DNA of 64,000 nucleotides from NCBI GenBank assembly GCA_015657505.1, contig JADLKE010000002.1, positions 190,067 to 254,066 of the forward strand, read 5' to 3'. Under the pieces are notes generated by a model that saw only the letters and a program-made list of their open reading frames with translations, had not been told where the DNA came from and ran no database searches. A program made the translations under genes and the position numbers. The first letter of the stretch is position 1, and every line of letters starts with the position of its first letter. The DNA comes from Ignavibacteria bacterium (lineage in GTDB: Bacteria; Bacteroidota; Ignavibacteria; Tepidaquicellales; Tepidaquicellaceae). This document shows positions 1 through 64,000 of this stretch, one piece after another.

Positions 1-1532
1 GTCTGTTTCGCGAGGAATGTTATCTTCCACTGTCCTCCGCCGAGATTCGTGAAATAATACTGATTCTGATACAGCGGATGATTCGGCTGGTACAGCCATG
101 CGTTATAGAACCAGGTGAGGTTCACACCCGTCACCGCCGTCATTTTCGTGAAGAAGTCCGGAATCGTCGCGTTCTTTAATTTGAAATTCACAGTATCGGT
201 AGCGTACGCCTTAATTCCCTTGAAGAAAAGAGAATCGCCGAGAGTGTACCTGAGAAGGTGAAGCACGCAGGACGCCTTGCAATAGGTTATGGCGTAATTG
301 AAGAGCGTGTTAGAGTTCGGAGTCGTGACGTCCCAGGAGGGTTCCGATATCGCCCAGCCGGGGTTTGAATTCATATACGAATTCGCGTCACTGTTTATCA
401 TCGACTTATAAGCGGAGTAACCGCCGGTTCTCTCGGCCCAGTAAGATTCGTTCCAGGTGGCGAAACCTTCATTGAGCCAGATGTTCGACCAGGTCGCGCA
501 GGTAATCATATCACCGAACCACTGGTGCGCGTATTCGTGCAGAGTCGTATTTTCATTCCAGGAGTTTATAGTCGTTAAAGTCTGATTCTCCATTCCTCCC
601 CACGTAAATCCCGCGCTGTTCGGCACGTAGCAGAACCCGTTTTTCTCGAAAGGCATCTCGCCGAAGACATTAGAGAAATATGTCGTCGCCGTCGGGAGTA
701 TCGCCGCGATAGAAGAACTGTTCGCCGTCGTGGGCGAATACAGCCTCAACGGAATGCTGTCAGCGGGATGTGAAGGCGGATGCCAGTAAACGATGTTTAT
801 AGTATATCCGACCCTCGAAGTCATTACCATTAAATAAGTGGAGAGCGGATCTCTGCTTATCCAGTGGTAATAAATCGAATCACCCGTGACGAGAGAGTCG
901 TTGAGCCTGCCGTTTGAAGCAAGTCTCACGGTAGAGGGCACCTTCGCGGTTAAATCTAATGTCGCCTTGTCGAACGGCCTGTCGAAGCAGGGGAACCAGC
1001 CGCGCGCGCCTTCAGGCTCGGCATCGGTGAATATATAACCCGTCGAGCCGCTGTTGTAGAAGGATGCGTCGGTCACGTTGTTGTGCCTGTAGTGAATCCT
1101 GATGCTTGCGACTTCATTCACGTTGTAGACTCTGTTAAGTGTAACGTTCAGAATATTGCTCGTGTGCGTGTATGCCAGCAAGGGACCGCCTATGAGCCTT
1201 ATCGAGTCAATAACGAGCGAGGTGTTATTCGCGTTCATCATTATCGACGACAGCGTCGAATCGACCTTGAATGTCATTACGTTAGAAGCGGTGAACGCTT
1301 TCGAATAAGGCGAAAAATAATTCGAGTAGAGGTCCACCTTTATTGTATAATTCAGTACATCATACGAATGCCTCGGTGTGTTGGGTGAATAGATTGAGAA
1401 GTTTTCGGGAAGCGTCATCTTTGTTCTTTTCTGCGAACAAACCTGCGAACCCCTCATTTGAGTCTGGTCCTGCGCTATCAACGATGAAGCGAACACGCAA
1501 AGGAGCAGAACCGCGGTAAAGATCTTTTTCAT
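1..1532 (-). CDS. M1-family zinc metallopeptidase (aminopeptidase N-like); C-terminus lies beyond window start
   Basis: Own translation of the minus strand. ATG at 1532-1530, signal peptide MKKIFTAVLLLCVFASS, GGMEN motif (~585-600) and HEYAHQWFGD..WLNEGFATW (HExxH+E, ~470-540). The ORF stays open to base 1, so it is missing from the ORF track. Paralog of 1599..3506. Confidence 0.8.
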   Translation of the reverse strand, partial: MKKIFTAVLLLCVFASSLIAQDQTQMRGSQVCSQKRTKMTLPENFSIYSPNTPRHSYDVLNYTIKVDLYSNYFSPYSKAFTASNVMTFKVDSTLSSIMMNANNTSLVIDSIRLIGGPLLAYTHTSNILNVTLNRVYNVNEVASIRIHYRHNNVTDASFYNSGSTGYIFTDAEPEGARGWFPCFDRPFDKATLDLTAKVPSTVRLASNGRLNDSLVTGDSIYYHWISRDPLSTYLMVMTSRVGYTINIVYWHPPSHPADSIPLRLYSPTTANSSSIAAILPTATTYFSNVFGEMPFEKNGFCYVPNSAGFTWGGMENQTLTTINSWNENTTLHEYAHQWFGDMITCATWSNIWLNEGFATWNESYWAERTGGYSAYKSMINSDANSYMNSNPGWAISEPSWDVTTPNSNTLFNYAITYCKASCVLHLLRYTLGDSLFFKGIKAYATDTVNFKLKNATIPDFFTKMTAVTGVNLTWFYNAWLYQPNHPLYQNQYYFTNLGGGQWKITFLAKQ

Positions 1533-1598
1533 TTTAGTGGAATTAATATTAAAAATATATTTTATAAATATAACTAAACACTTTTTCAATTTATATTG

Positions 1599-3506
1599 CT
1601 ATCGTATGTAAATCATCTTTTTCGAATCGATGTCGCTGCCCGATTTCAGGACGCAGAAGTAAATACCCGACGCGAGATTTACGGGTGTGAATTTCACCTG
1701 AAAGTTGCCGGGCCTCATTTTAGCGTTCACGAGTACAGCAATTTCCCTTCCGCGCACGTCGTAAACTGTAAGCGAAACGTCGTCGTACTTGTTTACGTGA
1801 TACGCTATCACAGTAGCGGGATTGAACGGATTCGGATAATTCTGATCGAGCCTGAAATCTATCGGCTCGACGGGGTCGTCTCCCGTTTTATCCTTAAGAA
1901 TGAAGTTTCCCGGGTCGAACGTCAGCCGCAAAGGCTCGCCCGTTATAGTAAAAACGAACGTCTGTGTCTGCGAGTTGTTGAACACGGTAACGGTAGTGTC
2001 GCCCGATTTCGTTTCAACCTTCACGTCAACAGGCATCGTGAAAAAAACGGGATTCGTGTTAACCGCCTGTTCAACGAGAAGATTCACATCGTAAGAGTTT
2101 CCGCCCACCTGCGACTTGCCCCAAGTGATTCTATATTTCGGATATTTTTCCCCGTATATCCATTCGTAAAAGAAATAACCGAGGCTCTTCCCGTATTTGC
2201 TTTCGGCGATTCTCTGGAAGTCTTCCGTTACTGCTGTACCGTAAGCGTGAAGTGTGTCGTTAACGTATGATTTCATTATGTCATAAAACAACGAATCGCC
2301 AGTTACGCCTCTCAGCATGTGAAGTATGACACCGCCCTTATAATATGAACGGTTCGTGTTGAATATCTCGCTTATTGAACCCGCGTTCTGGACATAAACC
2401 GTTCCGACCGCGTTTTTCGCGCTGTTCATTTTCTGCAGCATGAAATAATCATACGCTTCCCTGCCCTGCGAAGCTTCTATATAAACCGCTTCCGAATAAG
2501 TGGCGAAACCTTCGTTGAGCCAGATGTGATGGAAGTCCCTGCAAGTGACCTTGTCTCCGTACCACTGATGAGACAACTCGTGCGCTATTACTCCCGGCGT
2601 GAACGCTCCCATCGACGAAATCGTCTGGTGTTCCATTCCGCCTCCCCATCCGAACTGCGCGTGCCCGTATTTTTCCCTTATGAAAGGATACTGAGAATAT
2701 TTTTCCGAAAAGACTCTCATCATTTCAGGCGTCTCGTCAAGATTGCTCTTTAAACTGCCGAGATATTCAGGATAAACATAATGCGTGAGTGTAAGTGAAT
2801 CAGTCTGCGAATATCTGAAATAATTTTTATATAGTGCGTAGTTAGAAACCGCGATGGATATGAGGTAACTCGCTATCGGGTAAGAACCCTTCCACCTGTA
2901 CGTAGTCGTATTGTCGGGATTCGTTATTGTTTCTTTAAGAAGCCCGTTCGAAACCGCGGTCAGCGACGACGGGCAGGTTACCCACACATCGGAAGAATCT
3001 GCTTTATCGGCCGGCGCGTTCTTGTTAGGAAACCAGTCGGACGAGCCGTACGGCTCGCTTAGACTCCATATCGAAGGCTCCGGGCCGTGTGATGAAAAAA
3101 CAAAACTTCCGTATCCCGTCGCGGGAGGCAGTCCCCTGTAATAAACGTTAACGGCGAACTCTGACGAAAGAGAATTTAAATTGACGCGAAGTACGTCGTT
3201 CGAATGCGTGAACGACCCGATGTTCGCACCCGTAACGGAATCAACCGTCAGGGAATTTGCAAGATTAAGAAAAAATGAATTCCCCGGCGTTATAAATTTT
3301 CCGTTTACCGTTGTTATTCCTTTTATGTTGTCGGGATTGATTGATAGTTTTAACTGAAGTTTGTAATAGGTAACGTCAATCGTTGTATCGGTTTGTATGA
3401 CGGAAGAATTGTCTCCCGCACCCGAATAAAAAGGCAGCGTGGACTTATCACCCGCGGCGTGAAAACCGAGATAATAGAACAACAATAATGCGATTGTAAG
3501 TTTCAT
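1599..3506 (-). CDS. M1-family zinc metallopeptidase with T9SS C-terminal sorting domain
   Basis: 635-aa ORF with a signal peptide. GGGMEHQ and HELSHQWYGD...WLNEGFATY form the M1 signature. The C-terminal LDQNYPNPFNPATVI...KKMIYIR is a T9SS CTD. Confidence 0.88.
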   Translation of the reverse strand: MKLTIALLLFYYLGFHAAGDKSTLPFYSGAGDNSSVIQTDTTIDVTYYKLQLKLSINPDNIKGITTVNGKFITPGNSFFLNLANSLTVDSVTGANIGSFTHSNDVLRVNLNSLSSEFAVNVYYRGLPPATGYGSFVFSSHGPEPSIWSLSEPYGSSDWFPNKNAPADKADSSDVWVTCPSSLTAVSNGLLKETITNPDNTTTYRWKGSYPIASYLISIAVSNYALYKNYFRYSQTDSLTLTHYVYPEYLGSLKSNLDETPEMMRVFSEKYSQYPFIREKYGHAQFGWGGGMEHQTISSMGAFTPGVIAHELSHQWYGDKVTCRDFHHIWLNEGFATYSEAVYIEASQGREAYDYFMLQKMNSAKNAVGTVYVQNAGSISEIFNTNRSYYKGGVILHMLRGVTGDSLFYDIMKSYVNDTLHAYGTAVTEDFQRIAESKYGKSLGYFFYEWIYGEKYPKYRITWGKSQVGGNSYDVNLLVEQAVNTNPVFFTMPVDVKVETKSGDTTVTVFNNSQTQTFVFTITGEPLRLTFDPGNFILKDKTGDDPVEPIDFRLDQNYPNPFNPATVIAYHVNKYDDVSLTVYDVRGREIAVLVNAKMRPGNFQVKFTPVNLASGIYFCVLKSGSDIDSKKMIYIR

Positions 3507-3785
3507 CTATCACTTTCTTGTATAATGTATAATTTTATTTCGTATTAATAAATTCCAAAAGCCGCAATTTTTATTTGACGGCGGGATTCGCTTAAACCAC
3601 TAAAATGGAAAATCCGACACGTCGGACACGGGCAAAATCAGGAAGACAATTATATTCACGATCGGGTTAGCAATATATGTCAATACATTGATATGGATGT
3701 CAGAAAATTGCATAATATTTCCCAATAATGACATATATTTCAAATACCCCCTTTAAAAACAATCAATAATCGCACTTTTCAAATT

Positions 3786-3801
3786 TGGCACACGACTTGA
3801 T
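3786..3801 (+). promoter_or_regulatory. sigma-54-like -24/-12 element upstream of hsp20 (tentative)
   Basis: TGGCAC-acgac-TTGAT about 65 nt upstream of the hsp20 ATG. The GG element and spacing fit TGGCAC-N5-TTGCW, but the -12 element has A where C is expected. Confidence 0.3.
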
Positions 3802-3865
3802 ATACATTAGAGCGTAACATTGAAAATCAAAAATTATAAATTAAAATATAGTAAGGAGATTTAAA

Positions 3866-4297
3866 ATGAACTTAATAAAATTTAAAAAAGACGGCGACCT
3901 GATTAACGATGCTTTCAGGTCTATTTTCGATTCACCCTTCTTCAGGGGCGACGTACTCGACGCGTCAAGTTATACACCCAGAACAAGAATCACAGAGGAC
4001 AAGGACAGTTTCTATATCAACCTTGAACTCCCGGGTATCGCGAAAGAGAACGTGAAGATTGAAGTCGAAAACAACCTGCTTTCGATAAAGGGCGAAAAGA
4101 AATCGCAAAGCAAATCCGAAGACACGAACCTCGTTATGAACGAAATAGTGTACGGCGAGTTTTGCAGGTCATTCAATCTTTCGAAAGACATCAAGGTTGA
4201 CGGAATCGAAGCGGAATTTAAAGACGGTATGCTCACCATCACTTTACCTAAAGTCGAAGAAGCAAAACCGGTGGTTAAAGAAATAAAATTGAAATAA
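3866..4297 (+). CDS. Hsp20/alpha-crystallin family small heat-shock protein
   Basis: 143 aa with an alpha-crystallin domain pattern (FYINLELPGIAKENVKIEVENNLLSIKGEKK ... AEFKDGMLTITLPK). AAGGAG Shine-Dalgarno site just upstream. Confidence 0.92.
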   Translation: MNLIKFKKDGDLINDAFRSIFDSPFFRGDVLDASSYTPRTRITEDKDSFYINLELPGIAKENVKIEVENNLLSIKGEKKSQSKSEDTNLVMNEIVYGEFCRSFNLSKDIKVDGIEAEFKDGMLTITLPKVEEAKPVVKEIKLK

Positions 4298-4321
4298 CTT
4301 TCACAAACAGACGTCTAAACT

Positions 4322-4355
4322 ACGGAACTGCCTGCGGATACGCGGGTAGTTCCGT
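4322..4355 (+). terminator. strong stem-loop between hsp20 and dnaK (terminator/attenuator or processing site)
   Basis: ACGGAACT(G)CCTGCG-GATA-CGCGGG(T)AGTTCCGT gives about 15 paired positions. It is followed only by a TTT run and lies 26 nt before the dnaK ATG. Confidence 0.45.
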
Positions 4356-4381
4356 TTAAAGAAAGTGAGGCTTTTAAATTA

Positions 4382-6319
4382 ATGGGAAAAATTATTGGAA
4401 TAGATTTAGGTACGACTAACTCGTGCGTTGCGGTTATGGAAGGTAACGATCCTGTTGTTATACCAAACTCGGAAGGTATGCGGACAACCCCCTCGGTTGT
4501 CGCGTTCACCAAAACAGGAGAGCGGCTCGTCGGAGACCCTGCTAAAAGGCAGGCTGTCACTAATCCGACGAACACTGTATTCTCCATAAAAAGATTCATG
4601 GGGCGCAAGTTCGACGAAGTCGGAATGGAAATCGGCGAAGTCCCGTATAAAGTGATCAGAGGCGATAACGATGTAGCGCGCGTGGAAATCGATGACAAGA
4701 GCACGAATCAGAAACGCGTCTATTCTCCGCCTGAAATCTCCGCTATGGTTCTTCAGAAAATGAAGAAGACAGCGGAAGATTATCTCGGACAGACGGTAAC
4801 CGAAGCGGTCATAACCGTTCCGGCTTACTTCAACGACGCTCAGAGACAGGCGACAAAAGACGCGGGCAAGATAGCGGGACTCGACGTGAAAAGAATAATC
4901 AACGAACCGACAGCGGCGGCGCTTGCTTACGGTCTCGACAAGAAGAAAAAGAACCACAAGGTGGCGGTGTTCGACCTTGGCGGTGGAACGTTCGATATCT
5001 CTATTCTCGAACTCGGCGACGGAGTATTTGAAGTAAAATCAACGAACGGCGACGGGCACCTCGGAGGCGATGACTTTGACCAGAGACTTATTGAATATCT
5101 CGCGGAAGAATTCCAGAAGAAGGAAGGAATCAATTTAAGAAAAGACCCGATGGCATTGCAGAGACTGAAAGAAGCCGCAGAAAACGCGAAGAAGCAGTTG
5201 TCAACAAGTTCGCAGACCGAGGTTAACCTTCCGTACATTACTGCGACAGCCGACGGTCCGAAGTTCCTTCTCGAAACAATAACGCGCGCGAAGTTTGAAT
5301 CGCTCGTCAGTGACCTGGTCGAAAGTACCGTCGCTCCGTGTGAAAAGGCGCTTAGGGATTCGGGATTCAGCCTGAATGAAATCGACGAAGTTATTTTAGT
5401 AGGCGGCTCGACAAGGATTCCAATGGTTCAGGAAAGAGTGAAACAGATTTTCGGAAAAGAGCCGCATAAAGGCGTCAACCCGGACGAAGTCGTGGCGATA
5501 GGCGCTTCGATTCAGGGCGGCGTTCTCGCTGGCGACGTGACGGACGTGCTTCTTCTCGACGTTACACCGCTTTCTCTCGGCATCGAAACACTCGGAGGCG
5601 TCATGACGAAACTCATAGAAGCTAACACGACGATTCCGACTAAGAAGTCGCAGATATTTTCCACGGCGGGCGACAATCAGCCTTCGGTTGAAATTCACGT
5701 CCTTCAGGGCGAAAGACCTATGGCAATGGATAACCGCACGCTCGGAAGATTCCATCTCGACGGGATTCCTCCCGCACCGAGAGGAGTTCCGCAAATCGAA
5801 GTTACATTCGACATAGACGCGAACGGCATTCTTCACGTTACGGCGAAAGATATGGGCACGGGAAAAACGCAGGACATCAGAATTACACACTCGAGCGGAC
5901 TTACGGATCAGGAAATTGAAAAGATGAAGAAGGACGCGAAGGAGCACGAAGCGGACGACAAGAAGAAGAGAGAGGAAATCAACACTAAGAATCAGGCTGA
6001 CGCGATGATATTTCAGGGTGAAAAACAGTTGAAGGAATTCGAAGGAAAACTCAGCCAGGACGCGAGAGCGAAGATTCAATCCGCAATCGACAGGCTGAAA
6101 GACGCGGTGAAGACAAACAACGCAACGGAAATTAAATCCGCGATGGACCAGTACAACGCAGCCTGGAACGAAGCTTCCTCGCAAATGTACTCTCAGGCGA
6201 AGAATCAGGGATCCGAGCAGGGACAGCAATCCGCCGGTCAGCAGGGCGCGGGCGAACAGAAGAAGGACGACGGCAACGTTGAAAATGCGGACTTCGAAGT
6301 CGTTGACGATAAGAAATAA
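4382..6319 (+). CDS. dnaK: molecular chaperone DnaK (Hsp70)
   Basis: 645 aa with [17 protein letters not shown] and [11 protein letters not shown] motifs and an acidic C-terminal tail. Confidence 0.98.
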
Positions 6320-6347
6320 CCTATAATATATAATACTTCGAAACACG

Positions 6348-6376
6348 AATCCCCTCTTTTGAGGGGATTTTTTTTA
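6348..6376 (+). terminator. rho-independent terminator of dnaK
   Basis: AATCCCCTC-TTTT-GAGGGGATT followed by T7, 29 nt after the dnaK stop. Confidence 0.85.
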
Positions 6377-6525
6377 CCCGATATTCAGCCGCGAATATCA
6401 CGAATTTTATTTTTTTCTTCCTCCCCAAGTTCCGAGTTGGGAAGTAGAAAAAGTATAATCGCCCCGCCTCTTTGAATTTTTCAAAAATAAATGTGTTGTA
6501 ATGAAAAAGGGCAAATAATACTATT

Positions 6526-7392
6526 ATGGTTTCAAACACACAAAAAGAAAAAGCCGAAAGATTCCTGAAATATCATCACGACAAAGAAATACTGGTTCTT
6601 TTAAATTCCTGGGACATCAGTAGTTCCAGAATAATAGAAGCATGCGGTTACAAAGCAATCGCTACAACGAGCATGGGAATTGCGGCCTCATTGGGCTATC
6701 CCGATTGTCAGATAATAAAATTGTCCGAAATGATTGATGTCGTAAGGGGAATCGCAAACTCGGTGCAGGTTCCTGTGACCGTCGATATAGAAGCGGGATA
6801 TGGGAATAACACGGATGAAATAATTAAATCTGTAAAAGAGTTTATCGCGACAGGGATTAGCGGAATAAACATCGAAGACAGCATTGATTTAAGCCCAGTA
6901 TTAATCGACGAGACTGAATTTTGCGAAAGAATTTCAGCGATACGCGAATTATCGGAATCACTCGGCTTTCATCTTGTAATCAACGCGAGAACCGATTCAT
7001 TCTACACATCACCCGGTTCGCCGAAGAAAAATTTATCCGAGTCGATAAAACGCGGCAACAAGTACCGTGAGGCGGGAGCGGACTGCATTTTTGTTCAGCC
7101 TGTTTGGGATAAAGAAACAATCGCAACTCTCGTCAGAGAAATCAAAGCACCTGTAAACATTCTCGCGAATCCGTCAACCGGAGCGGGTTTGCCGCCGTCT
7201 GTTAGCGAACTGCAGGATTTAGGAATCGCGCGATTAAGTCTCGGCTCAAGCCTGATGAAAGCGACGCTGGCGCTTATAAAAAAAGCCGCTGACGAAATTT
7301 CGGAAAAAGGAACTTACAACGTTTTATCGGATGCTCTCACACCGCTTCCGGACGCGGTACTGGCTTACAAAATGACGATAGGAAAACAATAA
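6526..7392 (+). CDS. isocitrate lyase / PEP mutase family protein
   Basis: 288 aa with the family pattern ATTSMGIAASLGYPD, VDIEAGYG, INIEDS. Confidence 0.8.
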   Translation: MVSNTQKEKAERFLKYHHDKEILVLLNSWDISSSRIIEACGYKAIATTSMGIAASLGYPDCQIIKLSEMIDVVRGIANSVQVPVTVDIEAGYGNNTDEIIKSVKEFIATGISGINIEDSIDLSPVLIDETEFCERISAIRELSESLGFHLVINARTDSFYTSPGSPKKNLSESIKRGNKYREAGADCIFVQPVWDKETIATLVREIKAPVNILANPSTGAGLPPSVSELQDLGIARLSLGSSLMKATLALIKKAADEISEKGTYNVLSDALTPLPDAVLAYKMTIGKQ

Positions 7393-7450
7393 TGAATCAA
7401 AACTTTCCGGAAGAAAATAAAGACTTAAAATCAAAAAACATAAATTTACT

Positions 7451-8017
7451 ATGAGAAAACTCATTGCAGCAATCAATATGACGATTGACGGGTTTTGTGA
7501 CCACACCGTCGGTATCGCGGATGATGAACTTCATCAGCATTACAACGAACTTTTAAGCAATGCGGACTCACTTTTATTCGGAAGGATAACATATCAATTG
7601 ATGGAAAGTTACTGGCCGTCTGTCGCAAAGCATCCTACCGGCAACAAGCCGGGCGATGAATTCGCCGTATTAATAGACAACATTCAAAAAATTGTTTTTT
7701 CAAGAACGCTTCGACACATTGAATGGAAAAATACAATATTGAAAAATGAAATCGTGAAAGAGGAAATTTTAAAACTCAAGCAGCAATCAGGAAAAAATAT
7801 TTTTGCGGGCAGCCCCAGTTTAATAGTAACCTTGTCGCGGCTCGGCTTAATTGATGAATATATACTGTGCGTTCATCCAATTATATCGGGAAGCGGACTG
7901 ACATTATTTAAAAACATCAACGACAGAATCAACCTAAAACTCATACGAACAAAAACTTTTAACTCCGGCGCAATAGTTCTTTATTATGAGCCGGCAAAAT
8001 CTTATGAAGCTTATTAA
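7451..8017 (+). CDS. dihydrofolate reductase family protein (RibD C-terminal domain type), paralog 1
   Basis: 188 aa with N-terminal MRKLIAAINMTIDGF and ...LLFGRITYQLMESYWP, typical of RibD_C/YwjB-like proteins. Confidence 0.8.
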   Translation: MRKLIAAINMTIDGFCDHTVGIADDELHQHYNELLSNADSLLFGRITYQLMESYWPSVAKHPTGNKPGDEFAVLIDNIQKIVFSRTLRHIEWKNTILKNEIVKEEILKLKQQSGKNIFAGSPSLIVTLSRLGLIDEYILCVHPIISGSGLTLFKNINDRINLKLIRTKTFNSGAIVLYYEPAKSYEAY

Positions 8018-8046
8018 AGTATAAATAATAAAGGGAGACAAAAAAA

Positions 8047-8640
8047 ATGAGAAAAATAATCGTTTTATCTTTTTTATCACTTGACGGAGTAATGCAGGCG
8101 CCGGGCGGGCCCGATGAGGACAAGGAAGGCGGGTTCAAGTACGGCGGCTGGGTAACACCGTATTTTGACGAAGCAAGCGGAAAGTTAATGGGAAAACAGA
8201 TGAAGCCCGCGGATCTTCTTTTGGGCAGAAAAACCTACGAAATTTTCGCTTCGTACTGGCCTTCGCACGGTGACGTCTGGCCTGGAATAAACGACGTGAC
8301 AAAATACGTCCTTTCGAAATCACTGAAAAAGACGGACTGGAATAATTCGGTCATACTAAAAAGCCCTGCCGAAATAAAAGAGTTGAAAAACTCGGAAGGC
8401 GGCGACATTCAGGTTCACGGCAGCGGAGAAATGATTCAGACGCTCCTCAAAAACGATTTAGCGGACGAACTCTGGCTGAAGATATTTCCGGTGATACTTG
8501 GAAAGGGAAAAAGACTATTTGGCAAAGGCGCGATACCTGCAGCATTTGAATTAACGGAAACGACGGTCACGCCGTCGGGCGTAATCTTCGCGAATTACAA
8601 ACGCAGCGGGGATGTGAAAACGGGAACGATTGGAGAGTGA
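8047..8640 (+). CDS. dihydrofolate reductase family protein (RibD_C type), paralog 2
   Basis: 197 aa with SLDGVMQAPGGPDED...LLLGRKTYEIFASYWP. Confidence 0.8.
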   Translation: MRKIIVLSFLSLDGVMQAPGGPDEDKEGGFKYGGWVTPYFDEASGKLMGKQMKPADLLLGRKTYEIFASYWPSHGDVWPGINDVTKYVLSKSLKKTDWNNSVILKSPAEIKELKNSEGGDIQVHGSGEMIQTLLKNDLADELWLKIFPVILGKGKRLFGKGAIPAAFELTETTVTPSGVIFANYKRSGDVKTGTIGE

Positions 8641-8650
8641 CTTTTTTGTT

Positions 8651-8676
8651 CACCACTAAGGCATTAAGGACACCAA
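8651..8676. repeat. solo CACCAC-(9-nt period) repeat related to the GxxExxY cassette ends
   Basis: ttCACCACTAAGGCATTAAGGACACCAA has the same ttCACCAC head and 9-nt NNNNNNCAC periodicity as the inverted repeat at 48166..48193. I found no inverted partner nearby. Confidence 0.4.
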
Positions 8677-8692
8677 ATTAAAATAGAATTAT

Positions 8693-9262
8693 ATGACAAA
8701 AATAATTTCATTTATGCACGTTTCTCTTGACGGTTTTGTTGCGGGACCGAACGGAGAAATGGACTGGATTAAGTTCGATGAAGAATTGTTCGATTACGTC
8801 GGCAAACGGATTAGCGAATGCGACTCCGCGTTGTACGGACGTGTAACTTTTCAGATGATGGAAAATTACTGGCCTACGGCAGCAGAGAAGCCGGAAGCGT
8901 CAAAGCACGACATCGAACATTCGAAATGGTACATGAACGCTCACAAAATTGTTTTATCGAGAACAATGAAAGAGGAAGGTTTATCAAAAACAACTATTAT
9001 CAGGGACAATCTACCTGATAGAATAGAGGAAATAAAACAAAAAGCAGGGAAAGAGATACTGCTTTTCGGCAGCCCGCGTGCGACTCATTCGCTTATTCAA
9101 TTGAATTTTATTGACGGTTACTGGCTGTTTGTTAATCCGATTATTCTCGGACGGGGCATTCCGTTATTTTCGGGCGTCAAAGACAAAATTAATTTAAAAC
9201 TATTGAATACGCGGAAATTCACATGCGGTGTAACCGAACTGGATTATACGGTGGCAGGGTAA
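8693..9262 (+). CDS. dihydrofolate reductase family protein (RibD_C type), paralog 3
   Basis: 189 aa with FMHVSLDGFVAGPNGEMDW...ALYGRVTFQMMENYWP. Confidence 0.8.
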   Translation: MTKIISFMHVSLDGFVAGPNGEMDWIKFDEELFDYVGKRISECDSALYGRVTFQMMENYWPTAAEKPEASKHDIEHSKWYMNAHKIVLSRTMKEEGLSKTTIIRDNLPDRIEEIKQKAGKEILLFGSPRATHSLIQLNFIDGYWLFVNPIILGRGIPLFSGVKDKINLKLLNTRKFTCGVTELDYTVAG

Positions 9263-9306
9263 ATTAATTTCAAGTGACATACGAAAGAAACTTTAATAAA
9301 TTTCAA

Positions 9307-9753
9307 ATGAACATACAAACACAAATCAAAGAATACATAGCAAGTCAGCCCGAACCGAAGCGCGGCGACTTGCAGGAGTTGCACCGCATCATTCCGGAAA
9401 TTATGCCGGGATGCAAATTATGGTTCTTAGACGGGAAAGACGATAAAGGCAAAACTGTTTCCAACCCTAACATAGGATACGGACTTCGTAACATAAAATA
9501 CGCCGATGGAAAAACCAAAGAGTTTTATCAAATTGGTATCAGCGCGAACAAAACCGGAATCTCCGTCTATATACTTGGTATAGATGACAAGACATACTTA
9601 TCAAAAACATTCGGGAAAAAACTTGGCAAGGCAAGCGTTACGGGTTATTGCATTAAATTCAAAACACTTAATGACATAAACATCGAAGTACTAAAAGATG
9701 CGATACGATACGGGTTCGAGGGGAGGAAAGAAGGAAGGGCGCAAAGGGTTTGA
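9307..9753 (+). CDS. DUF1801 (YdhG-like) domain protein
   Basis: MNIQTQIKEYIASQPEPKRGDLQELHRII... pattern. I prefer the ATG at 9307; the track ORF starts at GTG 9274. Confidence 0.6.
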   Translation: MNIQTQIKEYIASQPEPKRGDLQELHRIIPEIMPGCKLWFLDGKDDKGKTVSNPNIGYGLRNIKYADGKTKEFYQIGISANKTGISVYILGIDDKTYLSKTFGKKLGKASVTGYCIKFKTLNDINIEVLKDAIRYGFEGRKEGRAQRV

Positions 9754-9794
9754 TAAAATATTTTTAGAAATAAGAGCACAAAAAAATCAATAGT

Positions 9795-10217
9795 ATGACA
9801 ACTGAAAATTTAGAAAAGAACAAAGGAATCGTCAGACGATTTAACAAAGAAGTAATTGAACAAGGGAATCTTGATACCTTCAGGCAACTGATGGACAATG
9901 ATTTCATTAACCGGACAGCCCCTGATTCAGCCAATGATGCAAACGGAATGTGGAATACATTTTCAAATATTTTACGACCGGCATTTCCGGACTTGACGGT
10001 AGAGATCTATGAACAAATTGCTGAAGGAGACAGGGTCGTTACAAGAAAAGCAATAACAGGAACGCATGAAGGTAAATTATTCGACATTTCTCCCACCGGG
10101 CAGAAAATCAGAATTGATGTAATTGATATTGTACGAGTAAAGGACGGAAAATATATTGAACATTGGGGCATTAATACTTTACAAACGGTTTTGACGGAAT
10201 TAAAAAAGCGTGAATAG
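9795..10217 (+). CDS. SnoaL-like / predicted ester cyclase
   Basis: 140 aa with NKGIVRRFNKEVIEQGNLD...FINRTAP...VDIVRVKDGKYIEHWG, typical of the SnoaL-like cyclase fold. Confidence 0.7.
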   Translation: MTTENLEKNKGIVRRFNKEVIEQGNLDTFRQLMDNDFINRTAPDSANDANGMWNTFSNILRPAFPDLTVEIYEQIAEGDRVVTRKAITGTHEGKLFDISPTGQKIRIDVIDIVRVKDGKYIEHWGINTLQTVLTELKKRE

Positions 10218-10325
10218 CAAAACGGCAGAAGCCAACTATGATTGTCATGAATTTCCTCCTGACTGTAACAAACCGTCAGTACTTTTCTTCATACGGACAC
10301 AAATAAAACGCTCATAAATTAGCCT

Positions 10326-11012
10326 CTACTTTTCTCCGTAATTCATCATCAGCAAGTCATTGAGGTCGGAGTAGAGGTCGAGGTAGTCCTGCCGGCTGCG
10401 CCGGATTATTTCGTATGCCTCTTCCCTGCCGTACACGTGCGTGATTTCGCAGATGCGCTTTTCGGCGCCGGGCGCTTCCTTATAAGTGAGGAAGTAGTGG
10501 CGGATTCTTTCGATTAAGGATGTCGGGCAGTCGGAGATATCGTCCCAGCCGCCGAACACATTGTCCTTATGCATCACCGCGATTATCTTGTCGTCCGCTT
10601 CTTCGCCGTCTATCATTCTCAGCCCGCCAATCGGAACAGCGTTCAGGATTATGTCGTTGTGAGTGATTACTTTTTCCGTCAGCACGCAAATGTCGAGCGG
10701 GTCGCCGTCTCCCTTTACCCCGCTTCTGCCTGTCTTGAGGCAGCAGAATTCCGCGACTCTTTCGCCGCAGTATGTCTGCGGAATCAGTCCGTAGGGAGTC
10801 GGGCAGACGTTCGAGTACAACTGCGGTCTGTCAATTTTAAGGTATCCCGACTGCTTGTCGAGTTCGAATTTCAACGTATCGGTCGGAACGATTTCGATGT
10901 AAGTCGAAACTACTTCGGGAGCGTTTTTTCCGATATATACTCCGTGCCACGGATGCGCTTTTATAAGCGGTCTTACTCTTTTGAACAGGTCAAACGCTTC
11001 ATTGTTTTTCAT
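10326..11012 (-). CDS. ppa: inorganic diphosphatase (family I)
   Basis: 228 aa with HPWHG, YIEIVPTD..KFE, DGDPLDICVL and DDKIIAV motifs. Confidence 0.85.
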   Translation of the reverse strand: MKNNEAFDLFKRVRPLIKAHPWHGVYIGKNAPEVVSTYIEIVPTDTLKFELDKQSGYLKIDRPQLYSNVCPTPYGLIPQTYCGERVAEFCCLKTGRSGVKGDGDPLDICVLTEKVITHNDIILNAVPIGGLRMIDGEEADDKIIAVMHKDNVFGGWDDISDCPTSLIERIRHYFLTYKEAPGAEKRICEITHVYGREEAYEIIRRSRQDYLDLYSDLNDLLMMNYGEK

Positions 11013-11013
11013 A

Positions 11014-11628
11014 CTACACTCTCGAAATAAAGTTTAATGATTTTTTTATGAGGTCTTCCGTGCCGAGATTCTCGCCCGGATTATTTTTCAGGACTTCCCT
11101 TATTATTTTTTCCGCGTCGGCGCGCTGGTAGCCGAGGTTCATAAGCGCGGTAAGAGCTTCGAGACGCGGAACGTCAGTGTCGCGGTTTCCCGCCGCCGAT
11201 TCCATTATTCCTCCGATGTCCGCGTTTATTTTAAACACCTTGTCTTTAAGCGCGAGCGAAATCATTTCGATTTTCTTCGGACCGATGCCGGGTATTTTTA
11301 TTCCCGTAAATGTCTTGTTCGCAATCAGCCCGAGTATGTCCTCAAACGAGGCGTGAACGAGTATCGTATGCGCGGTCTTCGCGCTTATGCCGCTGACCGA
11401 AATGAGCATCTTGAACATTTCTCTCTCCCTTTCGTCGTGGAAGCCGAAGAGCATAAGAGAATTTTCCTTGACGTCGAGATAAGTTATGACGGAAAAAGTT
11501 TCGCCCGCGGCGGGAAGGTTATCCCTGACCTTTCCTGAAACGTGAACCGAAAAGCCGACTCCGTTCACGTCGAGAATGATCGCGTTCCCCGCTTTCGATA
11601 TGAGAGTTCCTTTTAAGAGTGAAATCAT
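11014..11628 (-). CDS. ruvA: Holliday junction branch migration complex subunit RuvA
   Basis: 204 aa with an OB N-terminus MISLLKGTL, the HhH motif IPGIGPKK and a domain III tail. 4-nt overlap with ruvC. Confidence 0.92.
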   Translation of the reverse strand: MISLLKGTLISKAGNAIILDVNGVGFSVHVSGKVRDNLPAAGETFSVITYLDVKENSLMLFGFHDEREREMFKMLISVSGISAKTAHTILVHASFEDILGLIANKTFTGIKIPGIGPKKIEMISLALKDKVFKINADIGGIMESAAGNRDTDVPRLEALTALMNLGYQRADAEKIIREVLKNNPGENLGTEDLIKKSLNFISRV

Positions 11629-12188
11629 TTTTTTCTCCTGAGAATTTTATCGGGATTTTTTTCGATGTACTCTTTCCAGTCCTGACGCCTGCCGCGGATT
11701 TTCACTGCCGGAATCTTTTCGCCGCCGTTGAAGTAGTGGCAGAGAGCGATTGCGAGAGCGTCCGACGAGTCGCTGAGCATTTTGTTATCCTTCACGGAAA
11801 GAATATTTTTTATGAACGTCTGCACCGTCGGTTTCGAGGCTGAGCCGCTGCCCGTTACGGATTTCTTGACTTCCCTCGGTGAGTATTCGAAAACCCTTAG
11901 CCCGCTGTTCAGAGCCGCTATCATCACGGCGCCGCGAACCTGACCGAGTTTCATTGTTGACTGAATGTTCTTGCCGAAGAATGCCGTTTCGACGGAGAGT
12001 TCGTCGGGTTTGTATTTCTCGATTCTCGCAATGCAAAAATCGTAAATCATCTTGAGCCTCGACGGTATCGGCTGCTTCGAATTCATTTTCAAAGCGTCGT
12101 AAGACAGAACTTTGAAAGTTCCGTTCACGACTTCGATTATTCCCAGACCGGTAACGACAGAGCCGGGGTCTATACCGATGATTCTCAT
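11625..12188 (-). CDS. ruvC: crossover junction endodeoxyribonuclease RuvC
   Basis: 187 aa with MRIIGIDPGS and DSSDALAIALCH catalytic motifs. Confidence 0.93.
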   Translation of the reverse strand: MRIIGIDPGSVVTGLGIIEVVNGTFKVLSYDALKMNSKQPIPSRLKMIYDFCIARIEKYKPDELSVETAFFGKNIQSTMKLGQVRGAVMIAALNSGLRVFEYSPREVKKSVTGSGSASKPTVQTFIKNILSVKDNKMLSDSSDALAIALCHYFNGGEKIPAVKIRGRRQDWKEYIEKNPDKILRRKK

Positions 12189-12191
12189 TTT

Positions 12192-12911
12192 TTAAAAATC
12201 GCCGTTAGTGTATATGTTCTGCACGTCGTCGTTCTCCTCGACGAATTCGAGGAACTTCATCACGTCCGCCGCTCCGTGCTCGTCAAGCGCGACAAGGTCT
12301 TTCGCGATGTACTGCATTCCCGCGCTTTCAATCTTGAAATTTTTTTCTTCCATTGCCTTCCTTACTTTTTCAAGATTTTCAACGGTTGAAATGATTTCGA
12401 AAAATTCATCCTCGGTTTTCAGGTCGTCGGCTCCGGCGTCGAGTATTATTTCCATTACTTCGTCTTCGGAATGCTTTCCCCGTTCGACCGTAACGACGCC
12501 TTTTCTTTCGAACATCCAGGCGACCGAGCCCGACTCGCCGAGGTTTCCGTTGTGCTTGGAAATAAGATGCCTGAGTTCGGCGACGGTCCTGTTGCGGTTG
12601 TCCGTCACGCACTGGATAATACACGCGATGCCGTGCGGAGCATAGGCTTCGTAGTTGATTTCCTCGTACCTGACGCCTTCGAGTTCGCCCGTACCTTTCT
12701 TGACCGCACGTGTTATATTGTCCTGAGGCATGTTGCTTGCTTTAGCCGATTGAATTGCAAGCCTGAGGCGCGGGTTTCCCGCTGGGTCGCCGCCGCCGTC
12801 GCGCGCGGCAATAGTGATTTCCTTAATAATCTTTGTGAACACTTTACCCCTCGCCGCGTCGGTCGCGGCTTTTTTTCTCTTGATAGTCGCCCATTTAGAA
12901 TGTCCGGACAT
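12192..12911 (-). CDS. YebC/PmpR family DNA-binding transcriptional regulator
   Basis: 239 aa with the MSGHSKWATIKRKKAATDAARGK family signature. Confidence 0.93.
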   Translation of the reverse strand: MSGHSKWATIKRKKAATDAARGKVFTKIIKEITIAARDGGGDPAGNPRLRLAIQSAKASNMPQDNITRAVKKGTGELEGVRYEEINYEAYAPHGIACIIQCVTDNRNRTVAELRHLISKHNGNLGESGSVAWMFERKGVVTVERGKHSEDEVMEIILDAGADDLKTEDEFFEIISTVENLEKVRKAMEEKNFKIESAGMQYIAKDLVALDEHGAADVMKFLEFVEENDDVQNIYTNGDF

Positions 12912-12939
12912 AAAAAATAAATTTAAATTTTAATAATGT

Positions 12940-14676
12940 TTAATGAATTCTGATGTCTTTGATAATCAATTTTGTGTAACCGTTCCTCTGGTTCTTGTCG
13001 ATTGTATAGCAGATGTCGCAAACGGAATCTCTTGAAATGCTGTCGAGTCTGTCTTTAGAATTATAGAAGACCGCGTTCCAGGTCCTGTCCGAAATTCCGT
13101 CGCTCACTTTGAACACGTGCGATTCTACTTTAGTGAATTTAACGTCGTCAACAATCTTCACGTTCTTCGTGAGGAAAATCGGCTGCGGGTTTCCGGGACC
13201 GAACGGCTCGAAGAAAGAAATAATCTTTATGAATGTCGGATTAATATCTTCGAAATTAATCTCGAGGTCAACGTCGATTTCGGGTTTCAGGTCTTCGCTT
13301 ATAAGTTCTTTGACTGCTATTTCATTGAAGCGTTTTCTGAATTCGTCAATCTTTTCGACCTCGATTTCGAGACCAGCCGCGTGGCAGTGTCCGCCGTACT
13401 GTATAAGCAGGTCTTCGCAGTTCTTGAGCGCCTCGTAAACGTTGAATCCGTTTATGCTTCTCGCGCTCCCCTTTGCGGTTCCCTTTATAGTCGTAAGCAC
13501 GATTGTCGGACGGTTGAATCTTTCGACCATCCTCGCCGCGACTATGCTTATGACTCCGGGATGCCAGTCCGCGTTGTGAAGAACGATTGAGTATTCGTCC
13601 TTGTCCCCGTAAGTGTCCTTGTAAAGGCGGAACGCCTTTTCCGTAATGTTCTTGTCGATTTCTCTTCTGTTAGCGTTCTCGACGTCAAGAATGTTCACGA
13701 GGTCGTCGAGTTCTTTCAGGTCGTCGCTGATGAGCAGATTGACCGCCCTGTCGGCATCGCCGAGCCTTCCGACCGCGTTGATTCTCGGAGCGAGGGAAAA
13801 AACGATGTTCGTCGTGTTGACCCTGTTTTCCTTCAGTCCGATTTTTTCTATAAGGGCTTTAATTGAAGGACGCGGATTCGTGTTTATTTTGTTGAAACCT
13901 TCGTTCACGAGAATTCTGTTCTCGTCGGTTATAGGCACTATGTCCGACGAGGTCGCTATCGCAACGAAATCAAGCAGCGTGTAAGCGAACTTTTCGTCTC
14001 CGAGTTTTCCGCAAACGGACTGAATGAGTTTGAATGCGACGCCCGTGCCGCAAAGATGCTTGTAAGGATAATCGCAGCCCGGCTGTATCGGGTCCATAAT
14101 CGCGAACGCTTTTGGAAGCGTTTCCGGAGGCTGGTGATGGTCGCATACTATAACGTCAATCCCTTTCTCATTCGAATAGTCAACTGTATTTATCGCAGTA
14201 ATGCCGCAGTCAATCGCGACGAGCAGTTTTATGTTGTCGTCCTTCGCTTCGTCGATCGCGCTTTTTGAAAGACCGTATTCCTGACTGATTCTGTTGGGAA
14301 TGAAAACAGAAACTTCGACACCGAAATGCTTCAGAAAAAGAGAGAACATCGACGCGCCGATTATGCCGTCAACGTCGTAGTCTCCGAGAATCATAACTTT
14401 TTCTTTCTTGCTTATCGCGTCAAGTACCCTTTCGGTTGCTTCGGCGCAGCCTTTCATAAGCATCGGGTCGTGCAGTTTGTCCAGTGTGGGTTTAAAGAAT
14501 CTGATTACTTTCGAGTAATCGGTAACTCCCCGCATGTAGAGGAGTTTTGCTACAGAATCGGGAATTTTGATTCTGCCCTTGAGGCCTTGTACATCTTTGA
14601 TAAAAGTATCAAATCGGACGTACCCATCCCCCCCGTTTTCCGGGAATAAATTTTTTAACTTCCAGATTTTTTCCAA
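12940..14676 (-). CDS. recJ: single-stranded-DNA-specific exonuclease RecJ
   Basis: 578 aa with DHH-family motifs (GDYDVDG, AIDCG, VCDHHQP, GGHCHAAG). The track start is a TTG codon. Confidence 0.9.
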   Translation of the reverse strand: MEKIWKLKNLFPENGGDGYVRFDTFIKDVQGLKGRIKIPDSVAKLLYMRGVTDYSKVIRFFKPTLDKLHDPMLMKGCAEATERVLDAISKKEKVMILGDYDVDGIIGASMFSLFLKHFGVEVSVFIPNRISQEYGLSKSAIDEAKDDNIKLLVAIDCGITAINTVDYSNEKGIDVIVCDHHQPPETLPKAFAIMDPIQPGCDYPYKHLCGTGVAFKLIQSVCGKLGDEKFAYTLLDFVAIATSSDIVPITDENRILVNEGFNKINTNPRPSIKALIEKIGLKENRVNTTNIVFSLAPRINAVGRLGDADRAVNLLISDDLKELDDLVNILDVENANRREIDKNITEKAFRLYKDTYGDKDEYSIVLHNADWHPGVISIVAARMVERFNRPTIVLTTIKGTAKGSARSINGFNVYEALKNCEDLLIQYGGHCHAAGLEIEVEKIDEFRKRFNEIAVKELISEDLKPEIDVDLEINFEDINPTFIKIISFFEPFGPGNPQPIFLTKNVKIVDDVKFTKVESHVFKVSDGISDRTWNAVFYNSKDRLDSISRDSVCDICYTIDKNQRNGYTKLIIKDIRIH

Positions 14677-14699
14677 TTTCTCTCATATTTATTTTTTTG

Positions 14700-14783
14700 T
14701 GCTCAAAGGGGGACTCGAACCCCCACCCAAGTACATGGACTGCACCCTGAATGCAGCGCGTCTACCAGTTCCGCCATTTGAGC
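14700..14783 (-). tRNA. tRNA-Leu (anticodon CAG), type II with long variable arm; CCA not encoded
   Basis: Hand-folded cloverleaf: acceptor GCUCAAA/UUUGAGC, D arm GCGGAACUGGUAGACGC, anticodon stem CUGCA/UGCAG with loop UUCAGGG, variable arm, T arm GGGGG-UUCGAGU-CCCCC. Confidence 0.9.
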
Positions 14784-14912
14784 AGGTCCGGAAGTAATCA
14801 GGAAAAGAAGATACAAATTCACGTCAGCAAATTCAATTTCAAAAAAACGGTAAAAACATATTTTAACTGAGTCCTGTCCTGTACAGATGAAAAGAAATCC
14901 TTCAAAATGAAA

Positions 14913-14939
14913 TAAAAAAAGGCGGGCATTTGCCCGCCT
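14913..14939 (-). terminator. rho-independent terminator of 14961..15890
   Basis: GGCGGGCA-tt-TGCCCGCC followed by T7 on the minus strand. Confidence 0.85.
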
Positions 14940-14960
14940 TCATAATAATAGTCTTAAAGA

Positions 14961-15890
14961 TTATTTCACAAGAATCATTTTCTTGGTCTCCACATATTCG
15001 GGAGTCGAAAGCCTGTAGTAGTACATTCCGCTTGAAAGCCCGCTTCCGTCGAACTGCGTCTCATAATAACCCGCTTTTGTATAACCGTCGTGCAGGACTT
15101 TCACCAACTGTCCGAGATTGTTGTAAACTTCGAGCCTTACCTGCGAATTCCTGGGCAGGTCGAATTTTATCTTCGTCGTTGGATTGAAGGGATTCGGATA
15201 ATTCTGCCCGAGCGAGTAATTCTTCGGCAGGTTCGTTCCTATCTGGTTTATGCCGACGTACGACCTGTTACCGATGAATACGTCATCTATGTTACACCAG
15301 AATCCGTCGGCGCTCGTATTCATATAATACCTGAATGCGACGCAGATAGTCTGACCCGCGAAGGAGGAAAGTACAAACGTATGTTTCGTCCATACGTTAG
15401 TAGACAGAGGAACCCCTGCGCTGTCGTTGCTTTTAATCGTTGCAAGTTTGCTGATTTCGGCTCCGGGCGCCTGCGCCAATGATATCCAAACCTGCATTGT
15501 GTCAAGGTAAGGCTGGAAACCCTCAGGGCTTCCGAGTAACATCCAGAATGCAAGAGTGTCGCCTGCCATAACGGTAAACGTATCCGTGAACACCCAGTCG
15601 TTTGCGACAGGATCGCCTGCGCTCCAGGGTATTGTCAGAGCGCGAACGCTGTTATGCGCCTGAGCTACAAGCAGGGAATTCGTTCCTATATAGTGTGTTC
15701 CGGAATCGCGAACCGCCCATTCTTTACCGGGACCGGAAACGGGATCTTCGCTGAATTTGACCCAGTTAGGAGGAAGACTATCGGGACCGAAACCCGTATT
15801 CTCAAAATTTTGGTTTACAATAATCCTTTGAGCGTATAAGGTTGGAACCAAAAACACTAATACTAAAAAGGTAAATAATACTTTTTTCAT
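14961..15890 (-). CDS. secreted protein with T9SS C-terminal sorting domain (N-terminal domain unassigned)
   Basis: 309 aa with a signal peptide and the C-terminal LGQNYPNPFNPTTKI...KKMILVK CTD. Confidence 0.75.
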   Translation of the reverse strand: MKKVLFTFLVLVFLVPTLYAQRIIVNQNFENTGFGPDSLPPNWVKFSEDPVSGPGKEWAVRDSGTHYIGTNSLLVAQAHNSVRALTIPWSAGDPVANDWVFTDTFTVMAGDTLAFWMLLGSPEGFQPYLDTMQVWISLAQAPGAEISKLATIKSNDSAGVPLSTNVWTKHTFVLSSFAGQTICVAFRYYMNTSADGFWCNIDDVFIGNRSYVGINQIGTNLPKNYSLGQNYPNPFNPTTKIKFDLPRNSQVRLEVYNNLGQLVKVLHDGYTKAGYYETQFDGSGLSSGMYYYRLSTPEYVETKKMILVK

Positions 15891-16010
15891 ATTTCTCCTT
15901 TCATTATTTGTGATTACCTGAATTTAATAAAAAATAACATAAAATATACAGATAGAGAAAAATTTTTATTAAAAAAGGACGGAACTAAAATAACGAATGA
16001 ATATGAATAT

Positions 16011-16484
16011 TTACTGCTTCTTGCCTTCGCCTATCTTTTCCTGAAGCGTTATCAGGGCGTGAAGCAGGTTATCGGGACGCGGTGGGCATCCCGCTACGTA
16101 AATATCTACAGGCAGGAACTGGTCAATTCCCTGCACGACGGAATAACTGCGGTACATGCCGCCGGATGAAGTACAGGCGCCCATCGCTATTACCCACTTG
16201 GGGTCAGGCATCTGGTCGTAAATTTTTCTCACGACTTTCGCCATCTTATAGGTTGTTGTTCCCGCCACTATCATAACGTCGCACTGCCTCGGCGAGAACC
16301 TCATAACTTCCGAGCCGAATCTCGCGATGTCAAAGCGCGGAGCCGCGGCAGCCATCATTTCTATCGCGCAGCAGGAAATTCCCATTGGCATCGGCCACAG
16401 CGAATTCTTCCTCGCCCAGTCGATTACGTCGTTGAGTTTTGTGGTTATGAAGCCGTCATTGCCAAGTTTTTCCTCTAATCCCAT
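16011..16484 (-). CDS. nuoB: NADH-quinone oxidoreductase subunit B
   Basis: 157 aa with the Fe-S ligand pattern SCCAIEMM...GACTSSGG...GCPPRP. Confidence 0.95.
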
Positions 16485-16843
16485 TTCAGAACTCCTTTTC
16501 CGTATTCATAAACAAGTCCCGCAATCAGTATGAAAATAAATATTAAAGCGATTATCAGTGAATACATCATTTCTCCTGACGGCAGGCTCAGAAAGGACAC
16601 CGCCCAGGGATAAAGAAACACGATTTCAATGTCGAAAACGATGAAACTCACGGCGACCATATAGTATTTCACCGAAAAACGTTCACGGGCGGTCTGAATC
16701 GGCTCCATACCGCTCTCATACGTTGATTCTTTCTCTTTGTTCGGGTTTCTAGGTCCGAAAAAAACCGTGAATTTAACCATAACGACGGCGAAAATCACCG
16801 CGAATAATCCTATAATCAATATTGGTATATACGATGTGAGCAT
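16475..16843 (-). CDS. nuoA: NADH-quinone oxidoreductase subunit A
   Basis: 122 aa, 3 TM, with YESGMEP...[12 protein letters not shown]. Overlaps nuoB by 10 nt. Confidence 0.92.
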
Positions 16844-17028
16844 AGTTCAATATAAATGTTATAACAAAGAGTTTAAACTGAAAATTCAATCTTACAGGGA
16901 TGCGGAATCAATGTGTGAGTAGTTTGTAGTTAGTATCTCTGCTATTGCTCTTCTTTCTGAAAATCTTTCGCTTTTGATCAAAGATAAACAGAATCTTTCA
17001 GTTCCGAAGCAGACAATTTGCAAATCCA

Positions 17029-17060
17029 TAAAAAAACAGAGTCGGATCTTTCCGGCTCTG
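17029..17060 (-). terminator. orphan intrinsic terminator in the nuoA upstream region
   Basis: On the minus strand, CAGAGCCGG-AAAGAU-CCGACUCUG (one mismatch) followed by U7. No annotated gene lies upstream on that strand. Confidence 0.6.
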
Positions 17061-17235
17061 TCAACCTCGACATACTAGGAGACTGAAAATCGAAAGTTAT
17101 TGTTAATCAATTACTGCTCTCACTTATTTAGACGAAAGCTCGATTAAAAAGTTTCGAAATTGTATCTTCACTACGCTTCCCGTTAATTCGAAACCACATA
17201 CCGGGATTTGCGTATAATAAAAAAAATAAACCTCT

Positions 17236-18120
17236 ATGAATAAAGCATTTATCTTCTTCATTTTATTGTATGTTATGACGACAGCGTCATTTTCATATTC
17301 ACAGGACGTCTCGAGGGGACCAAAATGTAAAATCACACAACTGAATCCGGGTTTATGGGAAATCACAATTGCTTCTGTTAATGTGATTGCCTCTGCCGGT
17401 TCCGACGGCATATTAATAGTTGACGCGAACTACAGTGAATACGCGCGGTTTCTTGAAAAAGCAATCGACAGCATAGGCGGCGGAAAGAAGTTGAACTACA
17501 TTGTTGATACCCACTGGCACTTTGACCATACCGGAGGACAAAAGATTTTCGGCAGGGATACAAAAATTATTTCCCACAAAAATGTGAAGGAACTGCTTTC
17601 AAAAGATGATATCCTGCTCGGAGATACACAGAAAGCATATCCGGATTATGCGCTGCCGAATATCACATTTTCAGATTCGCTTGCTCTGAAATTTAACGAA
17701 AGCGACATCATAATAACATCCGTATCAGGAAGTCATTCCGCAGGAGACGCGGTTGTATATTTCAGGAAAGAGAAAGTACTTCACATCGGAGATATTATAT
17801 TCGCCGACGAGTTTCCTTTTGTCGATACGGAACACGGAGGCAGCGTGATAAAAATTCTTGAAAGTCTTAATAAAATAATTTCCTCTTATCCGACTGATAC
17901 GAGAATAGTGCCTGGACACGGAAGAACTTATTCAATATCGGATTTAAAAGAATACGCGGTAATGGTAGAAAGAACAATCGGCATTGTCAGGAAGGAAAAG
18001 CAAAAGGGGAAATCTCTCAAGGAAATTCAGAACGGGAACGCGCTTGAAGAATACAAGGGATACGCGGTTTCATTTTCGTGCAGCGACTGGATAGAATACA
18101 TTTATAAAAGCCTCGACTAA
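17236..18120 (+). CDS. MBL-fold metallo-hydrolase, secreted
   Basis: 294 aa with a signal peptide and the HWHFDHTGG metal-binding motif. Confidence 0.8.
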   Translation: MNKAFIFFILLYVMTTASFSYSQDVSRGPKCKITQLNPGLWEITIASVNVIASAGSDGILIVDANYSEYARFLEKAIDSIGGGKKLNYIVDTHWHFDHTGGQKIFGRDTKIISHKNVKELLSKDDILLGDTQKAYPDYALPNITFSDSLALKFNESDIIITSVSGSHSAGDAVVYFRKEKVLHIGDIIFADEFPFVDTEHGGSVIKILESLNKIISSYPTDTRIVPGHGRTYSISDLKEYAVMVERTIGIVRKEKQKGKSLKEIQNGNALEEYKGYAVSFSCSDWIEYIYKSLD

Positions 18121-18189
18121 TACGCCGTACTTAAGGGATTTGAATTATTTCTTTGCGATATTATGACTAAATTATGAAAAATCATTACG

Positions 18190-19134
18190 ATGGGACAAAA
18201 AAGAGTTTTAATCACGGGCGCAGCGGGATTTATCGGCTCACATCTGTGCGACAGGTTCATTAAAGAAGGATTTCAGGTTATCGGAATGGATAATCTGAGC
18301 ACGGGTTCGATGAAAAACATCGAGCATCTTTTTCCGAAGAAGGAATTCGAATTTTATTTTCACGACGTCACTAAATTCGTTCACGTACCGGGCCGCCTTG
18401 ATTATATTCTTCATTTCGCCTCACCCGCGAGCCCTATTGATTACCTCAAGATTCCGATACAGACATTGAAGGTCGGCTCGCTCGGAACTCACAACCTGCT
18501 CGGTCTGGCAAAGGAAAAGAAATCGAGATTTCTTATTGCATCGACATCCGAGATTTACGGCGACCCGAACGTGCACCCCCAGACGGAGGAATACTGGGGC
18601 AACGTGAATCCTATCGGTCCCCGCGGCGTTTATGACGAAGCCAAGAGATTCATGGAAGCGATTACGATGGCTTACCACACTTACCACGGACTCGATACAC
18701 GCATCGTGAGAATATTCAATACCTACGGTCCGCGAATGAGACTCAACGACGGCAGGGCTTTGCCCGCTTTCATAGGTCAGGCGATTCGGGGAGAGGACAT
18801 AACCGTATTCGGCGACGGCACTCAAACGAGATCTTTCTGTTTCATAGATGATATGATTGAAGGAATCTACAGGCTGCTAATGAGCGATTATACTATGCCC
18901 GTAAATATAGGGAATCCGGATGAGATTACGATAAATGAATTCGCGGAAGAAATCATTAAGCTTACTGGAACGAAGCAGAAAATCGTTTATCATCCGCTTC
19001 CTACGGACGACCCTAAACAAAGACAGCCGGACATTACGAAGGCGAAGAAAATTCTCGGCTGGGAGCCGAAAATCTCACGCTCGGAAGGATTAAAAATCAC
19101 TTACGAATATTTCAAGAAGGTTATCGGGAATTAA
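18190..19134 (+). CDS. uxs: UDP-glucuronate decarboxylase (UDP-xylose synthase) family SDR
   Basis: 314 aa with [26 protein letters not shown] and the conserved C-terminal [18 protein letters not shown]. Confidence 0.85.
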
Positions 19135-19135
19135 T

Positions 19136-20467
19136 CTACTTCCCCTTTACTGTCTTTCTCCCTATGCTGTAATAAGTATAGCCGAGTTCCTTCATAACAT
19201 TGACCGCGTATATGTTACGACCGTCGAATATTAATTTATTCTTCAACAACGCGGACATTTTTTCAAAATCAGGATTGCGGAATTCATTCCATTCGGTAAA
19301 TATCAGCAGCGCATCGGCGTTTTTCAAAGCGTCATATTCGTCATTTGCGTATGTTATCGTGTTCTTCAGGTAGAATTTCGATGTCTCAATCGCGGCGGGA
19401 TCGTAAGCGGACACTTTCGCCCCGGCTTTAAGCAGTTCGTTTATTATGACGACGGAGGGCGCTTCGCGCATGTCGTCCGTGTTGGGTTTGAACGCCAGGC
19501 CCCATGCGGCAAAATTCTTTCCTTTAATATCCCCGTTGAAGTGCTTCACGACCTTATCGAAAAGAATTTTTTTCTGCTGCTTGTTTATTCTGTCGACGAC
19601 TGTGAGCAGATTCATTTCCGAGCCGCGGTCAACGGAAGTTTTTATGAGCGCGTTCACGTCTTTCGGAAAGCAGGAGCCGCCGTACCCGATGCCCGCAAAG
19701 AGAAATCTCTTTCCTATTCTTGTATCCGTTCCCATCCCGCGTCTCACGTTGTCAATATCAGCCCCCACCGCTTCACAGAAATTCGCAAGTTCGTTCATAT
19801 AAGTTATTCGCATCGCGAGATAGGAATTCGCGGCGTACTTCGTCACTTCCGAACTCGCAGTATTCATTTCCACGATTGGATTGCCCTGTCTAACGAAAGG
19901 CTCATACAGGAGCCTCATTTTCTCGAGCGCGGTTTTGCTCTCGGAACCTATGACAATTCTGTCGGGCTTCATGAAATCTTCGACCGCAAAACCTTCGCGG
20001 AGAAATTCCGGATTTGAGACTATGTCAAAATTATCGCCGCCTTCCTTTCGAATTTCGTTCTCGACAAGTTGAGCCGTGCCCACGGGAACAGTGCTCTTGT
20101 TCACTATTATTTTATATTCCTTATTTCCGCTTGCTTTTAATATTCCGCCTATTTCCTTCGCGACGCCGAGCACGTACTGAAGGTCGGCGGAGCCGTCTTC
20201 ACCCTGCGGTGTCGGCAGGCAAAGAAACACGACTTCCGAATTTAATACTGCTTGCTTCAAATCACCCGTAAAAATCAGTCTTTTCTTTTCTATGTTTCTG
20301 CTGAAAATAATCTCGAGTCCCGGTTCGTAAATCGTAACTTCGGCGTTCTGTAACTTTTTAAGTTTTTCAGGGCTGTTATCGACGCAGATGACGTTATTGC
20401 CCATCTCCGCGAAACAGGTTCCCGACACCAATCCTACATATCCTGTACCAATAACGGAAATATCCAT
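19136..20467 (-). CDS. ugd: UDP-glucose 6-dehydrogenase
   Basis: 443 aa with IGTGYVGLVSG, the GGSCFPKD catalytic Cys motif, and the LAFKPNTDD pattern. Confidence 0.93.
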   Translation of the reverse strand: MDISVIGTGYVGLVSGTCFAEMGNNVICVDNSPEKLKKLQNAEVTIYEPGLEIIFSRNIEKKRLIFTGDLKQAVLNSEVVFLCLPTPQGEDGSADLQYVLGVAKEIGGILKASGNKEYKIIVNKSTVPVGTAQLVENEIRKEGGDNFDIVSNPEFLREGFAVEDFMKPDRIVIGSESKTALEKMRLLYEPFVRQGNPIVEMNTASSEVTKYAANSYLAMRITYMNELANFCEAVGADIDNVRRGMGTDTRIGKRFLFAGIGYGGSCFPKDVNALIKTSVDRGSEMNLLTVVDRINKQQKKILFDKVVKHFNGDIKGKNFAAWGLAFKPNTDDMREAPSVVIINELLKAGAKVSAYDPAAIETSKFYLKNTITYANDEYDALKNADALLIFTEWNEFRNPDFEKMSALLKNKLIFDGRNIYAVNVMKELGYTYYSIGRKTVKGK

Positions 20468-20490
20468 ATAAAATTTTTATTTGAAATTTA

Positions 20491-21465
20491 TTAATACTTT
20501 TGATTCTTATGCCAGTTCCAGGCAGTCTCGATTATTCTGCTCAATCCGTATTCAGGCTTCCACCCGAGAACTTTTTTCGCTTTCGAATTATCCGCGACCA
20601 ATACTGCAGGGTCCCCTGCCCTCCTGTCAACTATTTCGGATTTAATATCAATGCCCGTAATTTCCCTTGCCGCATTTACGATTTCCTTGACTGAGTATCC
20701 GTCGCCTGTGCCCAGATTGATTACGGTGGAAGGATTTCCCCCGTCAAGATACTCGAGCGCGAGCACGTGAGCATCAGCGAGGTCGTTGACGTGTATGTAA
20801 TCACGTATGCACGTACCGTCTTTCGTATCGTAATCATCACCGTAAATTTTTATGCTTTTTCTTTTTCCGAGCGCCGCAAAAAGAACGAGAGGGATTAAAT
20901 GAGGCTCGGGTTCATGACTTTCGCCTATCGAGCCGTCGTCCGAACATCCTGCAGCGTTGAAATATCTCAATGCTGCATATTTTAATCCGTGAGATTCGTC
21001 ATAATCGCCGAGTATGTTCTCAATCATTAATTTCGTTCTCGCGTAGGGATTTATCGGCGCGGGCTGCTGAACTTCGGAAATCGGAATCGTTACCGGATTC
21101 CCGTATATTGAGCAGGTTGACGAGAACACAAATTTCTTTATACCGTTCTCGTTAACAGCGTTTATGAGATTGTAACTTCCCACAACATTGTTTTCGTAAT
21201 AAAGACCGGGGTTTTCCACGGACTCGCCGACATACGCGAATGCTGCGAAATGAACGACAGCGTCGAATTCGTGATTCGAAAACACATTCTTCAAACCATC
21301 CTTATCGAGCAAATCCGCTTTTTCAAACAGTATGTTCGGCGGTACGGATTCTGCGTGACCGCGCGAAAGATTATCGAGTATTACTACTTCGTGCCCTTTC
21401 TTTAAAAGCCTTCTTACTGTATGTGAACCTATGTAACCCGCTCCGCCTGTTACGAGTACCCGCAT
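20491..21465 (-). CDS. galE: UDP-glucose 4-epimerase
   Basis: 324 aa with VTGGAGYIGSH, the YARTK catalytic motif and RYFNAAG. Confidence 0.9.
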   Translation of the reverse strand: MRVLVTGGAGYIGSHTVRRLLKKGHEVVILDNLSRGHAESVPPNILFEKADLLDKDGLKNVFSNHEFDAVVHFAAFAYVGESVENPGLYYENNVVGSYNLINAVNENGIKKFVFSSTCSIYGNPVTIPISEVQQPAPINPYARTKLMIENILGDYDESHGLKYAALRYFNAAGCSDDGSIGESHEPEPHLIPLVLFAALGKRKSIKIYGDDYDTKDGTCIRDYIHVNDLADAHVLALEYLDGGNPSTVINLGTGDGYSVKEIVNAAREITGIDIKSEIVDRRAGDPAVLVADNSKAKKVLGWKPEYGLSRIIETAWNWHKNQKY

Positions 21466-21572
21466 CCTTATGATTTAAATTTAAATATTAATCAAAGTAA
21501 TAATTTATAAGCGCTTTATAAATGCAGAAAATACTGTAATCCGGAATATTTGAAATGAAGGGAACCTCTTCG

Positions 21573-21608
21573 CGACGTTTACAAATCCTCGCTTGGACTT
21601 AGCCACGG
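21573..21608. repeat. dispersed repeat unit A, copy 1
   Basis: CGACGTTTACAAATCCTCGCTTGGACTTAGCCACGG is about 86% identical to copy 2. Confidence 0.7.
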
Positions 21609-21658
21609 ATGAAGCATTCTGATTTTTTTATTTATCGGAACTTGTCCGCATAAATGTA

Positions 21659-21708
21659 CGACGTTTAAAAATCTTCTCTTAGACTTAGCCCACGGCTTTA
21701 GCCGTGGG
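21659..21708. repeat. repeat unit A copy 2 plus hairpin CCCACGGC-TTTA-GCCGTGGG
   Basis: CGACGTTTAAAAATCTTCTCTTAGACTTAGCCCACGG. The 8-bp GC-rich hairpin is at 21689-21708. Confidence 0.75.
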
Positions 21709-21726
21709 TAGGATTAAAAAAAACAA

Positions 21727-21788
21727 AAACCGTTTTAACGGTTTCATTTTTGCTGACCAAACCGCTGCTTTAAACCGTTGAAACGGTT
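21727..21788. repeat. two AACCGTT/AACGGTT mini-hairpins
   Basis: AAACCGTT-TT-AACGGTTT at 21727-21744 and AACCGTT-GA-AACGGTT at 21773-21788. Confidence 0.65.
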
Positions 21789-21808
21789 ATGCTGTTTGTA
21801 TTTTCTAC

Positions 21809-21880
21809 CCCACGGCTAAAGCCGTGGGCTAGTTCGGAAAGATAATTCATTATCGTATCTGCTGTTCGTTTTTCAAGATT
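21809..21880. repeat. hairpin CCCACGGC-TAAA-GCCGTGGG plus repeat unit B copy 1
   Basis: The hairpin at 21809-21828 is the exact reverse complement of the one at 21689-21708. Unit B (52 nt, 21829-21880) matches copy 2 at 46/52 positions. Confidence 0.75.
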
Positions 21881-21929
21881 TAATTAAACGTACCTAAAGT
21901 TATTGGTATCCTTGATAGAATATACAATA

Positions 21930-22011
21930 CCCTAGGCTGTCCGCAGCGGCGGACGAGGGCTAATTCGGAAAGATAATTTATTATCGAATCGGCTTTTCGT
22001 TTTTCAAGATT
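21930..22011. repeat. hairpin (GTCCGC-AGCG-GCGGAC, outer CCCT/AGGG) plus repeat unit B copy 2
   Basis: Unit B at 21960-22011 reads CTAATTCGGAAAGATAATTTATTATCGAATCGGCTTTTCGTTTTTCAAGATT. Confidence 0.75.
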
Positions 22012-22049
22012 ATCATAAAAGGCGCTAAATGTTTGTGTATCTGCTATGG

Positions 22050-22069
22050 ATACCGGCTTTCGCCGGTAT
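22050..22069. repeat. hairpin ATACCGGC-TTTC-GCCGGTAT
   Basis: Perfect 8-bp stem in the same spacer. Confidence 0.6.
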
Positions 22070-22104
22070 GACAAACACAAAACTTATTGTCTTTTCAGAA
22101 ATCG

Positions 22105-22150
22105 AATTACTAATTATTAATTATTAATTACTAATTACTAATTGTAATTG
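22105..22150. repeat. heptamer tandem repeat (TAATTAY)n abutting a stop codon
   Basis: AATTAC TAATTAT TAATTAT TAATTAC TAATTAC TAATTGT AATTG ends at the base before the stop codon of 22151..23938. Confidence 0.8.
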
Positions 22151-23938
22151 CTACACCTTATGGTACATATTATCGATAATATGTTTGTACTTCTCCTCGA
22201 CGAATTTTCTTTTTATTTTCAGAGAAGGAGTAAGTTCGCCGCCTTCAATCGTGAATGGTGTCTGAAGAAGATTAAATTTCCTGATTTTCTCGAATGATGC
22301 GAGATTCTTCTGCAAGTCGTTTATATCTTTTTCAATCTGCTTGAGTATAACCTGGTTCGTGAATAAATCAGATTCAAATTCTATCGCTACGTTAAGTTTC
22401 CTCGCAAGAAGTTTCAGTTCGCTGATATCGGGAATTACAAGCGCGGTAACGTACATTCTCTCGTTACCGATTACTATTATCTGGTCAACATACGGCAAAG
22501 ATGAAACGAGTTCCTCGATGTGAGTAGGCGCGATGTATTTCCCTCCCGAAGATTTGAACAGCGATTTTTTCCTGTCAATAATTTTCAGGCGCCCTTCCGA
22601 ATCGAATTCACCGATGTCTCCGGTATGAAACCAGCCGCCTTCAAGCGCTTCCGCCGTTTCCCCGGGCTGGTTATAATACCCTTTCATAACGATATCGCCC
22701 TTAACGAGAATCTCGCCGTCTTCGGCAAGTTTAACCTGAACACCGCGCATTGGATATCCGACTGTCCCATACTTGTTGGAATCGAGGTGATTCACCGCCA
22801 CGACGGGTGAAGTTTCCGTCAGCCCGTATCCTTCGAGGGTCATTATTCCGAGTCCTTCGAAAAACTCGCCGACATTTTTATTCAATGCGCCGCCGCCTGA
22901 AACGAACAACTGAAGGCTCCCGCCTGTTTTCTCGCGAATCTTTCCGAAGACGAGTTTATCAGCCAGTTTCCATTTTACCGTATCCTTGTTGTGCCAGTTT
23001 TCCCTTGCGACGCCTATTCCCCAGTTGAATAACTTCTTCTTAATGCCGTCAGGCATTTCATAAGCGCTCTTCATAAGTTTATTGTAAATCTTGTCGAGCA
23101 GTCTGGGCACGGTTATTACTATCGTAGGCTTAACCTCTACCATCTGCGTTCCGATAGTATCAATGCTTTGCGCGTAATAAATCCTTGAGCCCCAGAAGAA
23201 TGGCAGATAATAACCCGCCGTCCTTTCGTATATATGCGAATACGGAAGGTACGAAAGAAAAACCTGAGTCTCGTCAATCAGTAATACGTCGGGAAAGGAA
23301 ACCAGATTGGAATAAATATTCTTGTGTGTAAGCATAACGCCTTTCGGCGTGCCTGTCGTGCCTGACGTATATATAATCGTAAGAAGGTCGTCATCATTCA
23401 CGCTGTCCGAGATTATCTCGATTCGTTCAAGCAGTTCGCTCTTCGAAAGTTTTTTCTTGTCGGAGAATATGTTCTGAAATGAAATTATATTTTCCTTGAT
23501 GTTCGCCCGTTCAAAACTGTTGAACGAAATTATGTACTTGAGGTCGGGACAGTCTTTTCTGATTGACAGAATCTTATCGAGTTGCATTCCAGTTGATACG
23601 AAAACTATTTCCGCCTTGCAGTCATTGAGAATGTATTTAATAGACTCAGCCGTAAGCGACGCATATATAGGTACCGTTCTGTTCTGGGAGAGTATGCAAG
23701 CCATATCGGTAATTACCCATTCGACGCGGTTTTCCGAAATGATGGCGAGATTGCTGTTCTTTCTTAATCCGAGGTTTTCGAGATACTCCTTTATGCAAAG
23801 GGAATAATTTATAATTTCAAACCTGTTGACCCCGTCGTATTCCTTGTCCTTTTTCGTGAAAATTATATCCTGCATCACATCAAACTTCTTCATCGAATCA
23901 ATAAGCAGCTGCACAAGTGTTTTTTTGTGAATATTCAT
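22151..23938 (-). CDS. long-chain fatty acid-CoA ligase (AMP-forming)
   Basis: 595 aa with the AMP-binding motif YTSGTTGTPKGVMLTHKN, GYGLTETS and the GWFHTGDIG pattern. Confidence 0.88.
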   Translation of the reverse strand: MNIHKKTLVQLLIDSMKKFDVMQDIIFTKKDKEYDGVNRFEIINYSLCIKEYLENLGLRKNSNLAIISENRVEWVITDMACILSQNRTVPIYASLTAESIKYILNDCKAEIVFVSTGMQLDKILSIRKDCPDLKYIISFNSFERANIKENIISFQNIFSDKKKLSKSELLERIEIISDSVNDDDLLTIIYTSGTTGTPKGVMLTHKNIYSNLVSFPDVLLIDETQVFLSYLPYSHIYERTAGYYLPFFWGSRIYYAQSIDTIGTQMVEVKPTIVITVPRLLDKIYNKLMKSAYEMPDGIKKKLFNWGIGVARENWHNKDTVKWKLADKLVFGKIREKTGGSLQLFVSGGGALNKNVGEFFEGLGIMTLEGYGLTETSPVVAVNHLDSNKYGTVGYPMRGVQVKLAEDGEILVKGDIVMKGYYNQPGETAEALEGGWFHTGDIGEFDSEGRLKIIDRKKSLFKSSGGKYIAPTHIEELVSSLPYVDQIIVIGNERMYVTALVIPDISELKLLARKLNVAIEFESDLFTNQVILKQIEKDINDLQKNLASFEKIRKFNLLQTPFTIEGGELTPSLKIKRKFVEEKYKHIIDNMYHKV

Positions 23939-24067
23939 AAATGTGAATTCAGTTATAAATGAGACCGGTGAAATTTAATAAAAATGGTTGTAAAATTAAA
24001 TATTTAAAGACTTCAGGCCTGATTAATTCTTTTTTGTCAGGCGTAAAGAATGAATCATCTTTTAAAA

Positions 24068-25201
24068 TTATCTGTACCCTATTGTGGCATATCCGACCCA
24101 ATGACGGTTGTTCGCGGGAGCCGTTACGCCCAATCTGGTCTCCGATACGGGAACCTGCGGATGGTCGATGCTCGTCGCGTACTTGACGATTGTACCTCTG
24201 AGGTTGTCCCCGTAAAGTTCCTGAAGATAATATGTCGTCAGAAGACCAAACGGCACGGAATATCTGCCGCACCAGGTCCACTTGTATTCCTTGAAATCAT
24301 CATCACTGACTGTGTATGAAGTGAACTTCCGAATCTTTTCGGGAAGTATTTTGCCTTCAAGACATGAACTCATAATTTCGTGCTCGTGATTTACCGCTTT
24401 GCAATAACCTGCGGAATCGACTCCGTAATCGGCGTAATTCTTTCCGCCCCAGTCTTCATCTCCGTAATGAACCGCGTCGGAAGAAATTACAAGAGCAAAA
24501 TCCTTTCCCCATTCGAGTTTGCTCCTCAATGCCGTCTCCTGTATCGCCAGCGACAACGATTTTGCGATGTCGTTCATAACTCCGTAAGACGCGTAAGGAA
24601 CGAGTATGCTGATTATCTCGACGTCTTTATTGTAATACTGCAGCACGGGAACAATCGCTTCTACCGAATGCTCCTCGGCCTGAACTTCGTCGTTGACTTC
24701 GTATATATTCTTATCCAGTTGTTTTATAATCTTATCCCGCATCTCGGAGACGGGCGCGCTTCCGTAAGGCGTTTTCCACTGCGTGTAACTGTCAAAGATT
24801 AATTTGTTTTCAAGATTGTATTGCTTTGCCTTGTGGCACACGCCGATGATTATGACCGTCTTCGCGTGTATGTTCCGGAGAATCGACGGATAAAGATATC
24901 CGACATATGTGTAATCGTCGTGAGGACAGATGACTGTTTTCCATCTTAAAGTTTCGTTCATTCCCGCGTCGTCTAATGTCTTTTTAACTAAATCATATTC
25001 GTTACCCTCAATATAGTTCATGAACCTGTCCAGTTTTTCCGCTGTGTTCGGAAATCCCACTGTATCAACCAATCTCCTCACCTTAATCTGACCGGATTTT
25101 CCGTCGTCCTGAGCGTACAAGCCGGAAGAACAAACAGAAATCGATGTAAGCAGTAAGGTGAATAGCAAGAAATTATGAATGCCGTAAGAAATATTTTTCA
25201 T
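24068..25201 (-). CDS. Memo-like (AmmeMemoRadiSam system protein B family) protein with signal peptide
   Basis: 377 aa. Memo-type motifs CPHDDYTYVGY, EEHSVEAIVPVLQY, SSDAVHYG and WCGRYSVPFG, with an N-terminal hydrophobic signal ending ...GLYAQDD. Confidence 0.6.
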   Translation of the reverse strand: MKNISYGIHNFLLFTLLLTSISVCSSGLYAQDDGKSGQIKVRRLVDTVGFPNTAEKLDRFMNYIEGNEYDLVKKTLDDAGMNETLRWKTVICPHDDYTYVGYLYPSILRNIHAKTVIIIGVCHKAKQYNLENKLIFDSYTQWKTPYGSAPVSEMRDKIIKQLDKNIYEVNDEVQAEEHSVEAIVPVLQYYNKDVEIISILVPYASYGVMNDIAKSLSLAIQETALRSKLEWGKDFALVISSDAVHYGDEDWGGKNYADYGVDSAGYCKAVNHEHEIMSSCLEGKILPEKIRKFTSYTVSDDDFKEYKWTWCGRYSVPFGLLTTYYLQELYGDNLRGTIVKYATSIDHPQVPVSETRLGVTAPANNRHWVGYATIGYR

Positions 25202-25226
25202 AAGGTTAAGTTTTAAATTACCCTTC

Positions 25227-25252
25227 GGGAAAAACCTCTTTCAAACTTAGCC
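25227..25252. repeat. third, shortened copy of repeat unit A
   Basis: GGGAAAAACCTCTTTCAAACTTAGCC shares GGGAAcCTCTT and (G/A)ACTTAGCC with 21560-21604. Confidence 0.5.
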
Positions 25253-25360
25253 TTCCGCTTTTAAAATTTCAAGTTTGATTTTCAACTTTTATTGGACTGC
25301 TCTTTATAACATTATCCTTATGTTATATATTTTTAATATTTTATTTTTGAAATTTGATAT

Positions 25361-25390
25361 AAAAAAAAGGGGCAACCTAAGATTGCTCCC
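25361..25390 (-). terminator. rho-independent terminator downstream of orphan CTD tail
   Basis: On the minus strand, GGGAGCAA-loop-TTGCCCC followed by T8. Duplicate of the terminator at 26424..26457. Confidence 0.75.
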
Positions 25391-25410
25391 TTCGAGAAAA
25401 AACTAATATT

Positions 25411-25485
25411 TTATTTTATCAGTATCATTCTCTTCACGTCAACGAAATTTTTAGATTCGAGGCGGTAGAAATAAACGCCGCCGGA
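25411..25485 (-). pseudogene. orphan 3' remnant of a T9SS CTD gene (last ~24 codons)
   Basis: Translates to ...SGGVYFYRLESKNFVDVKRMILIK*. It is about 90% identical at DNA level to the 3' end of the C25 peptidase gene (26478-26552). No upstream ORF body. Confidence 0.8.
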
Positions 25486-25505
25486 TATTATATTTACCGG
25501 ATCAA

Positions 25506-26140
25506 CTAAATCGGGAATATGATATTTAATCCGGCAGATGCCATAATATAACTCAGCCATCCGCTTTCATTTGATTTGAACGCATTAATTGACGGTTTGA
25601 ATTCGAGAGAAACATATTTCCCTAATGGAGTACTTATGCTTGCAAGAATTTTTCCGCCGAAACATACATCATCGACGCCTAACTCCCAACCGCCTTCATC
25701 GTCTTTTGAACGTTCATAAATGTAAGGTCCGAGCCCTAATCCGACATCGATTTTTGTATTATCGTTTTTGAATACCCTGTACAATATTCCGGTTGTAAAA
25801 TTCTTTAATCCAAACAAATGATTAACCGTTGCGGGATGATTTTCATTATTATAAAACATATACTCAAAATTCAGAAAAATATTATACCTGTCCTTAAGAA
25901 GCGCTTTAACGCCGACATCAAAAGATACCTTGCCTTTGGTGCAAATACTGTTAAACTCTCCTATTGATTTCGGAAACCCGACATCAAGATTCACGGATAT
26001 TTCGCTTAATGTTTTTACAGTGGCGTGCTTATACCCGCTTTCACTCCCCTTTGTCAGGCTTTGATTCCGGGTAATTATATCCTGACAATTTCCAAGATTT
26101 ACGATAAGGAAAAAAGAATTGCAATTTTCAAGGTATTCAT
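25506..26140 (-). CDS. small outer-membrane beta-barrel-like protein, interrupted by a -1 homopolymer frameshift
   Basis: The track ORF 25506..25994 starts at GTG. Upstream, ATG 26140 encodes MNTLKIAILF... and goes out of frame in the A6 run 26110-26115. Adding one base gives a continuous 211-aa protein with signal peptide MNTLKIAILFFLIVNLGNCQD. Confidence 0.6.
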
Positions 26141-26423
26141 GTATTAGAATAATTTAATTAAAAAAGTTATTATTAATTTTATTCCATATTTCAATTGAAT
26201 TGCAGGCGAGTTTTTAATCCTCCAACACCTCAAAAAAGTAAATTACTATTAACTAACATTGTATATTCACATAACAAAAATAATATATATATATAACAAA
26301 TACAATTATTCAGAATTAATGATATTTTCTTCATTAGAATTATGGGATAAATACCGGTAAATTTTATACATCAGGTATAACAAATCATAATTGAAAACTC
26401 TGACAGTATAATTTGAGTGTTGA

Positions 26424-26457
26424 TATAAAAAAAGGGGGCAAATATGAGATTGCCCCC
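26424..26457 (-). terminator. rho-independent terminator of the C25 peptidase gene
   Basis: GGGGGCAA-8 nt-TTGCCCCC followed by T7 on the minus strand. Confidence 0.85.
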
Positions 26458-26477
26458 TTTGAGAAAAAACTAATATT

Positions 26478-29400
26478 TTATTTTACAAGTATCATTCTCT
26501 TCACGTCAACGAAATCTTTAGATTCCAGGCGGTAGAAATAAACGCCGCTGGAGAATTCCGCACCGTTGAAATCAACAGAGTAAATTCCCGCCTGTTTCAC
26601 CTCGTTTACCAGCGTCCTGATTTCCCTTCCGAGCACGTCGTATATTTTAAGCGTTACGAGTCCCTGTTTCGGAAGAGCGAAATTAATCTTCGTTACGGGA
26701 TTGAACGGATTAGGATAATTCTGCGCCAGTTCATACTTATCGGGAATCGCGCTTGTATTGCCGCTGAGACCCGTAAGAGTTGTAAGCGTGAAGCATACGT
26801 TCGGTCTGTTCGACTGCGCAGAGCCGCTCGTCATCGTACAGCCTGTCTGGTTATCCGTATAATATCCCCGCGTCATGTTTGGAGCGGCTGTCGAATAAAC
26901 AGGCGAATAGGCTGTGTACGAAGAATTATCGAAGCATACCTCAACGAGAAGGTTGCTCGTCCCGTCGTACGCAAAATACGGAGTGGTCATATTAATATAC
27001 TGCCAGCCCGTTCCGGGTACCGTATAGGTTCCCGTGAATCCCGTCGTCCAGCCTGATGTCACCCAGGCGGAAAGGGACGTGAGAGAGGTATGCTGGAATT
27101 TCACGCTGAACCCGCTCATTAACTGGCTCGATGCCGAGATAACGTTGAATCCGATTTTTGTAATCGCGCTGTTGACAGCCGCGCCGCCTGCCGTAAGTTC
27201 GGCGGCTGTGAAGAGCATCTGTGTCCTTCCGTCCATCCAGTAAGTGGTGAACGGATAGTTCGAAGTTGCAGATCCGGTTCCGATACAGCAGTTGACCAGA
27301 TTTATTATCTTGAATTTATATACACCGGTTGAATCCGTGTTGTGCATGCTTGAGTTGTCTCTTGCGAAAATTCTGTAGAATACAGAGTCGTTGTAATTCA
27401 CCTGCGGCTGCGAAGAATTGAACGCGGCGGCGAAATTCGAACCGGATGTATTCAGCAATTTGAAATGCTTTATTCCCGTCGATGTGTTGTTGATGTACCA
27501 GCGCACCCATACGGAGTCAATTCCAATATTATCCGTCGCAGATGCCGTCACTGTTGCCGGCCATACCGATTTTGGAACGTCCTGTAAACCAGTATGAGTT
27601 ATTACAGGCTTTACGTTATCAGTTGACGCGGTAAATGAGTAATAGTTCGCCGGAGCGCCGCCCGGAGCCTTTGCTGTTCTTCCCAACGAGTCGATTGTGC
27701 TGATGTAATATCTGTAAACCGCTGACGAACCGTTTCCGGGAATGCTTGCCGACCAGTTGAAACCGCCTGTATTGGTCATAACAATGCTGTCCGTAAAACT
27801 CGTGCCTCTTGTCCAGAAGAGTTTGGTTTTTCCGGTCACTAAACCTGAGTTCAGGGTATTTATTGTCGCGTTCACTACGTACGGTCCCGCAAGGTTTTCG
27901 GTATTCGGAAGTTGATTGTGTGTGATTGCAGGTCCTAAAGGTACTCCGCGTGTCAGAAGCAGAGAACAGTCGCCGAATATGTTGTACTGTTCCATCATCT
28001 TAAGTCCTTCACCGCTGCTGCCTCCGTTAATGTCCATCGCCGCCATGAGGCCGAAGAAAGAAATCGCTCCCGCTGTTTTCTTCGATTGTCTTCCAAGATG
28101 TCTCATCGCCGCCATTTGCATGTCGCAGGGAGGAACCCAACTTGCATTTGTAGAGGATGCGTATATCGTAACGCAGCCTTTTGCATTTGCGGTGTCGCCC
28201 GCTCTAAGCAATGCTTCGGCAAGACATTCGTTAAGTGTAAAGTTTCCGTTCAGACAGGCTACGTCAACCAGGAAGGGCTGTCTCCAGCCGTTTGCCAGCT
28301 GATACGCGTTTGATACGGAAAATCCCGTATTGCTCCAGGATGTTCCCGAACCGTGACCGATATAGTTCAATACGTACCTTCCGTCGTTCAGACTATTTAT
28401 GAGCGTCTGAGGCGTCGCAACCGGTCCGTTTACTTTATCGACCTGTGTGAATCCGTGAGCCATAAGCGTGTCTCTTACCCAGTTCATTCTGATTGAATCG
28501 GCATACGGAGGCGAACCGCCAACATCCGGACCGCCGATTCCGGTACCTTTTGTATACCACGATGCGCCGAATTCTATATCTCTTTCAAACTTAATAAATT
28601 TCTTCGCGACGTAATCAACGCTAGCCGCGTTCTGACAGGAAATTCTCGAAATGAACGCGTCGGGATAAGCGTCATTTCCCGCCAGTTTTACATAGCAGGG
28701 ATCCGATGGAGCGGATTCGTACTGACCGTTCAAGGTCGGAACATCCGCAACGTCACCGACTAATATAATGTACGTTACGGAACCCGCGGAATTGTACATG
28801 TTCTGTATGTATGTCTTTATCGCCGTGTTTCCCGTTCCGGTCGCTGCCGGATATTCCGCTACGGTTACATTCAGTCCTCTCGATTGTTTCCATTGCACGA
28901 GCGGCTGTATTGCCGTCATGTATGAAGTCGGACATATAATAAGCATCTTGCCGGGTTCGGGTATCGAGTCGTATCTTGAATCTCCCGTACCGTAATTCAG
29001 GAACATGTCCCTGTAAATTCCCGCGAACTCGCTCGATACTCTTGTCAGGGGATTCAACCTGAGCAGAGGATTCACGACTTTTTTATTATTGTCAGAAAAG
29101 ATTTCTACCGTTATTTTCTTTGTAATTTTCAGTTTGCCCTGCACGGGATTATATTGCATGGGATTAAACTGAACGACCATTCCCCTGAAGTCCCTTAAAA
29201 CATACGGAGTGTCAAAGGAAATATTATCTTTCGGATAATAACTGTCCGTTGTATATACACCGCTGAAAGTGTAAGGAACGGTATTGGGGTCAATGTCTCT
29301 CGTGAAATGCCCTTTTGAAGGCATCACGGGAAGAGTGGAGACTGTTTCCGTTTCCTGAGAAAGTATCCTGTAATTCATCGCCGTGTTGTCGGGAATCAGT

Positions 29401-29681
29401 AGGCTTCTCTTGTAAGTAAGCAATTCAGGATTGCCTTTCTCCATCAGCCACGACATATCGGGCGCGGACACGGAGATATAAGTGCTGCCGTTAATTTTTA
29501 TTTCCTTCGAATCGAATCCGCCGAATACATACTCAAGTTTAGTGTATCCGCTTCTTGATTCGATTACCTTTACCGTTATACCTTCACCTGCGCCGCTTTG
29601 CGGAACAACATTCGTAAATGCAGAATTTGAAAATGCAAACAGAAGCGCAAGGATAAATTGGGGAAGTAGATGTTTCATCAT
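26478..29681 (-). CDS. C25 (gingipain-family) cysteine peptidase with propeptide-like N-domain, Ig-like domains and T9SS CTD
   Basis: 1067 aa with a signal peptide and a Propeptide_C25-like N-terminus (...VLRDFRGMVVQFNPMQYNP...). The C25 core has YIILVGDVADVPT, PSDPCYV and His/Cys motifs NYIGHGSGTSW / VDVACLNGNF. C-terminal LAQNYPNPFNPVTKI...KRMILVK. Confidence 0.8.
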   Translation of the reverse strand: MMKHLLPQFILALLFAFSNSAFTNVVPQSGAGEGITVKVIESRSGYTKLEYVFGGFDSKEIKINGSTYISVSAPDMSWLMEKGNPELLTYKRSLLIPDNTAMNYRILSQETETVSTLPVMPSKGHFTRDIDPNTVPYTFSGVYTTDSYYPKDNISFDTPYVLRDFRGMVVQFNPMQYNPVQGKLKITKKITVEIFSDNNKKVVNPLLRLNPLTRVSSEFAGIYRDMFLNYGTGDSRYDSIPEPGKMLIICPTSYMTAIQPLVQWKQSRGLNVTVAEYPAATGTGNTAIKTYIQNMYNSAGSVTYIILVGDVADVPTLNGQYESAPSDPCYVKLAGNDAYPDAFISRISCQNAASVDYVAKKFIKFERDIEFGASWYTKGTGIGGPDVGGSPPYADSIRMNWVRDTLMAHGFTQVDKVNGPVATPQTLINSLNDGRYVLNYIGHGSGTSWSNTGFSVSNAYQLANGWRQPFLVDVACLNGNFTLNECLAEALLRAGDTANAKGCVTIYASSTNASWVPPCDMQMAAMRHLGRQSKKTAGAISFFGLMAAMDINGGSSGEGLKMMEQYNIFGDCSLLLTRGVPLGPAITHNQLPNTENLAGPYVVNATINTLNSGLVTGKTKLFWTRGTSFTDSIVMTNTGGFNWSASIPGNGSSAVYRYYISTIDSLGRTAKAPGGAPANYYSFTASTDNVKPVITHTGLQDVPKSVWPATVTASATDNIGIDSVWVRWYINNTSTGIKHFKLLNTSGSNFAAAFNSSQPQVNYNDSVFYRIFARDNSSMHNTDSTGVYKFKIINLVNCCIGTGSATSNYPFTTYWMDGRTQMLFTAAELTAGGAAVNSAITKIGFNVISASSQLMSGFSVKFQHTSLTSLSAWVTSGWTTGFTGTYTVPGTGWQYINMTTPYFAYDGTSNLLVEVCFDNSSYTAYSPVYSTAAPNMTRGYYTDNQTGCTMTSGSAQSNRPNVCFTLTTLTGLSGNTSAIPDKYELAQNYPNPFNPVTKINFALPKQGLVTLKIYDVLGREIRTLVNEVKQAGIYSVDFNGAEFSSGVYFYRLESKDFVDVKRMILVK

Positions 29682-29931
29682 AATATATGATTATAATTTT
29701 ATTATTCTTTAATTTATGAAAGATATTTTCTTCTTGAAAGTGGAAAATATCGAATGCGGAACATTATAGTTCACTTTTTTATGGCGTATTATTGATCCTG
29801 TAATTCTTTAATATAATGAGATGATTGCTTTACCGACGGAATATCGCTTGATTTATCCCGTATCGCGCGGGAAATCGATGTTTGCATGTACAGGTATTTA
29901 ATATGAATTATAAAAATAAATGGTTAGTATA

Positions 29932-29968
29932 ATAAAAAATCCGGTTATCGCTCTGCAACAACCGGATT
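29932..29968 (-). terminator. probable terminator of the 42282->30073 gene array
   Basis: AATCCGGTT-13 nt loop-AACCGGATT followed by T6 on the minus strand, about 105 nt after the flippase stop. Confidence 0.55.
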
Positions 29969-30072
29969 GGTTTTAAATAAGAAAGGGTAATTCTTATTTT
30001 ATCTCATCCATCTACTACAAACATAAGTACATTATTCTTATTTGTCAAGAGAAAAATAAATAAAGTTATACT

Positions 30073-31539
30073 TTAGGTGCGATTTATAAATATTGATTTT
30101 ACAGTGGTTAATTTTATAGCGCCGGATATGTTTAAAGAAAAGATAAAAAATATTATGAGGATAAATGAAATAATTATTAAAATCGTGTTACCGAAACATA
30201 ATGAGGAAATGAAATAAAGCAAATAGCAAATCCCCGCAAACACAGCAATGACAAGGATTTTGGAGGTTTCATAATCAATTTTACAAATTTTCTGCGAGCG
30301 GAAGTATAGATAGACAAGCATTATTAAGTAAGTAATCAGTGTTGAGCCCGCCGCTCCTGTCATTCCGTATTTTGGTATCAGCAGAAAATTAAGAATGATG
30401 TTGGCGATGAATCCGAAAAGGGCCGTGAGAAAGAGTTCTCCCGTTCTGTTCGCGTAAAAAGGAGCGACACTCATCGCGGAATACAAGCCGGAGAAAAAGT
30501 AAGCGAGAAGAACTATCGGTATTATTACGAGTCCGCTCTGATATCTCGCATCGAGCAGCGAAAAGTTTCCGAAAGAAATTTTTACGACCGGTGCCGTAAA
30601 GAAAGAGAACACAAGGAACATCAGGAGACCCGCGAATACAAGATACGTAAAAATTTCCGATACAAGTTTTTTGTTCTCCGGATTTTTTTCAAGATTCAGG
30701 AAGTAAGGCGTCCACGAAAATCTGAATGCCGCCACGAGCAGAGACATTACCGAGGCGAGCCTGTAACTCGCGCTGTAAATTCCGACCACTTCTTCGCTAT
30801 AAAAATACTTCAGAAAAAATCTGTCTGATATATCAATTATCAGTATGAACAAGCCGATGTAAATGAATTTGTTCCCGTACAATACAAGGCGTTTCGCCGT
30901 ATCGAAAGAGAATCTGAATGCAATGTGTCTCGCGGTAACCGCAATCCCCGCCGCGAAAGTAACAACAACCGAAATTATGTAACTGTAGAAAATCGCTTCA
31001 ACGCCCGCGCCGAAACCCGCTATCAGAGCGAAATTCGCCGCGACGTTCACGAAAACCGAGAGCAAAGTCAGGTACAGGTACTTTTTCGCGTCAAGTTCGG
31101 CTCTCAGAAGCAGCAAAGGAAAACGGAAAAGCGTATCAGTAAATAGCAGCAGAGCCAGAATTTTTAAGAGTTTGATTCCCAGTACTGAATCCTCAAATTT
31201 TATCAGTGATGAAATCGACGGAGTAAGGAAATAGAACGCGGCAGAGAAGACAAGTGATGATGCCGACAACATTATCAATGTTGTCGAATAGACAGTTTTC
31301 TTCTCCGAATCATCCCTGCTGTCAATGAAAAACTTTATGAACGCCGTTTCCTGACCGTATATATAAATCAAAATAACGAAAAGCCATACTGACTGAACAA
31401 TATTGTAAACGCCGAGTTCGGCAGGAGCGAAACAGAACGTATAAAGCGGTAGCAGCAGGAATGATATCGCTTTGTTAGCGAACAGACCTATGCCGTATAT
31501 CGCGGTTTGAGAGAACAATTCTTTTACGTGCCTGCTCAA
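30073..31539 (-). CDS. Wzx/MOP-type oligosaccharide flippase
   Basis: 488 aa with ~12-14 TM and a polysaccharide-biosynthesis-protein N-terminus (FSQTAIYGIGLFANKAISFLLLPLYT). Confidence 0.8.
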   Translation of the reverse strand: MSRHVKELFSQTAIYGIGLFANKAISFLLLPLYTFCFAPAELGVYNIVQSVWLFVILIYIYGQETAFIKFFIDSRDDSEKKTVYSTTLIMLSASSLVFSAAFYFLTPSISSLIKFEDSVLGIKLLKILALLLFTDTLFRFPLLLLRAELDAKKYLYLTLLSVFVNVAANFALIAGFGAGVEAIFYSYIISVVVTFAAGIAVTARHIAFRFSFDTAKRLVLYGNKFIYIGLFILIIDISDRFFLKYFYSEEVVGIYSASYRLASVMSLLVAAFRFSWTPYFLNLEKNPENKKLVSEIFTYLVFAGLLMFLVFSFFTAPVVKISFGNFSLLDARYQSGLVIIPIVLLAYFFSGLYSAMSVAPFYANRTGELFLTALFGFIANIILNFLLIPKYGMTGAAGSTLITYLIMLVYLYFRSQKICKIDYETSKILVIAVFAGICYLLYFISSLCFGNTILIIISFILIIFFIFSLNISGAIKLTTVKSIFINRT

Positions 31540-32588
31540 ATTCCGTTCTCCGAATATAATTCTTCAAGCCTCTTGTTGACACTTTCAAACGAATGATATT
31601 TTTCCGCCCACGCTCTTCCTTTTTCGGAATAATCTCTGAGAATCGATTTATTCTCGAGAATACCCGCGATAGTGTTCTTCAATCCGTCTATATCCGAGCA
31701 AATAAATGGATTTTCAGGAATGAAATTCAGATACTCCTCGTAGAATTCCGTTATTGTCGGAAGACCCATAGACAGATTTTCAATAGAGTTTTTTCCGTAT
31801 CCCGAACCGCCCATCAGACCACCGACCTGGTCAATCGCGAGGCTGCAGCCGCGTTTAATTTCGAGCAGTTTCGAGCGGGAAACGTTTTCAGCGAGAATGA
31901 ACTCGAAATCGTATTTCCTTTTCAACTCTTCGATAACCGGTATAATCCTGTCCGTTCCTTTATACAGGCGGTTTGTCGGGGAATGTATTATTTTAACCTT
32001 GTCCTCAACATTAAAACGGTATTCGAATTTCTTCACGTCAAAAGGAAAGAAAAGATAATTGATATTCTTGTGTAATCTTATGTGGTCAAACTCAACGGTA
32101 AGATTCAGCCTGCTCATTTCGTCGAGTTCGCGGAATATGCCGCGCGTTCTCAAATCGCTTCCGAAATAACAGCAGACAATTTTCTTCCCGAGTTTATTTA
32201 TCTCTTTAGCGAATCTCAGGTCCCTGTAGAAGTCCATTCCCCCGTCGAAATGATAAACGTCAAAATCATAGAGTTTATTTTCTTCGATGAACTTTTCAAT
32301 TTTGCTTGTATTTTTCAGGTCGCGGAGTTTGAAATATATTTTCTCCGCGGTATTTTTTGGCTCGTAATACTTGAGGCTTGTAATCTTTGAATCCCGCCAT
32401 TGCTTGGCAATCCTGCCCGAGGGAAGTCTGAAGCCGAGAGTGAGGTCTTCGTCGAAGTTCAGCGTGTTTTGATAAATCGTTACGAGTCTTGCATAGTGGC
32501 CGTTTTCGGACTGCATCCTCGCGAAATCAAGCGGCATTCCCGCAAAGTTCTGAGGAGCTATATGTAATATGCGCTTACTCAACGCCAA
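31536..32588 (-). CDS. putative GT-B fold glycosyltransferase
   Basis: 350 aa. C-terminal half resembles GT1/GT4 donor-binding region (YGKNSIENLSMGLPTITEF). 4-nt overlap with the flippase. Weak assignment. Confidence 0.45.
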   Translation of the reverse strand: MALSKRILHIAPQNFAGMPLDFARMQSENGHYARLVTIYQNTLNFDEDLTLGFRLPSGRIAKQWRDSKITSLKYYEPKNTAEKIYFKLRDLKNTSKIEKFIEENKLYDFDVYHFDGGMDFYRDLRFAKEINKLGKKIVCCYFGSDLRTRGIFRELDEMSRLNLTVEFDHIRLHKNINYLFFPFDVKKFEYRFNVEDKVKIIHSPTNRLYKGTDRIIPVIEELKRKYDFEFILAENVSRSKLLEIKRGCSLAIDQVGGLMGGSGYGKNSIENLSMGLPTITEFYEEYLNFIPENPFICSDIDGLKNTIAGILENKSILRDYSEKGRAWAEKYHSFESVNKRLEELYSENGI

Positions 32589-33312
32589 GCAGTCTTGATA
32601 TATTTCGGTGAAATATCAATTCTTTTTCTTCGCTGCTAATGTTTAGACTTTCGATAACAGGTATGTACATTTTCGGAAGTCCGAGATTGTAATCGCTTCC
32701 GAATATTACCCTATCAGCGCCGACAGTCTTCACGACCTGATTCACGAAATGGAATTCCCTTACGGATTCCGTTCCGAGATAAACGTTCTTCAGTCCGCTC
32801 TCTTTTACCGCGGCCGCGCAGGACGTGCAAAGCGAAGGCTGGTCGCCTCCGAGATGCGCTATTATAACGTTAAGTTTCTTTCTTTTCTTCGCCGCCTCAA
32901 TCGGGTACTCAAAACCCGCTATTTCCTGCCATCTTCCGCAGTGAACGATGACGGGGAAATTATTCTCTTCGGCAATATCAAGATACTTCGCGTATGCCTT
33001 ATCCGTCACCCTCTTTTTCTGAAACGAGGGATGTATCTTGAATGCTTTGATATCTTTCAGGTTCTTTTCAATGAATGAATCCAGTTTTTCGTCATCGGGA
33101 TTAATCCAGCAAGCGAAATGAAACGTGAACTCTTTCTGAGATTTGATTTCATTCAGAAGTTCTTCGTTCATAAAGGTGTCGCACGGCAGAGCAACGGCTG
33201 AATCAATTCCAGAGTCTTTCATAACTTTAACAGCATCGCTGACCGTCGTGGCGTAGTCAAGAAACACCCCGCTCCATTTCCCGATATGTATGTGTCCGTC
33301 AATGATCTTCAA
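32575..33312 (-). CDS. amidohydrolase-family metal-dependent hydrolase (TIM barrel)
   Basis: 245 aa with N-terminal IDGHIHIG metal motif, VIVHCG and a ...FGSDY tail. Confidence 0.65.
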   Translation of the reverse strand: MKIIDGHIHIGKWSGVFLDYATTVSDAVKVMKDSGIDSAVALPCDTFMNEELLNEIKSQKEFTFHFACWINPDDEKLDSFIEKNLKDIKAFKIHPSFQKKRVTDKAYAKYLDIAEENNFPVIVHCGRWQEIAGFEYPIEAAKKRKKLNVIIAHLGGDQPSLCTSCAAAVKESGLKNVYLGTESVREFHFVNQVVKTVGADRVIFGSDYNLGLPKMYIPVIESLNISSEEKELIFHRNISRLLGVE

Positions 33313-34222
33313 TTGAAACTGTCCCCTTTTTTAAACGTTTCTTTATAATTTATTTCCTCCAGATTTTCATCCCTTACATCGTAGTTCATTATGTAACCGT
33401 CCTTGCATCTTACGATTATGTAGTCTTCGTTTACGTCCGCGATCACTCCCGGCTTCTCACCGGAATCGCCTGCCGGATAAGGTTTCGAACGGAGTATCAG
33501 AAATTTTTTCCCGCCGAACCCGGTAAATGCCGTAGGATACGGGTGCGCGAGTGCTCTGATTTTATTATAAACCGTTTTGACGCTTTCGTTCCAGTCAATT
33601 TTCCTTTCGGCATCCGTAATCATCCTGTTCGCTTTTTCCTTGCGAGGAGGTTTCTGCTTTCTGAAAATGTCCTTCTTTCCGGAAATTAATTTTTCGAAAA
33701 CTTCAATAAGAAGGTTCGCGCAGTTGAATGAACACTTGTAATAAAGCGTGTTCACGTCGTCCTCGTCATCAATTATAACGCTCTTCTCGAGAAGTATATC
33801 ACCCGAATCCACTCCGCTGTCAATCTTGTGAATAGTCAGGTACAGAGTATCGTTTCCGTCCATAATCGCGCGCGATATGGGAGCCCTTCCCCTGTATTCA
33901 GGAAGTTTGCCGCAATGTATGTTCAGTATTCCGTATACAGGAACATTAAAGACGTCTTCTTTTATTATCTCCATGAAACCCGCGCAAATACCGGCGTCGA
34001 ACCCTGTGAATCTTTCCTTGATTTCGGAAATGCTGTCCGTCTTTATGAGTTCTATTCCGTGCGCGCCGCAGAGGCTATCAATCTTTTCGTAGAATTTATG
34101 CTTTTGATTTTCATAATCGTACGTCCTGTGAGTTACAACAAAAGCGGGGGATATTTCATCATTATAAGGTCGTTAAGGCACCTCAGGCTCATTTCTCCGT
34201 ATGCAAGAAAAAAATATTTCAT
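33309..34222 (-). CDS. ArnA-N-like sugar-nucleotide formyltransferase, interrupted by a -1 homopolymer frameshift
   Basis: The track ORF 33309..33974 begins just before the NIHCGKLPEYRGRAP active-site motif (formyltransferase HxSLLPxxRG type). The missing N-terminal domain is encoded upstream from ATG 34222 (MKYFFLAYGEMSLRCLNDLIMMKYPP). The frame is lost in the G5 run 34146-34150, and one extra base restores a 304-aa protein. Confidence 0.7.
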
Positions 34223-35184
34223 TTGTTAAAATATTTTTTGTACCATTTGTACGTTCTTAAAATTCCTTCCGTCAAATCAATCTTAGGCTTGAAGCCGAGA
34301 ACTTTCTGCGCTTTCTCTATGCTCGGTATCCTTAGTTCGACGTCAACGTAATTCTTCGGTATGTATTTAATCTTCGATTTCGTTCCCGTCAGAAGCACAA
34401 TTTTTTCGGCAAGCGAACTGATTGTTATCGTGCCTTTTGGATTTCCAATATTGTATATTTCACCAACCGCCTTTTTGTTAGTCAGGCAAAGAATAGTTCC
34501 CTCAATCATGTCATCGATATAGCACCACGCTCTTATCTGGTCGCCGTCGCCGTGTATATGTATGTCTTTATTAAGAACCGCGTTCTTTATAAAAATCTGA
34601 ATGGCGCCTTCGCCAATCTGCCCCGGTCCGTAAATGTTGTAAGGTCTGATTGACACGGCGGGATATCCTCTCGTCTTATAATAACTGTAAAGCAAATGCT
34701 CGCCGGAAACCTTGCTTATAGAATAAGTCCATCTCCCTTCACCGACCGGAGCGAGGTTCGTGTTCGATTTCTCGCTTGATTTATAGGCGTACGCGCCGAG
34801 GACTTCGCTGGTAGAAAAATTGACGACCCGTTCGAGTTTGCCGCTGTATTTTTCGAGAGCCCTGACGAAATTAAACGTGCCGAGTATGTTTACTTCCATG
34901 GTTTTTACCGGATTGTTTATCACTGTATCGACGCCCGCTATCGCGGCGAGATGCAGGGCAATCTGCGGCTTGAAATCTTCAGTTGCTTTCTTCAACGCTT
35001 CGTAATCGGTTATGTCGCCGTTGACGATTTTGACGTTCTTTAGATTAATCTTCTTATACTTGAGTGAATCCCTCGCGAAAATGTCGTAAATCAGTATTTC
35101 ATTTTCCTTGCTGAACAACTCTGCGAGCCTGCTGCCTATGAATCCGCCTCCGCCCGTTAGCAGTATTCTTTTATTCTTAATCAT
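34219..35184 (-). CDS. NAD-dependent SDR, ArnA-C-like UDP-glucuronate (oxidative) decarboxylase/epimerase family
   Basis: 321 aa with TGGGGFIGSRL, STSEVLG and RWTYSISK (compare the RWIYSVSK catalytic region of E. coli ArnA as I recall it). Confidence 0.65.
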   Translation of the reverse strand: MIKNKRILLTGGGGFIGSRLAELFSKENEILIYDIFARDSLKYKKINLKNVKIVNGDITDYEALKKATEDFKPQIALHLAAIAGVDTVINNPVKTMEVNILGTFNFVRALEKYSGKLERVVNFSTSEVLGAYAYKSSEKSNTNLAPVGEGRWTYSISKVSGEHLLYSYYKTRGYPAVSIRPYNIYGPGQIGEGAIQIFIKNAVLNKDIHIHGDGDQIRAWCYIDDMIEGTILCLTNKKAVGEIYNIGNPKGTITISSLAEKIVLLTGTKSKIKYIPKNYVDVELRIPSIEKAQKVLGFKPKIDLTEGILRTYKWYKKYFNK

Positions 35185-35191
35185 GATTTTT

Positions 35192-36157
35192 CTATAAATT
35201 TAATGTATAACTTTTTCTTAAAAATCCGTCCGCCATGAACTTTTTCTTGAAGTCGAAAAGACCCTGCAGCAGTTCATTTCCGACGTTCGAAGTACCGATA
35301 TCGTAAAGCCTGAAATTATTCAGTTTTGACCATTCAATTGTCTTGTAAAGCAGGTAGTCCGAGACCCTGTCCTTCTTGTGCTCCTCGTCCGCGGCGAGAT
35401 AGAAATTCAGCACGACATCGTTCTTGACGAGAAACAAAGTGCAAATACCCGCTATCTGTCCGTTTACGCTTGCCGTGAATAGTTTTACCCTTTCGCTCAA
35501 TACGGTTTTCAGATAAACAAGTTCCTCGAGCGTGTGTGTAGGCTTGACATGCTTCAATTCCCTGTTCGCGTAAAGTATCCCGTAAAAATCGCGAAGGCTG
35601 TCTTCGGTTATGTTCTCTTCTATCAGGTCAATCCCGATAATCTTCGCTGATTTCTGTATCGACCTTTTCTTCGGATTCTTTAGTTTCTCAAATTCGAAAC
35701 TTTTCAGGTCCACGATGTTGGTTATCGAATATCTCGTAACGTTGAATCCAGAAAGAATGAGCGCGTACTCGTATTCCTCATTCGCGTTCCTGTGGTATAT
35801 GTACGGGGAGTTCCTGATAAGGCACTTCTTGAATTTCTGAGACTGAAGGTACTCCCTGAACTTGCCGATTGCTTCAATGAAATCGGTTATCTTAAGTTTG
35901 TCTCTCCACAGGAAGCCTCCGAAACTCACACCGTCGCAGGAAACGTATGACTTGCCTTCATTATCCGTGATTTCGTTGCCCGGAATTATCGCGATGATTT
36001 TGTTTTTATCCCTGAAAAGCAGATGATGCCATTTGATGTTCTTCCTGAAAATATCGTTGTAGCAAAGGAACCTCTTGTCGTAGAACATGTTATAATCCGC
36101 AGCGAGAAACTCATCCCACTCATGGCTTTTTGATATGTCTATTCTTTCTATTTCCAA
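35192..36157 (-). CDS. FemAB-like / GNAT-fold (aminoacyl or acyl) transferase
   Basis: 321 aa. C-terminal pattern LLYKTIEWSKLNNFRLYDIGTSN...GLFDFKKKF is typical of the FemAB-like acetyltransferase family. Confidence 0.5.
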   Translation of the reverse strand: MEIERIDISKSHEWDEFLAADYNMFYDKRFLCYNDIFRKNIKWHHLLFRDKNKIIAIIPGNEITDNEGKSYVSCDGVSFGGFLWRDKLKITDFIEAIGKFREYLQSQKFKKCLIRNSPYIYHRNANEEYEYALILSGFNVTRYSITNIVDLKSFEFEKLKNPKKRSIQKSAKIIGIDLIEENITEDSLRDFYGILYANRELKHVKPTHTLEELVYLKTVLSERVKLFTASVNGQIAGICTLFLVKNDVVLNFYLAADEEHKKDRVSDYLLYKTIEWSKLNNFRLYDIGTSNVGNELLQGLFDFKKKFMADGFLRKSYTLNL

Positions 36158-37824
36158 TTGTTTCTGTATAATTCGTATCCCGGAGACTTCTTCACCAGCG
36201 TGTAACCGCCGGGAATAAATGTTTTTGAATCGGGATAATCGCTTCTGTTAATTTTATCCTTCTCGACGATTATATTGTAAACACCGCTCTTTCCCGCTAT
36301 CGCGTTTCTAACCGCATCGGTCCCGCTCTTAGTGTCAAGGAATTCAAAATCGTAGTTTCCCCTGTTCCATCCGAGGTCGAGCCCTTCGAAATAGAAACTG
36401 AACTGCGGATTATGCCTGTAATTAGATGCAACGTATATCAGGTTCCTGCTTCCGCTCTTTTCAATTTCCTCCTTTATATCTGTAATCTTGAAAGAGTTCT
36501 CCCAGTAAGGAATCCTGACGGCGTAAAGCGTGTTCACGAAAATCAAAAATACTAAAATAAAAGCATAGTATATACTCGTAATGCCTGACCTCTTTTTGAT
36601 TATCAGTACTATTGACGCGGCGGAAATCAGCGCCCACAATACGGCAATGACCAGCAGCAGTTTCAATCCGCCGTTTTGAATTTTAAATCCTTCTTCTATC
36701 CTGAAGTAATTCAGCGCCGACCAGAAAATGTTCAACGCCGTGAGCGATAAAAGTGCGGTCTTCTCTTTGATGCCGGCTTTATCGATGTTTCTCACATAAT
36801 CGGCTGCCAGAAACGCACCGGGAACGAGCATAAGAAGTATATATACTTCAAGTTTAGTCCTGAAAAAAGTAATTATGAGCAGTCCCGTCACGAACCAGAC
36901 GAGCACGAATATCTCTTTCACGCCCGCATTCTTAAAATTAATAATCTTCTTTGCAGCGCCGAACAGCACTACCACTCCGTAAGGCAGAATTGTGAGCAGA
37001 TAATTTATATGGTATAAATAACCCGACCCTTTCGTGTTATGCTCTACGCCGAACAGGGCTCTTTCGTATATGTGATAGAAGAAAAAGTAATTCGCGAATT
37101 CCTTTCCGTAAACCGCGAACATGTACGCGTGCCACGGAGCCGCGATTAATATTCCAATCAGGGTAAGCATAAACAAATCCGAAAACGAGTATTTGAATTT
37201 TCCGCGCGCGGAAAGCATGACCAAAAAAATTACCATCGGAATGAAAAAGCCAACGAGAATTTTCACCATCAGGCAAAGCCCGAAAACGACCCCCGCCAGA
37301 TAGTTATATTTTCTTTCGCCCGTGTCGGAATACCTTAATATGAAATAGAAAGAGGATATTATCAGAAGCGAGTAAGGGATATCGAACTGGAACCTGTTGC
37401 AGAAAATACTAAAGATAATATTGCTCGATAATATAACGGCTGCAATTATTCCCGCGCGGGCATCGTAAATATTTCTGCCGAATATCATCATTACCCACAG
37501 CAGTACCGCGCTCAGTATAAAAATAAAAATTTTGAAACTGACGTTATTCATCCCGAACAGCGAAGTGAAGGCGTATCCCGCCCAGATGAGAAGCGGCGGG
37601 TGCGAGCCTGAATAAAATCCTCCGATTGAATGCGCGCTCTGGTCGATTATATCACCCGAAACCTTTATCGATAGTACACGCGTCGCGTACATACCCTCGT
37701 CCCAGGGCTGTATATCGGTTACGATCATCGTATGTATTTTCGCGGCAAATAAAAAAACGACGAGAAAGAAGAAGACATGCTTCAGATTTTTCCCGTCGTC
37801 AAAATATTTTAATATTCCCGTCAT
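36148..37824 (-). CDS. ArnT/PMT-family (GT-C) membrane glycosyltransferase
   Basis: 558 aa with ~12 TM, the acidic first-loop motif WDEGMYA and a periplasmic C-terminal domain. Confidence 0.75.
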   Translation of the reverse strand: MTGILKYFDDGKNLKHVFFFLVVFLFAAKIHTMIVTDIQPWDEGMYATRVLSIKVSGDIIDQSAHSIGGFYSGSHPPLLIWAGYAFTSLFGMNNVSFKIFIFILSAVLLWVMMIFGRNIYDARAGIIAAVILSSNIIFSIFCNRFQFDIPYSLLIISSFYFILRYSDTGERKYNYLAGVVFGLCLMVKILVGFFIPMVIFLVMLSARGKFKYSFSDLFMLTLIGILIAAPWHAYMFAVYGKEFANYFFFYHIYERALFGVEHNTKGSGYLYHINYLLTILPYGVVVLFGAAKKIINFKNAGVKEIFVLVWFVTGLLIITFFRTKLEVYILLMLVPGAFLAADYVRNIDKAGIKEKTALLSLTALNIFWSALNYFRIEEGFKIQNGGLKLLLVIAVLWALISAASIVLIIKKRSGITSIYYAFILVFLIFVNTLYAVRIPYWENSFKITDIKEEIEKSGSRNLIYVASNYRHNPQFSFYFEGLDLGWNRGNYDFEFLDTKSGTDAVRNAIAGKSGVYNIIVEKDKINRSDYPDSKTFIPGGYTLVKKSPGYELYRNNWK

Positions 37825-37862
37825 TAACTTTTCTTAACAGCAAGAACCGCTATTTCAAAGCA

Positions 37863-38759
37863 TTAGAAATTATAGCCGAGCGAAATCGAATTCCCCGAGC
37901 CGAATCCAATCGAATACGGCTGGAAAGCGTAGTCAACGTATAATGACTTGTACTTAAGACCAAGCCCCGCGGAGAAACTTTTATTTTCGTAACCAGTCTG
38001 ATAACCGCCTCTTAAAAATATGAAATCCTTGTAACCTCCCTCGATCCCTATGTGCGTGTGTAAAGCGCCCCCGTCAAGAACTTTAAAACCGTCTAGCGCG
38101 CCTGTAATAGAAAAGTTGTCCTTCCTGTACATGTAACTCGCGCCAAGCCTAAGCGATGTCGGCAGTTTCGTCTCGGAATTTAAAAGCGCGTTCATAGAGC
38201 CAACATTGGCCAGGACAACGGCGAATGAAACATTGTTGATTTTATAATTCGCGCCGAAATCAAGACCGTAACCTGACGCCTCATCGATGTATATTTTCTC
38301 GTAAAGCATTTTTACCGTAATCCCCGCGGTGAAATTGTTCTGGATATCATAGCATAGGCTTATGCCTCCCGAAAAGTTATCCGAGTTGAATGTTTCTATC
38401 GGAGCGCCGGGATTATTCCTGACTTCGATGTCGCTGACGGTTGTCTTCAGGAGACCGATTCCAATTCCGAATTTATTCAGCCTGAATTTAGCGCCAACAA
38501 AATTCGTCGTCATATCCATCATTGTCTTATTGAACATTGCGGTAACGTTTCCGTTTTCGGTGGCGTTTACTCTGGCAGGATTGTATATGTAAGCTGTCCC
38601 GTCGTCCGCGAGCGACACGAATGCTTCGCCCATCGCGATGGAGCGGGCTCCTATACCGAGTTTCAGGAAAGACAATCCCGTATTTCCCGCGCCGTCATTT
38701 TGTCCGAAAGTTATTCCCGCAAAGAATAATATCAGAGTCGTTATGAAAATTTTTCGCAT
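37863..38759 (-). CDS. PorV/PorQ-family-like outer-membrane beta-barrel
   Basis: 298 aa with a signal peptide and the N-terminal motif GLSFLKLGIGARSIAMGEAFVSLADDGTAYIYNPA. Alternating beta-strand pattern and a terminal Phe. Confidence 0.55.
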   Translation of the reverse strand: MRKIFITTLILFFAGITFGQNDGAGNTGLSFLKLGIGARSIAMGEAFVSLADDGTAYIYNPARVNATENGNVTAMFNKTMMDMTTNFVGAKFRLNKFGIGIGLLKTTVSDIEVRNNPGAPIETFNSDNFSGGISLCYDIQNNFTAGITVKMLYEKIYIDEASGYGLDFGANYKINNVSFAVVLANVGSMNALLNSETKLPTSLRLGASYMYRKDNFSITGALDGFKVLDGGALHTHIGIEGGYKDFIFLRGGYQTGYENKSFSAGLGLKYKSLYVDYAFQPYSIGFGSGNSISLGYNF

Positions 38760-38792
38760 ATAAATAAACTAATACTTCAAGTTATGAATAAA

Positions 38793-39839
38793 TTATTTGA
38801 ATTTAAAAGCAATTCCGATATTCTGAGCAGGCTTGTGCGTGTACGGCTCAATCTGGAAACTGTAATCCAGACCGATATTAATGTCCTTCGTGAACGATTT
38901 TGTCAGGCCTATACCCGCTCCGGGCTGAATGTTTCCCCAGAAGTCATCAGATTTAAAGTCCATTCTGTCAATGCCCGCGCGTATTTTCACGTAATCGTTC
39001 AGGTTTATTTCGCCTCCTACCTTGAGCGCGAAATTGTAATTTCTCTTGCTGTATGACTTAACGCCGAGAGTATCTGTCGTCTCGAACCTCGGATTCACGT
39101 AAGTATCAAGACCGACAGAAACCAGACCGAGTTTCTTCGGCAGGTTGTAAGTTCCTCCGAACGCTACGAGAACGGGAAATTTTTCTTCAGATGTTGTTCC
39201 GCTCGTTCCGTAAACATTCTGTCCCGTAGTCTCCCATTTATACTTCACTCCAAGGTCCCTGACTGCCAGACCGAACGACAAGTCCTTGCTCGCTAAGTAA
39301 GTAAAGCCTGCGTCAAAACCCACGCTCGTTGTAGTTACTTCTTCATAAAGTTTAGAGTAATACAGTTTAAATCCCACGCCTATGGATAAATCGGGCGCTA
39401 CGAGGATGCTCATACCCATAAGGAATTGATTTTCATAAGTTCCGAGCATTCCTATCGAACGGGCGTCATTGTCTCTTCCGTCAATATCCGAAACCCCCGC
39501 GTTAATCCAGGAAAGACTGATGCCAGCGGTCTGCTTGCCCCCTGACAGTGAAAACTTTTTCGCGAATGAAACGAAGTTTAGTTTTCTGTCAAGACTCAGG
39601 AATGTATAACCGAGATTCACGACTCCGTTTTCCTGAAAACAACTGAGAGACGGATTGTAGTATCCTGACACGTCGCCGTACCTGTCCGAAACGAGCGTGT
39701 TTCCCATTGAAAGACCTCTCGCGCCGAAGCCCATCCTGGCAAAACTTCCGGGGTAACTGCCCAATTGAGCGTTCGCGCCTGAGAATGCCGCCAGAATCAG
39801 TAATATCGCTAAGTATTTTTTCATATTCTGAAAACTCAT
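38793..39839 (-). CDS. second PorV/PorQ-like outer-membrane beta-barrel (more divergent)
   Basis: 348 aa with a signal peptide and FARMGFGARGLSMGNTLVSDRYGDVSGYYNPS, a beta-barrel-like sequence. Confidence 0.4.
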   Translation of the reverse strand: MSFQNMKKYLAILLILAAFSGANAQLGSYPGSFARMGFGARGLSMGNTLVSDRYGDVSGYYNPSLSCFQENGVVNLGYTFLSLDRKLNFVSFAKKFSLSGGKQTAGISLSWINAGVSDIDGRDNDARSIGMLGTYENQFLMGMSILVAPDLSIGVGFKLYYSKLYEEVTTTSVGFDAGFTYLASKDLSFGLAVRDLGVKYKWETTGQNVYGTSGTTSEEKFPVLVAFGGTYNLPKKLGLVSVGLDTYVNPRFETTDTLGVKSYSKRNYNFALKVGGEINLNDYVKIRAGIDRMDFKSDDFWGNIQPGAGIGLTKSFTKDINIGLDYSFQIEPYTHKPAQNIGIAFKFK

Positions 39840-39846
39840 TAAATTT

Positions 39847-41460
39847 TTATTTCATTAAAATAACTTTTCCCCAGAAAGGAGTCTCGTCGTCAACCTCTAT
39901 TCTGTAGAAATAGACAGCGTTTGCCGGTATGTAACCGTCGTCGTTCCTTCCGTCCCATATCGCGAAGTTTACGTCGTTGTTTGTCCTCGTCGCGTTCTGT
40001 ATAACCGTTCTGACGGGATTCATTCCGAAGTCGAAAATCTTTATTGTTACTTTCGAAACAGGTTTGCTTGTCTTGAAGAACAGCCGCGTTACTTCATTGT
40101 TCGGTGAAAAAGGATTCGGAGCCGCGTACGTTTCCGAAGTAGATGTCAAATTGCCGCAAGCCCTGAAAATCTTCCAGGGAGAAGACCACGGAGATACTGT
40201 CAATTTTGTGCGCAGCATTCCGTCAGCGCTTCCGAAATACAATGTATCGTTAATGTAATTCCCCGAATAAAAACTGCTTGACCTGCATAAATCCTTCGAT
40301 ACGGGATCGGCAATCAGCGAAGGTTTCGACCAGTCGAATTTTCCGAAATTGGCGCGCCACATTCCCCCGTCAGTGTAACCGAATACGATTGAATCCTTCG
40401 AACTTATTCCGTTCGGTCTGTAGCCGCCGAGCGTGTATTCCCAGGAATACCCGTTATTCGTGGAATAACTCAACGCGTCCACTTCGTTATTATCATTGGC
40501 TTTTCTCGATGCCGCCCACCAGACTTCCCTGCTTCCGTACTTCTGTACGTGAAATTTCACAACGAAATTCCCCGAAACCCTGTTTGTTCCGCTTCCAGAG
40601 TTCTGAAAATTATACTTCCTCCAACTTACACCCCAGTCTCTCGAAATGTTAATTCCGTTCGCGGAGCCGGCGAGTAGAGTTGAATCGTTCACCGCTACAA
40701 CCGAAAAGAGCCTGTGATTCAGGTTTATATTCGGATTCAAAACGAAGTTATAAACTCCTCCCGTGTATATGCTGTCGAGGTCGTCCGGAGGCAGCAGCAC
40801 TCTTTGCCAGGATACCCCGTAATCAGTGGATTTTCTGAGACCTCCGGCGAAACTCGTAATCCAGATAGTGTAATTTAAAGTATCGCCCTTTGTACGGGAA
40901 ATTGCAATATCGTAAGACAGATTCTGCTGAGGTACGACTACGGGCAGTGCGTGAATGTTGTTCAATCCGTATGTAACAACCGTATCGGTCAATCCGTCCA
41001 TCGGCTGCGGATATGAATTCCAGGAACGGCCGTAATCAGTCGAGACCTTGATTCCCGTTCCGGTAGCGACATTTTCACCGTCAATTAACTCACTTATCGC
41101 GGTAGCCGCGACGAACACTCTGTCTTTTACGTTCAAACCCGCGACGTCGTCCGTCCCGAAAGGTTCGGACTCGATGTAATAATCAAAACTGTTGAACCTG
41201 TCCGTCGTGCGCATCAGTCCGCTTCCCGTTCCGAACCAAACAGTATCACCCGAAAAAAAGATGTCCGTAACGAAGTTGCTTATCGGGCATTTAGAATTCT
41301 TCGGATTCACGACGACCGCCGTAAGTTTCGCGTTCTTGCCGGAAGTCTTAACGAAAACATTTTTGAACTTCCCCAGCGAGAAATTTTCGGGTATTGTCTG
41401 CGAAAACAGGTTGACTCCCGCGGTTAAAATCACGAATAAAAATATTTTTCTTAATATCAT
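39847..41460 (-). CDS. Asp-box (BNR-like) beta-propeller protein with CTD/FlgD-Ig-like C-terminal tail
   Basis: 537 aa with a signal peptide and the motifs STDYGRSW, STDYGVSW, SRDWGVSW, STNNGYSW. Tail APNPFSPNNE...VYFYRIEV...KVILMK. Confidence 0.6.
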   Translation of the reverse strand: MILRKIFLFVILTAGVNLFSQTIPENFSLGKFKNVFVKTSGKNAKLTAVVVNPKNSKCPISNFVTDIFFSGDTVWFGTGSGLMRTTDRFNSFDYYIESEPFGTDDVAGLNVKDRVFVAATAISELIDGENVATGTGIKVSTDYGRSWNSYPQPMDGLTDTVVTYGLNNIHALPVVVPQQNLSYDIAISRTKGDTLNYTIWITSFAGGLRKSTDYGVSWQRVLLPPDDLDSIYTGGVYNFVLNPNINLNHRLFSVVAVNDSTLLAGSANGINISRDWGVSWRKYNFQNSGSGTNRVSGNFVVKFHVQKYGSREVWWAASRKANDNNEVDALSYSTNNGYSWEYTLGGYRPNGISSKDSIVFGYTDGGMWRANFGKFDWSKPSLIADPVSKDLCRSSSFYSGNYINDTLYFGSADGMLRTKLTVSPWSSPWKIFRACGNLTSTSETYAAPNPFSPNNEVTRLFFKTSKPVSKVTIKIFDFGMNPVRTVIQNATRTNNDVNFAIWDGRNDDGYIPANAVYFYRIEVDDETPFWGKVILMK

Positions 41461-41478
41461 TTTAAATTCATTTTTCTT

Positions 41479-42282
41479 TTAATTTGGCCTGACAAATTTT
41501 ATGCTGTCTTTGTAAGTCGTGCTGAACACGTCCGAACGGTCCAGCGCGGTGAACCAGTACTTATAATAACCGTACGAAGAATCGGGTTCGGCATAAGATA
41601 CGGTGTTAGTATATGAATAAACATTATTTCCGTTGTACGTCATAGCGTACCTTCCTATGAAATTCCCGCTCGGTCTGTAAGCGTCCATGTAAACGAACGC
41701 GATATCGCAGGGTCCGTCCGCGTCTGTCGCTGTAAGAGAAAGAGTGAGATTTACGGAACCGGATAACGGTCTGACGACGCTGTCGGGTATGTCCGGGTTT
41801 GAAACAACGGGAGCAACATTCGCTGTGTTTTGCACATAAAATGAACTACTCAGCATGTTGCTGCTCAATCCCTGCTCGTTAGTTGCAATTACCTGAACAG
41901 TATAATCTCCGACTAGCAGACAGGAAACGCTGCCAAGGGTAAGAGTAGCGGCGTATTTCTTGCCTCCCGCGGTGTCGTAAGCATATACGAGATTTTGCGC
42001 GCCGTAACTGTTCAATTTCGGGTCCGTTACAGTGCAGGTAACGCCTGTCAAAGGCGTGCCGTTGTTGACGTCCGCGACTGCGGAAATGTAAAATTTAATT
42101 ACAGGTGAACCTGATGTAGTTTTCACGGTATCAGGCACCAGTACAAGATTCGAAAGTATCGGGGAATCGTATGTAGGATCAATAACGCCGTCATCCTTTT
42201 TCTCGCATGAAAATAACACCACGCAAGCCGATAGTAAAAATAAGGCGAAACTTGCTCTTTTTAACATTTTAATTTTATTCAA
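41479..42282 (-). CDS. lipoprotein with Ig-like domains, unknown function
   Basis: 267 aa with lipobox LLSACVVLFSC followed by EKKDD. No family recognised. Confidence 0.5.
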   Translation of the reverse strand: MNKIKMLKRASFALFLLSACVVLFSCEKKDDGVIDPTYDSPILSNLVLVPDTVKTTSGSPVIKFYISAVADVNNGTPLTGVTCTVTDPKLNSYGAQNLVYAYDTAGGKKYAATLTLGSVSCLLVGDYTVQVIATNEQGLSSNMLSSSFYVQNTANVAPVVSNPDIPDSVVRPLSGSVNLTLSLTATDADGPCDIAFVYMDAYRPSGNFIGRYAMTYNGNNVYSYTNTVSYAEPDSSYGYYKYWFTALDRSDVFSTTYKDSIKFVRPN

Positions 42283-42519
42283 CTTAAAAATTTTCTTTGT
42301 TGATTGACGAATAAGTTATTAAAATAATCAATAAAATAATACCTTTAAACGCAATCTGCGTTTTTGAATTATAAAACTATAAAAATTAATGATTTTGGTA
42401 TTTTCGGGCTTTATTGCTAAAACCGTATTTTAATCGGAAGAAATTTGCTATATGAATGAATTTGTTTGATTTAAATTAATTAATTCCGCAAATAATGTAA
42501 AGGAAAAAGTAATAAAGAA

Positions 42520-43404
42520 TCAAATTCCGTTTTTTAGAATCGCACCCACTTCATCGAATACGCTTCCCTGCGCGAGTCCATAGCCATTCAGTTTATCGGT
42601 ATTCATCGATACATCAGGCACCTGTACCAATCCCTTAACGGACTGGCACGAAACAGGAATAAGCAGATTCTTGTCAAATCCGCCTGCTTCGCAAATCATT
42701 TCTCCGATTTGAAGTCTCGATACCCTGTCTCTGCCGCCAAAGTTTACAACCTCGTTCCGAACGGGCATTCCGCATAATCTTGATATCATATTCGCCGCAA
42801 GCCGTATTGAAAGCGGCGTCCTGAACTGGTCGTAAAACATACGAACTTCTTTTCCCGCCTTCAGGTTCTCGTACGTGATGTGAAAATTGTTTCTGCTGTG
42901 ATTAAGACCGAATCCTATAAGCAAAGCGGTCCTTAATATTATGTAGTTATCGGAATTTCTCTGCACCGCGATTTCGCCCATAAGTTTGGATTCGGCATAT
43001 AAAGTCAGCGGATTCAACGCGCCGTTCTCGTCAGCCATTCCGCTTTCGGAATCCGCGTACACAAGGTCCGTTGATGTAAAAATCAGTTTTGAGCCGAAGC
43101 TGCCGCACAACCGCGCAATATTTTCAGTCGCCTCAACATTAAGTTTATACACTTCACTTCTCGGAAGACTTGCGCATATCTCGGGTCTGGAATAACAGGC
43201 AGTATGCACCACCGCGTCAGGTCTGAAATTTCCGAAAAGAAGCGACAATCTGCCATAATCGGTTATATCAACCTTTATCGAATCGAACTTATGGCAGTTC
43301 CCGGGATTCTCGTTATAAAGCGTCAGCAGTTCGTGTTCCGCGGACAATCTCAAGTTGAGATATTGACCCAGTAAACCGCTCCCGCCTGTCAGTAATATTT
43401 TCAT
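42520..43404 (-). CDS. RmlD-like SDR (dTDP-4-dehydrorhamnose reductase family)
   Basis: MKILLTGGSGLLGQ...YAESK. I prefer the ATG at 43404; the track start 43440 adds an unlikely leader. Confidence 0.7.
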   Translation of the reverse strand: MKILLTGGSGLLGQYLNLRLSAEHELLTLYNENPGNCHKFDSIKVDITDYGRLSLLFGNFRPDAVVHTACYSRPEICASLPRSEVYKLNVEATENIARLCGSFGSKLIFTSTDLVYADSESGMADENGALNPLTLYAESKLMGEIAVQRNSDNYIILRTALLIGFGLNHSRNNFHITYENLKAGKEVRMFYDQFRTPLSIRLAANMISRLCGMPVRNEVVNFGGRDRVSRLQIGEMICEAGGFDKNLLIPVSCQSVKGLVQVPDVSMNTDKLNGYGLAQGSVFDEVGAILKNGI

Positions 43405-43495
43405 AAGCAAATTTGTCTGAAATATAATAATTATATGCAATTAAGTATAGAATTAAATGACCGCTTTTGTTATGTTTGTGCATAATAAATAATTT

Positions 43496-44332
43496 ATGGA
43501 AAATACTCCGCACACCCAAAAATCGTTTTTCTACTATGTTAAAGTCTCGTTGCCCTGGATACTCGCTTTCCTGATAACCGCCGCGTCGGCTTATTACCAG
43601 AGAATCACGGGACCGACATACCCCGTCTCGGGAAAAATTGTTTTTCAGGGGAAAGAAATTAGTTATAAACTTAACAGGAGCCACAGTACGAGCGCGAACT
43701 GCCCCGTTCAGGTCGTCGTGCCGGACAATAGTCTGAAAGGAGTGCTGCTCTGGAAAAGACACAAGACGAAAGACGAAATTACTCGCGTCGAAATGGTGAA
43801 TGAAAACGGCGTTCTTAAAGCAGAACTTCCAAAACAACCCGCCGCGGGTAAACTCGATTATTCAATCCGGATTATCGGACAGAATACCGAAACGGAAATT
43901 CCTTCGGAGCCAGTAGTCATAAGGTACAAGGGCGATGTCCCGGACATCATTTTGATAATTCACGTCATACTAATATTTGCCGCAATGCTGCTTTCAACAC
44001 GTGCGGGACTTGAGGTTTTCAAAAAAGAAGCGCACCTTAAGAAATTCACTTTCTGGGCTCTCGGATTTATGTTCGCAGGCGGAATGATACTTGGACCGAT
44101 AGTTCAGAAATACGCGTTCGACGCGTACTGGACGGGAGTGCCGTTCGGGTTTGACCTTACCGACAACAAGACATTAATCGCTTTCATCGCGTGGATTGTT
44201 GCGGCAGTAATGGTGTATAAATCGAAAAAACCCGCGTACTGGGTTCTCGGCGCAGCAGTAGTGACTCTTATTGTATTCCTTATTCCTCACAGCGTGCTCG
44301 GCTCGGAACTTGATTACTCAAAAATGAATTAA
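43496..44332 (+). CDS. membrane protein, unknown function (N-terminal TM, extracytoplasmic beta-rich domain, 4 C-terminal TM)
   Basis: 278-aa ORF. Hydrophobicity pattern only. Confidence 0.5.
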   Translation: MENTPHTQKSFFYYVKVSLPWILAFLITAASAYYQRITGPTYPVSGKIVFQGKEISYKLNRSHSTSANCPVQVVVPDNSLKGVLLWKRHKTKDEITRVEMVNENGVLKAELPKQPAAGKLDYSIRIIGQNTETEIPSEPVVIRYKGDVPDIILIIHVILIFAAMLLSTRAGLEVFKKEAHLKKFTFWALGFMFAGGMILGPIVQKYAFDAYWTGVPFGFDLTDNKTLIAFIAWIVAAVMVYKSKKPAYWVLGAAVVTLIVFLIPHSVLGSELDYSKMN

Positions 44333-44352
44333 AGCAGTAAAAGAACACACAG

Positions 44353-46185
44353 ATGTATAAAATTTTTATTATAACGTGCCTGATATTAATTCAGGCGGGA
44401 TATGCTTCAGCGCAAAACGGCATCGAAAATGTCAGAAACAAAGACATTACAGGCAAAGAAGTATATGAGCACGTGAAATACCTCGCATCAGATGAACTCG
44501 GAGGTCGTTATCCGGGCACGCAGGGCGACGTTCTTGCTAGGCAATATATTAGCAAGGAATTTCAAAAATACGGACTCAAACCTGAAGGCGACAGCGCTTT
44601 CATACAAAGGTTCGATATGTATAACGGAGTCAAAGAAGGAAGCAACAACTCGCTGTCATTCTTCGTGCCAAAAGGACGTATAGACGCCATTCCGGAAGTA
44701 TTCACCCCTCTTTCCATTTCGGTCAACGGAACCGCGGAGGGTAAAATGGTTTTCGCGGGTTACGGAATTAAATCCGATAACCTGAATTACAACGACTTTC
44801 TTGACGCGAACGGTAACGCCGTAAACGTGGAAGGTAAGGTGGTTGTAATTATGCGTTACTCGCCTACTTATCTCAATCCGAACGATGATAAGTTTTCAAC
44901 ATTTGAAACTTTGCGGGCGAAATTGTCTATACTTAAAGATTTAAAACCCGCGGGGGTAATAGTTATTAATCCTCCGGACACATCATCTAATGACGACGAA
45001 CTGATGATTTTGGGAAATGAAATGGTAAAGCAGGATTTCGGTATTCCTGTGATAAACGCAAAACGCTCCGCAATCGAATCGATGATGAAAGACTTCGGAT
45101 ATGATTTGAATAAAATAAGCAGCAGTATCAATTCAACGTTAAAGCCAAACTGCATAGAGTTCAACGACATTACGGTGAATTTCTCCGTAGAACTTCAGGA
45201 CGATTACGAGAAGACAGGAAACGTGATAGGTCTGCTTGAAGGCTCGGACCCGGTGCTGAAAAATGAAGTTATTGTTGTAGGCGCGCATTTCGACCATCTC
45301 GGGCTCGGCGGCTCTAATTCCATGTACAGCGGGAAGGAAAAACTGATTCATTACGGCGCGGACGATAACGCGTCAGGCACCGCGGGCGTTCTTGAACTCG
45401 CGCAGAAACTATCGTCTGAAAAAAAGAACGTCAAGCGCAGCGTGCTTTTCCTCTGTTTCACGGGAGAGGAAGAGGGCTTGATAGGCTCTTCATATTTCAC
45501 GAAATCCGAGAAGTTCAAGGAGTTCAATATCATAGCAATGATAAACATGGACATGATAGGAAGACTTAAGGACGACAAATTGATTCTTAACGGCACAGGC
45601 ACTTCGTCGTACTGGATTCCGGAAATCGAAAAACTGAACAAGTCTTACTCGTTTTCTTTGTCTATGAATCCTGACGGATTCGGTCCGTCGGATCATTCCT
45701 CTTTCTACGGCAAGAACGTACCCGTACTGATGTTCTTCACTGACCTTCACGGAGATTACCATAAGCCTTCCGATACCTACGACAAGATAAACACGGAAGG
45801 CGAAGCAAAGGTTTTAAGATTGGTTTATGATTTGACTTACGGAATCGCGAACTCTCCCGTCAAACCCGAATTCACCAAAGTCGTGAAGAAGGAAGAAGAC
45901 AACAAGACCGAAAGGAAATCCGTAAGAGTTTATGTTGGCACTGTTCCCGACTTTTCGTACAACGGCGACGGGTTTAAGATTTCCGGTGTGCAGGCGGGAA
46001 GCCCAGCCGAGAAATACGGTCTGATGGCGGGAGACGTGATGATAAAATTCGGTGAGAAGGAAATTAAAAACATATATGATTACACGGCGGCTCTGGGAGA
46101 ATACAAGCCCGGGCAGGAAGTCGATGTAACTGTAAGAAGAGACGATAAGGAAGTTACCGTCAGGGTAACTCTCGGTAAGAAATAA
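44353..46185 (+). CDS. M28-family aminopeptidase with PA domain and C-terminal PDZ domain
   Basis: 610 aa with a signal peptide, VGAHFDHLG, GADDNASGTAGVLE, FTGEEEGLIGS, NMDMIGR and the PDZ-like GFKISGVQAGSPAEKYGLMAGDVMIKFG. Confidence 0.85.
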   Translation: MYKIFIITCLILIQAGYASAQNGIENVRNKDITGKEVYEHVKYLASDELGGRYPGTQGDVLARQYISKEFQKYGLKPEGDSAFIQRFDMYNGVKEGSNNSLSFFVPKGRIDAIPEVFTPLSISVNGTAEGKMVFAGYGIKSDNLNYNDFLDANGNAVNVEGKVVVIMRYSPTYLNPNDDKFSTFETLRAKLSILKDLKPAGVIVINPPDTSSNDDELMILGNEMVKQDFGIPVINAKRSAIESMMKDFGYDLNKISSSINSTLKPNCIEFNDITVNFSVELQDDYEKTGNVIGLLEGSDPVLKNEVIVVGAHFDHLGLGGSNSMYSGKEKLIHYGADDNASGTAGVLELAQKLSSEKKNVKRSVLFLCFTGEEEGLIGSSYFTKSEKFKEFNIIAMINMDMIGRLKDDKLILNGTGTSSYWIPEIEKLNKSYSFSLSMNPDGFGPSDHSSFYGKNVPVLMFFTDLHGDYHKPSDTYDKINTEGEAKVLRLVYDLTYGIANSPVKPEFTKVVKKEEDNKTERKSVRVYVGTVPDFSYNGDGFKISGVQAGSPAEKYGLMAGDVMIKFGEKEIKNIYDYTAALGEYKPGQEVDVTVRRDDKEVTVRVTLGKK

Positions 46186-46223
46186 TATTTTCAAGTAATA
46201 TAAAGTTTAATCCCGGAGGATTG

Positions 46224-46763
46224 ATGAAAAACTTTTTTGCATTCTTTATTTTTCTGTTGCTGGTCAGCGGCTGCATGACAGGCTCCATAGACTACACGAC
46301 GCAGGACGTATTCAATGAAAGCGCGCTCGGAACCATCAAGAACTGGACAATGCAGTACGATACAATTAACGGCAGGATTCTTACGAGCGACCTGCTCGGC
46401 GGGTCGACGGAGACAAAATTCCCCGATTCGACAAGCCCTGAAGAACTGCTCGACGAACCGCCGAAAATTGCCGAAGAGAGAGGCCGGAAACTTGCCGGTA
46501 TGATAAGGTCCGGCATGACTTCGAAGATTTCCGATACAGGGGAAGGCGTAATCAAGATTTCGAGACCTTATTTCAAGGACAAATTCATTTTACACACAAA
46601 GGTGACGTTTCTTGACAACGCCAACAATAAGATTGCCGAAATGGATTTATTCAACAGATGCGAATTTGACGGGCAGAAAACCACTATGGCGAATAACGCG
46701 ATGCACGATCTAGATTACGCGAGATACTGCGCGTTCAAAATTCACGAACTTATCGGGAAATAG
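46224..46763 (+). CDS. lipoprotein, unknown function
   Basis: Lipobox LLLVSGC with a GGAGGA Shine-Dalgarno site upstream. No family recognised. Confidence 0.5.
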   Translation: MKNFFAFFIFLLLVSGCMTGSIDYTTQDVFNESALGTIKNWTMQYDTINGRILTSDLLGGSTETKFPDSTSPEELLDEPPKIAEERGRKLAGMIRSGMTSKISDTGEGVIKISRPYFKDKFILHTKVTFLDNANNKIAEMDLFNRCEFDGQKTTMANNAMHDLDYARYCAFKIHELIGK

Positions 46764-46780
46764 ATTTAATTCGTAATAAA

Positions 46781-46808
46781 TTAATAAGCCCCGAACGGGG
46801 CTTATTAA
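46781..46808. terminator. bidirectional terminator between convergent genes
   Basis: TTAATAAGCCCC-GAAC-GGGGCTTATTAA is a perfect 12-bp palindrome with A/T-rich flanks. Confidence 0.8.
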
Positions 46809-46859
46809 TTCTAATCTCTGAATGAAATTTTCTTGAAGAACTTTTCCCGGTAGGTAATG

Positions 46860-48149
46860 CTATCTTAGCGAATGCACTTTATTCAAGACGGGAACATCAA
46901 TTTCATCTTTGGGTATTCTTTTTACGAATTCCTCTCTGAATTTTTTCACGGTCCATTTAACCGGCCAGGCGGCGGCGTCACCGAGCGCGCAGATTGTATT
47001 GCCCTCAATGTTTTGAGCAACCGATGTGAGCAGTTCGAGATCGTTAAGCCTTCCCTTGCCGTCATCAATTCTTTTCAGAACTCTCAAAAGCCATCCGGTC
47101 CCTTCCCTGCAGGGCGTGCATTGTCCGCAGGATTCGTGATAATAAAATTTCGCGATTCTTATTAGTACTTTAAGAATATCCGTATCCTCGTCCATAACCA
47201 TTACGCCTGCCGTTCCTATCGAAGAACCGAATTCCTTGAGACTTTCATTGTCCATGTTCGCTTTCAGGCATTCCTCTTTCGTGAGAGGCGGCATCGATGA
47301 GCCGCCGGGTATAACCATTTTGATTTCTTTGCCGCCGGTAATTCCGCCGCAGTAATCTTCGATTATTTTCATAAGCGGCGTGCCTGTCGGAAGTTCATAG
47401 ACTCCCGGTTTGTTCACGTGACCGCTCACCCCGAACAGGAGCGTGCCGGGATGTTTCGGCGCGCCTATTTTCGAGAACCACTCTGCTCCGTTCTTGATTA
47501 TTTCGGGAACGTTCGCGAGAGTTTCGATATTGTTTATAGTCGTCGGGCATCCCCACAGTCCGTTAGCCGCGGGAAACGGAGGCTTGACTCTCGGATAGCC
47601 GCGCTTGCCTTCGATTGAATTCATAAGCGCCGATTCTTCGCCGCAGATGTAAGCTCCCGCTCCGCGGTGAATGTAAACATCGGTTGAAAAATCTGTGCCG
47701 AGTATGTTTTTCCCTATGTACCCTTTTTTATAAGCATCGTCAATCGCAGCCTGAAGCAGATTTATCCATTTGTAATACTCGCCTCTTATGTAAACGTATG
47801 CGGATTTTATTCCCATCGCGTAACAAGCAAGAAGAACTCCTTCGATAAACTGGTGCGGATTTTTCTCAAATATTTCCCTGTCCTTGAAACTTCCTGGTTC
47901 CGACTCATCGCCGTTACAGCACAGGTATTTAGGCTTGTCGCTGTTCTTGGGCATGAATGTCCACTTAAGACCCGTCGGAAAACAGGCGCCGCCCCTGCCT
48001 CTGAGGTTTGAGTTCTTCACCTCGTTAGTTACTTCATCGGGGCTCATTTCTTTCAAAGCCTTCCTGAATGCGGAATAACCGCCGTTCGACTCGTAAACAC
48101 CTATCCTGTGTAAATCGGGTATATCTTTTAAAATTATTTTCATTTTCAT
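46860..48149 (-). CDS. nuoF: NADH-quinone oxidoreductase subunit F
   Basis: 429 aa with GRGGACFPTG (FMN site), GAGAYICGEESAL and ESCGQCTPCREG (4Fe-4S). Confidence 0.96.
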   Translation of the reverse strand: MKMKIILKDIPDLHRIGVYESNGGYSAFRKALKEMSPDEVTNEVKNSNLRGRGGACFPTGLKWTFMPKNSDKPKYLCCNGDESEPGSFKDREIFEKNPHQFIEGVLLACYAMGIKSAYVYIRGEYYKWINLLQAAIDDAYKKGYIGKNILGTDFSTDVYIHRGAGAYICGEESALMNSIEGKRGYPRVKPPFPAANGLWGCPTTINNIETLANVPEIIKNGAEWFSKIGAPKHPGTLLFGVSGHVNKPGVYELPTGTPLMKIIEDYCGGITGGKEIKMVIPGGSSMPPLTKEECLKANMDNESLKEFGSSIGTAGVMVMDEDTDILKVLIRIAKFYYHESCGQCTPCREGTGWLLRVLKRIDDGKGRLNDLELLTSVAQNIEGNTICALGDAAAWPVKWTVKKFREEFVKRIPKDEIDVPVLNKVHSLR

Positions 48150-48165
48150 TTCTTGTTTTATTATT

Positions 48166-48193
48166 CACCACAGAGAACACAGAGTACACAGAG
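48166..48193. repeat. inverted repeat, left copy
   Basis: CACCACAGAGAACACAGAGTACACAGAG, with a 9-nt CACAGAGNN periodicity. Confidence 0.85.
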
Positions 48194-48194
48194 A

Positions 48195-48566
48195 TTACAC
48201 GACTCTTCTTTTTATTCCATCCGTCAATATCTTTGTGTTGAAATTTATTAATAGCCCTGTTCTGATATTTGCTAGTTTTAAATATGATATTAACTGGGCC
48301 TCATGAATCGGCATCAAGGATTCCACTGATTTTATTTCAACGATAACATCCTTATTTACAAGTACATCCAATCTGTAACCGCAATCTAATTTAACTTCCT
48401 TATAAACCAAAGGTATCGGTTTTTGCCGTTCAACTATAAATCCTGCCTGAATCAATTCATAACACAGGCATTCCTCATAAGCACTTTCAAGTAAACCAGG
48501 TCCCAATGCTTTATGAACATTAATCGCACAACCGATTATCTTTTCAGTTAATGGATCCGTGTCCAT
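48195..48566 (-). CDS. GxxExxY family protein (PD-(D/E)XK-like)
   Basis: 123 aa with IIGCAINVHKALGPGLLESAYEECLCYEL...YRLDVLVNKDVIVEIKSV...PIHEAQLISYLKL...GLLINF, the classic family pattern. Confidence 0.9.
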   Translation of the reverse strand: MDTDPLTEKIIGCAINVHKALGPGLLESAYEECLCYELIQAGFIVERQKPIPLVYKEVKLDCGYRLDVLVNKDVIVEIKSVESLMPIHEAQLISYLKLANIRTGLLINFNTKILTDGIKRRVV

Positions 48567-48587
48567 ATTTCTGCTCTTTATATAAAT

Positions 48588-49103
48588 TTAGTTTTTCTCT
48601 GTGGTCTCTGTGTTCTCTGTGGTGATACTTTTTCCGAATTTTTTCAGCAAATTATCGATTATGACAGTATCAAGGTTTTCGTAATATTCCTTGTTGTTCA
48701 CCTGCATCATCGGCGCAGTCGCGCAGGAGCCGAGGCATTCTACTTCTTCAATCGTGAACATTCCGTCTGCAGTCGTTTCGTTGTTTTTTATTCCGAGTTT
48801 CTCCGATACGTAATTATACAGTTCATACCCGCCCCTCAGCATGCAGGAAACGTTCGTGCATATCTGCAGGTGATATTTTCCTCTCGGCTGGTTGTTGAAC
48901 ATCGTATAAAACGACACAACACCGAGAATGTGCTCATAAGGAACGCCGAGCAAATCACCCGCATATTTCATCGAGTCCGGCGAAATCCATCCTTCCTTTT
49001 CCTGAACCATCCAGAGCACTGGAAGCAGCGCCGCGCGGGCATCGGGGTAATGCGACTTGATCTCTTCTATTCTTTTTAATTCTTCTTCGTTGAATAACTG
49101 CAT
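48588..49103 (-). CDS. nuoE: NADH-quinone oxidoreductase subunit E
   Basis: 171 aa with the 2Fe-2S ligands CTNVSC...CLGSC. The C-terminal ...TTENTETTEKN is encoded by the repeat. Confidence 0.93.
   Translation of the reverse strand: MQLFNEEELKRIEEIKSHYPDARAALLPVLWMVQEKEGWISPDSMKYAGDLLGVPYEHILGVVSFYTMFNNQPRGKYHLQICTNVSCMLRGGYELYNYVSEKLGIKNNETTADGMFTIEEVECLGSCATAPMMQVNNKEYYENLDTVIIDNLLKKFGKSITTENTETTEKN
48597..48624. repeat. inverted repeat, right copy (inside the 3' end of nuoE)
   Basis: CTCTGTGGTCTCTGTGTTCTCTGTGGTG is the reverse complement of the left copy with 2 mismatches. Confidence 0.85.
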
Positions 49104-49127
49104 TCGGATTAATAATATGTTTTCAAA

Positions 49128-50405
49128 TTATTTGTCGGCTTCTCCCATAACGGGATCAATTCCGCCGATTATAACGACTGAATCGGAAATAAGACTGTCT
49201 TTAAGCATAACGGGAATTGCCTGAAGATTGCAGAATGACGGCGAGTGTATCTTTGTCCTGAAAGGCTTGCCGCTGCCGTCGCTTACTATATAAAAACCAA
49301 GTTCGCCTTTTGACGATTCAACGGCGCTGTACGACTCTCCGACAGGCGGATTCTGCCCGAAATTAATCAGCATGAAATCGTATATCAATTCTTCCATTTT
49401 TGTGTATATCTTTTCCTTGCGTGGAAGAGATTTCTTCGGCGATAAAGCGTTCACGGGTCCCTTCGGCATTTTTTCAATGCACTGCCTTATTATTTTTGCG
49501 GACTGGTACATTTCCTCGAACCTAATCCAGAACCTTGCGAGACTGTCGCTTTCGGTTGTCGTCGGCACGTCAAAATCAACTTTATCATACGCGAGATACG
49601 GACTGTCTTTTCTTAAATCGCAATCGACACCTGCCGCGCGAAGTATCGGTCCCGTAATCCCGTAATTAATCACGTCTTCCTTCGACATGTATCCGATTCC
49701 CTCAAGCCTGTCGACGAATACCCTGTTCCTCTCTATGATATCCCGCATCTCTTTCAGATAACCCGGGAACTCGTCCGTGAACTTATGAATCGCGGCGATT
49801 GCCTCGTCCGTGATGTCCTGAGCCACTCCTCCGATTCTCGAATAAGAAGTCGTGAATCTGACGCCGATATACATGTCATAAATATCGAGTATTTTTTCCC
49901 TTTCGCGCATTGCCCATAAGAAAGGCGTCAGCCCTCCAGTGTCCATCACGGTCGTACCGTACGCGATCAAGTGCGATTGTATTCTGCCGAGTTCGGCCGA
50001 GAGAGTCCTGAGATACTTTGACCTTTCGGGAATCTCGAGATTCAGAAGTTTTTCCACTGCGAGTGTGTACGCGATGTTATTAGCGACGGGCTGAAGATAA
50101 TCAAGCCTGTCGGTATGCGGAATGAACTCGTGATACGACATGTTCTCCGCGAGTTTCTCATAACCCCTGTGAAGATACCCGAGGTCGGGAACCGCCTTCT
50201 TTATGGTTTCCCCGTCGAGACTCAGCAGCAGCCTTAAGACTCCGTGTGTAGCGGGATGCTGCGGTCCCATGTTAAGCACCATTTCATTCTCAAGCGCATC
50301 ATTAAATTCAAGGCTCAAATCCTGTGACTCAAGCGCTTCCAGAATTTTTGATTTTGGAATGCTCGGGTCGTTTTTCTTCAGTTTTTCGTATACGGTGTGA
50401 GGCAT
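49128..50405 (-). CDS. nuoD: NADH-quinone oxidoreductase subunit D
   Basis: 425 aa with NMGPQHPATHGVLRL and a C-terminal DPVMGEADK-type ending. Confidence 0.96.
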   Translation of the reverse strand: MPHTVYEKLKKNDPSIPKSKILEALESQDLSLEFNDALENEMVLNMGPQHPATHGVLRLLLSLDGETIKKAVPDLGYLHRGYEKLAENMSYHEFIPHTDRLDYLQPVANNIAYTLAVEKLLNLEIPERSKYLRTLSAELGRIQSHLIAYGTTVMDTGGLTPFLWAMREREKILDIYDMYIGVRFTTSYSRIGGVAQDITDEAIAAIHKFTDEFPGYLKEMRDIIERNRVFVDRLEGIGYMSKEDVINYGITGPILRAAGVDCDLRKDSPYLAYDKVDFDVPTTTESDSLARFWIRFEEMYQSAKIIRQCIEKMPKGPVNALSPKKSLPRKEKIYTKMEELIYDFMLINFGQNPPVGESYSAVESSKGELGFYIVSDGSGKPFRTKIHSPSFCNLQAIPVMLKDSLISDSVVIIGGIDPVMGEADK

Positions 50406-50409
50406 AATT

Positions 50410-50895
50410 CTATTTTTTCGGCAAATTAATTGAACCCGGAATTCCCATCAGAGGAAAATCTTTTCTCAAAGGATAATATTCAAACTCTTCGGGCATGTAA
50501 ATTCTTCTTAAGTCGGGATGCCCCGTGAAGACTATTCCAAACATATCATAGGCTTCCCTTTCATACCAGTTAACTGATTTCCACAGGTTCGTCAACGTAG
50601 GAGTTTCCGGTTTCTTATTGTCTTCTATGATGACTTTTACGAAAATCCTGTCCCTGTACTTAAGCGAATACAAACTGTAAATCACTTCGAATCTGTTTTT
50701 CTTCGTAAACCTGTCAACGCCTACCGTGTCCCTGCACTGTTCGAACGAGATTGACCCCTCATTTTTCAGTACTTCACATATTTTCAGAACATTTTCAGGA
50801 GACGCTATGATTCCGGGCGTACCATTGACGTCGTAAAACTCGACACCTAAACCGTTAAGTTTCTCTTTTATAATATTTAATCTCTCTTCGTTCAT
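50410..50895 (-). CDS. nuoC: NADH-quinone oxidoreductase subunit C
   Basis: WYEREAYDMFGIVFTGHPDLRRI motif. I prefer the ATG at 50895 (MNEERL...). The track start 50967 adds a hydrophobic AT-rich leader. Confidence 0.9.
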   Translation of the reverse strand: MNEERLNIIKEKLNGLGVEFYDVNGTPGIIASPENVLKICEVLKNEGSISFEQCRDTVGVDRFTKKNRFEVIYSLYSLKYRDRIFVKVIIEDNKKPETPTLTNLWKSVNWYEREAYDMFGIVFTGHPDLRRIYMPEEFEYYPLRKDFPLMGIPGSINLPKK

Positions 50896-51115
50896 AACGT
50901 AATTTCGTAAAAAATAGGTTATAAGGCGTATAATTGAAATAACAAAATAAGGAAACTGAAAATTCAAAGAGCACAGGAAAATTTGTATTTAATTTTGTTT
51001 TGATTGCGAGTGAATTTCATTGCGATGTTTCCTTATCCGGCATCCGGAAATCACAGATTCATAAAAATAATGGATTTTATTGATTCCAAATTTGTTATCC
51101 GAATAAAGAGGAAAA

Positions 51116-52582
51116 ATGAAAAACACAATAATTTTACTGGCTTTTCTGATGCTGGCGGTTACCGCCTGCGCTCAGAATCCGAACGTGCAGTTAATAGACG
51201 CTTTTCCTGGTCTGACATTCAATAAACCGCTTCATTTCACTCATGCGGGTGACGGCACGAACAGGAATTTCGTCGTTCAGCAGGACGGAAAAATCATCGT
51301 CTTCGCAAACGACTCGAACACCGCGACTTCCAAAGTCTTCCTGAATATTTCGAATAAAATATCATCGTCTTCGGGCGAAGAGGGTTTGCTCGGACTGGCA
51401 TTTCACCCTAACTATCAGTCGAACGGTTATTTTTACGTGAATTACACCGCTCCGTCTCCGCTGCGTACGGTCATTGCAAGGTATAAAGTAAAAACGTCCG
51501 ACCCTGATAAAGCGGACTCTCTCAGCGAATATAAAATACTTGAAATCAATCAGCCGTATTCCAACCATAACGGCGGCACGGTGATGTTTGGTCTCGACGG
51601 TTTTCTTTATATAGGTATGGGTGACGGCGGAAGCGGAGGCGACCCGCAGAACAATGCTCAGAATCTTCAGGTGTTGCTCGGGAAAATGCTTCGCATAAAC
51701 ATTAATGATACGACAGCAACAAAACGATATGTCATACCGAATACAAATCCGTTTTACAACAATCCTTCAGCGGGACGCGAAGAGATATACGCCTGGGGTC
51801 TGAGGAATCCGTGGAAGTTCACGCAGGACGCCGTAACCGGATTGATTTACGTCGGTGACGTCGGGCAGAACAACTGGGAAGAAATCGACATTCTGCAAAA
51901 CGGAAAGAACTACGGTTGGCGGGTTATGGAAGGATTCGCTTGTTATAATCCTTCCTCGGGATGCGATACATCGGGAAAAACACTGCCGATAAAGGTTTAC
52001 GGCCATACAAGCGGCAACTGCTCCGTAACAGGCGGCGCTGTTTACAGGGGCTTACGCAGACCCGAACTAAACGGAGCCTATATATACGGCGATTACTGCT
52101 CGGGCATGGTATGGATGCTTCGATACAATAACGGAACTGTTACTTCGGACTCGCTTCTTGTTCAGAAGAATATCCTGATCAGCGGTATAGGAACGGATAA
52201 AAATAATGAAATGTATTTCATTCACACCGCGGCGACAGGAAAAATCTACAGGTTCAACAAGAGCCCCCTTGCCGGAATTATAAATAATCAGAATCCATCG
52301 CCCGGCAACTTTTATTTGAGTCAGAATTATCCGAATCCGTTCAATCCCGCGACTAAAATAAATTTTTCCGTTCCTAAACGGGTTTTCGTCTCGCTCAATA
52401 TTTATAATTCATCAGGCAAACTTGTAAGGACGCTGGTCAATACTTTTCTTCAGAAAGGAGAGTACGAATTTATCTGGAACGGAACCGACGATTTCAATGC
52501 TCAACAGTCGAGCGGTGTATATTTTTGTAAAATGTCCGCGGAAGATTACGGCGAAACAAAGAAAATGGTGCTGATGAAATAA
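51116..52582 (+). CDS. PQQ-dependent sugar (glucose/sorbosone) dehydrogenase-like beta-propeller with T9SS CTD
   Basis: 488 aa with GLLGLAFHPNY, HNGGTVMFGLDG, GDGGSGGDPQNNAQN, AWGLRNPW and the C-terminal LSQNYPNPFNPATKI...KKMVLMK. Confidence 0.85.
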   Translation: MKNTIILLAFLMLAVTACAQNPNVQLIDAFPGLTFNKPLHFTHAGDGTNRNFVVQQDGKIIVFANDSNTATSKVFLNISNKISSSSGEEGLLGLAFHPNYQSNGYFYVNYTAPSPLRTVIARYKVKTSDPDKADSLSEYKILEINQPYSNHNGGTVMFGLDGFLYIGMGDGGSGGDPQNNAQNLQVLLGKMLRININDTTATKRYVIPNTNPFYNNPSAGREEIYAWGLRNPWKFTQDAVTGLIYVGDVGQNNWEEIDILQNGKNYGWRVMEGFACYNPSSGCDTSGKTLPIKVYGHTSGNCSVTGGAVYRGLRRPELNGAYIYGDYCSGMVWMLRYNNGTVTSDSLLVQKNILISGIGTDKNNEMYFIHTAATGKIYRFNKSPLAGIINNQNPSPGNFYLSQNYPNPFNPATKINFSVPKRVFVSLNIYNSSGKLVRTLVNTFLQKGEYEFIWNGTDDFNAQQSSGVYFCKMSAEDYGETKKMVLMK

Positions 52583-53848
52583 TCAGACGGGAAAAATTCT
52601 CATTCCGAAGTATATTATCGTGAGAGCGATTAGTATTATTACGGTCGACCAGCCAATTATGTTGTTGAACAGTCTGTTCGTGTGATCGCCCATTACTTTC
52701 TTTTTGTTCACTATGAGCATAATCGATACGAGCACTATAGGCAGAAACATTCCGTTAAGAATCTGGGATATGAGTGTAATTTTAATCAGCGGGGCGTTAG
52801 GCATTAGTATTATCGCCATTGAAATTACAAGCATTCCGGTATATAGAATAAAAAATTCCGGCGCCTCTTTCCATTTCTTGTCTATGCCCGCTTCGAAGCC
52901 GAACGCCTCGCAAATGTAGAACGACGCGGCAAGAGGAAGTATAGTAGCCGAAAATATTGACGCTATAAACAGACCGAACGCGAATACCACGGCGGCAAGA
53001 TTGCCTGCAAGAGGCATAAGAGCAAGCGCCGCATCCTTGGCTTCGTTTATTACAACTCCCTGCGGATGCAGCGTCGATGCGCAGGCGACAATTATGAAGA
53101 ACGCCACGACGACGGTTGCAAGGCAGCCGATAATAATGTCGAGAAGTATGTACCTGTAGTTCTCTTTCTTCAATCCTTTTTCGATGACCGATGACTGCAT
53201 GTAAAAAAGCATCCACGGGGCGATTGTCGTACCTATAACTCCTATAACGATTCCTATATAACCCGAATCCACATTTGCTTTCGGGTTTATTATCGAACTT
53301 CCGATTTCGCTCCAGTTTGGATTCCCCATCAGTGCGGATATAATATACATGAAGAGCGCGAGGCTGAATACGATGAACACTCTTTCGGCGATTTTATAAT
53401 TACCCTTTACGACGAGAAACCACACGGCAATTCCCGCCAGCGGAACCGAGATGTACTTGCTGATCCCGAGCACCTCCATGCTGCCCGCAACACCCGCGAA
53501 CTCCGTCGTCGAGTTGCCGATATCGGCAATCAGAAGTCCGAGGAAAATAAAGAAGGTTGTCTTCAAGCCGGAGTTTTCTCTTATGAGGTCGGCAAGTCCC
53601 TTGCCCGTAACCACTCCCATTCTCGCGTTCATTTCCTGAATTACTATCAGAACCACAAAGGCGGGAATGAGCGTCCATATTAGATTGTAGCCGTAAAGCG
53701 CTCCCGCGACTGAATACGTAGTTATGCCGCCTGCGTCGTTGTCCACGCTGCCGGTAATAAGCCCGGGACCGAGTATCGCGAAAAATATCGCGATGTTTCT
53801 GAATAGCGCCCTTCTTCTTGTTCTGAATACTCTCCCGAACATCGTCAC
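52583..53848 (-). CDS. NRAMP-family divalent cation transporter, NRMT-like variant
   Basis: 421 aa with ~11 TM. TM1 reads GPGLITGSVDNDAGG (canonical DPGN replaced by DAGG). TM6 reads GTTIAPWMLFYMQS (canonical MPH replaced by APW). Confidence 0.8.
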   Translation of the reverse strand: MTMFGRVFRTRRRALFRNIAIFFAILGPGLITGSVDNDAGGITTYSVAGALYGYNLIWTLIPAFVVLIVIQEMNARMGVVTGKGLADLIRENSGLKTTFFIFLGLLIADIGNSTTEFAGVAGSMEVLGISKYISVPLAGIAVWFLVVKGNYKIAERVFIVFSLALFMYIISALMGNPNWSEIGSSIINPKANVDSGYIGIVIGVIGTTIAPWMLFYMQSSVIEKGLKKENYRYILLDIIIGCLATVVVAFFIIVACASTLHPQGVVINEAKDAALALMPLAGNLAAVVFAFGLFIASIFSATILPLAASFYICEAFGFEAGIDKKWKEAPEFFILYTGMLVISMAIILMPNAPLIKITLISQILNGMFLPIVLVSIMLIVNKKKVMGDHTNRLFNNIIGWSTVIILIALTIIYFGMRIFPV

Positions 53849-55095
53849 TCCGTCTTCCTTTTATCGAGAAGGTCTTCGACGATGTCGTCGATTACAACGA
53901 CGCCTTCCATTTTCTTCTCGTTGTTTATTACGGGTATTGCCAGAAGATTATATTTTGCGATTATTTCCGCGAGTGAATCAAGTTCATCGTTGTCATAAAC
54001 GTAAGCGACCGTTCTTCTCATTATATCGTTCAAAATCATGTTCGGGTCTGCGATTACAAGATCGCGAAGCGACACGGTTCCTTTAAGCCTGTTATCGTTG
54101 TCAACGACGTACAGATAATAAATCGTATCCGATTCAGGTTTTTCCGTGCGGAGAAATTCGAGCGTATCCTCTACGGTAATATTTTCCTTGAACGAAAGAA
54201 ATTCCGTCATCATCAGGCTTCCGACGGTATCATCCTTATACTGAAGGATTTCCCTGATATCGTCCGACGATTCTTTTTCAATTTCGTTCAGAAGTTGTTC
54301 AGCCTTATCGTCTTCGAGTTCGTCTATCAGGTCGGCGGCTTCGTCGGCGGGCATTTTTTCTATGACGTCGGCGGCCTTTTCGATTGAAAGGCTTTCAATC
54401 ATTTCCACCTGCGCTTCAGGTTCGAGCTCTTCAAGAACATCGGCTGCTTTTTCCTCATCGAGAGATTCGAAGAGCGCTTTGCCCGATTTCTTATCGAGGT
54501 CTTCAATAACGTCGGCGAGGTCCGACGGATGAAGCGTGTGAAGTTTCGTGTAAGGTTTCGAAAGTGTTATGCCGAAAGTTGAGTAATCAACGGCTTCGAC
54601 GTCATCGAAAAGTATGTACCTGCCCGGAACTTTCAGCCTTAGCGGCGAAAGCAATGATGTAACCGGTCTTTCGATTCCGAGTCGTCTGAAAATGCCGTCC
54701 ATTCCGACGTCAACCGCAACGGCGTAGGAGCCTGATGCGATTTTAACGAGCCGAACATCGTTCACACGAACTAATTTACGACCGTTAATATCAAGTATCT
54801 GTTTGTCAAGAATGTTTTCGGCAAGATAAAGAATGTTAGTGCCTTCGGGAATCACGTAATCAACAGGTTCATCGCAGTAAACGACGCAGTCGAACTGTAT
54901 GCGCCGGATGTCGAAATTACTGAAATCGAGAATCCTGTCCTGTCCTTTAATTCTCGCCTTAACCGCTACAACGCGCGGCTTCTCCTTCGAGAACGTCACG
55001 AGAACATCCTTAACTCTGCCGACAGGCTCGCCTGAATTGTCAAAAAATTTCCTGCCGAGGATGTTGCTTAGATAGTATGTGACCAGAAAACTCAT
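53845..55095 (-). CDS. soluble PRC-barrel + MgtE N-domain + CBS-pair protein (no transmembrane domain)
   Basis: 416 aa with two PRC-like repeats (GRKFFDNSGEPVGRVKDV; DINGRKLVRVNDV). The acidic MgtE_N region is HPSDLADVIEDL...AADVLEELEP...AADLIDELE, followed by a CBS pair. 4-nt overlap with the NRAMP gene. Confidence 0.75.
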   Translation of the reverse strand: MSFLVTYYLSNILGRKFFDNSGEPVGRVKDVLVTFSKEKPRVVAVKARIKGQDRILDFSNFDIRRIQFDCVVYCDEPVDYVIPEGTNILYLAENILDKQILDINGRKLVRVNDVRLVKIASGSYAVAVDVGMDGIFRRLGIERPVTSLLSPLRLKVPGRYILFDDVEAVDYSTFGITLSKPYTKLHTLHPSDLADVIEDLDKKSGKALFESLDEEKAADVLEELEPEAQVEMIESLSIEKAADVIEKMPADEAADLIDELEDDKAEQLLNEIEKESSDDIREILQYKDDTVGSLMMTEFLSFKENITVEDTLEFLRTEKPESDTIYYLYVVDNDNRLKGTVSLRDLVIADPNMILNDIMRRTVAYVYDNDELDSLAEIIAKYNLLAIPVINNEKKMEGVVVIDDIVEDLLDKRKTE

Positions 55096-55395
55096 ACTAC
55101 GTAAATTAAAGGTTTCGAAAAATGTTCACGGGATATTTTTCATATCCATAACAAAATAAACGCCGATTTCCGGTTATTGCTTCTGATACGCTGTCGAGGT
55201 GAATACTTTTTTGAATATGACTAATGATACTTTCCGGTTTCTTTATCTATCAGCATGAAGGATGACATATATTATCAGTAACAGCGCAATCGTTTCCGTT
55301 CAAGATACCCAAATATGATTTTTTATTATAGAGAATTTTTCATCCCAAAATATTTTTCCGTCACGAAGTTTATTCTGTATTCAGTTCTTCATTAT

Positions 55396-55421
55396 AATAA
55401 AAAGCCCGCTCACAGCGGGCT
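55396..55421 (-). terminator. rho-independent terminator of the HAL gene
   Basis: AAGCCCGCT-loop-AGCGGGCTT followed by T5 on the minus strand. Confidence 0.8.
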
Positions 55422-55430
55422 TAATATTTT

Positions 55431-55465
55431 TCTTCTAACTACTAACTTCTAACTGCTAACTTCTG
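55431..55465. repeat. short-period (C)TAAC tandem repeat next to a stop codon
   Basis: cttCTAACTAACTAACttCTAACtgCTAACttctg lies 3 nt from the HAL stop codon, between the stop and the terminator. Confidence 0.7.
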
Positions 55466-55468
55466 CTC

Positions 55469-56995
55469 TTAATAGATTTTCAATTCTCCGATTTCCATTT
55501 CCACCGCGTGCAGAATGTCTCTCCTCCTGACGCATGCCATCATGTTGTTGTGGTCTTTGAACAGAGGTCTGTCAATCTCTAGATGCTCTACGACTTTCCT
55601 GACCGCCGTATGCGCCGCTTTTGTTCCCTTGCCTACTTTATATTCCCTGAAGTCAATCGCCTGCGCAGCCGCAATGAATTCGATTCCGAGAATGCCGTAC
55701 GCGTTCTCGAGTATCTGTCTTGTCTTCAACGCAGTGTTCATTCCCATGCTGACGAAGTCTTCCTGGTCGGCCGCGGCGGGAATTGACTGTATCGACGCCG
55801 GCGCCGATAATATTTTCTGTTCTACAATCATCATATCCGCGGTGTACTGGCTGAGCATGTGTCCGGAAAACATTCCCGCGCCTTTTGTAAGGAAGGCAGG
55901 AAGACCGACGCTCAATGCCGGATGAAGCAACCTGTTAAGTCTTCTTTCCGAAAGCACGCAGACCATCGTAACAGCCGCTCCGAGCATGTCGAGAGGCACG
56001 CTTATAGGCGACCCCTGAAAGTTCGCTCCTGTCAGAACAACTTCATCATCGGGCAGGAATATCGGATTGTCTCCGACTCCGTTAAGTTCAATCTCTACCT
56101 GTTCGCGGGTCCATCTTAACTGGTCGCGCGCCGCACCGATAACCTGCGGTGTCGAACGCATCGAATACGCGTCCTGAACCTTAACCTTCACCTTGCCGAG
56201 TAAATCGGAACCGTCAATCATTCTTTTGATGTTTTCCGCAGATGTCACCGCGCCCTTGAAACCTCTCAGCGCGTGGAGTCTCGTATCGTAAGGTTTCATG
56301 TTCGCCATCAATGCTTCGAGGGTCATCGCGGCGGCGATTTCCGCCTGCTTGAGAAGTCTTTCTATTTCATATACCTGCAGACACGCCATCCCGTTAATAA
56401 CGTTGCTTCCGTTGATTGCCGCGAGTCCGTCGCGCGCCTGAAGACCCGGAACGGGTATTCCCGCTTTTTTCAGCGCTTCCGCTGTCGTCATTCTTTCGCC
56501 CTTATAAAATGAATCTCCTTCTCCCATCAGCGATAATGCTATCTGGCTCATAGGCGAAAGGTCTCCGCATGCGCCCACGCTGCCCTTCATGCAGGTGACG
56601 GGCGTTACGCCCTTGTTCAGCATGTCAACATACGTCTGTGTGATGACGGGACGGCAGCCCGAGTTACCGTTCGCGTGAACGTTAATGCGGGCGAGCATCG
56701 CCGCGCGGACTATCTCTATCGGGAAAGGTTCGCCGATACCTGCCGCATGGTTGTATATAAGAAATTTCTGGAATTCCTTAACCTGTTCGTCGTTAAGCAC
56801 CACGTTCGCGAGTTCGCCAATTCCAGTGTTAACTCCGTACATTATCTCCTTCGCTACAATTCTTTTTTCAAGAAATCCCCTGCATTTTATTATTCGCGCT
56901 ACCGCGTCAGGATGAAGTTCAACTTTCTCTCCGTTTACCGCAACGTTGTAAACATCCTCGATTTTCAGATTCTTACCTGTGATTATTACCGGCAT
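55469..56995 (-). CDS. hutH: histidine ammonia-lyase family (MIO-dependent aromatic amino acid lyase) with Ala-Cys-Gly at the MIO position
   Basis: 508 aa with YGVNTGIG, NHAAGIG and GSVGACGDLSPM (canonical GSVGASGDLAPL). Confidence 0.8.
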   Translation of the reverse strand: MPVIITGKNLKIEDVYNVAVNGEKVELHPDAVARIIKCRGFLEKRIVAKEIMYGVNTGIGELANVVLNDEQVKEFQKFLIYNHAAGIGEPFPIEIVRAAMLARINVHANGNSGCRPVITQTYVDMLNKGVTPVTCMKGSVGACGDLSPMSQIALSLMGEGDSFYKGERMTTAEALKKAGIPVPGLQARDGLAAINGSNVINGMACLQVYEIERLLKQAEIAAAMTLEALMANMKPYDTRLHALRGFKGAVTSAENIKRMIDGSDLLGKVKVKVQDAYSMRSTPQVIGAARDQLRWTREQVEIELNGVGDNPIFLPDDEVVLTGANFQGSPISVPLDMLGAAVTMVCVLSERRLNRLLHPALSVGLPAFLTKGAGMFSGHMLSQYTADMMIVEQKILSAPASIQSIPAAADQEDFVSMGMNTALKTRQILENAYGILGIEFIAAAQAIDFREYKVGKGTKAAHTAVRKVVEHLEIDRPLFKDHNNMMACVRRRDILHAVEMEIGELKIY

Positions 56996-57028
56996 AGATA
57001 ACTCCTAAGTTTATTTAATTAATGATTT

Positions 57029-57970
57029 TTAATTTTCGTATTTCAGTTCTTTAACCCACTCACGGAATTCCGCGTCAAGTTTCCCGGCCTTCATTCCCGT
57101 CACTTCTTCAAGAAATATCTTCCCTGTTTTATCTTTTTCGAAATTGTCCCTGAATTTCTTATAAAATTTTTTGAGCAGATTCTTATCCTGAAGATACTGG
57201 CAGAGATATCTCGCCTGCGCGTAATTAAACGAACTGTTGTCTCCGTAAAACGAATCATCGTCCGTTTTAATCAAAGCGGAGATTGGCGAGTACGTGCCGT
57301 CTTTCAGCGCGTCCTGAAGTTCCGGAAGCCGCCAGTTCACGTGTCCCAGAATCACCTTATCGGTCATGGAACATCTTTCGTACAGCGAGCCGAGCCCCTC
57401 GTTGAACCAGGATGGAATATCGGGAAAATCGTATCTGACAAAAGCGTGCGTCATCTCGTGCACGAGTGTGCCGGAACCCGTATTAATGTTCATCAGCATC
57501 GCTTTCTTCGACGTCTTGTAATATCCGAATCTTGAAAGGTCATCGGTATCGCCGTATAGTATTCCCGCCCACTTCCTGTACGAAGCGTCGTCCTTGAAAA
57601 GAAATATCGTAATCAGTTCATCCGGTTTTTTTTCGAAATAATCGCTGTAGAAACATTCTTCCGCGTTTGAAATGGTATTTTCGATTATGCTGTTTGTACG
57701 CTCACGCGTTAAGTTGCTCGCAACGATGAAACAGGAATGCGGCAGGATAACGAAATCTTCCGTAAGTTTGCTTTTTAAATCTGAAATCTTTTCGTCGTAA
57801 TCGAATACCGAGGTATCGGTTTCGAATCTGCTTATACCGGAATTATAAGATTCTCCTCCGTTCCGCATATCCGGGGATTCTTTTGTACCGCAGGATAATA
57901 ACTGAACGAATATTAGCAGTAGAATTCTATACATTCGGTTTAAGGTTTTCTGAAACTTGCCTTTTAGCAA
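57029..57970 (-). CDS. putative HExxH zinc metallopeptidase lipoprotein (DUF1570-like)
   Basis: 313 aa with lipobox-like VQLLSCG and GTLVHEMTHAF...WFNEGLGSLYE. Confidence 0.45.
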   Translation of the reverse strand: MLKGKFQKTLNRMYRILLLIFVQLLSCGTKESPDMRNGGESYNSGISRFETDTSVFDYDEKISDLKSKLTEDFVILPHSCFIVASNLTRERTNSIIENTISNAEECFYSDYFEKKPDELITIFLFKDDASYRKWAGILYGDTDDLSRFGYYKTSKKAMLMNINTGSGTLVHEMTHAFVRYDFPDIPSWFNEGLGSLYERCSMTDKVILGHVNWRLPELQDALKDGTYSPISALIKTDDDSFYGDNSSFNYAQARYLCQYLQDKNLLKKFYKKFRDNFEKDKTGKIFLEEVTGMKAGKLDAEFREWVKELKYEN

Positions 57971-58090
57971 TATAAGTTATTTATGCTCACCCTTAAATTC
58001 AATTTTTAATATCCGCTTTCCTCTGTAAAATTTCTTTCTTTTGCTGAAACCAAACAAGGTTTTTTCCGTCAAACTAATAAAACTCCTATT

Positions 58091-58942
58091 ATGAAAAAAA
58101 TAATTATAATTCTGTTTCTTTTTGCAATATTCTCGAACGCGAACGCGCAGCACGAACACTGGGATAACTGGCACGATGACTGGCTGCATATAAAACATCC
58201 CGTGATTGAAATCTCTTACGGCATTTCGAAAACAAATCTTGACGGATTCTCTTCAAAATTCGAGAATGTCTCGTCCGCCGATATAAAACTGGGATTTTCA
58301 AATGAAAAATATCATAGCAGAAAAGGCCTGACTAAGTATATATTCGCTTACTTTAATTTCGGGAATCATTCTTCAGATATCGACGCGAGGGAAAAAACGG
58401 CGGGAAACCTTGAATCAAGCAGTTGGCGATTCGGTTTCGGACGCAAGGAAGGATATCCTATACGCTTCGGCGAAGGCTCGTTCTCAATACTTCCTTACAC
58501 TTCCGGTCAGATGACCTGGACGCGGCTCGGCATGAACAGCCTGCCTGATTCATCTAATCTAACGGACTTGAACAGGCTGCTGCTTTTCGACAAGTCATTC
58601 CGTTTCGGACATGCGTGGGAAGGCGGACTCAGCGTGAATGTATCGCGCAACTTCGCTCTCAACGCGGGTTATGAACGCTCGAACACGTATCAGAGATATC
58701 TTTTCTGGAAAAATACGGGAAGCGTGCTGATCGAAGAGGTCGGAGTCGGATTGATAGACGGTTTCGTGAGAAAAATCTTACGGCGCGAACCCGTCGCGGG
58801 CTCAATAGTAAATTTCGTGCTTAAGAACGCTTACTATTTCGGCATCTATCAACTGCGCTCAAAGGAAATGAACTGGCCTTTCGGAGGCGAAGCGGCATTG
58901 AATTTCGATACGTTCAAATTCGGAGTCACAGTAACTTTTTAA
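58091..58942 (+). CDS. secreted/outer-membrane protein, unknown function
   Basis: 283 aa with a signal peptide ending ANAQ. Beta-rich, with a terminal Phe. Confidence 0.4.
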   Translation: MKKIIIILFLFAIFSNANAQHEHWDNWHDDWLHIKHPVIEISYGISKTNLDGFSSKFENVSSADIKLGFSNEKYHSRKGLTKYIFAYFNFGNHSSDIDAREKTAGNLESSSWRFGFGRKEGYPIRFGEGSFSILPYTSGQMTWTRLGMNSLPDSSNLTDLNRLLLFDKSFRFGHAWEGGLSVNVSRNFALNAGYERSNTYQRYLFWKNTGSVLIEEVGVGLIDGFVRKILRREPVAGSIVNFVLKNAYYFGIYQLRSKEMNWPFGGEAALNFDTFKFGVTVTF

Positions 58943-58965
58943 GAAATCCTAAATATTCCCAAATA

Positions 58966-58993
58966 AAAATCCCCGTTCTTAAACGGGGATTTT
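58966..58993. terminator. bidirectional terminator between convergent genes
   Basis: AAAATCCCCGTT-ctta-AACGGGGATTTT. Confidence 0.8.
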
Positions 58994-59047
58994 CACAATA
59001 TAATCCTCTGTCATTTTTTACGTAAAGAATCCGGGATGCATTAATCT

Positions 59048-60418
59048 TTATTTCAGCAATATCATCTTTCTTGAATCCATCCTTTTCCCATCGGCGAAAA
59101 GGACATAAATGTAAACGCCGCTTGATAGTCCGCTTCCGTTAATCGCTGTTTCATAAACACCCGCTTTCAGTCTTGAATTGACAAGCGTTTTCATTTCCTT
59201 TCCTTCAATATCATACACCGATACCCTTACATCAGAAGTTTTTTGTATCTCAAATCTTATAACAGAAGATGGATTAAACGGATTCGGATAATTCTGGTGC
59301 AGGCGGAATTTATCAGGCTCTTCAGTTCCGGTACCGCTTACACCCGATGGTATTGGACAATACCACACTTTCCCCGCTCCGGCGCCGCAGTAAACTATCG
59401 CGTCGTTGTATGAATTAAGGCAGTCAAACCAGGTGTTCGTGCCTTCGTCAAGTGTCCAGTTAGCGCCTCCGTTTGTCGTGAAAAGTATCGCGCCTGAATA
59501 AGGCGTTCCGTGAGCCGCATAGCCCCAGTCAGGGTCCGTGAAAAGAATATCATTTATTTGAACGTATGTGTATTGAGCGACAGGATTGTCCTGAAAAAAC
59601 CAGTTCAGTCCGCCGTTCGTGGTCTTGTAAATATTCTTCTTATCGAGATTGCTCGCGCCAATCCAGCCGGTGAGAGGATTCTGGAAATTAATGCAAAGCA
59701 GAGCGTTGGCGTTATTCGATGTCGGTGGAATCCCGGAGAAATAATTAGTAAAATTCGACGCGCCGTTTGTTGTTTTCATCAGGAAATTTTTCCCGCATAT
59801 CCAGCCTGTTGAACTGTTAAACCAGTATTGACCGGATAATTCGTTCTCCGTGGAAGTCGATGCTACAATCTCCGTCCAGTTTACTCCGCCGTTAGTCGTT
59901 TTGATTATGCAGGAGTTGTAATACATTCCCTGTCTTCCGATTGCGAAGCCCGTGTTAGCATCGAAGAAATAAACAGAATTGAGAACTCCCGCTATCGGAG
60001 GCGGCACCTGCCTTACCCAGTTGACACCTCTGTTTGTTGTCTTTCTGATTTGCAATGCGCCTCCTACTGTCCAGCCGGTAAACTGATTAATAAAATAAAC
60101 TCCGTTATACGTCGTGGTAAATGTTGTATCGTTAAACGATACCGACGTCCAGTTATAACCGCCGTTGCTGGTTAATACAAGCCCCATTCCTATATGAGAT
60201 GCCCAGCCCATGTATGAAATAAACTGAACCGACGTAATCTGATTTGTGGTCGATGTCTGGTAACTGTTCCATAAGGGAAATCCTTCCGACGAAGAAGTAA
60301 CAGGGTCACCGTAAGAATGAACGAAATAGTTCGCGTCCTGAATATGAATATAGTTTTTTTGAGCGGGAACAGTTTGAACGCAAACTACTAACGCAAATAT
60401 TAGTATTAACTGCTTCAT
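59048..60418 (-). CDS. Ycf48/BNR-like beta-propeller protein with T9SS CTD
   Basis: 456 aa with six TTNGGxNW-type blade motifs and the C-terminal LHQNYPNPFNPSSVI...RKMILLK. Confidence 0.75.
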   Translation of the reverse strand: MKQLILIFALVVCVQTVPAQKNYIHIQDANYFVHSYGDPVTSSSEGFPLWNSYQTSTTNQITSVQFISYMGWASHIGMGLVLTSNGGYNWTSVSFNDTTFTTTYNGVYFINQFTGWTVGGALQIRKTTNRGVNWVRQVPPPIAGVLNSVYFFDANTGFAIGRQGMYYNSCIIKTTNGGVNWTEIVASTSTENELSGQYWFNSSTGWICGKNFLMKTTNGASNFTNYFSGIPPTSNNANALLCINFQNPLTGWIGASNLDKKNIYKTTNGGLNWFFQDNPVAQYTYVQINDILFTDPDWGYAAHGTPYSGAILFTTNGGANWTLDEGTNTWFDCLNSYNDAIVYCGAGAGKVWYCPIPSGVSGTGTEEPDKFRLHQNYPNPFNPSSVIRFEIQKTSDVRVSVYDIEGKEMKTLVNSRLKAGVYETAINGSGLSSGVYIYVLFADGKRMDSRKMILLK

Positions 60419-60474
60419 TTAGAATAGTATTTAAACTTGTTGATAAATCTAATCATCCTGTTTCTTTATTCAAA

Positions 60475-62456
60475 TTACTTAATAACAACCATTCTTTTTA
60501 TATCGGAATATTCACCCGCGGTCAACCTGTAAAAATAGACTCCGCTCGACAGATTGCCTGAATTGAACATTACGATATAATCCCCTGCGCTCTGATAACC
60601 GCTTGTCAGCGTCCTGACTTCCCTGCCGAGCATATCATATACTTTCAGACTCACATCCGAGTTCTTCGGTATGGAATAAGGTATTTTCGTCGCCGAGTTG
60701 AAAGGATTCGGGTAATTCTGAGAAAGACTGTACTTCGACGGAAGGATTTCTTCGTTTACGCCGACCGTATGTTTATATTGAAGAGTTATACACCAGTTTG
60801 TCAAACTTCCCTGATTACCGGCTGCAACGTCTGTAACTTTAAAGATATATTTTCCGGAAACCGGTTCATCTGCCAAATAATTCAAAACGTTTTGAGGTTT
60901 AAAAGAACCTGTAAAAGGAGGTGTACCTTGTGTTATAGATATCGCAGCAGCATCATCGAAAATTGTATTAGTATAATTCTGTCCCCCCTGACCGTTTCTT
61001 TGGCTGAGGTTAATCGTTGCAATCCCGGGTTTCAATAATTGTAGAATCAAATCACCGTCATTAGAATGAATCAATGACAGACTCACAGTCGCTTTGACAA
61101 TGAATCCTGTTTCATTAAGCGTAACGGTGTCGGCTGTCGAATGGTTGTCAGTAATCGGTTTCGGCAGAGTAGACGAGCAATAATTTCCATCGCGGAATAC
61201 TTCATAATAATTATATGATGGCGGAGGGTTTGTTCCCGGCGGATTCAATCCGCTTCCGCCCGGGGGCAGAGTCAAGCAAACACCGCCTACGGAATCCTGC
61301 AGGGCAAAATAATACCTGATCGACGTTCCTTTCGGCTGACCCGGAATTTGGAATTTTAAAGTATCGTTACCGGAATAAAATGGTGACAAGTACGAATAAA
61401 TTCCGTTATTGATTTTATAGTATACGCGCGGCGAGTTGCCCGCCGGGGCGATTCTCATCGGACTCTGAACTTTGTATATCAAGATTTTTGATGAAGTATC
61501 GGAACTGGAAACTACAGGTTCGTGATTAATAGTAATATATTTACCCGTATTATAGGAAGCAAGCGTAACCACCGCGGCTTTAACGACATCAGTAAGATAA
61601 TTCAGGTTTATTTTAGAGAACTTGTCATCTTTAGAATGATAGTACGGATTAAACGTGTATTCCATAACCATTATTGCATTGTATCCTTTTATCTGAAACG
61701 GTAAGTGGTCGCTGCCTGCAGATTCACTCACTACTTCCATTGGGAATGAGGGTATTTGATAAATCAGAGAAGAATTACAAAAACCCGAAGACAACTGTAA
61801 TGACAAATGATTCGGAATTACGTTATATATTCCTGTAGATTCACCGTCATAACCTATCATATCCATACAAATCACGCCCATAATTGAGTCCCCGTGCGCA
61901 TAAGCCGAATCCACATACGCATAACTTCCAATCATCATATCTTCTTCCTCGTCAAATGCGATAAATCTAATAGAATAATCCGTATTAAATCCGGAAAGCA
62001 GCCTCGCCGATTCCAGTACAGCACACATTCCCGACCCGTTGTCGTCTGAACCGGGGATTGTATCCGTAGAATTATTGCTGTAATCATCGTAATGAGCGCA
62101 TATGATATAATGAATGTTTGGATATTTCGAACCCGTTTTCGACCCGATTACGTTTATACAGGTCGAATTGTTAACCTGATATCTGGTATTAAGACCGAAA
62201 CTTACAAATTTTTCATATATGTACTGAGCGGCAACCGGATTAAACGGCGAATTCGATTTACGGGAAATGATTCGAACCGTATTGGACCCGACAGTCGTAA
62301 TAGTATCTCCGCTCAACTCCCGGTTATATTTTCTAATCATCTGCGATGAAACAAGATTTTTCAGTGAATCGATTTTCTGAGAAAAAACCCCTGTGGATAT
62401 ACATCAAATGACAATATCAACAGAATGAACGACAGCAACAAAATCTTCTTCAGCAT
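60475..62456 (-). CDS. M28 peptidase + proprotein-convertase P-domain + T9SS CTD, interrupted by a -1 homopolymer frameshift
   Basis: The track ORF 60475..62340 lacks a signal peptide. ATG 62456 encodes MLKKILLLSFILLILSFDVYPQGFF and loses frame in the A6 run 62382-62387, and one extra base restores a 660-aa protein. M28 motifs are CAHYDD, GSDDNGSGMCAVLE, AFDEEE and MDMIGY. The P-domain has HSNDGDLILQL...WCITL. Confidence 0.75.
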
Positions 62457-62474
62457 ATATGTACTCCTTCAAAT

Positions 62475-64000
62475 TTATTTTATTAATAGCATTTTTTTAA
62501 TTTCAAAGTACTGTTCTGTCTTTAATACATAAAAGTATACTCCGCTCGACAGATTGCCCGAATTGAACATAACGATATAATCCCCCGCGCTCTGATATCC
62601 GCTTGCCAGCGTCCTTACTTCCCTGCCGAGCATATCATATACTTTCAGATTCACATCCGAGTTCTTCGGAATGGAATAAGATATTCTCGTCGCCGAGTTG
62701 AATGGATTGGGATAGTTCTGAGAAAGTCTGAAGACCGAAGGCGATTCATTTTCATTAATGCCTATAGATGATTTCACCAGAAAATTTATGCACCAATTCG
62801 ACAGCGTTCCCTGGCTGCCCGGCGCGGCGTCGAGAATCCTGAATATCCAGTACCCTGCAACGGGCAGATTTGCCAACCCTGTTAACGGATTCTGCGGTCT
62901 GTAAGGACCTGAAAAAGGCGGTGAACCCTGTGTTATAGACAATGAAGCATTGTCGTCAAATGTTGTATTGAAATAGTTGCTTCCGCCCTCTCCGTTTCTG
63001 CTGCTGAGCGTTATAGTTCCTGTACCGGCGTTCATCAACATTAATACCAAATCCCCGTCGTTCGGATGATACAAAGACAAATTGACAGTTCCTTTCACGA
63101 TATATCCGGGATAATTCACATAAATGCTGTCTGTTGTCAGTGAGTTGTCAAGAATCGGCTTCGGAAGAGTGACGGAACAGGAATTTTTCGTAGAAAATAT
63201 TTCGTAGTAGAACAAATTTGGAGGCGGAGTTGTCCCCGGAGGATTTATTCCCACGCCGCCTTCGGGAAGCGTCTTTACGTAAGCGCCGCCGGAATCCTGT
63301 GCCGCCAGATAATAATAAATCTTAGTACCCGAAGGAAAACCGGGAATATGGAATTTGTACTGAGTCTGGTTTACCTCGTATGCCTGAACGTATGAGAAGG
63401 GATTTCCGGTCGTCTTATAATAAAGCCGGGGCGCGTTCATACCTGTCTGCGAAGAAAAATCGATTGCCGCAACAGCCGTTCTCTGACTTGTATCCGTTGA
63501 AGAATTAAGCGGTACGTGTTCGATGAAAGGAATTAGTGAATCAATTATCGTCGCATAAACCTCGCACATGTGGTATTGTGCCAGCGGTCTCGGCCAAACG
63601 GGCCGTACTTTGTTGTTATAAGCCTCTATGCCAATGTATTCTCCTAAATAGAAAGCATTTATAATATTTGTAGTGCTTATCTTGATATTTTTAAAAGTAT
63701 TTCCGCCGTCGGTCGAACGCGCAACGTAAGCGTTCGAAACAGTAGACGGATTGTTTCTCGTATCAAGAAAAACAATCCAGACATACCCGGTTGCCATATC
63801 AACATTTATCCAGGGGAGTCTCTGGTCATTTCCCGGACCGTCATTGTTCACTCTTAAAGGCACGCTCCAGGTATTACCCTGATTTGTTGATTTCACAAGC
63901 CATATATCCCTGTCGTTCTCTCCGTTTCTCTGGTCGGCAAAACAGATATAAATCGTACCTCTGTAGGGTGAATTGGAAATATCGCAAGCCATTACGGGTG
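62475..64000 (-). CDS. BNR/sialidase-like propeller + P-domain + T9SS CTD protein; N-terminus beyond window end
   Basis: The ORF is open to base 64000. Asp-box motifs are KSTNQGNTW and RSTDGGNTF. The C-terminal ~330 aa are paralogous to 60475..62456. Confidence 0.75.
   Translation of the reverse strand, partial: PVMACDISNSPYRGTIYICFADQRNGENDRDIWLVKSTNQGNTWSVPLRVNNDGPGNDQRLPWINVDMATGYVWIVFLDTRNNPSTVSNAYVARSTDGGNTFKNIKISTTNIINAFYLGEYIGIEAYNNKVRPVWPRPLAQYHMCEVYATIIDSLIPFIEHVPLNSSTDTSQRTAVAAIDFSSQTGMNAPRLYYKTTGNPFSYVQAYEVNQTQYKFHIPGFPSGTKIYYYLAAQDSGGAYVKTLPEGGVGINPPGTTPPPNLFYYEIFSTKNSCSVTLPKPILDNSLTTDSIYVNYPGYIVKGTVNLSLYHPNDGDLVLMLMNAGTGTITLSSRNGEGGSNYFNTTFDDNASLSITQGSPPFSGPYRPQNPLTGLANLPVAGYWIFRILDAAPGSQGTLSNWCINFLVKSSIGINENESPSVFRLSQNYPNPFNSATRISYSIPKNSDVNLKVYDMLGREVRTLASGYQSAGDYIVMFNSGNLSSGVYFYVLKTEQYFEIKKMLLIK

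Follow-up and report, generated by a model that had tools for sequence, protein, structure and literature searches.

GxxExxY genes boxed by inverted heptamer arrays: a candidate selfish nuclease cassette in a bacterial nuo operon and at other loci

A cassette of approximately 460 bp, holding a single gene of the GxxExxY family between two inverted arrays of a short repeat, lies between nuoE and nuoF in the 64-kb window (the whole stretch of DNA that we analysed). Comparison with other loci revealed two features that are new here, namely that GxxExxY genes mostly lie between inverted arrays of a single conserved heptamer and that the boxed unit behaves as a discrete element, subject to exchange and decay. 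Because this array-boxed design surrounds most genes of the family across many phyla, it looks like an undescribed kind of selfish mobile cassette, and we found no description of the association between ORF and arrays in the literature covered by open-access PMC and bioRxiv. On balance, we consider it probable that the unit is a selfish, promoterless cassette for a predicted nuclease, bounded by foldback arms and decaying to ORF-less hairpins, with its movement inferred from comparisons. The GxxExxY/PDDEXK_3 family comprises 22,118 clusters at 50% identity, is annotated as "function unknown" and often has many copies in one genome; the array boxing and the behavior as a discrete element therefore suggest a concrete, testable biological role for it.

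We defined the anatomy of the nuo cassette, in which all of the nuo genes are encoded on the minus strand (Table 1). A preliminary description of this DNA had reported inverted repeats at 48166-48193 and 48597-48624, and both were recovered with the sequences as quoted, 26 of 28 positions identical between the copies and a visible 9-nt periodicity. In an inverted-repeat search, the arms were 30 nt each, 93% complementary and 401 nt apart. Each arm consists of three 9-nt units of CACAGAGNN, and thus of three CACAGAG heptamers. The pattern CACAGAGNNCACAGAG, with up to two mismatches allowed, occurred four times in the 64-kb window, always within the two arms, while shuffled windows held a mean of 0.15 occurrences and none of 100 shuffles reached four. 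The bare heptamer was present once more in the window outside of the arms, and no heptamer array other than those of the nuo cassette was found there.

Table 1. Features of the GxxExxY cassette and the neighboring nuo genes (window positions)
Feature	Position	Strand	Description
nuoD	49128-50405	-	same orientation as nuoE, the GxxExxY ORF and nuoF
nuoE	48588..49103	-	171 aa; TIGR01958; domain end near residue 156
Upstream (5') arm	48596..48625	-	sense: TCACCACAGAG AA CACAGAG AC CACAGAG A; three 9-nt units; within nuoE, coding ITTENTETTE
Inner leader	48567..48595	-	final two NuoE codons and stop TAA (48588-48590), then 21 nt to the GxxExxY ATG
GxxExxY / PDDEXK_3 ORF	48195..48566	-	123 aa; profile matches, residue conservation, fold model
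Downstream (3') arm	48165..48194	-	TCTCTGTG TA CTCTGTG TT CTCTGTGGTGA; three units
nuoF	46860..48149	-	directly 3' of the cassette

The downstream arm begins 1 nt past the GxxExxY stop codon and finishes 15 nt ahead of the nuoF ATG at 48149. The preliminary description had used this ATG as the reference point for the left repeat; the relatives favor an ATG at 48143 (MKIILKD) as the likely true start of nuoF. It had also claimed that the tail and stop codon of NuoE are repeat-encoded, which held for the residues encoded by the arm, while the last K and N codons and the stop codon lie just inside of the arm and outside of the 28-nt repeat. Altogether, approximately 12 C-terminal residues of NuoE and its stop codon come from the cassette, whose insertion replaced the end of nuoE and left the protein with a repeat-encoded tail. 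A read-through fusion or a chance origin of the tail was rejected, as the arm encodes the tail in three related genomes.

We next describe the encoded protein, whose family and orientation had been named correctly. The ORF matched TIGR04256 GxxExxY (154.1 bits, cut-off 35, E 1.7e-45) and PF13366 PDDEXK_3 (148.2 bits, cut-off 22, E 1.6e-43), the latter being its only Pfam match. Across 31 diverse GxxExxY members, E26, D66, E76, K78, Q90 and Y94 were invariant, and the motifs G23-L-L-E26-S-A-Y29, D66, E76-I-K78 and Q90...Y94 were invariant or nearly so, such that the GxxExxY motif, the D...ExK of PD-(D/E)XK enzymes and a RecB-type QxxxY are all present in the window protein. An AlphaFold2 model had a mean pLDDT of 92.9, and its top Foldseek matches were lambda exonuclease, Cas4 SSO0001 and LHK-Exo. 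Searches with the sequence yielded weak Cas4 matches only in the PADLOC library and no match in the PHROGs library or in the PDB. From the motifs and the model, the protein is a predicted minimal RecB/Cas4-like PD-(D/E)XK nuclease. No relatives were found among IMG/VR viral contigs, and thus no transfer vehicle was identified.

The arrays are a general property of the genes of this family. We scored array units as the heptamer C-R-C-N-R-A-G at a period of 8-10 nt, usually with three units per array. Inverted arrays flanked both sides of 58 of 76 scorable metagenomic GxxExxY genes and one side of 13 others, whereas none of 84 random placements had arrays on both sides. The repeats are therefore widespread and their association with the ORF is reproduced at other loci; the preliminary description had named the opposite of each as evidence against its proposal. 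The same structure was found in independent assemblies and in the genome of an isolate, Chloroflexus sp. Y-396-1. Strong inverted repeats flanked 34 ORFs of 80-260 aa, and 28 of these were GxxExxY genes; other cargo families were considered and rejected, with the remaining six being ordinary genes between separate hairpins or other repeats. The arrays share a conserved outer end, TT(C/A/T)AC|C, including a TTCACC that recurs across phyla. The type of heptamer is specific to the locus and common to all units of both arms (93-97% agreement within a locus vs 49-74% between loci). GxxExxY proteins with matching unit types were 62.1% identical, compared to 59.3% otherwise, a difference reached in none of 2000 permutations; this weak correlation of protein with unit type is confounded by how closely the hosts are related.

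The cassettes lodge in short gaps separating co-directional genes, and the neighbors share the orientation of the GxxExxY ORF in 43 of 51 cases upstream and 40 of 54 downstream. The spacers measure only about 20 nt, and neither a sigma70-like promoter nor a terminator was found in the cassette, inner leader included. The suggestion that the gene hitch-hikes on transcription of the operon is plausible in light of these features and would account for its expression by read-through.

Comparisons between loci point to a unit that moves or is exchanged as a whole. Two cassettes (L130 and L133) are 82% identical from outer array end to outer array end and have unrelated flanks, and the family with the same arrays was found in unrelated gene contexts. 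At the nuo site itself, close relatives whose NuoD, NuoE and NuoF are 89-92% identical have GxxExxY proteins that are just 58% identical, and their arrays differ in type (CACAGAG vs CACAAAG). From these alignments, the outer ends of the arrays delimit the exchanged unit, and the cassette at the nuo site has been replaced by a different family member. The proposal of a mobile or recombination-delivered cassette thus gained support from the turnover at the nuo junction, from the shared ends in unrelated contexts and from the link between ORF and repeats at 58 of 76 other loci. The cassettes of L209 and L005 appear to have been inherited vertically, with GxxExxY proteins 86% identical and host proteins 82-92% identical. 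The sequences compared did not yield a clean pair of sites, one empty and one occupied, in identical flanks. Every nuoE-nuoF junction examined carries a relic array at the least, so that part of the pattern is explained by long residence and local decay. Of 44 cassettes inspected for target-site duplications, 25 had no direct repeat outside of the ends, 16 had one of 1 nt, two had one of 2 nt and a single cassette had one of 3 nt, which is the level expected by chance.

Arrays also occur without the gene. At least 120 exact array matches were found, compared to approximately 2 expected by chance on our own estimate, and 72 of these had an inverted partner, mostly with loops of 4-200 nt. Such ORF-less hairpins are present in many phyla, mostly between co-directional genes, and Chloroflexus strains vary in the count of hairpin modules beside the GxxExxY ORF. 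In one hairpin (L083), the loop contains an internally deleted GxxExxY gene. The expectation that relatives lacking the ORF would also lack the repeat-encoded NuoE tail was borne out only in part, as the NuoE tail of two of them (L006 and L207) still contains a solo left array in degenerate form, and a third (L219) retains a solo right array. We read these solo arrays as relics of lost cassettes and not as counter-evidence to insertion. These examples indicate that the cassette decays, via internal deletion or loss of a single arm, to ORF-less foldback hairpins or solo arrays. However, a remnant of the ORF was detectable in only 1 of 50 loops of ORF-less hairpins; most of these hairpins may have arisen in another way, or the hairpin may even be the primary element, in which case the ORF would be its cargo.

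A selfish cassette of this kind could work as follows. Read-through from the host operon would express the GxxExxY gene, and the encoded nuclease would recognize the heptamer repeats, both those of its own arms and those of copies that lack the ORF. It would then break the DNA or process ends, and recombination would copy the cassette in a manner resembling homing or gene conversion; such copying by a nuclease and recombination would fit the finding that target-site duplications are lacking. The arms may also pair in the transcript, as a stem of approximately 28 bp that would perhaps make the insert tolerable to the host operon. A broader proposal, which we offer tentatively and regard as possible though doubtful, is that GxxExxY cassettes and ORF-less hairpins form an unrecognized class of foldback transposable elements in bacteria of many phyla, with an autonomous form of approximately 0.46 kb mobilized by a minimal RecB/Cas4-like nuclease recognizing iterated heptamers. 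If true, few known autonomous mobile elements would be smaller, the family, with its more than 20,000 protein clusters, would gain a function and a common class of intergenic hairpins would be explained. If the nuclease acts on the arrays, the two would constitute a new and very compact protein-site pair in which the DNA target is recognized by its sequence.

It may instead be that the element acts at the level of RNA, in the manner of 23S rRNA intervening sequences or Correia elements. RNase III would cut the stem formed by the arms, free a stable monocistronic GxxExxY mRNA and split the nuoC-E message from that of nuoF, and the heptamer would be incidental. The predicted fold of the sense-strand RNA does pair the arms (20 + 8 bp), with a minimum free energy of -133.4 kcal/mol compared to -97.3 for shuffled sequences (z = -6.7), and this reading would also suit the promoterless, co-oriented, intra-operon cassettes and the ORF-less hairpins that mainly separate co-directional genes. 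However, among mismatches between arms, G.U does not outnumber A.C on the transcribed strand, either in cassettes (75 vs 99) or in hairpins (47 vs 48). Cassette arms are just ~85% matched, position 4 of the heptamer is free to differ between arms, and the spacer dinucleotides drift in one arm with no compensation in the opposite arm. There is consequently no sign of selection for RNA pairing, and the constraint on the arms appears to act on DNA rather than RNA. Pairing alone also leaves unexplained why the units of an arm all have one and the same heptamer and why the heptamer and TTCACC recur across phyla, and no Rfam family was matched in a gathering-threshold scan of 18 hairpin loci or in an E-value scan of the window region, which likewise gave no rRNA match. 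We judge an RNA-level element unlikely.

The strong conservation of the protein, which is 60-72% identical across phyla with its catalytic residues all intact, could alternatively reflect a useful cellular function. GxxExxY proteins might be domesticated, trans-acting host factors, comparable to REP/RAYT or Cas6, that bind or cut array hairpins in operons and tune mRNA fate or genome structure, with the gene sitting in its own hairpin for autoregulation. The numerous ORF-less hairpins in operon spacers, the locus-specific unit types that weakly track the protein and the apparently vertical L209 and L005 cassettes are all consistent with such a role. The replacement of a cassette at one site in close relatives, the same cassette in unrelated contexts, the decayed copies and the solitary array pair of the 64-kb window argue against it, as do the large copy numbers of the family and the "multiple transfers" remarked for it (PMC3424549), which are typical of selfish elements; we regard domestication as improbable. 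An ordinary, vertically inherited accessory gene of complex I, with repeats that are incidental low-complexity sequence or an assembly artefact, would explain why a GxxExxY gene lies between nuoE and nuoF in every examined relative with a NuoE 83-92% identical, plus one at 74%. However, the GxxExxY phylogeny conflicts with that of the host genes, the arrays occur far above chance and around family members in unrelated contexts, and independent assemblies and the Chloroflexus isolate have the same structure. This highly implausible reading is already contradicted by the frequency of two-sided arrays, the turnover at the nuo site and the L130/L133 unit.

Several known systems resemble the proposed selfish cassette. 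Like REP/REPIN-RAYT systems, it has one small nuclease-type gene placed between inverted copies of a short repeat, numerous ORF-less inverted doublets dispersed in intergenic spacers and no target-site duplications, a resemblance of architecture only. The RAYT enzyme is a Y1 HUH transposase, whereas PDDEXK_3 marks the cassette enzyme as PD-(D/E)XK; REP is a single GTAG-headed palindrome and is species-specific, whereas the cassette arms are tandem arrays of a heptamer that recurs over many phyla. Eukaryotic foldback (FB) transposons share terminal inverted repeats built of short tandem subrepeats, variable unit numbers, a highly variable loop and a majority of non-coding copies with few containing an ORF. 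The cassette is bacterial and far smaller (0.06-0.5 kb), with a 123-aa predicted nuclease as cargo, and the likeness to FB transposons is one of architecture. The cassettes share with classical IS and MITEs terminal inverted repeats whose outer end is conserved, and similarity between cassette copies stops there, but DDE transposition leaves the target-site duplication that the 44 cassettes lack.

Free-standing homing endonuclease genes are also nuclease-only selfish genes in spacers between conserved genes, with gain, decay, loss and replacement following one another at a single site and no target-site duplications. PD-(D/E)XK homing enzymes exist, such as I-Ssp6803I. The nuo site shows the polymorphism typical of this group, with presence, absence or replacement between conserved genes; the cassette differs in that it is bounded by inverted tandem-repeat arrays and lies outside of any intron or intein. 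ORF-bearing 23S rRNA intervening sequences (S23p/four-helix-bundle) and Correia/NEMIS elements are similarly bounded by inverted repeats and co-transcribed with an essential host transcript without inactivating host genes, and their arms, like those of the cassette by prediction, can form a long stem that is a plausible RNase III substrate. Unlike them, the cassette has periodic heptamers in arms whose mismatches lack a signature of selection on RNA pairing; it lies in an mRNA operon and encodes a PF13366 protein, where the ORF of the intervening sequences is PF05635, and it lacks the TA duplication of Correia elements. Integron gene cassettes, like the nuo unit, are promoterless one-ORF units co-oriented with their neighbors and probably expressed by read-through, but they have a single attC at the 3' end in place of inverted arrays on both sides. 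The nuo unit is solitary rather than part of a cassette array, cassettes of its kind lodge in housekeeping operons, and no neighboring ORF within 44-53 kb of the window is integrase-like, as judged by appearance and not by family search.

The arrays also account for several oddities of genome annotation. They explain long intergenic hairpins of CACAGAG, CGCAGAG or CACGAAG units, spurious peptides (TEDTEDTE or SVSSVV, for instance), real proteins whose C-terminal tail is repeat-encoded, as in NuoE here, and artificial gene fusions that read through arrays.

The GxxExxY open reading frame between nuoE and nuoF is boxed by inverted repeats of 9-nt period, which confirms the preliminary description. 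Each arm consists of three 9-nt units CACAGAGNN, and the two arms are the only such arrays within the 64 kb window. The array test pattern matched four times where 0.15 matches were expected, four or more matches were reached in 0 of 100 shuffles, and a general array detector run on shuffles found no arrays.

Features of the nuoE-nuoF cassette and its surroundings (window positions)
Feature	Position	Strand	Remarks
nuoA/nuoB-like ORFs	16011-16843	minus	~30 kb from nuoC-D-E-F
Neighbour downstream of nuoF	46221-46763	plus	convergent
nuoC-D-E-F	46860-50967	minus	complex I genes
nuoF	46860-48149	minus	as called
Inverted arm	48165-48194		30 nt
GxxExxY ORF	48195-48566		123 aa; Pfam PDDEXK_3 E 1.6e-43; NCBIfam TIGR04256 GxxExxY E 1.7e-45
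nuoE	48588-49103	minus	171 aa
Inverted arm	48596-48625		30 nt; arms 93% complementary, 401 nt between

On the sense strand nuoE ends ATC ACC ACA GAG AAC ACA GAG ACC ACA GAG AAA AAC TAA, so NuoE residues ITTENTETTE are encoded by the arm. The final two codons and the stop belong to the inner leader of the cassette, outside the repeat proper, and the earlier claim of a repeat-encoded NuoE end therefore stands for these residues but not for the K, N and stop codons after them. NuoE relatives with no array in the coding sequence have their C-terminus 10-13 residues earlier. The gap from the nuoE stop to the GxxExxY ATG is 21 nt, and the GxxExxY TAA is followed by the 3' arm TCTCTGTGTACTCTGTGTTCTCTGTGGTGA and then 15 nt to the nuoF ATG. 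As called, NuoF starts MKMKIILKD; because relatives begin MKIILKD or MNIILKD, translation more likely starts from the ATG at 48143, in which case 21 nt rather than 15 separate the 3' arm from nuoF. Given the distant nuoA/nuoB-like ORFs and the convergent gene downstream, the host of the cassette is a four-gene nuoCDEF unit, not a full nuo operon.

NuoE matches place the genome in the Ignavibacteria group, and we compared this junction with those of related database loci. Four of them (L001-L004; NuoE 92% identical) carry the same cassette and the same tail with CACAGAG arrays, and L212 (171-aa NuoE, identity not computed, tail HFTTEDTEITEKS) has the same cassette type with CACAGAG arrays and a 90% identical GxxExxY protein. 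A GxxExxY gene is also present in L209 (NuoE 89-90% identical) and L005 (81-83%), where CACAAAG arrays are located past the nuoE stop. Between L209 and L005, GxxExxY identity (86%) lies alongside that of NuoD (88%), NuoE (82%) and NuoF (91.5%), which indicates vertical inheritance of the cassette in one lineage. Between the window and L209, by contrast, the GxxExxY proteins are 58.5% identical against 92% for NuoD, 89% for NuoE and 92.5% for NuoF, so that in the window lineage another member of the family has taken the place of the cassette together with its arms. Three more distant relatives have no ORF at the junction. In L006 (3495-3530) and L207 (2445-2483), the NuoE C-terminus has a degenerate solo left-type (5') array fused to it, immediately ahead of the nuoF ATG, and in L219 (2975-3015) a solo right-type (3') array, CTTAGTG TT CTTAGTG AA CTCAGTGGTGAAAAT, straddles the nuoE stop; in each case the nuoF start lies no more than a few nucleotides from the relic array. 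No wholly array-free junction was recovered among the relatives. The nuoD-nuoE spacer of L219 (2400-2435) is filled by (ATGAATT)x5, a 7-nt period unrelated to the heptamer arrays.

The association of ORF and repeats was reproduced at other loci. A pattern-based scan yielded 80 metagenomic GxxExxY loci, 76 of them scorable; inverted arrays flanked the ORF on both sides in 58, on one side in 13 and on neither in 5, while both-sided arrays occurred in 0/84 random placements in the same loci. On this evidence the association characterises the GxxExxY family as a whole. The units follow C-R-C-N-R-A-G, with CACAGAG, CGCAGAG, CGCCGAG, CACGAAG, CACGGAG and CAGTGAG among the subtypes; most arms have three units, and the commonest period is 9, followed by 8 and then 10. 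Because the search expression fixed positions 1, 6 and 7 and limited 2 and 5 to purines, the informative statistics are confined to positions 2-5. The subtype is locus-specific and common to all units of both arms, positions 2 and 5 agreeing in 93-97% within loci vs 49-74% between them; position 4 is loosely constrained. Protein similarity tracks subtype weakly (62.1% vs 59.3% identity; 0/2000 permutations reached the observed difference). The arrays have a conserved outer end, TT(C/A/T)AC plus the first C of the unit, and lie close to the ORF (median distance from the aligned GxxExxY region ~25 nt on the upstream side, 17 nt on the downstream side). By crude gene calls, the upstream neighbour runs in the same direction as the ORF in 43/51 cases, the downstream neighbour in 40/54.

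The cassettes of L130 and L133 are 82% identical in nucleotide sequence within unrelated flanks, the similarity reaching from the outer boundary of one inverted array to that of its partner and no further; L189 and L206 show a similar picture. That the ORF is simply an ordinary gene passed on vertically is very improbable, contradicted as it is by this sharing across unrelated flanks, by the both-sided arrays at 58 of 76 loci and by the mismatch between GxxExxY and host identities. In the Chloroflexus loci L213-L218 (~2600-3000, 3385-3640), the GxxExxY protein (P0152) is identical, and one to three tandem ORF-less hairpin modules of ~77 nt upstream vary by strain, as does the number of right-arm modules downstream; the repeat modules thus expand and contract on short time scales.

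The repeats also occur elsewhere. An exact search for three CACARAG units at 9-nt spacing, with one genome per species, found at least 120 stretches against ~2 expected by chance (own calculation), the matches listed including Planctomycetota, Acidobacteriota, Chloroflexota, Proteobacteria, Bacteroidota, Verrucomicrobiota, Cyanobacteria and others. Among the matches listed, 72 have an inverted partner, with loops mostly of 4-200 nt, and form foldback hairpins that lack an ORF and share the (T)CACC outer end of the cassettes. One hairpin, in a Planctomycetota MAG (L083, 4329-4513), holds in its 135-nt loop the first ~34 codons (frameshifted) and C-terminal codons of a GxxExxY gene. Judged by this remnant, it is an internally deleted cassette, and at least some hairpins are thus deletion derivatives; no GxxExxY remnant was found in the other 49 hairpin loops. 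Together, these comparisons show a discrete, inverted-repeat-bounded cassette with one conserved, predicted nuclease gene, which lodges in operons, is replaced and decays, and is akin to a hairpin repeat distributed over many phyla.

E26, D66, E76, K78, Q90 and Y94 are invariant among 31 diverse members, whose identity to the window protein is 61-90%; these residues match motifs I-IV of RecB-family nucleases (E, D, ExK and QxxxY). AlphaFold2 modelled the protein with high confidence (mean pLDDT 92.9), and the model's nearest solved structures, all weak (E ~0.01), are lambda exonuclease, Cas4 SSO0001 and the alkaline exonuclease LHK-Exo. PADLOC gave weak Cas4 matches, and a PDB sequence search found no relative. 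The family comprises 22,118 clusters at 50% identity (E <= 1e-3); PF13366 was previously listed as of unknown function with "multiple transfers" (Steczkiewicz et al. 2012, PMC3424549). Its best-scoring representatives (P0241-P0245 and similar) are 270-295 aa proteins with two GxxExxY domains, and in P0241, the one inspected, the second domain is without the catalytic D/ExK residues. The two-domain proteins suggest a fused active/inactive pair and hint that the single-domain protein may work as a dimer.

On the favoured reading, the nuclease would recognise the arrays and drive copying via DNA breaks and recombination; expression would depend on host transcription, and an RNA stem would help the host to tolerate the insert. 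RNA processing, as in intervening sequences (IVS), could instead be the primary role. The arms are predicted to pair in the sense transcript (20 + 8 bp; z = -6.7 vs shuffles), and neither a sigma70-like promoter (sense strand) nor a terminator was found in the cassette region, which makes read-through expression and possible RNase III processing plausible. However, transition mismatches between the arms show no bias towards G.U on the transcribed strand, either in 65 cassettes (75 G.U vs 99 A.C) or in 70 hairpins (47 vs 48). Left-arm spacer dinucleotides in the window lineage change (TTENTETTE, TTENTEVTE and TTEDTEITE as NuoE codons) without compensating changes in the right arm, and conservation falls on the heptamer, which recurs in all units of the two arms. 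This pattern suits an iterated site recognised by a protein better than a stem alone, and we regard a primary role in RNA processing as unlikely. Slightly less probable still is a domesticated trans-acting system of the REP/RAYT kind. The cassette resembles REP/REPIN-RAYT in architecture but has no Y1 transposase.

The cassette further resembles eukaryotic foldback transposons in arm construction, free-standing homing endonuclease genes in life cycle, and IVS and Correia elements in co-transcription, although it does not lie in rRNA. It has no attC, none of the neighbouring ORFs in 44-53 kb of the window resembles an integrase, target-site duplications were looked for at 44 cassettes and none were present, and on these points it departs from the systems compared. 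We found neither an Rfam family for it nor, in the open-access literature, a paper describing it. We count it as a selfish, inverted-repeat-bounded cassette; the possibility that it belongs to a novel class of foldback elements driven by a nuclease is a serious one.

Several contigs (L111, L112, L088 and L109) have at least three distinct heptamer-array hairpins in a span of a few kilobases, which points to local clustering or amplification in some genomes; the 1151-nt contig L111 has seven arrays in 1.1 kb. In the proteins P0336, P0260 and P0276 and in L032 (1294-1974), gene calls run through in-frame 9-nt arrays, yielding fusions or repeat-encoded tails on unrelated proteins (...FTTENTEVTED, ...PRRTQRT). 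Such read-through tails, that of NuoE included, may be either a recurring annotation artefact or real.

Follow-up and report, generated by a model that had tools for sequence, protein, structure and literature searches.

NRMTs, importers of the NRAMP family, seem to carry Mg2+ uncoupled from protons, which raises the question of how cells that rely on them avoid Mg2+ overload. In a two-gene operon of an Ignavibacteria bacterium, a probable NRAMP-family Mg2+ importer has a soluble partner of the MgtE-sensor type encoded directly 5' of it. This partner, near-universally linked to NRMT genes, is an obvious candidate for preventing overload. The window, i.e. the whole stretch of DNA analysed, spans 64,000 nt of contig JADLKE010000002.1 (GCA_015657505.1, positions 190,067–254,066), and all coordinates here, like those of the preliminary description of this locus, are window positions.

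The preliminary description knew of no account of such a pairing, but Shin et al. (2014, PLoS Genet, PMC4072509) had published both the pairing and the idea of feedback. They found that most NrmT genes adjoin a homologue of the MgtE cytoplasmic domain, referred to “mgtE-nramp operons” (their Fig. S5), and speculated that the partner gives “cytoplasmic feedback regulation of transport”. Our partner gene resembles theirs in its homology to the cytoplasmic domain of MgtE (here MgtE_N plus a CBS pair) and in its same-strand adjacency to nrmT, and the locus is another example of the published pairing, not a discovery. What we add is a tandem PRC-barrel in the partner, previously undescribed and strongly conserved, a distribution complementary to that of MgtE, a near-absolute linkage in two gene orders, and the retention of Mg4/Mg6 sensor residues despite loss of the plug helix and pore. 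Conserved residues and strains for probing the partner’s role are also now specified.

The features of the operon are collected in Table 1. At the junction of the two genes (...GGA GTG ACG ATG), the partner’s TGA stop shares 4 nt with the transporter’s GTG start, which is the overlap reported in the preliminary description. One caveat is an in-frame ATG two codons further in; if the transporter started there, the genes would be separated by a 2-nt spacer and would not overlap. In orthologues the gap is mostly between -10 and +22 nt, so tight linkage is conserved while the exact 4-nt overlap is not. The strong terminator 5' of the operon, which was counted in favour of a single transcription unit, is also a sub-threshold Rfam match to Trp_leader (29.5 bits vs a gathering score of 41).

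Table 1. Features of the NRMT-partner operon and its upstream boundary (window positions).
Feature	Position	Strand	Evidence or detail
Intrinsic terminator of the HAL-family gene, upstream boundary of the operon	55402..55422	-	9-bp stem with 6 GC pairs, then T run
Promoter and leader, ~300 nt	55096..55401	-	AT-rich (GC 0.35)
Partner gene, 416 aa, PRC - PRC - MgtE_N - CBS - CBS	53845..55095	-	ORF, Pfam, structure search; best PDB sequence match 2yvy (E 8e-41)
Tandem PRC-barrel module, residues 1-182	54550..55095	-	Pfam PRC, internal repeat, AF2 model, Foldseek
MgtE_N acidic helical domain, residues 188-289	54229..54534	-	Pfam (E 3e-26)
CBS pair, residues 291-413	53857..54225	-	Pfam (two CBS, E 4e-16), alignment to MgtE, Foldseek
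GTGA overlap of partner stop and transporter start	53845..53848	-	Sequence
NRMT-clade NRAMP transporter gene, 421 aa	52583..53848	-	Pfam Nramp, PDB match, tree, hydropathy
TM1 metal-site motif D38-A-G-G41, DxxG form	53726..53737	-	Alignment; motif definition PMC8806188
TM6 metal-site motif T207-T-I-A210-P-W212, TxxA form	53213..53230	-	Alignment; motif definition PMC8806188

The transporter matches the Pfam Nramp family (PF01566) over profile positions 1–356 of 357 (E 8e-93) and has about 11 hydrophobic segments. Its best match in the PDB is EleNRMT (7qia, E 5e-110), to which it aligns without gaps over 402 residues at 45% identity; DraNramp reaches only 2e-29. TM1 reads DNDAGGI and TM6 reads GTTIAPWM, the same pattern as in EleNRMT, whereas the corresponding motifs are DPGN and MPH in DraNramp and in the second Nramp gene of the host genome. 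The features that set NRMTs apart are DxxG in helix 1, TxxA in helix 6 and loss of the proton-pathway His on helix 6b (PMC8806188). By alignment, D38, G41, T207, A210, E116 and Q362 of the transporter correspond to D55, G58, T224, A227, E133 and Q379 of EleNRMT, all residues named in that study. The canonical Met of TM6 has become Ala, the first helix-6b His has become Trp, and W212 and M217 together occupy the positions of DraNramp’s two helix-6b His.

The maximum-likelihood tree, which was built without ACP2977 of A. capsulatum, has the transporter in a clade (support 98/99) whose sister is EleNRMT (95/87), with the DPGN/MPH NRAMPs well removed from both. In the same tree, the transporter belongs to a 12-row clade (95/93) together with both orthologues that are controlled by an M-box riboswitch, which are 69% identical to it. 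The transporter thus combines an Nramp fold with DxxG, TxxA/T, helix-6b His loss and grouping with EleNRMT; in place of the DPGN of helix 1 and the A/CxxM and His of helix 6 that mark canonical NRAMP/MntH proteins it has DAGG and TTIAPW, and its NCBIfam MntH score is 135 bits against a cut-off of 430. Alignment and tree bear out the preliminary description, which had set DAGG and IAPW against the canonical DPGN and MPH, assigned the transporter to the NRMT type and called for a phylogeny to separate it from Mn2+/Fe2+ NRAMPs. As a sequence-based assignment, the NRMT type is well supported, and Mg2+ is probably the main substrate.

In the partner, Pfam detects a PRC domain at residues 6–62 (E 2.5e-6) ahead of the MgtE_N and CBS domains, and no MgtE membrane domain (PF01769). 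A second PRC copy is revealed by an internal repeat (residues 5–51 vs 88–134, 30% identity, E 2e-4), and the MgtE_N segment is acidic, with 36 D+E vs 10 K+R among 102 residues. With a maximum Kyte–Doolittle hydropathy of 1.30 over 19 residues, the protein has no predicted TM helix. Two PRC-like repeats, an acidic MgtE N-domain and a CBS pair with no membrane domain had all been recognized in the preliminary description. The AF2 model of residues 1–182 (pLDDT 89, pTM 0.84) finds CdpB1/CdpB2 (8qzo) as its best Foldseek match (E 6e-7, TM 0.57–0.68), followed by RimM and the reaction-centre H subunit, so that the PRC-barrel fold (PF05239) is present in two copies, the first by Pfam as well as by repeat and model. 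This modelled likeness suggests that the module may serve in protein docking. The C-terminal half superposes on the cytosolic domains of MgtE with TM 0.81–0.90 and rmsd 2.2–2.5 Å. The partner ends before the plug helix and has neither PF01769, nor a pore Asp, nor a hydrophobic segment, and it is therefore not an MgtE channel. That it is a detached, pore-less cytosolic module of the MgtE type is well supported by sequence, fold, phylogeny and near-universal gene linkage.

This linkage was followed across about ten phyla. The partner ORF lies directly upstream of the transporter in 76 of 80 orthologous loci, and the remaining 4 are cut by contig ends, leaving 76/76 informative loci. The same order is found in 12/12 tier-1 relatives in a sample of 401 genomes. 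In a second NRMT clade (tier 2), the partner is directly downstream in 34/36 loci, and among the matches listed every one that includes the PRC region adjoins an NRMT gene. The linkage of partner and NRMT is essentially absolute in both gene orders, and the co-occurrence that the preliminary description had proposed to check is confirmed. Within the partner, PRC2 is the most invariant part, above the MgtE part; L91, D97, Q99, K107, R110-V-N-D113, D129, G134, R137 and R138 form a block that is unchanged in 52/52 tier-1 partners. When 1.84 billion representatives were searched with a profile of the PRC module, the best 150 matches contained no natural partner–NRMT fusion, none being longer than 656 aa. 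Of five scanned relatives of about 600 aa, all have the partner’s domains and four have a membrane domain of the MgtE type as well.

We mapped the Mg2+-sensing residues through an alignment to MgtE, using the site list from PMC5882242. In the MgtE_N domain, D219, D251 and D255 correspond to E59 (Mg7), D91 (Mg4) and D95 (Mg6) of MgtE; in the CBS pair, D404 corresponds to D247 (Mg4), N383 to D226 and E407/D408 to D250. D255 and D404 are invariant among the tier-1 partners (n = 52), D251 is found in 47/52 and D219 in 44/52. At the level of aligned residues, then, sites Mg4 and Mg6 of MgtE are conserved in the partner. The Mg5 residue D226 is replaced by Asn, the substitution used for disabling Mg5 in MgtE (PMC5882242), and a basic tail, KRKTE, ends the protein at the place of the plug helix, whose sites Mg2 and Mg3 are absent.

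Taken together, we lean towards a bicistronic Mg2+ uptake system in which the NRMT is the importer and the partner a Mg2+-sensing brake acting in trans, and give this reading somewhat better than an even chance. The NRMT replacements (Asn to Gly, Met to Ala, Ala to Thr) widen the metal site, and the transporter lacks the proton-pathway His; by analogy with EleNRMT, uptake would be of largely hydrated Mg2+ (and Mn2+) and would not be coupled to H+. A conserved acidic clamp between the N and CBS domains would let the partner read cytosolic Mg2+, and the CBS pair might also bind ATP. The PRC module, the basic C-terminal tail or both may dock the partner on the cytoplasmic face of the transporter. 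Once Mg2+ is sufficient, the partner would slow or block transport, which is what these domains do in cis within MgtE. We infer both the physical interaction of the two proteins and the direction of regulation.

Several observations count against this model. The NrmTs of Clostridium needed no partner to rescue Mg2+ transport (PMC4072509), and EleNRMT was solved and assayed as a partner-less monomer (PMC8806188). The sensing apparatus of MgtE is also partly missing from our partner, with Asn at Mg5 and no Mg2 or Mg3, and tier-2 partners have lost D251. Co-expression of the A. capsulatum partner gave no better rescue, and its transporter ACP2977 carried mainly Mn2+ (PMC4072509). Since better rescue at low Mg2+ is not what a feedback inhibitor should bring, the co-expression result is weak counter-evidence.

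The partner could instead promote transport, either as an activator or energy-status gate whose CBS pair binds ATP or other adenylates and licenses the NRMT when demand for Mg-ATP is high, or as an obligatory subunit without which the transporter is not fully active in the native host. The CBS pair superposes on the ATP-bound cytosolic domain of MgtE (5x9g), and R344/D345 align with MgtE R187/D188, which we take to contact ATP; R is kept in 47/52 tier-1 partners and D or E in 43/52. The tight stop/start coupling also suggests near-equal production of the two proteins. We nevertheless consider such a role unlikely, since transport without a partner by NrmTs and EleNRMT speaks against it, and the residues that are invariant are the acidic Mg4/Mg6 equivalents, which points to metal sensing.

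The case for Mg2+ as the cargo draws on riboswitches and on the inventory of transporters. M-box riboswitches accompany Firmicutes orthologues, lying 5' of the partner gene in the orthologous loci L091 (150 bits) and L058 (103 bits). The host genome has no match to PF01769 or PF01544 (CorA), no MgtA above the cut-off and no M-box, so the pair is probably its main route of Mg2+ entry, although at 95% completeness the absence of another importer is not proven. MgtE was not found in 9/13 tier-1, 10/34 tier-2 and 22/354 other genomes, and CorA is also missing in G000, G061, G073, G189, G231, G261 and G310. The NRMT–partner pair and MgtE thus have a complementary distribution, with genomes that carry the pair often lacking MgtE and sometimes also CorA.

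The leader of the operon itself carries no recognizable riboswitch. An Rfam scan of 52000–56000 at E<=1 found neither an M-box nor any other riboswitch, returning only the HAL terminator (as Trp_leader) and a chance match to twister; an Rfam search of the whole genome for the M-box was negative, and the leader RNA is no more stably folded than shuffled controls (z 0.10). A leader riboswitch was rejected on these grounds, and the preliminary description had likewise seen no M-box or Mn riboswitch in the 300-nt leader. Sequence conservation of the leader extends to the nearest relative, L018, and no further. A small leader ORF, MDMKNIP* (55126–55149), is unlike the MNI* that L018 has at the same place and, not being conserved, was rejected for this locus. 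The leader also contains a palindrome, GGATAT-N5-ATATCC (55131–55147), a putative regulon operator; it is the only exact copy in the genome, which has 13 further copies with one mismatch.

A second alternative is a transporter that imports mainly Mn2+, as ACP2977 of A. capsulatum does, with a partner that responds to this ion. The A. capsulatum pair, likewise devoid of a riboswitch, rescued Mn2+ rather than Mg2+ transport (PMC4072509), EleNRMT carries Mn2+ as well (PMC8806188), and the window is without an M-box. However, a canonical DPGN/MPH Nramp is already available to the host for Mn2+, no other Mg2+ importer is recognizable in its genome, and the 12-row clade unites the transporter with M-box-controlled orthologues. 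The metal site is moreover identical to EleNRMT’s, with T207, a residue required for Mg2+ (PMC8806188), among the matches, and we regard a mainly Mn2+-carrying transporter as rather improbable.

Least probable, in our estimate, is a partner that does not gate the transporter but serves as a cytosolic Mg2+ buffer or chaperone (the latter raised by Shin et al., PMC4072509) or couples Mg2+ status to other machinery through its PRC barrels, for while such barrels bind the ribosome (RimM) and division proteins (CdpB), the nearest structural neighbours of the module are protein–protein adaptors, and PRC2 rather than the MgtE part is most invariant, the PRC-bearing partner is found, among the matches listed, only beside NRMT genes and in two gene orders, which makes direct cooperation with the transporter the simplest explanation, and in the ~600-aa relatives the module is joined to a membrane domain of the MgtE type and so works at the membrane.

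The brake model can be taken a step further, though only tentatively. The invariant tandem PRC-barrel (D97, Q99, K107, R110-V-N-D113, D129, R137, R138) might be a docking or plug module through which an MgtE-derived sensor gates a LeuT-fold carrier in trans, with the pair as the sole Mg2+ route in several Ignavibacteria, where it would have replaced MgtE and CorA. If true, regulation by a subunit of this kind would be a principle that no NRAMP has yet been shown to follow.

Among known systems, the closest are the operons of Shin et al. (C. acetobutylicum Ca_c0685; A. capsulatum ACP2976/ACP2977), which have the same two-gene design with the partner upstream and whose M-box-controlled members fall on the same branch as the present transporter. 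Our operon differs in having no M-box and an Ignavibacteria host, and in PMC4072509 the partner is described as a small N-terminal fragment of MgtE, with no mention of PRC-barrels or CBS domains. EleNRMT of Eggerthella lenta (PDB 7QIA/7QIC/7QJI/7QJJ; Ramanadane et al. 2022, PMC8806188) shares with our transporter the DxxG and TxxA motifs, the helix-3 Glu, the helix-10 Gln and a Trp for the first helix-6b His. The second helix-6b His is Asn in EleNRMT and Met here, and EleNRMT was studied alone, in a paper that mentions no partner protein. The archaeal tandem PRC-barrels CdpB1/CdpB2 (8QZO), RimM and the reaction-centre H subunit have the fold of partner residues 1–182, but identity is only 10–13% and their context is unrelated. 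MgtE of Thermus thermophilus (2YVX/2ZY9/5X9H) has the same N-domain and CBS fold, and the partner retains its acidic residues at Mg4, Mg6 and Mg7; unlike MgtE, the partner has no plug helix, membrane domain or pore Asp, has Asn for D226 and has gained two N-terminal PRC-barrels. Whereas the MgtE sensor acts in cis, that of the partner would have to work in trans, its target being an unrelated carrier of the LeuT fold.

The transporter (gene B) matches the Pfam Nramp family over its full length (E = 8e-93) and scores far below the cut-off of NCBIfam MntH (135 bits against 430). Its best solved relative is EleNRMT, the Mg2+ transporter of Eggerthella lenta (7qia, E = 5e-110; 45% identity over 402 residues with zero gaps); for the canonical DraNramp, E is 2e-29. 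NRMTs are defined by DxxG in helix 1 and TxxA/T in helix 6, replacing DxxN and A/CxxM, and the key residues of EleNRMT are D55, G58, T224, E133 and Q379 (Ramanadane et al. 2022, PMC8806188). In gene B, D38, G41, T207, A210, E116 and Q362 align exactly with NRMT key positions, and W212 occupies the site of the first helix-6b histidine. In a maximum-likelihood tree of gene B, EleNRMT, DraNramp, the genome's second Nramp and several same-phylum clades, with A. capsulatum and C. acetobutylicum sequences left out, the gene B clade (support 98/99) and EleNRMT are sisters (95/87). The canonical DPGN/MPH sequences, including the genome's other Nramp (L001), are distant. Within the Nramp family, gene B thus belongs to the NRMT type; both the alignment and the phylogeny agree with the NRMT-like TM1 and TM6 substitutions read in the preliminary description.

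In the partner (gene A), Pfam places a PRC domain at residues 6-62, MgtE_N at 188-289 and two CBS domains at 291-413. Neither an MgtE membrane domain (Pfam) nor a segment hydrophobic enough for a membrane helix (hydropathy) was found. Its best PDB sequence match is the MgtE cytosolic domain 2yvy (E = 8e-41), and its AF2 model (pLDDT 83) overlays the cytosolic domains of MgtE (TM 0.81-0.90, rmsd 2.2-2.5 A). The N-terminal 182 residues, modelled alone (pLDDT 89, pTM 0.84), fold into two PRC-barrels, detectably related in sequence, with a short extension of helical and beta structure behind them. The tandem PRC proteins CdpB1/CdpB2 (8qzo) are the best structural matches of this module, with RimM and the reaction-centre H subunit next. 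The initial reading of two PRC-like repeats, an MgtE N-domain and a CBS pair on a soluble protein therefore held.

A profile search with the PRC module returned 2,320 clusters; most proteins are about 404-450 aa long, and a further set has about 600 aa. Five members of the longer set were scanned; all five contain PRC, MgtE_N and CBS, and four have a weak MgtE-type membrane domain. In P0191, P0231, P0239 and P0246 (595-656 aa) this domain scores 37-62 bits, compared with about 130 bits in ordinary MgtE genes, and these proteins may be an ancestral or membrane-anchored form of the soluble partner.

Genes A and B are a separate two-gene unit, since the upstream HAL-family gene has its own terminator and a convergent gene lies downstream. 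At their junction, GGA GTG ACG ATG, the TGA stop of gene A shares 4 nt with the GTG start of gene B, the overlap originally described; an alternative ATG start lies two codons downstream of the GTG. Neither spacer nor terminator separates the stop codons of gene B and the convergent gene. The pair is preceded by a leader, AT-rich and about 300 nt long, in which fold analysis found no unusual RNA structure. As on first reading, the leader shows no M-box, and there is none elsewhere in the window or in the rest of the genome. Nor did this locus give support for a small acidic ORF in the leader. The leader does contain a perfect palindrome, the sole exact copy genome-wide. At the equivalent position, the nearest relative (L018) has GAATAT-CTGAAA-ATATTC, so both arms changed together; the element could be a small hairpin or operator.

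Features of the partner-transporter operon and its surroundings (window positions)
Feature	Position	Strand	Remarks
Gene A (partner)	55095 to 53845	-	ORF, 416 aa
Gene B (transporter)	53848 to 52583	-	ORF, 421 aa, GTG start
HAL-family gene, end	55469		upstream of operon
GTTAG-type short repeats	55431-55465		between HAL stop codon and HAL terminator
Strong terminator	55422-55402		after HAL-family gene
Palindrome GGATAT-GAAAA-ATATCC	55131-55147	-	36-52 nt upstream of partner ATG
Convergent gene, GSDH-like/T9SS-tailed	ends 52582		downstream of gene B
Abutting stop codons	52580-52585		TAA of convergent gene, then transporter TGA (52583-52585, minus strand)

The adjacency of partner and NRMT, first seen in this one genome, is conserved almost without exception. 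Scanning the NRMT alignment against 185,579 species genomes gave 80 loci (63-88% identity) from Ignavibacteria, Bacteroidales, Prolixibacteraceae, Chitinophagaceae and Spirochaetaceae, as well as Omnitrophota, Verrucomicrobiota, Bdellovibrionales, Desulfosporosinus, Clostridium and Bacilli. A full partner ORF lies immediately 5' of the transporter on the same strand in seventy-six of these, with gaps mostly of -10 to +22 nt, and contig ends cut the remaining four. Within a 401-genome sample of the phylum, the 12 other genomes whose orthologue is 62-68% identical (tier 1) all have the partner directly upstream. A second NRMT clade with about 36% identity and the same DAGG/TTIAPW site (tier 2) has it immediately downstream in 34 of 36 loci, the gap being about 240 nt. 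This second clade (L012-L017, e.g. G310:C59:19677-22356, and thirty further loci) comes mostly from one large family of the phylum. Among the matches listed for the phylum sample, all that include the PRC region adjoin an NRMT gene, and ordinary MgtE genes match partner residues 185-411 only. Neither of two other Nramp-family clades of the phylum (L107-L120; sites DDDPSG/TTISPY and FIGPGT/TTVVPY) has a partner or any MgtE-like neighbour. In the FIGPGT/GTTVVPY clade, the helix-1 Asp that is universal elsewhere is missing.

The Mg2+ sites of T. thermophilus MgtE are Mg4 (D91/D247), Mg5 (D226/D250), Mg6 (D95) and Mg7 (E59), and further Mg2 (E258), Mg3 (D259) and Mg1 (D432) (PMC5882242). We transferred them to the partner via its PDB sequence-match alignment and counted conservation in fifty-two tier-1 partners. 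Acidic residues of the Mg4, Mg6 and Mg7 types are retained: D255 (MgtE D95) and D404 (D247) in 52/52, D251 (D91) in 47/52 and D219 (E59) in 44/52. At Mg5, D226 corresponds to N383, with Asn in 39/52; a D226N change served to disable this site in MgtE (PMC5882242). The partner's C-terminus, a basic KRKTE tail, ends where MgtE's acidic plug helix begins, so the partner lacks Mg2, Mg3 and the pore site Mg1. It thus keeps the acidic N/CBS clamp of MgtE but not the elements with which MgtE acts on its own pore. The most invariant stretch of the family is the second PRC-barrel (D97, Q99, K107, R110-V-N-D113, D129, G134, R137 and R138, each 52/52). Tier-2 partners lack the D91 equivalent and several of these residues.

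Two Firmicutes orthologues, each 69% identical, have M-box riboswitches, scoring well over threshold, immediately before the partner gene, consistent with Shin et al. (2014, PMC4072509). In the present genome (3.24 Mb, three contigs, 95% complete), no MgtE membrane domain, CorA or MgtA was found above cut-off; it has one canonical Nramp and one CNNM/CorC-type gene, whose product is probably an exporter. Across the phylum sample, MgtE was not found in 9/13 tier-1 genomes, 10/34 tier-2 genomes and 22/354 others, counts that are descriptive and not a statistical test because relatives are not independent. CorA was also not found in six of the nine MgtE-less tier-1 genomes and in one tier-2 genome. 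This pattern fits a pair able to act as the main importer of Mg2+. In one relative, G245, the partner-NRMT operon (G245:C6:25826-28316) has a CorA gene (G245:C6:20670-21500) about 4 kb upstream on the same strand, a hint of a small neighbourhood for Mg2+ transport.

Cytosolic Mg2+-sensing domains act as a brake in both MgtE and CorA. An uncoupled, membrane-potential-driven Mg2+ carrier would need a brake, which argues for the partner as an inhibitor: it would bind the transporter, probably via the PRC module or the basic tail, and inhibit transport at high cytosolic Mg2+. The pair may instead be a Mn2+ system, as in A. capsulatum. In the one pair that Shin et al. tested, ACP2976/ACP2977, the transporter mainly carried Mn2+ and the partner did not improve Mg2+ rescue (PMC4072509). 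The partner might also be an ATP- or energy-dependent activator. A last alternative would make it a buffer or adaptor with a role unrelated to gating. Regulation of the NRMT in trans by the partner, as the preliminary description proposed, is plausible.

That description took the pairing of an NRMT with a soluble MgtE-type protein to be undescribed. This was wrong: Shin et al. (2014, PMC4072509) reported that most NrmT genes adjoin a gene for a homologue of the cytoplasmic domain of MgtE, drew "mgtE-nramp operons" in their Fig. S5, and proposed cytoplasmic feedback regulation or else chaperone activity for the neighbour. The observed operon is confirmed, and its feedback interpretation was already published. 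Our literature search found no paper combining "PRC-barrel" with "MgtE", and the EleNRMT structure paper (PMC8806188) does not mention any partner protein. Shin et al. (PMC4072509) make no mention of PRC-barrels or CBS domains; the core of the pairing in their operons is the same as here.
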